From the IMG/VR virus record IMGVR_UViG_3300044513_000330, positions 1 through 29,161 of that record: a stretch of 29,161 bases of DNA, one strand, 5' to 3'. Numbering within the stretch: the first letter of the stretch is position 1; each line of letters begins with the position of its first letter. This DNA comes from a virus (lineage: Duplodnaviria > Caudoviricetes). The translations under genes and the position numbers were made by a program. Shown piece by piece: positions 1 through 29,161 of this stretch. A model generated the notes under the pieces. That model was not told the DNA's origin and made no database searches. It worked only from the letters and a program-made list of their open reading frames with translations.

Positions 1-404
1 CGGACTGACTCTACTTTAGTACCATCTTCAAACAGTGTGTAACCATTACATGTATTCATGTAGAGGATAGATGTCTTTAGATATGGACGATCGTCAGCAT
101 CCATAACATCAATGTGCATACCATGTTCCACCAGTTTATCTGTACCAAGCAAGAAGTTTGCCTTCACTTTCAGTAACGCATAGGGTTGTACTTTCTGAAG
201 GACAGGATACAATAGTTCAATACTACTGTCAACAGGTGACAATCTTTCGTAGAACATGTGAACCATTTGTATATTACGTTGATGATTGTTGCCGTTGTCA
301 TCAACAATCTTTGAAATAGTCCATGGAAAGAATGCTCCTATCATGGTTTTTTGTAGATGTCCAAAGTCTCCTGGTTCCAGGAAATCATCAATAATTTCTA
401 TCAT
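1..404 (-). CDS. 2OG-Fe(II) oxygenase superfamily protein (3' end runs off the window; missing from the ORF track)
   Basis: Manual translation from ATG at 404, which overlaps the upstream TGA (ATGA): MIEIIDDFLEPGDFGHLQKTMIGAFFPW...LLKVKANF...EHGMHIDV...KTSILYMNTCNGYTLFEDGTKVES. It has the HxD iron motif and the 'ILYxNxxxGxTxF' strand typical of cyanophage 2OG oxygenases. Confidence 0.85.
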   Translation of the reverse strand, partial: MIEIIDDFLEPGDFGHLQKTMIGAFFPWTISKIVDDNGNNHQRNIQMVHMFYERLSPVDSSIELLYPVLQKVQPYALLKVKANFLLGTDKLVEHGMHIDVMDADDRPYLKTSILYMNTCNGYTLFEDGTKVESV

Positions 405-2131
405 CGTTCAATAACAATAATATAGACTCCATTCCACCAATCGTCTACATCTTCAGGTGTCTCAGTTGTAATCAGTCGCTTAAATGCAACATGCTTATCT
501 CTCAAGAACTCATCAGTTGCTGACACTACACCCTCAAAGTTTGCATCATCAACAACCAACACATATCCATCACTAGCACATTGATTATGAATATGTTGCA
601 GGTTTGCCCTCATATGATTAGGTTCATTCTCTGCATCATAGAAAACAACCTTCGGAGCATAGTCAGGATTAAACTCAACCTGTGCAATAGGTTTGGCAAC
701 AAGACCAACAGCACAGTTTGGATTGTACCACTTGTTATAGTTTTCTACAAATGTTTCTGCAGGATTCTCTACCTTGAAATCATTACGCAGTTCTTTACGC
801 ATAGGGTAGACAGTCTCATCAGAGAAGTCATCAATAGCATATGCCTTTACTGCTTCGTTACCCATCAACGCAGCAATCAATGTGCTACCTGTATAACATC
901 CAACGTCAGCATATACTGTACCACGTTCACTGCATAAGTTATTCAGTAAATGTCTCACCTTACTAGAAGATAGACCCTTTACATCATATCCTTCTGGTCT
1001 GAAGTTAGAGTTATTATCACATGCACCATCAATAGCACGAGTGACACGTTCTACGAGAGGATTCAATTTAGCACGCTCCTGTTTCTTCAGTTTCGATTCT
1101 ACTACAGACTCACAGAAGTTACAATCCCAACAATCAAACTTACAGTGTTTGATTTTATTTCTCCACAGATTGATTGGTGACTGTGGCATGTCAAGATCTA
1201 CCATGTAGTCTTTGAACTCTGGATACATCAGTTCATCACCATTGTCCCATCGTTCAATAATATCTAGGGACTCTCTAAGGCGCATAGCATCCTCTCTACC
1301 ATGCAGTTTGAATACATCGATGCCATTATCTAAGAACCATTGCCAATCCTCTCTCCAGGGCGGCAGATTAGCACGTTTAAGTTCTACTGATGGATCATAT
1401 GCATCCCAACGTGAACATGAGATACGACTAATCTCACTATTGAAATACTGAGGTTCTGTACCAGTTCTTGTCGAGTTGTACTGATAATGCTCAGGCATAA
1501 TAGGACAACCACCCCAACAATGTTCGTTCACGAGTAACGACAACTCAATCGGGTTACCTTTATCTGCACAGTATTCTTTCGCATCCATGATACGAACCAA
1601 GGCATCTTGATCACGCATGATGTCACGATCCAGATTAATATAATGAAACCCAGCACTAGCAAGAGTGACAATCTCGTTAGGTTTGACCACCTCACGCAGG
1701 ATAGTATTCTTAATCTTTAGATCAGGATATTCTTTCTGGATTTGTCCTGTCATCACCCATGATGTATGGGGTAGAGTAACAGTTCTAACACCAGAATCAT
1801 AGAGGAACTTAAAGTTCGCAATCCATAAGTCTAAGTTCTTCTGATCTGGACGCACCCAAATGTTATTGAATGTTGCAGACAAAGGAATACCTGTTGCCTC
1901 AGAGATTGCCAGGGCATTCTTTGCAGAATCCTTTGCACTCTTCGTTGTCTTGAATACATCACCCATCGCATCTTGCGTAAAGGGTGGCATCCTAGATGTG
2001 AAGTATAGATCGTAAATCAGGTGCTTATATTTGTTGAGGAAAGGAATGAATCCCTCCTCAATATAACCAGGATCAAGTTTTGGGTTTATCGGCAGACTGA
2101 AGACGGCGGTCTGCGACGTTGTTTTCGACAT
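401..2131 (-). CDS. Fusion of a peptidase U32-family-like (Fe-S hydroxylase-type) domain and a C-terminal class I SAM-dependent methyltransferase (Methyltransf_24-like)
   Basis: N-terminal about 350 aa carry U32-like motifs INLDRDIMRD, LLVNEHCWGGCP, ISC, DVFKLHGRE and a terminal CKFDCWDCNFC. C-terminal about 200 aa carry YADVGCYTGST (motif I), AYAIDDFS, VVFYDA and VLVVDDANF. The ATG at 2131 (GGAG upstream) is preferred over the ORF-track start at 2158. Confidence 0.75.
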   Translation of the reverse strand: MSKTTSQTAVFSLPINPKLDPGYIEEGFIPFLNKYKHLIYDLYFTSRMPPFTQDAMGDVFKTTKSAKDSAKNALAISEATGIPLSATFNNIWVRPDQKNLDLWIANFKFLYDSGVRTVTLPHTSWVMTGQIQKEYPDLKIKNTILREVVKPNEIVTLASAGFHYINLDRDIMRDQDALVRIMDAKEYCADKGNPIELSLLVNEHCWGGCPIMPEHYQYNSTRTGTEPQYFNSEISRISCSRWDAYDPSVELKRANLPPWREDWQWFLDNGIDVFKLHGREDAMRLRESLDIIERWDNGDELMYPEFKDYMVDLDMPQSPINLWRNKIKHCKFDCWDCNFCESVVESKLKKQERAKLNPLVERVTRAIDGACDNNSNFRPEGYDVKGLSSSKVRHLLNNLCSERGTVYADVGCYTGSTLIAALMGNEAVKAYAIDDFSDETVYPMRKELRNDFKVENPAETFVENYNKWYNPNCAVGLVAKPIAQVEFNPDYAPKVVFYDAENEPNHMRANLQHIHNQCASDGYVLVVDDANFEGVVSATDEFLRDKHVAFKRLITTETPEDVDDWWNGVYIIVIER

Positions 2132-2945
2132 AATCAGTGAATACTCCAGCGGTGTCAAACATTTCAGGTGGGCGTCCTTCTAACATACTCTCAACTTTCT
2201 CCTCTGCATTTGCTTTGAACTTACCAATGCAATGATTTAGTGCAGTAGAATATGTAAGAGCAAGGTCTGTAACTGCTGCTTGATCTTCAGGATTCATTTG
2301 CAACATAGATTCCAGATTACCTGCTTGGATTCTACCAGTAGTTAGCAGATCAATAGCAGATTGTTTTGCCATACGAGCAATCCAATACTTATGCTCTTCT
2401 TCCTCTACAATGTTGGGATCATCAAACTGTTTTGTGATTGCTTCGATGTCATCAGTGCCAGAGCGTTCTTTAATGATACGCAGGAACTGTTCAATCTCTT
2501 CTTTACATTGACGCAGTTTATTCAACCAAATTTGAGTATCGAGTTTGCAGATTTCAATCTGACACTCAATATCATAACGCTCAAACTCATTTTCTTCTGC
2601 ATCACGTTCTGCTTCAAGACGTGCAATATCATTCAGATTGCGACGATATTGAATCGTAACTTTCTGAAGAGAATTAGTTCTTGCTTGCAACTCCATGATT
2701 GCTTGACGCATCTGTCGCCAAGGAGTTACATGTGATTGCACAACATAATAACGATTTTGAAACTCACTCTGACCAAAAGGAACTTGGTCAGACCATTGCA
2801 TCAATGCTTTGTCAAAGTTATCCAACTCCCATGGGGAGATGTTTTCTAACTGATCTAGAGTTTGATCGATTGTATGACGGAAATCAGAAGCGGATTCCGT
2901 AGACAAAGGGTTCTTTTCTTTCGATGTTTCCTGTTTCATCATCAA
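2073..2945 (-). CDS. Conserved hypothetical coiled-coil protein in the fibre cassette
   Basis: 290-aa ORF with a heptad-rich helical centre (RQAIMELQARTNSLQKV...LNDIARLEAE). It overlaps both neighbours; the exact start is uncertain. Confidence 0.7.
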   Translation of the reverse strand: MMMKQETSKEKNPLSTESASDFRHTIDQTLDQLENISPWELDNFDKALMQWSDQVPFGQSEFQNRYYVVQSHVTPWRQMRQAIMELQARTNSLQKVTIQYRRNLNDIARLEAERDAEENEFERYDIECQIEICKLDTQIWLNKLRQCKEEIEQFLRIIKERSGTDDIEAITKQFDDPNIVEEEEHKYWIARMAKQSAIDLLTTGRIQAGNLESMLQMNPEDQAAVTDLALTYSTALNHCIGKFKANAEEKVESMLEGRPPEMFDTAGVFTDYVENNVADRRLQSADKPKT

Positions 2946-3639
2946 CTATGCATCTGTTGTATTCTAAACATTGTTGGTTGGACATTGCCACACCAAAGTA
3001 ATCTTCAAGGAACACATTTACTTCTGCCATGTTTGAACATGCCTTCAGTTTTGTGCTTACAGATTGCTCACTTACAGCAAGATCATAAACAGAGTCTTTC
3101 CACTCATTATGTTTCTCAACCACTTTAGCAGCAAAGTCTGCCAGTGTCAATCCCCTAAGTTCTGCTAATCTGTCAATCAGTTTGACAGTTACAGTATTAT
3201 CCTCAAGATATGCAGTTGCTTCAGCAAACTGGTCATCCCAGGTTGCATCTTCCAACGTACTATATTTAGAACGTAAAGCAACGTATCTTCTTTCAAAAAT
3301 CTCTTGAGTTGCAAGACGGATTACCGCCTTCATGAATGGAATCGTGTGCTCTTTGACGATTGTAGTATCAACTTCTACCTTATCTTTCAGAGTAGTTCCT
3401 TCCTCATTGACACCATAATCAGATTTCTTAAATCTAGTCTCACCCCAATACTTTGCTCCGAATAGGGCATCCTTTGCAGAAAAGCGAAGATATTTGATGT
3501 GTTGAGGAATATAGTCGAAGAATCTATCTTCAAGGTAAAAATATTCCAGTCCTAAGTTACCACCAAGTTTCTCTCCCCACTGTTCAATGTGAGGAAACTT
3601 TTCAAGATCAATAACAATAACGTCGTTAGTATTTGCCAT
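2884..3639 (-). CDS. Putative tail fibre assembly/chaperone protein
   Basis: C-terminal YSTLEDATWDDQFAEATAY...LIDRLAELRGLTLADFAAKVVEK resembles the 'E..TW..Q..EA....L..IA..RG....LA.KV' pattern of phage fibre-assembly proteins. Its start overlaps the stop of the upstream fibre gene (TGATG). Confidence 0.6.
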   Translation of the reverse strand: MANTNDVIVIDLEKFPHIEQWGEKLGGNLGLEYFYLEDRFFDYIPQHIKYLRFSAKDALFGAKYWGETRFKKSDYGVNEEGTTLKDKVEVDTTIVKEHTIPFMKAVIRLATQEIFERRYVALRSKYSTLEDATWDDQFAEATAYLEDNTVTVKLIDRLAELRGLTLADFAAKVVEKHNEWKDSVYDLAVSEQSVSTKLKACSNMAEVNVFLEDYFGVAMSNQQCLEYNRCIVDDETGNIERKEPFVYGIRF

Positions 3640-5033
3640 CAGTAGTTAGGGATATTTGTACCATAATCATATACTGCAGTTCCAGCGTCATTGACACCAG
3701 AGATAGCAGAAGAAGATGAACAGTGTGCAGAACTCATGCCACCATGACCAGTTGGTGGAGAAGCACCACCAAGGTTGTTGTAAGCATCTGTGCCGTAGTT
3801 CACCTTGAAGGTGTTGTTATTCTGAGAACCATTGTAGTTACCTAAGCAGTAACCCTTTCTCATACCCATTTCAAAGTTTTCCTCACCCATGTTACCGAAG
3901 TTCAAACCTCTTGTCTGAAGTCCAGTTGTATCCTCAACACGCTGATTACCATTCTGGTTGTTATTGCCAGTGCCAACATACATGTGACCTAACATCGTGC
4001 CGAGAATCTTCTTCCATCCGTCACCACCAGGACCATTATCCCAGGTGACCCAAGATTCAGTATTCCATACAAGTGCTTGACGTGTTCCACCACGCTTATA
4101 CCAACCTTTCAGTCTTGCGTTACCACCATGTGTGGGGTCATCACCACCATCAGCATGGTTTTGAGGATAACCAGATGTTCTCATAACATCAGTTTTGAGA
4201 TTCATCGAGTCAGTTCTAGCGTTACCACCACCCAGAAGATAAGAATAACCGCCAGCAAATTCATGGTCTTGGAATGAACCCATCGACCCTCTACTAACAG
4301 TCATATCCCAAGAGTTCTGGTGCGTAATACCCGCCTCAGTTGTCATACTGAAACCAGAAGTATAGTTAGAAGAACCTCTGTAAGTGTTCTCCATCGAGTG
4401 GAAATAATGTCTATTATCTGTAAAAGATCCTGCCATATAAGCACCAGATCTATCCAGAGTATCACCCAAGTTTGTTGATGTATCTGTAGCGTGAACTGTA
4501 CGGTTTACGTTTCTCCATGGTGAACCACTTTGGTATCCACCACCAACATAACCGTGCGTCCAGATTCTACTCATGGTCCAACCAGTTGACGCACCAGAAA
4601 TATCCCAGTAAGCATCAGTTCCATCAGAACGTAATACCGCACCTTCGGTGAAGTCTGGACTGTATCTATCGGCAGATTGGTCGGGAAGTCCACCACCTGC
4701 ACCAGCAATAGGACCCCACTCAACAGCATTCGAACCAGCATTAAAGGCATAACCCTCAAATGTTCTGTCTGTGCTGTTATATCTGAACATGCCCTCAATA
4801 GGAGCACCAGATCTTTGTGCAGTAGTACCTACGGGAACGATTACAGAATCAGTAGTGGCAATGTCGAGAGACGCTCTAGGTGTAGTAGTATTAATACCAA
4901 CTTCACTATTTGTACTGTCAACATACAGTGTGCCAGTATCAAAGTTAAAGTTACCACTAGATTCTAACTGAATGGCAGCAGTACCACCACCTCCACCTAA
5001 AGATACTATTCTGTCAACATTTAATTGAGACAT
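3639..5033 (-). CDS. Virion fibre/receptor-binding protein with GTTAQR module and a Gly/aromatic-rich repeat C-terminal domain (possible beta-propeller)
   Basis: Fibre motif TLYVDSTNSEVGINTTTPRASLDI, shared module VPVGTTAQRSGAPIEGMFRYNS, and repeats HGYVGGGY / YSYLLGGG / HMYVGTG / KGYCLGNY. A late promoter lies just upstream. Confidence 0.7.
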   Translation of the reverse strand: MSQLNVDRIVSLGGGGGTAAIQLESSGNFNFDTGTLYVDSTNSEVGINTTTPRASLDIATTDSVIVPVGTTAQRSGAPIEGMFRYNSTDRTFEGYAFNAGSNAVEWGPIAGAGGGLPDQSADRYSPDFTEGAVLRSDGTDAYWDISGASTGWTMSRIWTHGYVGGGYQSGSPWRNVNRTVHATDTSTNLGDTLDRSGAYMAGSFTDNRHYFHSMENTYRGSSNYTSGFSMTTEAGITHQNSWDMTVSRGSMGSFQDHEFAGGYSYLLGGGNARTDSMNLKTDVMRTSGYPQNHADGGDDPTHGGNARLKGWYKRGGTRQALVWNTESWVTWDNGPGGDGWKKILGTMLGHMYVGTGNNNQNGNQRVEDTTGLQTRGLNFGNMGEENFEMGMRKGYCLGNYNGSQNNNTFKVNYGTDAYNNLGGASPPTGHGGMSSAHCSSSSAISGVNDAGTAVYDYGTNIPNY

Positions 5034-5055
5034 TACGGTTCGGAATCCTTCGTAT

Positions 5056-5063
5056 TATTTATG
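5056..5063 (-). promoter_or_regulatory. T4-type late promoter (CATAAATA)
   Basis: NATAAATA on the minus strand, about 22 nt upstream of the ATG at 5033 and overlapping the previous stop codon. Confidence 0.6.
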
Positions 5064-6171
5064 CAGGACGTACTAAGACTACTCCTCTCTTCATGTATGT
5101 ATCTTCGTTTCCACTATCTTGATCGGAATGAATCACACAATGCATATTATGTGCGTAGTTTTGACCCAGGTCGATTGTGTACCATGCGTCACCATTATAT
5201 ACATTTGGTTTAGTTCCACCAGCATTATCTCCAGCAAAAGGAGTAAAGTTTCTTACATACTCACTGGTATAACTATTACCTTCTCTTGACCAACAGGTGA
5301 AACGATCACCCATAAATCCACCAGGATTATTACCTTGTCGTCTATGTGAGGGATGTCGTCCTGCAGTGCTAGGGCAACTGTTGCCATCCTGATTACTTAT
5401 GGCAGCGATATAAGTGAAGATATGCTGACCATCACCATCACCAGAGTTATCTCTCATGATAGTCAAACCGTCACCAACACCGCTACTAATACCCAAGAAG
5501 TTTCTACCGTTTATACCATCATTTGAATAATAGTTATACAGGTTAAACTTACACTTAACATATCGGTAAGAGATACCTCTACGATCCATTGTTGCATACC
5601 TAAAGTCACTACCGCCTACATTTCGATAGTAACCATATGTGCCATTGTTGGCGAAGTTACCTTCAGGAGTTACATCTCCCTGAGTGTTAAGTTCTCTACC
5701 AGAAAGTGCTGACGCTTGAGTACCAAAGAATCTAGAAGCACCACCGCCCCAGTTACCTATCAAAATATAATATGGATGTGACTCTAATGGAACAAAGTAT
5801 TCTCTTGCAGTGCCATCAAAATTCAACCAATAGAATCCATCTTGCTGTAAACCAGCATCATATAATCCCTGAACACTTGTTACTGCTTTACCCTCTGTTG
5901 TTCCTCCTGGTGCGCCATCGGCAGCACCAATAAAAGTTGCCCAGTTACTTCCATCATAAAACTCTAGTTCTCCAAGTTCAGTATTGTACCTCAACATTCC
6001 ACCAACAGGAGAACTAGGTCTCTGTGCAGTTGTGCCTACAGGAACAGAGAAAGATGCGCCACTATCCATCTCAATGTTACCAGCAATGATAAGGTTATCA
6101 TTACCCTCAAGATTGATTTTGAAGTTGTTGTCAGATAATGCTCTGAGTTCGTCTACTCTAATAGTGCTCAT
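5059..6171 (-). CDS. Virion fibre/adhesin with GTTAQRP module and a divergent fibrinogen-like C-terminal domain
   Basis: VPVGTTAQRPSSPVGGMLRYNTELGELEFYDGSNW followed by AVTSVQGLYDAGLQQDGFYWLNFDG; GGAG Shine-Dalgarno sequence upstream. Confidence 0.7.
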   Translation of the reverse strand: MSTIRVDELRALSDNNFKINLEGNDNLIIAGNIEMDSGASFSVPVGTTAQRPSSPVGGMLRYNTELGELEFYDGSNWATFIGAADGAPGGTTEGKAVTSVQGLYDAGLQQDGFYWLNFDGTAREYFVPLESHPYYILIGNWGGGASRFFGTQASALSGRELNTQGDVTPEGNFANNGTYGYYRNVGGSDFRYATMDRRGISYRYVKCKFNLYNYYSNDGINGRNFLGISSGVGDGLTIMRDNSGDGDGQHIFTYIAAISNQDGNSCPSTAGRHPSHRRQGNNPGGFMGDRFTCWSREGNSYTSEYVRNFTPFAGDNAGGTKPNVYNGDAWYTIDLGQNYAHNMHCVIHSDQDSGNEDTYMKRGVVLVRPA

Positions 6172-6179
6172 AGTTCTCC

Positions 6180-7190
6180 TTATTTGACAAAAATAAATCC
6201 AGATCTGGGATAACGAACTGTGCCGTTCCAGCGGAATCCGCCAGCAGCAGCATTTCTGTCACCGCTAGAGTTTTGATTGTTGGTGTAAATGCCGAATCCG
6301 ATTGAAGAGTCGTTAGAGTTACACTCGTTCTCGTTGTTCATAGTAATACCAAATCTCATACCAGTAGAACCAGAATCCTGTCTATAGAATCCCACTCTGT
6401 TACAATAAGGTTGGTTATCCCAGTTGTTTCTATGAACACCAACACTCATCATCCATTGCAAAAAGTCCTCACGATCTGGTTGACTCAAATCCTGTCTAGT
6501 ATTAAATGCTTGTCTAGCAGTAACACCAGTCCTAGGAATGTTTCGATTACCATCAGCATGTAACCAGTTATATCCATTCTCCATTGCCATAAGGAATCCT
6601 GTTGTCAGAGTGTAACCATAGTATCCTCTATTCAAAACGTCACCATTATTCAGGTCCACACTTGAACCCTCATTAGTTGTACTTTGCTGATTCCATCTAG
6701 CACCACTGAATGACCAGGGATTAGATGTATCAGCAGGAGTGTTATTGATCTTGGCAACAAGATGATACCCACCAGCATCCATCATACACCAGGTTCTATA
6801 TGCACCAGTACCATGATTTAACCAGTAAGGTCCATCAGGAGCATTCGGATTAGCAGCAAGAATTGCAGCAGCAGACGATGCAGCATTTCCCTGAGTTTTG
6901 CCGATTTGATTTACTGTAGCACCACCACCAAGACCACCACCAGCATCAAACTGTTTCCACTGAGTACCAGTGTAAATCTCAATCTTATTGTCGCTAGTGT
7001 TAAATCTAGTATATCCTGCTAATGCTGTAGAAGGACGCTGAGCAGTTGTACCTCTAGGTAACTGGAATGCTCCAGTATGATCACTATTAAGTAAACTACC
7101 TTCAATATCAAGTATGTGACCAGCGGGAACCGTCACCTGACCTAAGGTCTGGGTGATTCCCGCTAATCCGCTAATAGAAAGTTTACTCAT
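6180..7190 (-). CDS. Virion fibre/adhesin with GTTAQRP module and a fibrinogen/intelectin-like C-terminal domain
   Basis: LPRGTTAQRPSTALAGYTRFNTSDNKIEIYTGTQW, then AASSAAAILAANPNAPDGPYWL...TWCMMDAGGYHLVAKI (fibrinogen-domain N-terminal signature) and RFGITMNNENECNSNDSSIGFG. Confidence 0.75.
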   Translation of the reverse strand: MSKLSISGLAGITQTLGQVTVPAGHILDIEGSLLNSDHTGAFQLPRGTTAQRPSTALAGYTRFNTSDNKIEIYTGTQWKQFDAGGGLGGGATVNQIGKTQGNAASSAAAILAANPNAPDGPYWLNHGTGAYRTWCMMDAGGYHLVAKINNTPADTSNPWSFSGARWNQQSTTNEGSSVDLNNGDVLNRGYYGYTLTTGFLMAMENGYNWLHADGNRNIPRTGVTARQAFNTRQDLSQPDREDFLQWMMSVGVHRNNWDNQPYCNRVGFYRQDSGSTGMRFGITMNNENECNSNDSSIGFGIYTNNQNSSGDRNAAAGGFRWNGTVRYPRSGFIFVK

Positions 7191-7209
7191 TTCTAGAAAT
7201 ACTTTTCTT

Positions 7210-7217
7210 TATTTATT
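7210..7217 (-). promoter_or_regulatory. T4-type late promoter (AATAAATA)
   Basis: Intergenic NATAAATA about 20 nt upstream of the ATG at 7190. Confidence 0.6.
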
Positions 7218-7220
7218 CTG

Positions 7221-7802
7221 CTATCCAGGAAACTCTTCTACCCAGGCAGTAACAATGTATTTATCTTTATCGAGTGGGGGATTACCTCGGTGTGCCCATG
7301 CCCAATCACAAGGAAAGATTACAAACTTTCCTGCTTTTGGTTTCACTCTATAATGTTGATATAGAAACTCAGTTTCACCACCCTCAAAATCATCGTTTAA
7401 GTACAGCATGGTTGCTAACTTACGATAAGGTGTATTTGGAGTGGACTCATAATGCCACGAATGATATCCTTCACCTGGTCGAGTCTTCTGTATCTTGCAC
7501 ATCGTGTGCTGAAACTTTCTACCGAGAAGAATATCATATCTATTGCAATAATCACGCAATGCTTGATCACATAGAGTATTCCACTGCTGATATACTCTAC
7601 GATTTAGACTATCGTGAAAAAGTTCTACGGGTAACTCATGTACAAACACCTGAGTATCTTTTGCACCACTCTCGGTGTTACGTTTATGTGTCAACCCATT
7701 TTGATTGATAAACTGAAAATATTCAAGTATCTCAGTGCAATCTAGATCTGTTTCAAACTCAGAGATAAAGTTCTTATTATGCAGACATTGTGTAATTCTC
7801 AT
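7221..7802 (-). CDS. 2OG-Fe(II) oxygenase (prolyl 4-hydroxylase-like)
   Basis: YHSWHYE (HxE), RKLATMLYLNDDFEGGETEF, VKPKAGKFVIFP, WAHRG and KYIVTAW form a classic cyanophage 2OG-Fe(II) oxygenase signature. Confidence 0.92.
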   Translation of the reverse strand: MRITQCLHNKNFISEFETDLDCTEILEYFQFINQNGLTHKRNTESGAKDTQVFVHELPVELFHDSLNRRVYQQWNTLCDQALRDYCNRYDILLGRKFQHTMCKIQKTRPGEGYHSWHYESTPNTPYRKLATMLYLNDDFEGGETEFLYQHYRVKPKAGKFVIFPCDWAWAHRGNPPLDKDKYIVTAWVEEFPG

Positions 7803-7990
7803 TCAGACCATTTATTCAAAGGGCACTTGAATATTTTGAATCTTGCTTTGATAGCAAGTACACATCCGCATTTATTGCAGATGCCTACAGGATTCTTATA
7901 TTCACATTCATCACATACTTTAATCCTTTTGCTGTATAAAGTCAAGTCAGAATCTTCATGATCATAACCAATCAGTTTCGCAACAGGCAT
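7799..7990 (-). CDS. Small Cys-rich putative metal-binding protein (DUF6171-like)
   Basis: RIKVCDECE...CNKCGC...K...CPLNKW pattern; coupled to the oxygenase gene by an ATGA overlap. Confidence 0.75.
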   Translation of the reverse strand: MPVAKLIGYDHEDSDLTLYSKRIKVCDECEYKNPVGICNKCGCVLAIKARFKIFKCPLNKWSE

Positions 7991-7993
7991 AAT

Positions 7994-8866
7994 TTATTTA
8001 ACCCATAAGTAACCATCAGAAGCACCGTTTGTATCTTCTCTGAATCCGCAGTTATTACCTTCCTCAGGGTGTCTACCATATGCAAAGTATGTACCGCCTG
8101 ATGTATGGTGGTCACCGAAACCTCTGGTTCCAGTATTGGGACCTCTATCGTCTAAACTACCTTGATAGGTAGTCGAGATTCTAGTTCTCTCATTATCATT
8201 TGATGCACTATCAAGCAAGTTGACAGTTGCAGCACTAGAGATAAAGACACTCTTGTTAAAGTTAAGTGCTTCCATCCAATATGCGGTGCTTCCAGTATAT
8301 GTAGAGGAGTTACGCAGTGCTTGAATCCAAGAGTCTGCCATCTTGGTAGTAGAAGTGTTAGAAGTTCTGGGTCCAGAAGTTGTAGTAATACGAACAGCAC
8401 TATTGTTCATGTGATCTTGACATGTTGATGTTCTAGCAACAACACACAATGTCCATCCACCACCATTTCTATCATTATCAACATACATTTCGTATGCTAC
8501 CTGATTATCAGGTTGAATCCAATAGTTACCAGATGCTAAACCAGCATTAAAGATCTCTACACCACTTCTAGCAGGATTACTCTCAGTGCCAATCTCTGCA
8601 GCAGGAGGTGTCCTAGGAACCCATACACTACCATTATATACTTCAATATCTTCGGTGGTAGTATTCCACCTTACTGCACCTCTTACTGCACCTCTAGCAC
8701 CGTAAGTTGCATTGTCATGATAATTTTGAGTATTAGAAGGCAAAGGCATGTACTGCTGATTCTGAATAATCAGTTGACTTCCAACACCTAACTCACTGTC
8801 ATGATAGAGAGTAACTCGGTAGTTAGGAAAGTTACCCTCTAAGTTACCGACGTTTAACTTTCCCAT
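7994..8866 (-). CDS. Virion fibre/adhesin with a variant module and a fibrinogen-like C-terminal domain
   Basis: GAVRWNTTTEDIEVYNGSVW, then GTESNPARSGVEIFNAGLASGNYWIQP...MYVDNDRNGGGWTL (fibrinogen-like signature). Confidence 0.75.
   Translation of the reverse strand: MGKLNVGNLEGNFPNYRVTLYHDSELGVGSQLIIQNQQYMPLPSNTQNYHDNATYGARGAVRGAVRWNTTTEDIEVYNGSVWVPRTPPAAEIGTESNPARSGVEIFNAGLASGNYWIQPDNQVAYEMYVDNDRNGGGWTLCVVARTSTCQDHMNNSAVRITTTSGPRTSNTSTTKMADSWIQALRNSSTYTGSTAYWMEALNFNKSVFISSAATVNLLDSASNDNERTRISTTYQGSLDDRGPNTGTRGFGDHHTSGGTYFAYGRHPEEGNNCGFREDTNGASDGYLWVK
8670..8693. repeat. Perfect in-frame 12-bp tandem duplication (cttactgcacct x2) encoding RGAV-RGAV
   Basis: Read directly at 8670-8681 and 8682-8693. 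Confidence 0.85.
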
Positions 8867-9282
8867 TATCTAACACTCCATGCACCACCATTTTCGATAG
8901 TAACAGTAAATCCGTTTGCGATCGTCATAGGACCAGCACTCATACCATTAGCAAACTCTGCACCAGCAGTAGGTCCTACTGTGAGGTTTTCTGAAATGGT
9001 GTTAGCATTGGTTCTAACAACACTATCATCACCAAGAGAAGGACCACCACCAGAAACTGCTGCCCAACCTGCACTACCAGAACCATCATCTGCTTTGTAA
9101 ATCTCAGCAGCGTCAGTATCTGTGTTGAAACGAATCGTACCAATAGAAACGCCAGAAGGTCTCTGTGCTTGAGTACCTGCTGGTAATCTAAACACAGAGT
9201 TAGAGTTCAGGAATGTGAGAGTTGTGATGATTGCTTCGGTTGACGTGGAAATCTGATTTCCACTAATCTTTGATAGTGCCAT
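8866..9282 (-). CDS. Small virion structural protein with GTQAQRP module
   Basis: LPAGTQAQRPSGVSIGTIRFNTDTDAAEIY and C-terminal TISENLTVG...NGMSAGPMTIANGFTVTIENGGAWSV, typical of cyanomyovirus tail-associated proteins; GGAG upstream. Confidence 0.75.
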   Translation of the reverse strand: MALSKISGNQISTSTEAIITTLTFLNSNSVFRLPAGTQAQRPSGVSIGTIRFNTDTDAAEIYKADDGSGSAGWAAVSGGGPSLGDDSVVRTNANTISENLTVGPTAGAEFANGMSAGPMTIANGFTVTIENGGAWSVR

Positions 9283-9305
9283 GGCAGCGAGATATTCTCC
9301 TTAAG

Positions 9306-9313
9306 TATTTAGA
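9306..9313 (-). promoter_or_regulatory. Possible late promoter variant (TCTAAATA)
   Basis: One mismatch to TATAAATA, about 24 nt upstream of the ATG at 9282. Confidence 0.4.
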
Positions 9314-12300
9314 TAGGCAGTTCTAAAATGTGGACTGTATCTGTAGATTGTGGTGCATCACCAGAACTGAATACAACGTTTGCACCGTTAGCGTCAACTG
9401 TGTAGTTTGTACCTGCAATCTGTGCAACACCGTTCAGGAATACCAGCAGTGAATCATCAGAATGCTGAATACCACCACCATAGGTAGTAACTGCAAATGT
9501 CAGAGTTGTGCCGTCACCAGTATATGTCTTAGTGACATACTTATCAGCACCAACACCACCTCGTCCAGTAACAACAAGGTCACCATCTACTTTGGCGCTT
9601 CCGAGGATGCCAACACGGAAATTAGATACAGCAGCAGTACCAATACCGATATGTTGCTCATTATTGAAAGTATCGATATTAATGTCACCAGTATCCGTGA
9701 GACCAAACTCGTGCCACGTTCCATTGTAATAAATCCAACCAAGCGACTGCCCAGGTGTCCAATTGATATTGTAAACAAGATCACCATTACCAGGTGTATC
9801 GTATCCTGTGATAGTAGCAAAACTTGGTTGTCCATTTGCATCGGCGGGAGCGAGTAACGTTTGCTTGATTACCGTACCATCCTGGTTGTTATAAGTAATC
9901 TTTTTGGCAGTAAGATTATTAGTAAAGGATGTTTGTGCTTGGAATGTAACAGGACCAGCAAAGATAGATTCTAACTGGTTAGATGCACCACCAATAACGG
10001 TCAGTTTGTCGGTAAGAACCAACTCAGAGAATGTCTGAATCGTAGTGTTTTCTTCACCAACAACATTCAACTGTGCAATATCTTCATTAGTAATCTGACC
10101 TGTAACAGGGTTGATAATCTGGTTACCAATAAACAGGTCACCGTTAGAGTTCAGACCAGAGTAGAATGCAACACCTGCTTCTTCTTTAATCGACTGAGAG
10201 AACTTAACCTGATCTGCACTCAGAGTTTCTACCTGAGTTTGAGGGAATGCAGTTGAATAGTTACCAGGACCGAAACCAAGATACTCAAACGTATGGTTAC
10301 CAGATCTAAGGATCGAGTGCCTCCTGAACTCAACATTGATAGGTGCGACAGTCCCATCATTGTTTTCGCGGATGTTGATCTTCCTAGTTTCTTCATTTCC
10401 AGCACGTGCAGTTAGTTCGACATTAGATAGTCTTCCATTAACAGAGTCATAGTTGGGTGTTGTACCTGGTTGTGTCCAACCAGTATCAGTCAGAAGGAAC
10501 TTAATCGCTTCTTTAGTAATAGACAGTTTGGGATCTTTGTTGGGTGTAGGGTTAGCACCATCAGTTGCATTTACAAGACCGATAGTTTCGTTGTCAGCGA
10601 CGGAAATCGCAGCAGCAGGGTCAGCAACAGGGTTGTCTCTGTCAAACGTAGGATAGACTTCGTTGACGTTTTGAGAGAACTTCCTGTCGTTGAAGTTAGA
10701 AGTGCTAGGTGCAATAGATGCACAAAGCAAGGTAATGTAGTAGATGCCATCTTTAACGCCTCTCTCGAATTGCTGAACAACTTCGATATCGTAGATATAG
10801 AATGTTCTGTTCAGATTGTAACTTGTAGTGTCACTATTCAGAGGTTGTACAACATAACCGCTGAGAGGATCACGAGGCAGAGGATTAGTCTTATCCTTAT
10901 CGATAACCATGCGGACACGATATGTTCTATCCTGCAGGTCACGAGGGTCAGGAATCCTCTTAATGAAAGTTGTAGGGGTGAAGTTTACGTTGTTGTACTG
11001 TGAGTTGGTAGAAAGAGTTGTGTAGATTTGATTATCGTTAGGATCTACACTCAGATACCAACCACCAACGGAACCTGCTTGACCATTGATAGTGTATGTT
11101 GCACTATCATATTGCAGAGGTGAACCAGTATCACCTGCTGCTTTGTTGGAAACATCAGGACCATAAGGTGAAATCTTAGCAGTCTGAACTGTTGCAGAAG
11201 CTGCACCATTAGCAACCAAAAGTACATTCAGTTTGTCTGGTATAGCATCAACACCTGTGCCATCTTGACGTGATCCAATAGCAAAACCTTGAACCTTTGT
11301 TGTTGGAGGAGATGCTTCCGTGACATATCCATAGAGATAAAGTCTAGAACCAGCAATACCACCCTGACCAGAAAGTGCAGAGTTGATTACCTTAGTGCGT
11401 TGAATATCAACGTTAACCCAGTTGACAGATGTTTCTTCACCAAAGATGATGTTAGTGTCAACTGCTGCTGTATTATTTCCAGACAGTGTGATAACTCTAG
11501 TGTTAGTGTTGAAGGAAACAACAGTAGCACCAGCAGCAAGATTAGTTCCAGAAACTGCCATACCTTCGATAACACCGTTGATGCTACCATCATTAGCAAG
11601 TGTGATATTTGGCGAACCTGAAGCACCTGTTGCAGTTGTCGAAATAACGTTCAGTGCCTTAGGTGGAATGATATGAGTAATCTCTGCTGCTTTATCCTTG
11701 GAGAATGCTTTTGCCTTAAATCCAGCAGATCTTAACGCAGTGTTTCCAAAGTTACTGTTGGAGTTGGTGATTGACATGTCAGCACCACTCTCTGCAGTAA
11801 AGTGTGTGCCGTAACCAACAGCGAACACCGAAACTGCCTGAATGAAGGAGTCATTGGAGCACTTAATATGCTCGTGTGCCCAACCCTTACGATACTCAGC
11901 AAAACCATCCAGGTGAGCACCATCACCAGCAGTTGCTACATCATAGCTACCAGTAGAAGCATTATATCTTACAAACGCTCTATCATCTTTCTGTAGAGAT
12001 AGACCCGTGAACTGTGCAACAACCATCGATTTGAAACCAGTTGCCTTAGCACCGTTCGCGAGCATACCATTCATACCCCAAACACTTCTCAGTGACAGGT
12101 TGAATGCATATGGAGATGCAGAGTCAACAGTATCAATTTCAGTCTTAACAGTAACATTAGAACCAACAGCATTACCTGATGGTACAGATGCTAACTGGTA
12201 AGTAAATGTGCTACCAGTTGGCGTCGAAGTGACGGTGAAAGATCCGTTAAAAACTGTTGCATCAACTTCGGATTGCGGTCCAGTTGATCCAGTAACACCT

Positions 12301-13274
12301 GAAACGTTAATGTTGACGCCAACACTAAATCCATGGTCTCTGGGGTTATCAAACTCATCAACAGTAACTGCCGTTGCTGTCTGACCATTTCTTGTGATCT
12401 GAAGGACTCTGTACTCATCGGAAATAGGACCAACGATTCTGTTTTCTTCGACCCTTGCCTGAATCTGGTCAGTAGTAGGATCACCAGATGTATCAGGAAT
12501 AGTTGCGAATGCCTTCGATACTTTCTGGTAGTAAATGTCTAAGTCAGTTCTCTCTAGAATGTTAGGCACAGCAGAATAATCTGTGTTAGGAACAGTGCCG
12601 TCAGAGATTAACCTAGAAAGAGGATTGAGACCATCAGCAAACTCAAAGCAAGTTAGTCTATGGTGTGAGAACTTGGGGGAAAGAGTTTCAGTGCTATCGG
12701 GTTTGAAGTATACACCTTCCTCAGCACCATCGAAGAAGGAAAACTGCCAGAAGTATGTACCACCTGTGACCTTGAAGATTGCGGTGCGGGGAGGAACATC
12801 ATCCTCTGTGTTGATTCCCTTCGCAGTATATGTCGTAGGATAAGGAACGTACTTAGGAATAATCTTGGTACGACGTAAGTCGGTGCCAACCAGCGAACAA
12901 CCTCTGGGAACAATGACTCCTCCTTCTACTGAGTTGTAATAATACAAAACATTATTAGGTGAAGTCAGGTCCAGATTAGAGTTAGAATCAATAGGAGGGA
13001 CATCAGTATAAAGAACTTTACCAGGACGGTTATCGATCACATACTCTGCAGGGTAGAGCATGATACTGAACGCATCGAATTCGTCATTACTCAGACCAAC
13101 ACGATACGAAAATCTAGCAACTTCAAGAAATGCTCTTTGAATAGACTTAAACGGACGCAATGCTGAGTTGCCTCTGTTGTCAATAGCATCAGAAGCATCA
13201 AAGTCGTCAGGGTTAACGTAAATAATACGTCCCGTGCGGGACGTAATAATATTCTTAAGTCTAGTTAGAGACAT
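9309..13274 (-). CDS. Large virion structural protein (tailspike/tail fibre-like, beta-helix-type N-terminal region)
   Basis: 1321 aa. RIIYVNPDDFDASD...NRGNSALRPFKSIQRA resembles a beta-helix cap, followed by GVIVPRGCSLVGTDLRRTKI. The C-terminal domain YTGDGTTLTF...LLVFLNGVAQ...YTV is common in cyanomyovirus tail/baseplate proteins. Confidence 0.8.
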   Translation of the reverse strand: MSLTRLKNIITSRTGRIIYVNPDDFDASDAIDNRGNSALRPFKSIQRAFLEVARFSYRVGLSNDEFDAFSIMLYPAEYVIDNRPGKVLYTDVPPIDSNSNLDLTSPNNVLYYYNSVEGGVIVPRGCSLVGTDLRRTKIIPKYVPYPTTYTAKGINTEDDVPPRTAIFKVTGGTYFWQFSFFDGAEEGVYFKPDSTETLSPKFSHHRLTCFEFADGLNPLSRLISDGTVPNTDYSAVPNILERTDLDIYYQKVSKAFATIPDTSGDPTTDQIQARVEENRIVGPISDEYRVLQITRNGQTATAVTVDEFDNPRDHGFSVGVNINVSGVTGSTGPQSEVDATVFNGSFTVTSTPTGSTFTYQLASVPSGNAVGSNVTVKTEIDTVDSASPYAFNLSLRSVWGMNGMLANGAKATGFKSMVVAQFTGLSLQKDDRAFVRYNASTGSYDVATAGDGAHLDGFAEYRKGWAHEHIKCSNDSFIQAVSVFAVGYGTHFTAESGADMSITNSNSNFGNTALRSAGFKAKAFSKDKAAEITHIIPPKALNVISTTATGASGSPNITLANDGSINGVIEGMAVSGTNLAAGATVVSFNTNTRVITLSGNNTAAVDTNIIFGEETSVNWVNVDIQRTKVINSALSGQGGIAGSRLYLYGYVTEASPPTTKVQGFAIGSRQDGTGVDAIPDKLNVLLVANGAASATVQTAKISPYGPDVSNKAAGDTGSPLQYDSATYTINGQAGSVGGWYLSVDPNDNQIYTTLSTNSQYNNVNFTPTTFIKRIPDPRDLQDRTYRVRMVIDKDKTNPLPRDPLSGYVVQPLNSDTTSYNLNRTFYIYDIEVVQQFERGVKDGIYYITLLCASIAPSTSNFNDRKFSQNVNEVYPTFDRDNPVADPAAAISVADNETIGLVNATDGANPTPNKDPKLSITKEAIKFLLTDTGWTQPGTTPNYDSVNGRLSNVELTARAGNEETRKINIRENNDGTVAPINVEFRRHSILRSGNHTFEYLGFGPGNYSTAFPQTQVETLSADQVKFSQSIKEEAGVAFYSGLNSNGDLFIGNQIINPVTGQITNEDIAQLNVVGEENTTIQTFSELVLTDKLTVIGGASNQLESIFAGPVTFQAQTSFTNNLTAKKITYNNQDGTVIKQTLLAPADANGQPSFATITGYDTPGNGDLVYNINWTPGQSLGWIYYNGTWHEFGLTDTGDINIDTFNNEQHIGIGTAAVSNFRVGILGSAKVDGDLVVTGRGGVGADKYVTKTYTGDGTTLTFAVTTYGGGIQHSDDSLLVFLNGVAQIAGTNYTVDANGANVVFSSGDAPQSTDTVHILELPI

Positions 13275-13294
13275 TTCTTACGCTGCTTTTTGAT

Positions 13295-13302
13295 TATTTA
13301 TC
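13295..13302 (-). promoter_or_regulatory. T4-type late promoter (GATAAATA)
   Basis: Intergenic NATAAATA about 20 nt upstream of the ATG at 13274. Confidence 0.65.
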
Positions 13303-13307
13303 GTTGA

Positions 13308-14798
13308 TTATGATCCACCGCCAGAACCGCTACCACCAGCACCGCCAGCAGAACTATAGGTTCTTACAGTAAATGCAGAGGATGCATCTTCAAATCCAAC
13401 TACGTTAAACGCAACATTACCAGTTGTAGATTCAACGAGAAGACGTTGACCAGGACCAATAACCAAAGACTTAACTTCCTCTGAAGAATCATCACTGATT
13501 GCATTATCTTTTCTCAGATACATGTCAGCATCGATTGCATCTGTTGCAGTAACAACAGCATTTACACCAACAGCAGATCTGGAAGCGTTAGGATCTTTAG
13601 GAGCATCTTGGAAAACGCTAGATGTTGTGAAGTCGGCAGAGTTTTTACCCTTAATAACTTCAAGAGTTGCACCACTGATGCTTCTGACGTAACCATATGC
13701 TTCAGAAGTTTGAGTCTGAACAGTATAAGAGTTACCGTTTGCTTCAAAACTATCAGTAGCATTTACCCAAGTGCCATCAACATCATAAACATACACACCA
13801 GTGTAAGAATAGTCAGTGCTGGTAGTCAAATATCTATCACTACCACCATAGTTTGCATTACTTGCAGTGCCAGTGCCACCATCATAATAATAAAGGTTAC
13901 CAGTCAAAGTTGCTGCAGAAAAATCATACTGAACATATGCACCACCAGAACCAGGGGTTCCGTTGCTTGTCTTACCAGTGGTAAGTTCAGCACCATCATC
14001 GGCAGTACCAGCAGTATTGTCAGGTCCCCACTCACCATTAACAGTAGTAGAAAGACTGAAATCTCTGCCACTCATACTAGCGTCAGAAACATCAAAACGA
14101 TATGCTCTATCATCAAAGACTGTAAACTCTTCACCCAGGTACATATTAAAGGTTGAACCATCAGTAGAAAGAACAAACTCTTCTTGTGCTGTACCAACAC
14201 CACCAGCGGAAACAGATGCAGTAGCACCAGAAGTACCACCAGTGATAGCATCAGAGTCTGTGAACTCAGTACCCGTACCATTCAATGTAGAAGGTCCAAT
14301 ATGAATCGTTGTAGAACCCGAACCTTCCTCAACTGCATATACAAGTGCAGTAGTAGTGTCAGGTGCAGTTCCTTTTGAGACAGTTTCACCAACTACAAAT
14401 GTACCAGTGGCACTATTTAATGTGACAGCACGAATATTGATTGCCTTTACATCAACTTCGGTGAAAGGTTCAATATAATACGACTCAAACACGGCAGTCT
14501 TTTCACTATCGCCAGATGTAAGAGTTGCACCAGGGGAGATTGCTGCAGTTGTGGGAATATTAGTAGCAAGATTAAAACGATAACCAGTAACTACATCTCC
14601 CTGATGCAGAAGATAGTTGGCAGCATCTAATGTGAGTTTTTGATCAAACTCTTTGACTGCTACATCATAAGTATCAGCACCACCATCTGATGCAGCAGTC
14701 AGTACCAAACTTGCCGATGAATCAACAGGTGCAGAGTACAGAACCGTATTGGTAGCTGCTGCTGGTTTTGCTTGTCCAAGAAGTCCTTGTCTTGCCAT
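13308..14798 (-). CDS. Virion structural protein (tail-associated, Thr/Gly/Ser-rich)
   Basis: 496 aa, beta-rich composition, YRFDVSDASMSG...NGTPGSGGAYVQ...LYYY module seen in cyanophage tail proteins; lies in the late operon. Confidence 0.7.
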   Translation of the reverse strand: MARQGLLGQAKPAAATNTVLYSAPVDSSASLVLTAASDGGADTYDVAVKEFDQKLTLDAANYLLHQGDVVTGYRFNLATNIPTTAAISPGATLTSGDSEKTAVFESYYIEPFTEVDVKAINIRAVTLNSATGTFVVGETVSKGTAPDTTTALVYAVEEGSGSTTIHIGPSTLNGTGTEFTDSDAITGGTSGATASVSAGGVGTAQEEFVLSTDGSTFNMYLGEEFTVFDDRAYRFDVSDASMSGRDFSLSTTVNGEWGPDNTAGTADDGAELTTGKTSNGTPGSGGAYVQYDFSAATLTGNLYYYDGGTGTASNANYGGSDRYLTTSTDYSYTGVYVYDVDGTWVNATDSFEANGNSYTVQTQTSEAYGYVRSISGATLEVIKGKNSADFTTSSVFQDAPKDPNASRSAVGVNAVVTATDAIDADMYLRKDNAISDDSSEEVKSLVIGPGQRLLVESTTGNVAFNVVGFEDASSAFTVRTYSSAGGAGGSGSGGGS

Positions 14799-14803
14799 TG
14801 TTA

Positions 14804-16129
14804 TTAGAATCCAGAGTAGAAGAATTGTTGTTGTCTTGTCAGACCAGTGAGGTTGTTAGCGCCGATACCAGCACCGAAGTTAACATCATCAAGGGTTACG
14901 TTATCAGTAGAGAGCAACGTTGCATCAGAGTCGGGGAACTTAATAGTTCTAGGACCAGTAATGTTTTCCATCGAAATGGTAACTTGTCCTAATGCCGCAA
15001 TAGACTCTTTTAAGATAGGTGTAACAAGTGTCTTGTTAGACAGAGTTTGCGATGCAAGTTCCGTAACGAGAGTATTACTACCACCCGCACTATTTAGAGC
15101 ATTTGTTGGGGGGAAGACCATTGTAGAGTTTGTAAGCGTGGTCTGATTGCTTACGTTAAATGTGATCTTCTTTGTGTTATCAGCAGGGTCTTGAATGATA
15201 ACATTCTCATACGCCTTATTTCTAATAACCTGGTTAGATTCTGTACCAACCAGTGTAAGACTAATGTCGGGGATTGTGATGGTTCTGTTAGCAGTCAAAG
15301 AAGAAGTATTGAACTGCGCCCAGTAAGCATCGGGAGCATCATCAGGGACCAACTTAAGGTCAACCATACTCTTGTTGAAAGCAATCTGTGCTGCTTTCGT
15401 ATCAAGCAGAGTAGAATCTAAACCGTTAGAGTTGACAACGGTTGTAATCGTGAGTCCAGCATCAGGAAGGAAGAATCTACGGGTTTGACCGATAGAATCT
15501 GCATAGGACAGTTGAAACTTAGCAACGTCTTCACCATCAATAATGCTGAGGTTATCTTCATCAATAACAAGAGACTTGTTTCTTAATGTCTGTGTAGTAT
15601 CATCACCAACAATAGTAGTTCCGTTACCAGATGTAATGGCAGGGAATGTAAAGATACGTGTGTTTGTACCAGTACCTACATTACTAACTTCAAATCGTGC
15701 GCGAGGACCTTGGGAGTCAGATAGAACAAAAGATTGGTCATCAATCAAAAACTGTCCTGTAACTTGAACAGCACCTGTACCTTTTGGAGATAAAACAATA
15801 TTTGCATTGTTTGCTGTTTCATCAATAGCAGTGATATACAAAGAAGTATTGCTATTTCCGTTGTCGATTCTAGACATGTAGAATCCACCATCACCAAAAC
15901 CTAGACCGATCTGATCGTAAGCATTTTGATATAAACCCGTGTCTCGGTCCAAGTCAAAGCAAAGTCCAGGTGCTGCTTTATCACCTTGTGCAACTCCACG
16001 GAAGAGTTGATTTACTTTTGCTTTGCGGTTGGGGATCAAAGGGTCAGATACGACTAAAGGGAGAATTGCTTCTCCCGATACATTCGCGTCTGAGATTGTA
16101 TCCAACTGAGAAATTTTACGGGTTCCCAC
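14804..16129 (-). CDS. Tail fibre-like protein with internal repeats
   Basis: GTG start; N-terminal RKISQL; about five 'RxxTFPDxxxTLVxxxxxQTLxNKTL'-type repeats. Confidence 0.75.
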   Translation of the reverse strand: MGTRKISQLDTISDANVSGEAILPLVVSDPLIPNRKAKVNQLFRGVAQGDKAAPGLCFDLDRDTGLYQNAYDQIGLGFGDGGFYMSRIDNGNSNTSLYITAIDETANNANIVLSPKGTGAVQVTGQFLIDDQSFVLSDSQGPRARFEVSNVGTGTNTRIFTFPAITSGNGTTIVGDDTTQTLRNKSLVIDEDNLSIIDGEDVAKFQLSYADSIGQTRRFFLPDAGLTITTVVNSNGLDSTLLDTKAAQIAFNKSMVDLKLVPDDAPDAYWAQFNTSSLTANRTITIPDISLTLVGTESNQVIRNKAYENVIIQDPADNTKKITFNVSNQTTLTNSTMVFPPTNALNSAGGSNTLVTELASQTLSNKTLVTPILKESIAALGQVTISMENITGPRTIKFPDSDATLLSTDNVTLDDVNFGAGIGANNLTGLTRQQQFFYSGF

Positions 16130-16155
16130 GAATAATCACACGATTTGCTACAAGT

Positions 16156-16341
16156 TTATTTATACGGATATAATTCGTTGTATCTAATGAATCGACGTGC
16201 GTTAGGTTCTACATCAAGAGATTCACACACCGCAAGATATGACTCCCATTCATTCTGCAGTTGCGAAGGAATCTGCACATTCGAGGATGTCACATTCTCG
16301 GTGTCCGAACATGAGTGATTTGAGGGCGACTGCTTTGTCAT
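16156..16341 (-). CDS. Small hypothetical protein (true start probably downstream of 16341)
   Basis: Fills the gap before the late promoter. The C-terminal half (LQNEWESYLAVCESLDVEPNARRFIRY) looks protein-like; the 5' part overlaps the neighbouring ORF. Confidence 0.45.
   Translation of the reverse strand: MTKQSPSNHSCSDTENVTSSNVQIPSQLQNEWESYLAVCESLDVEPNARRFIRYNELYPYK
16157..16164 (-). promoter_or_regulatory. T4 late promoter (TATAAATA)
   Basis: Perfect consensus about 28 nt upstream of the GTG at 16129, at the head of the tail fibre region. Confidence 0.8.
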
Positions 16342-16525
16342 ACTGCTTTTTGTGATAGTTGATTACATCATCGACGCAAGATAGCATTTCTTCATATGTC
16401 CGTCGTGCATCAACTTTGTCATCTTGGAGGTAATCGTCAATGCAATCTTGCATACGATCTTTACGCTGCTTTGCATACTCTTTCTCCCAGTCATATTGAA
16501 TGTCAGGGCGTCCTTCAATTGTCAT
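16250..16525 (-). CDS. Hypothetical protein
   Basis: 91-aa ORF in a tightly packed operon; GAGG upstream. Confidence 0.7.
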   Translation of the reverse strand: MTIEGRPDIQYDWEKEYAKQRKDRMQDCIDDYLQDDKVDARRTYEEMLSCVDDVINYHKKQYDKAVALKSLMFGHRECDILECADSFATAE

Positions 16526-16730
16526 TGAGTTTTTCCTCTTTAGCGGTTTTGAAATACAACTTGTAGTATCTAGACTTCATCTCATCTAGTATAGCATTAT
16601 CATCATCAAATGCCATGTATTTTGTGAGTGAGTAACATCCTTCTAACTCACCTATAAGTCGAAGGATGTTGACTGATGTACGTTTGAAACCTCCATGCCT
16701 GTAAGCATAGAAATCATCTGCTTCTTTCAA
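16515..16730 (-). CDS. Hypothetical protein
   Basis: 71-aa ORF whose TTG start abuts the previous stop codon; overlaps the next gene. Confidence 0.65.
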   Translation of the reverse strand: MKEADDFYAYRHGGFKRTSVNILRLIGELEGCYSLTKYMAFDDDNAILDEMKSRYYKLYFKTAKEEKLNDN

Positions 16731-16886
16731 CTATTTGCCAATCCCGTAATCAGGTGCCTTCAACTCAAGTTCTCTGATCTCTTCTCCATGCAATTTTGCA
16801 ATCGCTTTTCGTGCTTCTTCGGTTTCTTCCCACTCATAAGTGTTACCGCTTTTAGTAATACACGAACGTGTTTTAGACTTGCTCAT
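16731..16886 (-). CDS. Small hypothetical protein, 51 aa (missing from the ORF track)
   Basis: Manual translation MSKSKTRSCITKSGNTYEWEETEEARKAIAKLHGEEIRELELKAPDYGIGK. GGAGG Shine-Dalgarno sequence, ATGA overlap with the upstream gene, fills the gap exactly. Confidence 0.75.
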   Translation of the reverse strand: MSKSKTRSCITKSGNTYEWEETEEARKAIAKLHGEEIRELELKAPDYGIGK

Positions 16887-17176
16887 AGTTTTCCTCCAAC
16901 AATGCCGTCATTAATGACTCTAGTGTTTTCTTCCAGTGTTCCTTCCTGCAAGCACTTAAGGTGCCAGCGAGATATTTGCAACACTGCATTTTCTGTTGGT
17001 CCAGTGATAAAGTGCTGACCCAACGGTTCCCTGAGAATAGATGTGTAGAGACCGAATTGTGTTTTCTTGATATAGAAAGCGTCATCAATCCATTGAACAT
17101 TCTCTGGGATATCCTTGTCTATTGTACCACCAAAAGAGTCGGATAGTTGTGCTTTACGCTGCTTTGTTTCTTGCAT
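16883..17176 (-). CDS. Hypothetical protein (cyanomyovirus-type)
   Basis: 97-aa ORF with WIDDAFYIKKTQFGLYTS...VGGKL; coupled to neighbours. Confidence 0.7.
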   Translation of the reverse strand: MQETKQRKAQLSDSFGGTIDKDIPENVQWIDDAFYIKKTQFGLYTSILREPLGQHFITGPTENAVLQISRWHLKCLQEGTLEENTRVINDGIVGGKL

Positions 17177-17339
17177 TACCTGTGTAATAATAGAGTTTGT
17201 ACTTACAGTTGTACCTATTTACATACTTTTGTGCATGTTCCTCACACTGAAACCAACACTTTTTGTTTTCGGATTCATCTTTCAGGAAATACGGAAACGT
17301 TTCAATCCAAGGGAAGAGTTCAATCTTCCGTGAGTTCAT
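17154..17339 (-). CDS. Hypothetical protein (cyanomyovirus-type), 61 aa
   Basis: MNSRKIELFPWIETFPYFLKDESENKKCWFQCEEHAQKYVNRY. The ATG at 17339 is preferred over 17600, whose extension lies almost entirely inside the upstream gene. Confidence 0.65.
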   Translation of the reverse strand: MNSRKIELFPWIETFPYFLKDESENKKCWFQCEEHAQKYVNRYNCKYKLYYYTGNARNKAA

Positions 17340-17697
17340 CACCTTTAATGCCGTAGGTTTCTTCGTTTGTCGCTTTGAGATAGGTGTCGATTTCTTTACC
17401 TTCGCTTTCGGAGTTGTAGTAAGATTCTTTAGATTCTTCTCTAAGTTCTTCTGTGTTTTTACCGAGGTTGAACTCTCTTTCTGCTGCCCATTTGAAGAAC
17501 TCCGTGAAGTCTTCTTTTGTCCAGTCGTTGAAGATGCTTTCTTGCGGGTCGTTTTCGTCCCATTCGATGATGAACGAACCGTCGCCGTTGTCTTTGACAT
17601 TGATCATTTGGAATAGGTTGATTAAGGTATTCCCCCAAGATTTTTTACCAAACTCAAACTTGTACCAGGGGGCGTAAGTAGGATATTTGTAGTTCAT
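17320..17697 (-). CDS. Hypothetical protein (acidic, cyanomyovirus-type)
   Basis: VKDNGDGSFIIEWDENDPQESIFNDWTKEDF motif; lies directly downstream of tRNA-Asn. Confidence 0.65.
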   Translation of the reverse strand: MNYKYPTYAPWYKFEFGKKSWGNTLINLFQMINVKDNGDGSFIIEWDENDPQESIFNDWTKEDFTEFFKWAAEREFNLGKNTEELREESKESYYNSESEGKEIDTYLKATNEETYGIKGDELTED

Positions 17698-17716
17698 TGG
17701 GGTATATGGTGAACAA

Positions 17717-17788
17717 CTCCCCAGGTAGGATTTGAACCTACGACCAATCGATTAACAGTCGATGGCTCTGCCGCTGAGCTACTGAGGA
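17717..17788 (-). tRNA. trnN: tRNA-Asn (GTT)
   Basis: TCCTCAGTAGCTCAGCGGCAGAGCCATCGACTGTTAATCGATTGGTCGTAGGTTCAAATCCTACCTGGGGAG folds as a cloverleaf; no encoded CCA. Confidence 0.95.
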
Positions 17789-17835
17789 ATGAAGGGAGGC
17801 GCTCTTTCTACACAGAGTCTTTTGTACTCCTCCCA

Positions 17836-17908
17836 TGGAGAATAGCGGACTCGAACCGCTGACATCCTGCTTGCAAAGCAGGCGCTCTACCAACTGAGCT
17901 AATTCCCC
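17836..17908 (-). tRNA. trnA: tRNA-Ala (TGC)
   Basis: GGGGAATTAGCTCAGTTGGTAGAGCGCCTGCTTTGCAAGCAGGATGTCAGCGGTTCGAGTCCGCTATTCTCCA; the G3:U70 identity pair is present. Confidence 0.96.
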
Positions 17909-17912
17909 AAGG

Positions 17913-17984
17913 AGCCCCTGACAAGATTTGAACTTGCGACATCGGCTTTACAAAAGCCGCGCTCTACCACTGAGCTACGGGGGC
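17913..17984 (-). tRNA. trnT: tRNA-Thr (TGT)
   Basis: GCCCCCGTAGCTCAGTGGTAGAGCGCGGCTTTTGTAAAGCCGATGTCGCAAGTTCAAATCTTGTCAGGGGCT; one C6:A67 mismatch in the acceptor stem. Confidence 0.93.
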
Positions 17985-18041
17985 GAAGGGGGACCGAAGT
18001 CCCATCCCGACCAGAGCGAGTTTCAAGTCATCTCGGGACTA

Positions 18042-18126
18042 TAGGAGTAGAGAGACTTGAACTCTCACGAGGTTAATCCTCAACAGATTTTAAGTCTGGT
18101 GCGTCTACCGATTCCGCCACACTCCC
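18042..18126 (-). tRNA. trnL: tRNA-Leu (TAA)
   Basis: GGGAGTGTGGCGGAATCGGTAGACGCACCAGACTTAAAATCTGTTGAGGATTAACCTCGTGAGAGTTCAAGTCTCTCTACTCCTA; long variable arm. Confidence 0.95.
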
Positions 18127-18312
18127 ATTGATATGGAGTACACCAATTTGTTTGGTGTTAGCAACTTCCCAAGTAGGGGGGTGAAAAGCACAATACTCAT
18201 TGAATGTGATCTTCATCTCCTTATCGGTTAGACTAGCATTCCTTGCTGCTTTTGGCAAGTTCCACTTTGCACTAAACAACATTTCCATTGATTGACGTGT
18301 TTTAGGTCTCAT
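18073..18312 (-). CDS. Hypothetical protein whose 3' end overlaps tRNA-Leu
   Basis: MRPKTRQSMEMLFSAKWNLPKAARNASLTDKEMKITFNEYC; coupled to the upstream gene. Confidence 0.7.
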   Translation of the reverse strand: MRPKTRQSMEMLFSAKWNLPKAARNASLTDKEMKITFNEYCAFHPPTWEVANTKQIGVLHINGSVAESVDAPDLKSVED

Positions 18313-18532
18313 CAGTTAAACCAACATTATCTAGAAAACTTTTGCGAAACTCTTCTACCTCATTCTGAATCTCTTCAGGAACAGGTGGAATTTCATTGAT
18401 AGGAACCATCATAGCAGATTTTCCGTCAGGGCGGGTAATCTTCCAACAGACTCGTTGAGTTTCTGTTAGATCCAGAATGAAATCAAAGTGATCTTCTGCT
18501 TGACGCAGGGTAATACCAATCGGACCAATCAT
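18302..18532 (-). CDS. Small protein, possibly Phd/YefM antitoxin-like fold
   Basis: ITLRQAEDHFDFILDLTETQRVCWKITRPDGKSAMMVP matches the Phd/YefM beta-alpha-beta-beta pattern. The ATG at 18532 overlaps the upstream TGA. Confidence 0.55.
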   Translation of the reverse strand: MIGPIGITLRQAEDHFDFILDLTETQRVCWKITRPDGKSAMMVPINEIPPVPEEIQNEVEEFRKSFLDNVGLTDET

Positions 18533-18720
18533 TTTACAGCAAAGCAATAAGTAATCATGTCGTTATCGATAATCTCTTGAACTTCAGAGATTGTCTCTGC
18601 AAAACCTTCAGTACCCTCTTCGTCAAACCGCCACTGAACTTCGTTTTCATAACCTTCGTCATCGACGAGAGTCATCTTACGCTTCGAGAAGTTGACAAAA
18701 ATGTGAGAGAGGGAATCCAT
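18529..18720 (-). CDS. Small acidic hypothetical protein, first gene after the early promoter
   Basis: 63-aa ORF starting 23 nt downstream of a sigma70 -10 box. Confidence 0.7.
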   Translation of the reverse strand: MDSLSHIFVNFSKRKMTLVDDEGYENEVQWRFDEEGTEGFAETISEVQEIIDNDMITYCFAVK

Positions 18721-18743
18721 GCGGGTCTCTTGACTACTTATGT

Positions 18744-18772
18744 AGTATAGCAGGATCAGGACCCTCTGTCAA
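18744..18772 (-). promoter_or_regulatory. Sigma70-type (early) promoter
   Basis: TTGACA-N17-TATACT on the minus strand in the intergenic gap after gp5. Confidence 0.88.
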
Positions 18773-18775
18773 GGG

Positions 18776-21319
18776 TCAGTTCAGGAAGATTGTGACCGCA
18801 GTAATCTTACAGACAGCACCTGCCGTGATTGAAACAGCACCACCAGCGTTCAGGGTAGCAGCAGCACCGACGCTAGTATCCCATGCACCAGCGCCAACCT
18901 TACAACTGTATCCACCTGTAGCAACGTTCAGAGCGTATCCTGTCAGGAAGTTACCAACCCACTGACCAGTAGTGTTCTGAATCAGGTAAGTAGGAGCAGG
19001 GTTCGTTAGGGTAGGAGTCATGATGTTCAGAATATCACCACCAACGGTGTTAGTGATACCAGACTTACCAAGTTGTGCAAGAGAAGGAATCAATCCACAG
19101 TTATTGAACAGGTGATTAGTAGTATTAGTGATATCATTCTCACCACTAATATTAACCGAACCAGCACTGATTGAAGTGTTGCTGTGCTTCGTCTCTAATG
19201 AACCACCTTGAATAATCGCTTTCTTGATATCTGTGTCCAGTTCTGCTGCTGAAACTTGCAGTTTTGCGCCATTGATACCTAAGTCAACATCAGAACCAAA
19301 TCTGATCTGATGCTTTTGGATTTTATCCTGTCCTGTTTTTTCACCATTTTTATCAACTGTTCTAGGAGCACCTTCTGCTGATAAGAAAAATCCACCACCG
19401 ACTTCGATGTGACAGTTACCGCTAACTTTCAGGCGATAGTCACCATCAATAGTAATGCAGTTGTCATTCTTGACGACTTTGCAATCATCACCATTAACAA
19501 CCCGAGTCAGGTTACCGCCGTAGTTGATATCATCAGCAACTAGATTACCGTCTTCTTTATTACCTGTTGCAGTTTTCTTTGCTTGCGAGACTTTTCTTTC
19601 AATTTCTTCTTCGGATGCGTTAGGATTCTCTTCCTTTATTTGTTGTCGTGCAGCGTGCTCCTGTTTTTCGGCGTTATTAATATTAATCGACAGTTGAGTC
19701 GTTCCACTAGCCCTTTTAGTAACAGATGCTCTACGACCAGGAGTACCAATATGCAGTTCGTAAGCACCATCCAAGAATGTTTTTGCCTGAGTCAGGAATG
19801 GATCAGCAGTATTATACAGGTCATCAATCAGAGAACCTGTTCCGAAAGGATCACCACACTTAGCATTTGCTTTATTCAGACCTAAAATTTTATTGATTGC
19901 TGCTAGTTCTGCATCTGTACAATGAGTCACACCATACAAAGGGAACCAACCAACAGCATCAGCACCATCAGTCGGTGCTCTTCCACAATCACCCTGAACA
20001 AACTTCAGAATGAGTGCCATGAGACCAGTGATAGTTGTCAAACCCTTAGCAAATCCATCAGCACCGCCAGAGAACATACCACCTGCACTCTTCCATGCTT
20101 CGATGACATCCTTTGCTGCAGAGATACCATCAACGATACCACTAACAACATCAACAACCGTCAGCATCTGATTCAGCAGACCTTGAATATTACAAACGAT
20201 GCCATCAATCAGGGACTGAACACCACCAACAACCATTGCTGCTTGGTCGATCAACCCGTCAACGAAATCATTAATATATCCAGTCAGTGTACCGATAGGA
20301 TCTTGAATCAAAGAAAGAAGTTGATTATCAACCTCACACAAAGCACCAAGGAGAGTTGTAATCGCTTGCTGCACAGCAGTCATCACAACATATGGAGCAC
20401 CAGCAACACCACCCAACAATGTTGCAAGTTCCAACTGTTCTGCAAGGTCTGCAATTTGCTGACGGATAGCAGCAACAACTGCTGTAAAGACAGCACCCAG
20501 GAAGTTCTGAACTTTAGCAGTTAGTGCTTTCACTGATACTATCTTACCTTCGACGACATCCAGGAAGTTTCCACTACCATCTGCTTTGACTAGAGTTCCT
20601 GCATGACCAGCAATGTCTTCTACAAGGTATGTAAGTTTATATTCAAGTGTCTTCCATGGACCTGCAACACCATTAGCAGCAGGGATAGGTTTAGATGGTT
20701 GCTGAGGTTTGTTTGGGTTAGCTTCGCTACCGTTCAGTCTCGACCCAAGACTTGTACCAGGAGCACCAGGTCCGTTTACCTGACTAGTAGTTTTGTTACC
20801 AGGAATAGGAACACTATTATTAGGTGTTTCTCTATTCTTGTTACCGCCTACTTTACCACTATAAGTAGGGTCAGCAGGATTATACATGACAGGATTTACA
20901 AGACCCTGACTACCTGCTTCCATTTTTTCGCCAGTAAAAGCGAACACATTCTCCTTACCAGAGTCTGCAGACTTATTAACACGAAGCACACCGATGACAA
21001 CAGGCATCTGTGCATTCTCACCATCCATGAAGAATCCCATGACAATCGCACCTGGTTGCAACTGACCAGAGGATTCACCTTGTCCGTCGTTACCTGCTTG
21101 AGATGTGTGTTGTAGAACAGTTGCCCAAGGTAACTCTTTAGTGGGGAGATCTGCTGTAGTACCTCCCCTCACATTTGTATAATATCCAAGCACACGTACT
21201 TTACAACGACCCAGTTCCATAGGGTCTTCATTATCTTCTACTTCACCAACCCACCAATAAAATCCATCCTTACCGACAAAGTTTACTGTAGGTTCATTAA
21301 TAATACCGTCAATTGACAT
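18776..21319 (-). CDS. gp5: Baseplate hub subunit / tail needle gp5 (T4-like)
   Basis: N-terminal gp5 OB fold (FYWWVGEVEDNEDPMELGRCKVRVLGYY...LPWA...VMGFFMDGENAQMPVVIG) and C-terminal beta-helix repeats (VNGDDCKVV...IDGDYRLKVSGNCHIEVGG) ending in IFLN. Confidence 0.92.
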   Translation of the reverse strand: MSIDGIINEPTVNFVGKDGFYWWVGEVEDNEDPMELGRCKVRVLGYYTNVRGGTTADLPTKELPWATVLQHTSQAGNDGQGESSGQLQPGAIVMGFFMDGENAQMPVVIGVLRVNKSADSGKENVFAFTGEKMEAGSQGLVNPVMYNPADPTYSGKVGGNKNRETPNNSVPIPGNKTTSQVNGPGAPGTSLGSRLNGSEANPNKPQQPSKPIPAANGVAGPWKTLEYKLTYLVEDIAGHAGTLVKADGSGNFLDVVEGKIVSVKALTAKVQNFLGAVFTAVVAAIRQQIADLAEQLELATLLGGVAGAPYVVMTAVQQAITTLLGALCEVDNQLLSLIQDPIGTLTGYINDFVDGLIDQAAMVVGGVQSLIDGIVCNIQGLLNQMLTVVDVVSGIVDGISAAKDVIEAWKSAGGMFSGGADGFAKGLTTITGLMALILKFVQGDCGRAPTDGADAVGWFPLYGVTHCTDAELAAINKILGLNKANAKCGDPFGTGSLIDDLYNTADPFLTQAKTFLDGAYELHIGTPGRRASVTKRASGTTQLSININNAEKQEHAARQQIKEENPNASEEEIERKVSQAKKTATGNKEDGNLVADDINYGGNLTRVVNGDDCKVVKNDNCITIDGDYRLKVSGNCHIEVGGGFFLSAEGAPRTVDKNGEKTGQDKIQKHQIRFGSDVDLGINGAKLQVSAAELDTDIKKAIIQGGSLETKHSNTSISAGSVNISGENDITNTTNHLFNNCGLIPSLAQLGKSGITNTVGGDILNIMTPTLTNPAPTYLIQNTTGQWVGNFLTGYALNVATGGYSCKVGAGAWDTSVGAAATLNAGGAVSITAGAVCKITAVTIFLN

Positions 21320-21341
21320 GTTGGCACTTGAATCTTACGTT

Positions 21342-22025
21342 TTATTTATCGATATATCCCTCTTCCATCAACCATTTGCGAGTGAGAGGGGTTGGTTCAT
21401 ATACTTTCCACATTTTACCAGCAGCACATGCCTCTAGTGCTTTTTGTGTCATACCTTCAGTACGACCTGCCCAACCTGCTTCTGCTTCCCAAGGTACAGC
21501 AGATTTTGGATAGGTGCGTTCTGCTAGAACACGCCAAACCATAGGCACTTCTTCTTCAGGTTTGATAATAGCAATCAAACTATTCTCAATAGTACCTGCC
21601 ATACAATCTTGTGCAGCGTGCCATCCTTCATGCCTCATGACTTGCATCAATGTAGCAGGACTATTCATATAATCCTTATTGAGATAGAAGTTATTACTTA
21701 CAGTATGATACACCCCACGGTGACCAACTGGGAAGTATCGTTGATCAGCAAGATATACTTTACTACCAATCTGATTGAGTGACGTTAATAGATTGTTGAA
21801 CTCAAGTGCATGTGGTGTAAACTCTTCCCTATTGTCATAGTTAGAAGAGATATCAAGAATGGTGAATACTTCATTAACGTCTTTAGTACAATCACCCACT
21901 AACATACAACCCATGGCATCCATGCTATTGTATCCTTTGGTGATCTTATCTTCACCTGCTTGGACTGACATTCCATGTGCCATACCAAACATTAGTCCTG
22001 CCATAATGACGTTACGCAGTTTCAT
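21342..22025 (-). CDS. Exported protein with HExxH zinc-metallopeptidase-like motif
   Basis: Start reassigned to the ATG at 22025 (GGAG upstream, clear of tRNA-Val). Signal-peptide-like MKLRNVIMAGLMFGMAHGMSVQA, motif VMRHEGWHAAQDC and downstream WEAEA. Confidence 0.75.
   Translation of the reverse strand: MKLRNVIMAGLMFGMAHGMSVQAGEDKITKGYNSMDAMGCMLVGDCTKDVNEVFTILDISSNYDNREEFTPHALEFNNLLTSLNQIGSKVYLADQRYFPVGHRGVYHTVSNNFYLNKDYMNSPATLMQVMRHEGWHAAQDCMAGTIENSLIAIIKPEEEVPMVWRVLAERTYPKSAVPWEAEAGWAGRTEGMTQKALEACAAGKMWKVYEPTPLTRKWLMEEGYIDK
21343..21350 (-). promoter_or_regulatory. T4-type late promoter (GATAAATA)
   Basis: NATAAATA about 24 nt upstream of the gp5 ATG. Confidence 0.65.
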
Positions 22026-22052
22026 TAAAGTCTCCATAGTATAAGTGACTAA

Positions 22053-22124
22053 TGCCCGAAGACGGGATCGAACCGCCGACAATCTCGGTGTAAACGAGGT
22101 GCTCTACCGCTGAGCTATTCGGGC
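22053..22124 (-). tRNA. trnV: tRNA-Val (TAC)
   Basis: GCCCGAATAGCTCAGCGGTAGAGCACCTCGTTTACACCGAGATTGTCGGCGGTTCGATCCCGTCTTCGGGCA folds as a cloverleaf. Confidence 0.94.
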
Positions 22125-22573
22125 TTCCTAGTGAAACGATACAGTTCTGTACTGCCCCACATAAGTTCTTCAGTTTCCAGGTCTCTACCCTGGTCACATG
22201 TGTGTAGTTTGTCTTTATAGACATGTGTTTCACAGATTACACGGTCTCCCCTATAACCTCTGCATTTGTCTCCAGCAAGTTGACCGTGCCAACCATGACC
22301 GTCGAACCTGAATATCATATCACAATCTTCGTGTCTTGTCCAGTCCAGATGATAGTTTTCTACTATTACTTCTGTATCAGACAGTTCAACGATTTTGTGA
22401 TTCTTCTTGCGATATGGCGCATCAGGTCCTTCTGCTCTCTTATAGTTCATTGATTGAAAGCCATCTTCATGACGCTTCCAAACAATCTCTACAGAGACCC
22501 AGTTACATGGATCTGATTGCGCCTGGTGACGGTTTTCCCAATGACCTAAGATGTAGTCTTCAAATTTAGCCAT
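22115..22573 (-). CDS. cpeT: CpeT/CpcT-like phycobiliprotein lyase (phage auxiliary metabolic gene)
   Basis: GHWENRHQAQSDP, PYRKK, CDMIF and DQGRDLETEELMWGS...YRF are T-type lyase motifs in the short phage form. Confidence 0.9.
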   Translation of the reverse strand: MAKFEDYILGHWENRHQAQSDPCNWVSVEIVWKRHEDGFQSMNYKRAEGPDAPYRKKNHKIVELSDTEVIVENYHLDWTRHEDCDMIFRFDGHGWHGQLAGDKCRGYRGDRVICETHVYKDKLHTCDQGRDLETEELMWGSTELYRFTRKPE

Positions 22574-22599
22574 AATATTTTCTCAACCCTCACATGGTT

Positions 22600-22628
22600 A
22601 TTCTAAAGAGATTTTGTCTCCTTGTCAA
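22600..22628 (-). promoter_or_regulatory. Sigma70-type (early) promoter for cpeT and tRNA-Val
   Basis: TTGACA-N17-TAGAAT on the minus strand, 26 nt upstream of the cpeT ATG. Confidence 0.85.
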
Positions 22629-22629
22629 G

Positions 22630-22857
22630 TTAGTCGTCGTATACTTTACACTCAAGTGCTGATGGATTGCTATCACAATACAACTCAAGTGGAGTTGGAT
22701 CGTGATGATCACCTCCTTCAATTTCGGTTTTGTGATGCTCTACATACTCTTCCAGGTCATGCAGTTCGCCTTCAATGTGACGACGCATCTGGGGGGAAAC
22801 GGTTGGGTCTTGAAGGATTTCCTTATCCTTCTCGATATGTTGTTCGATACTTTCCAT
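22630..22857 (-). CDS. cp12: CP12 Calvin-cycle inhibitor (phage auxiliary metabolic gene)
   Basis: MESIEQHIEKD...RRHIEGELHDLEEY...DPTPLELYCDSNPSALECKVYDD with the C-terminal Cys pair; GGAGG before the ATG at 22857. Confidence 0.95.
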   Translation of the reverse strand: MESIEQHIEKDKEILQDPTVSPQMRRHIEGELHDLEEYVEHHKTEIEGGDHHDPTPLELYCDSNPSALECKVYDD

Positions 22858-22878
22858 TGTATCCTCCGAATACATTAT

Positions 22879-22886
22879 TATTTATC
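22879..22886 (-). promoter_or_regulatory. T4-type late promoter (GATAAATA) upstream of cp12
   Basis: NATAAATA about 22 nt upstream of the cp12 ATG. Confidence 0.55.
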
Positions 22887-24258
22887 AGACACTCGAATCC
22901 TTCATCAGGAGGAGCTCTGTAACCAGCTTAGCGCCAGTAGTGGAATGTGTCAAGCTAGCGATCATGTAACGACCACTATATCTTTCGTCAATCTTAGGTT
23001 TCTCACCACTCTTTTGAGTAGTTGGCATGATAATATTAATACCAGACCCAACATACAAATCTAGGTTGCCTGGGATAGTGATCTGCAGTTTTACATTCTT
23101 TAGACTTTCAATCCTCATCCATTGGTATGCCTGAAGTTCTACTAGTTCCTCATAGTTTTTCTGAGGTTGATTCTTATACTTTGGATCAAAGATTTGGTTC
23201 GGTAACATTGTATAGCGAACCCTCTTAGGAAAGTCGATTAGTTGCCTTACAGAGGTATCCATCTTTTCAATAGGATTACCCTGCCCTGTATTCAAATGTG
23301 ACATCTTTGACCAAAGTTCACTAATCTTATAACGGTGTGCATCTACTGACATATCTGTACTTTCACCCATCTTAGAAGATGAAATAGTTGCAGGGTCAAA
23401 TCCAATACTGAATCCAGACCATGCACCATGACGAAGACCCATCAAAAAGTTCTTCTCATTAGGAAATGTAATAGTGCTGATCTTGAACTGGTCAGTAGCT
23501 TGAGTTTGTTCAACACTCTTTGGTGAATATCCATATGTGTATAACCTAGTTTGACCTGAAGTATAGTTAGTCTCCTTTGTTTCAGACATATCTCTAATAT
23601 CTTCAATCATCTTGTCAAGAGATTTGTAATGATATCCGAGAGCATTCTCATAGAATGCAAATCCATTCTGTAATACACCACCAGTCTTTGTTTTCCTGAT
23701 AGACCTCTCAGTCATCCAATAGATTGTATCGAATGGTCTCCAGTTAGGAATAATGAACTCATGCTTGTTTAGAGTCTCTTCAAGATATACGTTCTTTCTA
23801 GTCTGTAAAAATCTTTTATCTGTTAGAATGGTATCAACAACTTGAGATGTTTCTGTTTTATTATTAAAAATTACTCTGCTATTACCAAAAACATTCACAC
23901 ACTCATTTTTGATAAACTCATCTGATACAAGGTTGACAATATAAGTTTCAGAGTCTTGATTGATCTTAGATCTAGATTCAAGACTATATGATCTCATATA
24001 AAAAGTTCTATCAATAATAGATCCAATCAATCTGATTTCAAATAGTTCTGTACCAGTCAAAGTATTGATAAGACCTGCAGTATCCTGTATAATAAGTTTC
24101 GCTTCTAGAGTTGCAGAACCAATGCTTTCAAATATTTCAAATCCTCTAACAAACTCTTTTAGTTCATACTCACCAGCATCGTTCTTCAGTTTCTTACCAT
24201 CTTTGATGATAGAAACTGACATATTAACGTCACCTGGGTTCTGCCTTTCTAATGTCAT
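22885..24258 (-). CDS. Baseplate hub/tail protein (gp27/GpD-like fold probable)
   Basis: FEIFESIGSATLEAKLIIQD, IIPNWRPFDTIYWM, FAFYENALGYHYKSLDKM and ITIPGNLDLYVGSGI...SGRYMIASLTH are typical of myovirus hub proteins. Confidence 0.75.
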   Translation of the reverse strand: MTLERQNPGDVNMSVSIIKDGKKLKNDAGEYELKEFVRGFEIFESIGSATLEAKLIIQDTAGLINTLTGTELFEIRLIGSIIDRTFYMRSYSLESRSKINQDSETYIVNLVSDEFIKNECVNVFGNSRVIFNNKTETSQVVDTILTDKRFLQTRKNVYLEETLNKHEFIIPNWRPFDTIYWMTERSIRKTKTGGVLQNGFAFYENALGYHYKSLDKMIEDIRDMSETKETNYTSGQTRLYTYGYSPKSVEQTQATDQFKISTITFPNEKNFLMGLRHGAWSGFSIGFDPATISSSKMGESTDMSVDAHRYKISELWSKMSHLNTGQGNPIEKMDTSVRQLIDFPKRVRYTMLPNQIFDPKYKNQPQKNYEELVELQAYQWMRIESLKNVKLQITIPGNLDLYVGSGINIIMPTTQKSGEKPKIDERYSGRYMIASLTHSTTGAKLVTELLLMKDSSV

Positions 24259-26777
24259 TTGAAGATACCTCTCAGAGGATTAATAGAGGACGCGAGTGAG
24301 GAAACAACAGACTTAACAGCACCTCTTCCACCGCCTGTTGGAATGACCTGAGGTTGACTATTGCCACTACCCATTTGCATTGCTTGCTGAATACCTTGTT
24401 GTGCCTGCATAATAATTTGTTCATTACTAGTATTAGATAGTCTAACTGCTTCTATTGCCGCTTGAACCATTTGGGAAGACTTCTCATTTGCCCTTTGTCT
24501 TGCTCGATTTCTCTCTTCAGTCGCATCGATTATAGATCGAGCATCACCATGTGAATTTATATTGCCAGTTTTATAGTTTTCTAGTGGTACAGGTCTAGTA
24601 GATCTACCACCCATGATATCAGCAAGTGTAACTTTCTTCTTAGTTTCTTCTCTGGTTCCACTACTATGCGTCGAAGTCGAACTACTAGAACCCCCAGTAA
24701 CGGAAGGTCCTAGCGATGGTTTGCTGCCAGGAGGACCTAACTTAGGAGTAGATCCTGCACCAGGTCCAACATATTTGAAGTGAGCACTACCAGGTCCATG
24801 ATTATAAACGTATTGCCAACCATATTTTCTACCATTTTTTCTCATCCATTCATATCCATCACCATTCATGTCAATCGCTTCACCGTACATATGGTGTGAG
24901 TTTGGATGCCCACCAACAGAGTTGTTCTTTGCATCACTACGACCCGTGCTAGCAATATATGCACCAAGGTTCATTCCAGATGCCTTCAACGCCTTTGAAA
25001 ACTGTTCTGCAGCAGGTTGAGAGAATGCTAAGGGTCTACCATGTTGATCCTTCTGATCTTTAATGCCATATCCAGCACCTGTATCAGGATGAGAAATACC
25101 TACCACATCAGCCGTACCGCCAGTATATTCAGGTGCTCTACCTTGATTATCATTACCTCCATGCTCAGCTGCGTTTGCGCCACCGATACCCAGTACAGAG
25201 TTCGCTAGATTCCCAAAGAAGTTCATAAAGGGATTACCACTAGGTTGTTGTGTTGGTGCCGTAACCTGTGCCCCTCTTAGATTAGAATATTGTTGCATCA
25301 ATCTGGATAGATGCTTGGTATATTGAGGATCTGTAGCATAACCTTCTTTCTGCAACTTAGACGCAGCAGCAAAAGCGTCTGGTGCATTGTTAACACCAGT
25401 ATACCCTCTATAATCTTTATACCATTGTGTTACTAGATGATTGATAGCATCAAAAGGTGTGCTAAAGTTCTTAAATCTTGCATCAACATAAACACTTCGA
25501 CCATTAATAACCTCTCTTGTGTTGGAAACTGTGGCGGATTCATTACCAGTTGCTTTGATACCGAAGAAGTTGTTTTTAGCAGATAGTGCTGTGCCCCATG
25601 CACTTTCTAGAGCAAACTGTGCAGCGACAAGTTCTGGATACTTAGCACCTGCTGCTTTGCCAAGACCCATGACCTTGGACCATTTCTGTTCATTATTACC
25701 AGTTATCTCTCCACCATTAGCGAAATATCCAAGTCTCTTTGCCTCACCAAGTCTCTTCTGAGTCAGATGGGGTTGTGTTTTTGTTCCAGGAGTATTAAAA
25801 GGAACGACGAAAGCTCCCCCATTTGCCTTTCTAGCAACATACTCAGTTCCATGTCCGATGAACGAGGTTGATCTCCCCCCGTCCAAAGATACCTTATATC
25901 CCGATTGTGGTCCACTAATCCAACCTCCTTGTGATCTACTTGGAAGAATCTTTACTGAACCTCCTTGGGATTTCTCCTCAGGTTGGTTCATCTGACTGAT
26001 GGCATAGGCAGAACCACCAACGATCGCTGCGCCACCGAGCAAGCGCATTGCTCCACCAAAGCGTCCGCGAGGTTTCTTGCCACCTCCTCCACCGCCACCA
26101 AGGACGAATCTGACGAGTGCTCTAACGCCGTTGGTGATGTCCTTTACAAGTTTCAGAGGATTTGAAAGATATCTGATACCCAGGACAACCGCCCCAATAC
26201 CTGCAAGTGCTTGACCGAGACCAACTATCCTATCCCACCAAGACGCATCGTCCCTTAGAAGATTATACAGTCCATCAATGGTGTTGGTAATACCAAACTT
26301 TGCCCAATCATAGATGAATGTAACTACTGATCTAATAGTTCTCAGTGCTGTTGCTATTGTTTCTTGATTCTTAGGATCTGATAACCATTTGAGAGCAGGT
26401 ATAACAACTAATAACTTAAAGAGGTTGGAAAATGTCGTTAATAATCCCTCCAAGAAGGATACTGATTTGCCTACAATACCAGCAACAAATCCACTCTTTT
26501 TCTCTTTTTTGGTTTTGGTATATTGTGCGTCAAAAGTTACAGCATTCTTTTTTTGTTGTGCATCAACTTGCATCAACATGACCTTTTTAAGGTCTTGAGC
26601 GATCTTAGCAATGCCATTCAAGACACTACCAATATTATTAAGTGCTTCAGTATTTTTATTAAGGGCTTTTACAGTTGCAACCGTTCCCTCATCAGCACCC
26701 TTCGCAGATGGTGAGACATCTTTTGTTGCTACAAACTTGTAGAAATTGATTTTAGTACTTTTTTGTACCGTTGCCAT
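24255..26777 (-). CDS. Tape-measure/ejection-like virion protein with GH73 glucosaminidase and M15-type peptidase domains
   Basis: LVAAQFALESAWG...NNFFGIKA...GYATDPQY (GH73); GRSDAKN...SHHMYGEAID...HFKYVG (M15 zinc peptidase); GGWISGPQSGY...HGTEYV motif; hydrophobic helices in the N-terminal part. Confidence 0.8.
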   Translation of the reverse strand: MATVQKSTKINFYKFVATKDVSPSAKGADEGTVATVKALNKNTEALNNIGSVLNGIAKIAQDLKKVMLMQVDAQQKKNAVTFDAQYTKTKKEKKSGFVAGIVGKSVSFLEGLLTTFSNLFKLLVVIPALKWLSDPKNQETIATALRTIRSVVTFIYDWAKFGITNTIDGLYNLLRDDASWWDRIVGLGQALAGIGAVVLGIRYLSNPLKLVKDITNGVRALVRFVLGGGGGGGKKPRGRFGGAMRLLGGAAIVGGSAYAISQMNQPEEKSQGGSVKILPSRSQGGWISGPQSGYKVSLDGGRSTSFIGHGTEYVARKANGGAFVVPFNTPGTKTQPHLTQKRLGEAKRLGYFANGGEITGNNEQKWSKVMGLGKAAGAKYPELVAAQFALESAWGTALSAKNNFFGIKATGNESATVSNTREVINGRSVYVDARFKNFSTPFDAINHLVTQWYKDYRGYTGVNNAPDAFAAASKLQKEGYATDPQYTKHLSRLMQQYSNLRGAQVTAPTQQPSGNPFMNFFGNLANSVLGIGGANAAEHGGNDNQGRAPEYTGGTADVVGISHPDTGAGYGIKDQKDQHGRPLAFSQPAAEQFSKALKASGMNLGAYIASTGRSDAKNNSVGGHPNSHHMYGEAIDMNGDGYEWMRKNGRKYGWQYVYNHGPGSAHFKYVGPGAGSTPKLGPPGSKPSLGPSVTGGSSSSTSTHSSGTREETKKKVTLADIMGGRSTRPVPLENYKTGNINSHGDARSIIDATEERNRARQRANEKSSQMVQAAIEAVRLSNTSNEQIIMQAQQGIQQAMQMGSGNSQPQVIPTGGGRGAVKSVVSSLASSINPLRGIFK

Positions 26778-26778
26778 A

Positions 26779-29161
26779 TCACTGCAGTCGTTCGGTCATG
26801 GAAGTTGGAGTTGCAGATACTACCCCACCTCCAGTATTTATGGGCACTGCCACCTGCATAGGCACAATCTTGTTTAGGATCAATGGGATTGGTACAAACT
26901 CCATAGCAGTTTGCATAGCATATTCTGCAGATATGCCACCTTCCTTAAATGCTTTATTAGTAACTGTTTCTACTCCACCAACAATCGTAGGATCAACACC
27001 AAGTTCTCTGGCAATAGTTGGTGCCATCGATGCTACATCACCACCCATCATGGATTCCATAAGACCACCCATGCCAAACTGATTGGCAATATTGGTGACC
27101 ATACCTGCAGGATTAAAACTACCACTACCAAGAATAGAACCTGCCAGTTGTCCTATAGCAGGATTGAGCATGGACAGTCCAGTTGTAGCAGCACCCATGA
27201 TATTTCCACTCATCAGACTGCCTGCAATATTACCAATAGGACCAGACATTATCCCACTCATTCCAGGAATCATTCCTAACATCGACATGGGATTACCAGT
27301 AGCAAGTGTATTAATACCTGCCATGATAGGTGCAGCACCAGGAATAAAGGATGCAGCAGTTCCAAGCACCTGCCCAACAGGACTTTGCATGACACCACTA
27401 ACTGCCTTACCAACACCCTTGAAGGCATTGCCAATACCTTTAACTACACCACCAAGGAACATTGGTTGCCTAGCATCCTTGTTCTCTTCTTCATTAGATT
27501 TACCCATAAGGGTATTAATAATCTCACCAATATTAGGCAGTTTTGATAATACCTTATCAATATCAGTTTTTAATCCTCTTGCACCAATAGCATCGACAAC
27601 TCCCTCTTCTCCTTGCTGCAACTGAGGAATAAAATCACGAACGAACATATATCCGTCAAGAAGCATTGATGCCACATTACCAGCACCTGCTGTAGCAAGA
27701 CCAGCAATATCTAAGACACCAGAAGTACCTTCAATCAATGCACCAATAGAGTCGCCATTTGCTGCCCTATCATAAGCAAACGCAAGGTTTACAAGTCCAC
27801 CGACAACAGGAAGAATTGCTGATGCTCTTTGTCCTAACTTAGAACCTGCGGTTGCAATATCACCGAAACCGTTAATACCTTTCTTCTTAAGAACCTCTGT
27901 TGCCTTTTCGGCACCAGGGATTTTCATTAACATATCGAACATTCCCTGTCCGATTTGTTTTGCTTTACCTGCTATAGGGTCAATGATTGGTTTTAATGGT
28001 GTTAAAACCTTTTCCAAGAAAAAGTTCTTAGCACCTGCTCCTAGTTTATCAAGTCCACCCTTAAATGCATCACCCGCAGCATTTGCCCAGTTCTTACCCT
28101 TTTCCCCAATAGCTTGAGATGCCTTAACAGTATTTTCCCAACCTACTTTAGCTGCTTTACTTAAATTATTATACTGCTTTCCTGCCCAATCAGGAAGTCC
28201 TTTTAATCCTTTAACTAAAAAATTCTTTCCAGCACCAAAAGCATCTCCAAGTCCAGTAGCAAATCGTGTGAATAGTCCAGGTTTTGGAGGATCAATCTTA
28301 GGGAATTTTCCCTTTTTAACATACTTATTAAATCTTTGCTGTGCCTTTGTTACACTGCCGCCAGTGTTCTCAAGTTCACCTAAGAACACTCTGGCAGCAT
28401 CATCACCACGTTCTTTTAAGATTTTCTTGTACGCTGCTTCGGCAGCATCACCATACTGACCCTTAACCGTGTTTGCAGCAGGTCTTCCTCTTGGACCATC
28501 TACATCTGGGTTTGCACCACTAGGGTTGGTTGGTGTAGGTTTGGCGGGTTTGGTAGGTTTTCTGGGTTTATCTGGATCGGGCGATGGTCCCCTACTACCG
28601 TCAACTAAATCCTCAGCACCACCAAGCAAGGCAGCAGCACCTTGTGCAGCAGCAATGATACCACCAATACCAGCAATAGCTGCAGCAATAGTACCAAATG
28701 CTTTTAGTCTTTCTTCAATGGTAGACTCTTTACCAAAGATAAAGTCAAGACCAGTACCAATGGCACCTGCAATATTTTCGCCAAACTCTTTTAGTTTATC
28801 AAAAACAAACTTTGCTTTTCTTAAGAACTCAGAAATCTTCTCTTGATTCTTTGGATCTCCAAGATATTTTAATAGTTCTGTAGTTAGTGCAAAAGCACCA
28901 ATCTTTATTAAAAGATCACCAATCGGTTTCAGGACATCCAGAAGAAATCCGAATAGTCCTAGTCCCTTTAACTTTTTACCAACTTTCTTCTGCAGACCTT
29001 TGTCCTTGCCTGCCTTCACCAGTTCCTGGGAATCTTCGGCAGATTGATCTTTTTGTCTACGTTCTCTTCTTCTCTCGAACTGCTCACGCTTCTTAGCGTC
29101 TTTTATCGAAGCAATCGAGATCTTTTCTATATCACTTATGACAGTTCCGATTGACGAAACT
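26779..29161 (-). CDS. Tape-measure/ejection-like virion protein (5' end outside the window)
   Basis: The frame stays open from 29019 to the window end (VSSIGTVISDIEKISIASIKDAKKREQFERRRERR...). Helical, Gly/Ala-rich, with hydrophobic segments and a ILPVVGGLVNLAFAYDR..GD..GA motif. Confidence 0.7.
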   Translation of the reverse strand, partial: VSSIGTVISDIEKISIASIKDAKKREQFERRRERRQKDQSAEDSQELVKAGKDKGLQKKVGKKLKGLGLFGFLLDVLKPIGDLLIKIGAFALTTELLKYLGDPKNQEKISEFLRKAKFVFDKLKEFGENIAGAIGTGLDFIFGKESTIEERLKAFGTIAAAIAGIGGIIAAAQGAAALLGGAEDLVDGSRGPSPDPDKPRKPTKPAKPTPTNPSGANPDVDGPRGRPAANTVKGQYGDAAEAAYKKILKERGDDAARVFLGELENTGGSVTKAQQRFNKYVKKGKFPKIDPPKPGLFTRFATGLGDAFGAGKNFLVKGLKGLPDWAGKQYNNLSKAAKVGWENTVKASQAIGEKGKNWANAAGDAFKGGLDKLGAGAKNFFLEKVLTPLKPIIDPIAGKAKQIGQGMFDMLMKIPGAEKATEVLKKKGINGFGDIATAGSKLGQRASAILPVVGGLVNLAFAYDRAANGDSIGALIEGTSGVLDIAGLATAGAGNVASMLLDGYMFVRDFIPQLQQGEEGVVDAIGARGLKTDIDKVLSKLPNIGEIINTLMGKSNEEENKDARQPMFLGGVVKGIGNAFKGVGKAVSGVMQSPVGQVLGTAASFIPGAAPIMAGINTLATGNPMSMLGMIPGMSGIMSGPIGNIAGSLMSGNIMGAATTGLSMLNPAIGQLAGSILGSGSFNPAGMVTNIANQFGMGGLMESMMGGDVASMAPTIARELGVDPTIVGGVETVTNKAFKEGGISAEYAMQTAMEFVPIPLILNKIVPMQVAVPINTGGGVVSATPTSMTERLQ

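Follow-up and report, generated by a model that had tools for sequence, protein, structure and literature searches.

Gene content of the locus

The window, which is the whole 29,161-nucleotide stretch of DNA analyzed here, carries close to its first position a minus-strand gene for a U32-like/O-methyltransferase fusion protein, with a series of fibre-type genes upstream of it (Table 1). The fusion protein has 99.7% identity to a protein annotated as hypothetical in Synechococcus phage S-RIM2. It matches phrog_1458 (E 0) and phrog_36869 (E 4e-69), entries of the same family (T4-GC 354) that have no fold or function annotated. The carrier of the gene is a marine cyanobacterial virus. Among the candidates scored, the homologue family comprises 1,906 clusters at 90% identity and is still annotated as hypothetical, and a literature search outside most subscription journals returned no description of it. 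A plasmid search for P0263 gave no match, and a scan of species genomes found a single contig; it belongs to a Dehalococcoidia MAG, and its genes have a phage-like appearance. Contigs from RNA libraries, which cannot separate RNA from DNA, covered 482-2152 with 7 differences in run X1; runs X2 and X3 contained small pieces only of the region.

Table 1. Genes, domains, and motifs at the fusion-gene end of the window.
Feature	Position	Strand	Remarks
Downstream gene, cut by window end	1..404	-	phrog_274; optional neighbour
U32-like/O-methyltransferase fusion gene, 576 aa	401..2131	-	T4-GC 354, phrog_1458
Class I SAM-dependent O-methyltransferase-like domain (residues 358-576)	404..1060	-	
Acidic metal-site-like D499 (YDAENE), D528-D529-A-N531	539..640	-	Asn replaces His502 in S-RIM2 clade
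SAM-binding motif I, DVGCYTG	887..907	-	
U32-like TIM barrel with C-terminal cysteine subdomain (residues 10-350), predicted	1082..2104	-	Model pLDDT 91.3
CX3CX2CX2C motif (C330, C334, C337, C340)	1112..1144	-	Candidate second metal or Fe-S site
KLHGRE	1292..1309	-	Follows predicted strand 8; retains K..GR of U32 KIEGR
Barrel cysteines C205, C209, C239 (CX3CX29C)	1415..1519	-	After predicted strand 7
Helical (coiled-coil-like) partner	2073..2906	-	T4-GC 353, phrog_1409; overlaps fusion-gene start
Assembly-chaperone-like gene	2884..3639	-	T4-GC 352, phrog_1604
Fibre-like protein, C-terminal Kelch-like repeat	3639..5033	-	T4-GC 351, phrog_1417
T4-type late-promoter-like ATAAATA	5056..5062	-	23 nt before propeller gene

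The motifs quoted in the original prediction are all present in the 576-residue translation of 401-2131 (-): NEHCWGGCP (C205, C209), ISCSRW (C239), KLHGRE (275-280), CKFDCWDCNFC (C330, C334, C337, C340), and YDAENE (498-503). The translation also contains DVGCYTG (409-415). The S-RIM2 orthologue in RefSeq has a later start (521 aa), and the phrog_1458 model, which is without the first 55 residues, begins at residue 56. The start at 2131 that had been assumed for the gene is preferred over both, since residues 11-55 are conserved among homologues and are predicted to form the first two barrel strands.

The ATAAATA sequence is taken here to be the T4-type late-promoter consensus. In 124 of 172 loci a late-promoter-like site lies close to the start of the propeller gene, as compared to 0 of 239 at the start of the U32-like gene, and no minus-strand terminator-like site was found between the site at 5056..5062 and position 401. 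It is likely that the fusion gene ends a cassette under this late promoter. A sigma-70-like site at 2158-2130, which overlaps the start codon, was rejected because such sites were no more frequent than expected by chance (11 found, 20.9 expected). For the helical partner, the ESM Atlas yielded no family (best 0.79). The phrog_1604 gene had no family match, and its product is assembly-chaperone-like by its WxxQxxEA motif. The N-terminal module of the fibre-like protein is common to neighbouring fibre-region genes, and its repeat pattern predicts a propeller tip. The downstream gene carries a phrog_274 label of DNA endonuclease V; one member of its homologue cluster matches PF13640, below the cut-off, and the gene likely encodes a 2OG-Fe(II) oxygenase.

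The N-terminal half resembles a U32 barrel

The full-length fusion protein was modelled with a pLDDT of 92.7 and a pTM of 0.89. When the modelled barrel was compared to the PDB, 5D88 (U32 protein Mk0906) ranked first by Foldseek (E 8.6e-7) and was also the top match among 48,161 chains by VIA-align (Z 16.5, rmsd 3.3, 226 aligned). The next-best chain reached Z 12.3, placing 5D88 approximately 4 Z above all other barrels. By its closest solved structure, the N-terminal half is predicted to be a U32-like TIM barrel, in agreement with the fold originally proposed. The PF01136 profile check suggested along with that fold failed: at the curated cut-off there was no match for the window protein, for 100 aligned members (0/100), or for 75 distant homologues (0/75), and sequence searches of Pfam, NCBIfam, and the PDB returned no U32 match. 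ESM Atlas neighbours include related clusters with PF01136 in 20% of members, and hhalign of 60 homologues against 4 E. coli U32s gave a probability of 59% (E 9e-5, 113 columns) over residues 62-182 only. The half is described here as U32-like, and not as a family member, because PF01136 failed and the CX6CX15CX3/4C motif is absent. Two other matches were set aside. A radical SAM family (NCBIfam, residues 322-365, E 0.011) covers the cysteine motif only, in a protein whose barrel matches U32, and the pyruvate kinases retrieved by full-length Foldseek (rmsd ~24) are a two-domain artefact.

Conservation was assessed in 234 aligned homologues, of which 175 are fused (at least 450 aa) and 59 stand-alone (<400 aa). 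C209, C239, C330, C334, C337, C340, K275, H277, G278, and R279 are invariant across the alignment, and C205 is present in 174/175 fused and 59/59 stand-alone homologues. When the comparison was widened to 60 far more divergent homologues (23-43% identity), the only columns without any variation were those of the seven cysteines, with K275, G278, and R279 kept in at least 90%. The non-canonical cysteines that had drawn attention to the locus are thus conserved in 60 of 60 diverse homologues and almost totally in the 234. We infer that C205, C209, and C239 are likely ligands of a U32-type cluster. The CX3CX2CX2C motif is invariant in fused, stand-alone, and distant homologues alike, and a CX2CX2C arrangement is able to bind zinc or a ferredoxin-type cluster. 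One cluster takes four ligands, fewer than the seven invariant cysteines, and so a second metal site is plausible.

The spacing, CX3CX29C plus CX3CX2CX2C, does not correspond to the four-cysteine motif CX6CX15CX3/4C, from which UbiV and two U32 subfamilies likewise depart (PMC6747719). In the barrel core, K275, R279, and R169 match basic residues of the U32 KIEGR and SRE motifs, and KIEGR was confirmed in the E. coli U32 sequence used for comparison. The strand-7 Glu that is essential in U32s (TrhP E162, RlhA E161) appears from a by-eye alignment to correspond to S198, with a near-invariant E203 five residues further.

The C-terminal half resembles O-methyltransferases

VIA-align of the methyltransferase half gave Z 16-17 to TomG, MeT1, SafC, and TrmR (TrmR 16.0), and a precorrin methyltransferase ties with the O-methyltransferases as best fold match. 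This predicted fold, close to TrmR and catechol-type enzymes, supports the class I methyltransferase of the original prediction. The accompanying PF13578 profile did not match the window protein at the cut-off; the cut-off was passed by homologues P0058, P0084, and P0121 and by the split gene in L088, and, with E values of up to 0.1 allowed, 45 of the 100 aligned members matched PF13578.

G411, G415, and D434 are invariant in 228 fused genes, as are D499, D528, D529, and N531 (228/228), with His502 in only 124/228. In cation-dependent O-methyltransferases, the general base is a His or Lys placed three residues beyond the first metal-binding Asp. A His at this position is found in 0 of 57 close relatives as compared to 115 of 118 distant homologues; the S-RIM2 clade has Asn, Val, or Ile, the window protein N502. 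It had been cautioned that YDAENE, where DGxH is common, puts activity in doubt. The His is truly lost in close relatives, but with a dN/dS of 0.090 the domain shows no decay, and both domains of the fusion are under purifying selection. The Mg ligands of TrmR are D133, D159, and N160 (PMC6158493), to which the acidic site of the fusion protein appears equivalent. As modelled, the C-terminal half combines the fold, SAM motif I, and Asp/Asp/Asn(Asp) metal site of cation-dependent class I O-methyltransferases.

Linkage to a fibre cassette

The helical partner lies at most 4.5 kb upstream of the U32-like gene in all 151 informative loci; these loci are partly redundant, so that this and the related counts overstate independence. 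Conversely, the U32-like gene is present in 59 of 60 informative partner-anchored loci, and partner and enzyme were each found in 126 phage records. Within the same 4.5 kb, the assembly-like gene is found in 139/151 loci (further upstream in 4 more) and the propeller gene in 147/151 (further upstream in the remaining 4). The methyltransferase is fused to the barrel in 143/151 loci. Y199 and E384 of the propeller are present in 73/73 non-redundant copies and Y167 in 72/73. Among 147 loci, tailoring-type inserts include 2OG oxygenases (70) and halogenases (19), and membrane-type neighbours include a DUF401 permease (61) and a barrel-like membrane protein (20). Radical SAM genes occur in the cassette of a freshwater-type subgroup. 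Ferredoxin was discarded as a fixed partner, following the fusion gene in only 3/147 loci.

The cassette is kept from cyanophages to Ralstonia jumbo phage RP12. Its gene order permutes, and the methyltransferase may be fused, split, or absent while the gene set persists; it is absent from the RP12 clade. A collagen-like gene precedes the RP12 cassette, and a DUF401/CitMHS-like permease directly follows the U32-like gene. The co-isolated phages P-HM1 and P-HM2 differ in that only P-HM2 is among the matches. Thirteen genes separate enzyme and helical partner in S-ShM2. In a distant clade that keeps the same seven cysteines, 80/80 loci are without propeller and partner, and approximately 20 of these loci lie among replication genes.

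Possible functions of the fusion protein

Gene context is the strongest clue to function. Our preferred reading, to which we give slightly less than an even chance, is that the fusion enzyme hydroxylates and then methylates the propeller fibre tip or its ligand late in virion assembly. A U32-type [4Fe-4S] cluster would be held by C205, C209, and C239 together with a distal ligand; that ligand and/or a second, electron-relay cluster would come from the CX3CX2CX2C motif. The barrel would insert oxygen without O2, with prephenate as the donor, as proposed for cellular U32 proteins, and the C-terminal domain would methylate the new hydroxyl using SAM. The substrate may be presented by the helical partner. 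The target would be an aromatic group on the fibre with the propeller tip, whose gene lies three genes upstream, with near-invariant Y167 and Y199 as candidate sites, or a small ligand carried by the tip. The oxygenases, halogenases, and radical SAM enzymes inserted in the cassette count in favour of such tailoring. In virion proteomics of phage RP31, the U32-like enzyme is absent from the 32 proteins detected, as would be expected of an assembly-stage enzyme, whereas the proteins detected include the collagen-like ORF140, encoded immediately upstream of the cassette. The RP31 propeller (ORF139) was likewise undetected in virions, in a study that detected 17 of 28 predicted structural proteins, and this counts against the preferred reading. 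So do the distant clade without propeller or partner, the separation in S-ShM2, the missing PF01136 match and four-cysteine motif, the lost methyltransferase His, and an oxygen-producing host for an O2-independent Fe-S enzyme. The literature searched contains no protein-modifying U32 protein, and direct U32 hydroxylase activity in vitro was still lacking as of 2024 (PMC10990095).

The DUF401 permease and the barrel-like membrane protein are easier to reconcile with a small molecule than with a protein as target. Starting from a host metabolite, the enzyme could make a diffusible methoxy-aromatic compound that serves as signal, metal chelator, or receptor mimic, with the permease and membrane barrel moving product or precursor and the propeller binding the product. 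The position of the permease directly after the RP12 enzyme, the small aromatic substrates of the closest methyltransferase folds (TomG, SafC, and catechol O-methyltransferases), the halogenase and radical SAM genes nearby, and the ligand-pocket-like set of polar and aromatic residues kept in the propeller all agree with this. The permease is optional, however (12 phage records versus 126), and what stays constant around the enzyme are proteins of the fibre type rather than biosynthetic enzymes. A small-molecule product is unlikely. It is unlikely that the diverged barrel is instead an Fe-S or Zn redox or metal-delivery factor for fibre assembly, its methyltransferase being separate or only SAM-binding. 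The zinc- or ferredoxin-like CX2CX2C, the apparent Ser198 at the TrhP E162 position, and a methyltransferase that is missing in the RP12 clade and His-less in the window protein would suit such a factor, as would a cysteine spacing unlike all eight U32 cysteine motifs summarised in PMC6747719. Set against it are the basic residues K275, R279, and R169 shared with U32s and an O-methyltransferase fusion frequency that fits a hydroxyl-forming step.

An RNA target of the TrhP/TrmR kind, as implied in the original prediction, fares poorly. A single chain could convert U34 to ho5U and mo5U on host or phage tRNA (or hydroxylate rRNA), tuning late translation. The B. subtilis operon trhP1-trhP2-trmR combines the same two domains (PMC6599085), TrmR is one of the close structural matches, and the window encodes tRNA-Ala(UGC), Thr(UGU), and Val(UAC), which are of the types bearing mo5U in B. 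subtilis. Nevertheless, P-SSM4 and P-HM2 carry the U32-like gene and have no tRNA genes, and the near-invariant linkage to the propeller and partner genes would be left unaccounted for. No Peptidase_U32_C or DUF3656 domain was matched in the window protein. TrhP as query retrieved canonical U32 genes from 44 records of the phage collection, many of them unannotated fragments, with no cyanophage or Ralstonia phage among them and no fusion-type genes. A tRNA target is quite unlikely, and less likely than tailoring of the fibre tip. A literal peptidase U32, cleaving or maturing fibre proteins of the collagen-like or another kind, is very improbable: it would suit the collagen-like gene before the RP12 cassette and the collagenase activity reported for PrtC and HP0169 (cited in PMC5727448), but the characterised U32 subfamilies are Fe-S hydroxylation factors (PMC5727448, PMC10990095, and PMC6747719), and proteolysis needs neither seven invariant cysteines nor a fused O-methyltransferase.

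Modification of the fibre tip may extend to a phage-wide virion tailoring system, in which a two-cluster, O2-independent U32-like enzyme and its fused methyltransferase put methoxy-tyrosine, or a similar group, on the conserved propeller tip via a dedicated adaptor. This is conceivable, though doubtful. If true, this would be the first example of a U32-type enzyme with a protein substrate, and the added group would be a chemical determinant of how the phage recognizes its host. A fibre-tip target would make phage host range dependent on a post-translational modification; it would also give a testable role to the oxygenase, halogenase, and radical SAM genes that are crowded into tail-fibre regions. 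Most of the U32 subfamilies have yet to be characterised. One polypeptide that brings along a methyltransferase, and perhaps an electron-relay cluster as well, would be convenient for reconstituting U32 chemistry because SAM turnover could report hydroxylation.

Comparison with known systems

The fusion protein shares with the U32 family (UbiU/UbiV, TrhP, RlhA; Mk0906/5D88; PF01136) a predicted TIM barrel, cysteines after strand 7, and K..GR after strand 8; its profile similarity to the family is weak and covers residues 62-182. Additional cysteines toward the C-terminus are shared with RlhA, in which C580 and C611 are essential (PMC5727448). It differs in that the window protein has no PF01136 match and has CX3CX29C, not CX6CX15CX3/4C, and in that its family adds CX3CX2CX2C, seven invariant cysteines, and a fused methyltransferase, and is mostly viral and fibre-cassette-linked. 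With Methyltransf_24 (PF13578) and the TomG, SafC, MeT1, and COMT-type enzymes it shares a Rossmann fold at Z 15-17 and SAM motif I, and with cation-dependent O-methyltransferases the invariant D499, D528, D529, and N531, with PF13578 in many homologues; it differs from them in that the S-RIM2 clade is without His three residues after D499 and the window protein is below PF13578. B. subtilis TrhP1/TrhP2 and TrmR likewise pair a U32-type protein with a catechol-type O-methyltransferase, and the acidic triad is like that of TrmR, whereas the phage version is one polypeptide without TrhP-level sequence similarity, occurs in tRNA-less phages, and is linked to fibre genes.

Identity and start of the enzyme gene

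The window comes from a T4-like cyanophage and covers part of its genome. The enzyme gene encodes a 576-aa protein that we place in a divergent family of U32-like proteins, viral for the most part, in which the cysteines have a distinctive arrangement, an O-methyltransferase is fused or adjacent, and a fibre cassette is tightly linked. This family is real, widespread, unannotated and directly testable; its activity and substrate are predicted only. A literature search, with most subscription journals outside its scope, returned no paper on it, and PMC12801897 deals with another phage and has no bearing on the gene.

In 63 records of Synechococcus phage S-RIM2, a hypothetical protein shares 99.3–99.7% identity with the enzyme. 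The enzyme corresponds to phrog_1458, to which PHROG assigns no function, and to T4-GC 354 in the P-HM2 and S-ShM2 annotations. All motifs quoted in the original prediction occur in the translation. The RefSeq S-RIM2 orthologue (NC_020859.1 SWTG_00017, 521 aa) begins at Met56 of our translation, as does the phrog_1458 model, without the first two predicted barrel strands. Because residues 11–55 are conserved and form those strands, the start at 2131 is preferable, and the Met56 start is likely mis-called.

The N-terminal barrel

Pfam gave no PF01136 match for the enzyme, for 100 aligned members or for 75 distant homologues, and a PDB sequence search with the family profile also gave none. AlphaFold2 modelled residues 1–352 as a TIM barrel (100-sequence alignment, pLDDT 91.3). 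The top Foldseek match was 5D88, the U32 protein Mk0906 (E 8.6e-7), with a narrow lead over other barrels; VIA-align against 48,161 chains scored 5D88 at Z 16.5 (rmsd 3.3, 226 residues) and the next barrel at Z 12.3. ESM Atlas neighbours include clusters with PF01136 in 20% of members. Profile comparison with E. coli TrhP, RlhA, UbiU and UbiV was weak (probability 59%, E 9e-5, residues 62–182 only), pairing KNT with HLS and LDR with LSR. The U32-like domain originally proposed is supported by the predicted fold and finds no support in Pfam. We read this as remote homology and call the barrel U32-like rather than a family member, since two defining features, Pfam match and cysteine spacing, proved absent on testing.

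When predicted structures of viral proteins were searched, the top match from outside the family (E 1e-10) was A0A3G3MCS7, which Escherichia phage OLB35 encodes as a 'Peptidase' of 269 aa; this suggests another phage U32-like lineage at the level of models. The barrel is fused to DUF7483 (PF24299) in homologue P0244, and in P0257, P0349 and P0361 it is preceded by about 200 aa of unannotated N-terminal sequence.

The methyltransferase-like domain

In the full-length model (pLDDT 92.7) the methyltransferase match spans residues about 371–576. VIA-align related this domain to the cation-dependent O-methyltransferases TomG (Z 16.8), MeT1 (16.6), SafC (16.4) and TrmR (16.0), and a precorrin methyltransferase tied with them (16.6). 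PF13578 was matched by 45 of 100 aligned family members. TrmR binds Mg through D133, D159 and N160 and is still active without Mg in vitro (PMC6158493); the presumed counterparts of its Mg residues, D499, D528, D529 and N531, are invariant in all 228 distinct fused genes. Three residues past D499, 115 of 118 distant homologues have a His and 0 of 57 close ones do, so that caution over activity, raised originally from the YDAENE motif, was justified. The His-less domain is still under purifying selection: across 36 non-overlapping pairs its dN/dS is 0.090, matching the 0.089 of the barrel in those pairs and the 0.091 of His-bearing methyltransferases over 32 pairs. It retains some function, though perhaps without using the usual base.

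The four-gene cassette

Four genes that overlap or abut make up the cassette, and the enzyme gene comes last. The names propeller and chaperone are ones that we presume from repeat and motif patterns recognised by eye, from neither family match nor fold.

Genes of the cassette in the window
Feature	Position	Strand	Basis
Fibre-like protein with Kelch-like repeat (propeller)	3639-5033	-	repeat pattern
Assembly-chaperone-like protein	2884-3639	-	motif pattern
Helical partner protein	2073-2906	-	
U32-like/O-methyltransferase enzyme	401-2131	-	

Among 246 partly redundant enzyme-anchored loci, 151 had at least 4.5 kb upstream. Within that distance the helical partner was found in 151/151 and the propeller in 147, the other 4 having it farther upstream. 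The chaperone-like gene was within reach in 139, lay farther upstream in 4 and escaped detection in 8; the methyltransferase was fused to the barrel in 143. The 80 partner-anchored loci, likewise partly redundant, contained the enzyme in 59; one lacked it although its sequence extended far enough, and the remaining 20 were too short to tell. In that sole exception among 60 informative loci (L204), a permease directly follows the partner and no U32-like gene occurs in 7.9 kb downstream. Across 50,697 phage records, enzyme and partner each had 126 matches (63 of them S-RIM2) with identical tallies, compared by organism name and not record by record; the propeller had 123 and the chaperone-like gene 112. 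In species genomes the enzyme had a single match, L085, on 10 kb of contig assigned to a Dehalococcoidia MAG; the genes there resemble the fibre region of a cyanophage, and the contig may be phage DNA that was mis-binned.

The Ralstonia jumbo phages RP12 and RP31 carry the cassette without the methyltransferase and with a DUF401 permease. Some other loci have the two helper genes in swapped order, a separate methyltransferase gene, or an added radical SAM gene, barrel-like membrane gene and permease. Up to 4 kb downstream in 147 loci, we found 2OG oxygenase (70), permease (61), barrel-like membrane (20), halogenase (19) and ferredoxin (3) genes. An expanded cassette (L088 1322-10526; also L205-L254 and L414) holds two propellers, partner, chaperone-like gene, oxygenase, a radical SAM gene with cysteine-rich C-terminus, a U32-like gene, a separate methyltransferase, an unannotated barrel-like membrane protein and a DUF401 permease. 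Second, divergent partner or chaperone-like copies lie a few kb past the first cassette in L078 (13316-14101), L122 (13362-14117) and L110 (12862-13437).

Around the cassette in the window, the gene at 1-404 belongs to phrog_274 (denV) and goes under the names 'DNA endonuclease V' or 'tail fiber protein' in records; because a homologue matches PF13640 below cut-off, its product is likely a 2OG-Fe(II) oxygenase. In the fibre region, a 63-aa cysteine-rich DUF6171 gene (7799-7990) overlaps the start of a 2OG-Fe(II) oxygenase (7221-7802). Several genes at 5059-7190 and 7994-9282 share the propeller's N-terminal 'GTTAQRP' module, each followed by a different C-terminal domain. Contigs of a close relative, taken from an RNA library, diverge most from the window at 5279-5917 and 7427-8592.

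A T4-type late-promoter-like site, ATAAATA, stands 23 nt ahead of the propeller gene. Over the window as a whole the motif shows no enrichment (8 occurrences against 5.6 expected), but 8/8 are on the coding strand, and it precedes the propeller in 124/172 loci versus 0/239 enzyme starts.

Possible targets

Co-inheritance and probable late expression lead us to favour the fibre tip, or a ligand it carries, as the target, at somewhat short of an even chance. The propeller has two near-invariant tyrosines, Y167 (72/73 copies) and Y199 (73/73). A small molecule, suggested by the permease in the loci, is an unlikely target, and a non-hydroxylating metal or redox role for the barrel is rather less probable. 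RNA we consider a less probable target still: the window encodes U34 tRNAs for Ala, Thr and Val, but P-SSM4 and P-HM2 carry the gene and have no tRNAs (PMC3037559), though host tRNA might serve instead, and the cassette would be left unexplained. The five tRNA genes of the window, at 17716-18127 and 22053-22124, are Asn(GUU), Ala(UGC), Thr(UGU), Leu(UAA) and Val(UAC).

Several observations weigh against the fibre as target. A distant clade of about 380–470 aa (L334-L413) keeps all seven cysteines, and its 80 loci lack propeller, partner and chaperone-like gene in every case, with a methyltransferase nearby in one; the U32-like barrel therefore also occurs outside fibre cassettes. Visual inspection placed 29 of these loci next to fibre-like genes rich in glycine, about 10 in groups of glycosyltransferase-like genes, and about 20 amid clamp-loader and other replication genes. 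Halogenase genes also adjoin members of this clade, and L390 has two tandem copies. In S-ShM2, 13 genes separate enzyme from partner. The stand-alone homologue P0263 is on a 6.4-Mb contig, which makes a bacterial chromosome or a prophage its probable location. The 32 proteins detected in RP31 virions include tail fibre ORF150 and collagen-like ORF140, encoded directly upstream of the cassette; propeller, helpers and enzyme are not among them (PMC5468394). This absence is weak evidence, because 17 of 28 predicted structural proteins were detected (PMC5468394).

Cysteine layout and comparison with cellular U32 proteins

The non-canonical cysteine layout noted in the original prediction is present and conserved. 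Of 240 proteins, 175 fused and 59 stand-alone homologues were counted, the other 6 belonging to neither length class. All of those counted have six of the seven cysteines, and C205 is missing once. In 60 homologues of 23–43% identity, taken from a search of 1.84 billion representatives, C205, C209, C239, C330, C334, C337 and C340 are the sole invariant columns. In most cellular U32 proteins a single [4Fe-4S] cluster is bound through CX6CX15CX3/4C (PMC6747719), a spacing that the enzyme does not have; RlhA also requires two C-terminal cysteines (PMC5727448). Seven candidate ligands exceed the need of one cluster, and a second Fe-S or zinc site is therefore likely, judging from sequence.

Cellular U32 proteins are required for O2-independent aromatic C-H hydroxylation with prephenate as oxygen donor; the proposed mechanism calls for an electron acceptor yet to be identified, and a direct demonstration of activity was still lacking (PMC10990095). 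In B. subtilis, U32 proteins and TrmR together yield mo5U (PMC6599085). By analogy with both, the barrel would convert a ring C-H to C-OH and the methyltransferase would convert this to C-OCH3, and the extra cysteines may act as a built-in electron relay. Compared by eye with TrhP by secondary-structure position, C205/C209 come after strand 7, as do TrhP C170/C177, and C239 lies in the strand 7–8 insertion, as do TrhP C193/C197; K275-x-x-G-R279 comes after strand 8, as does the U32 KIEGR.
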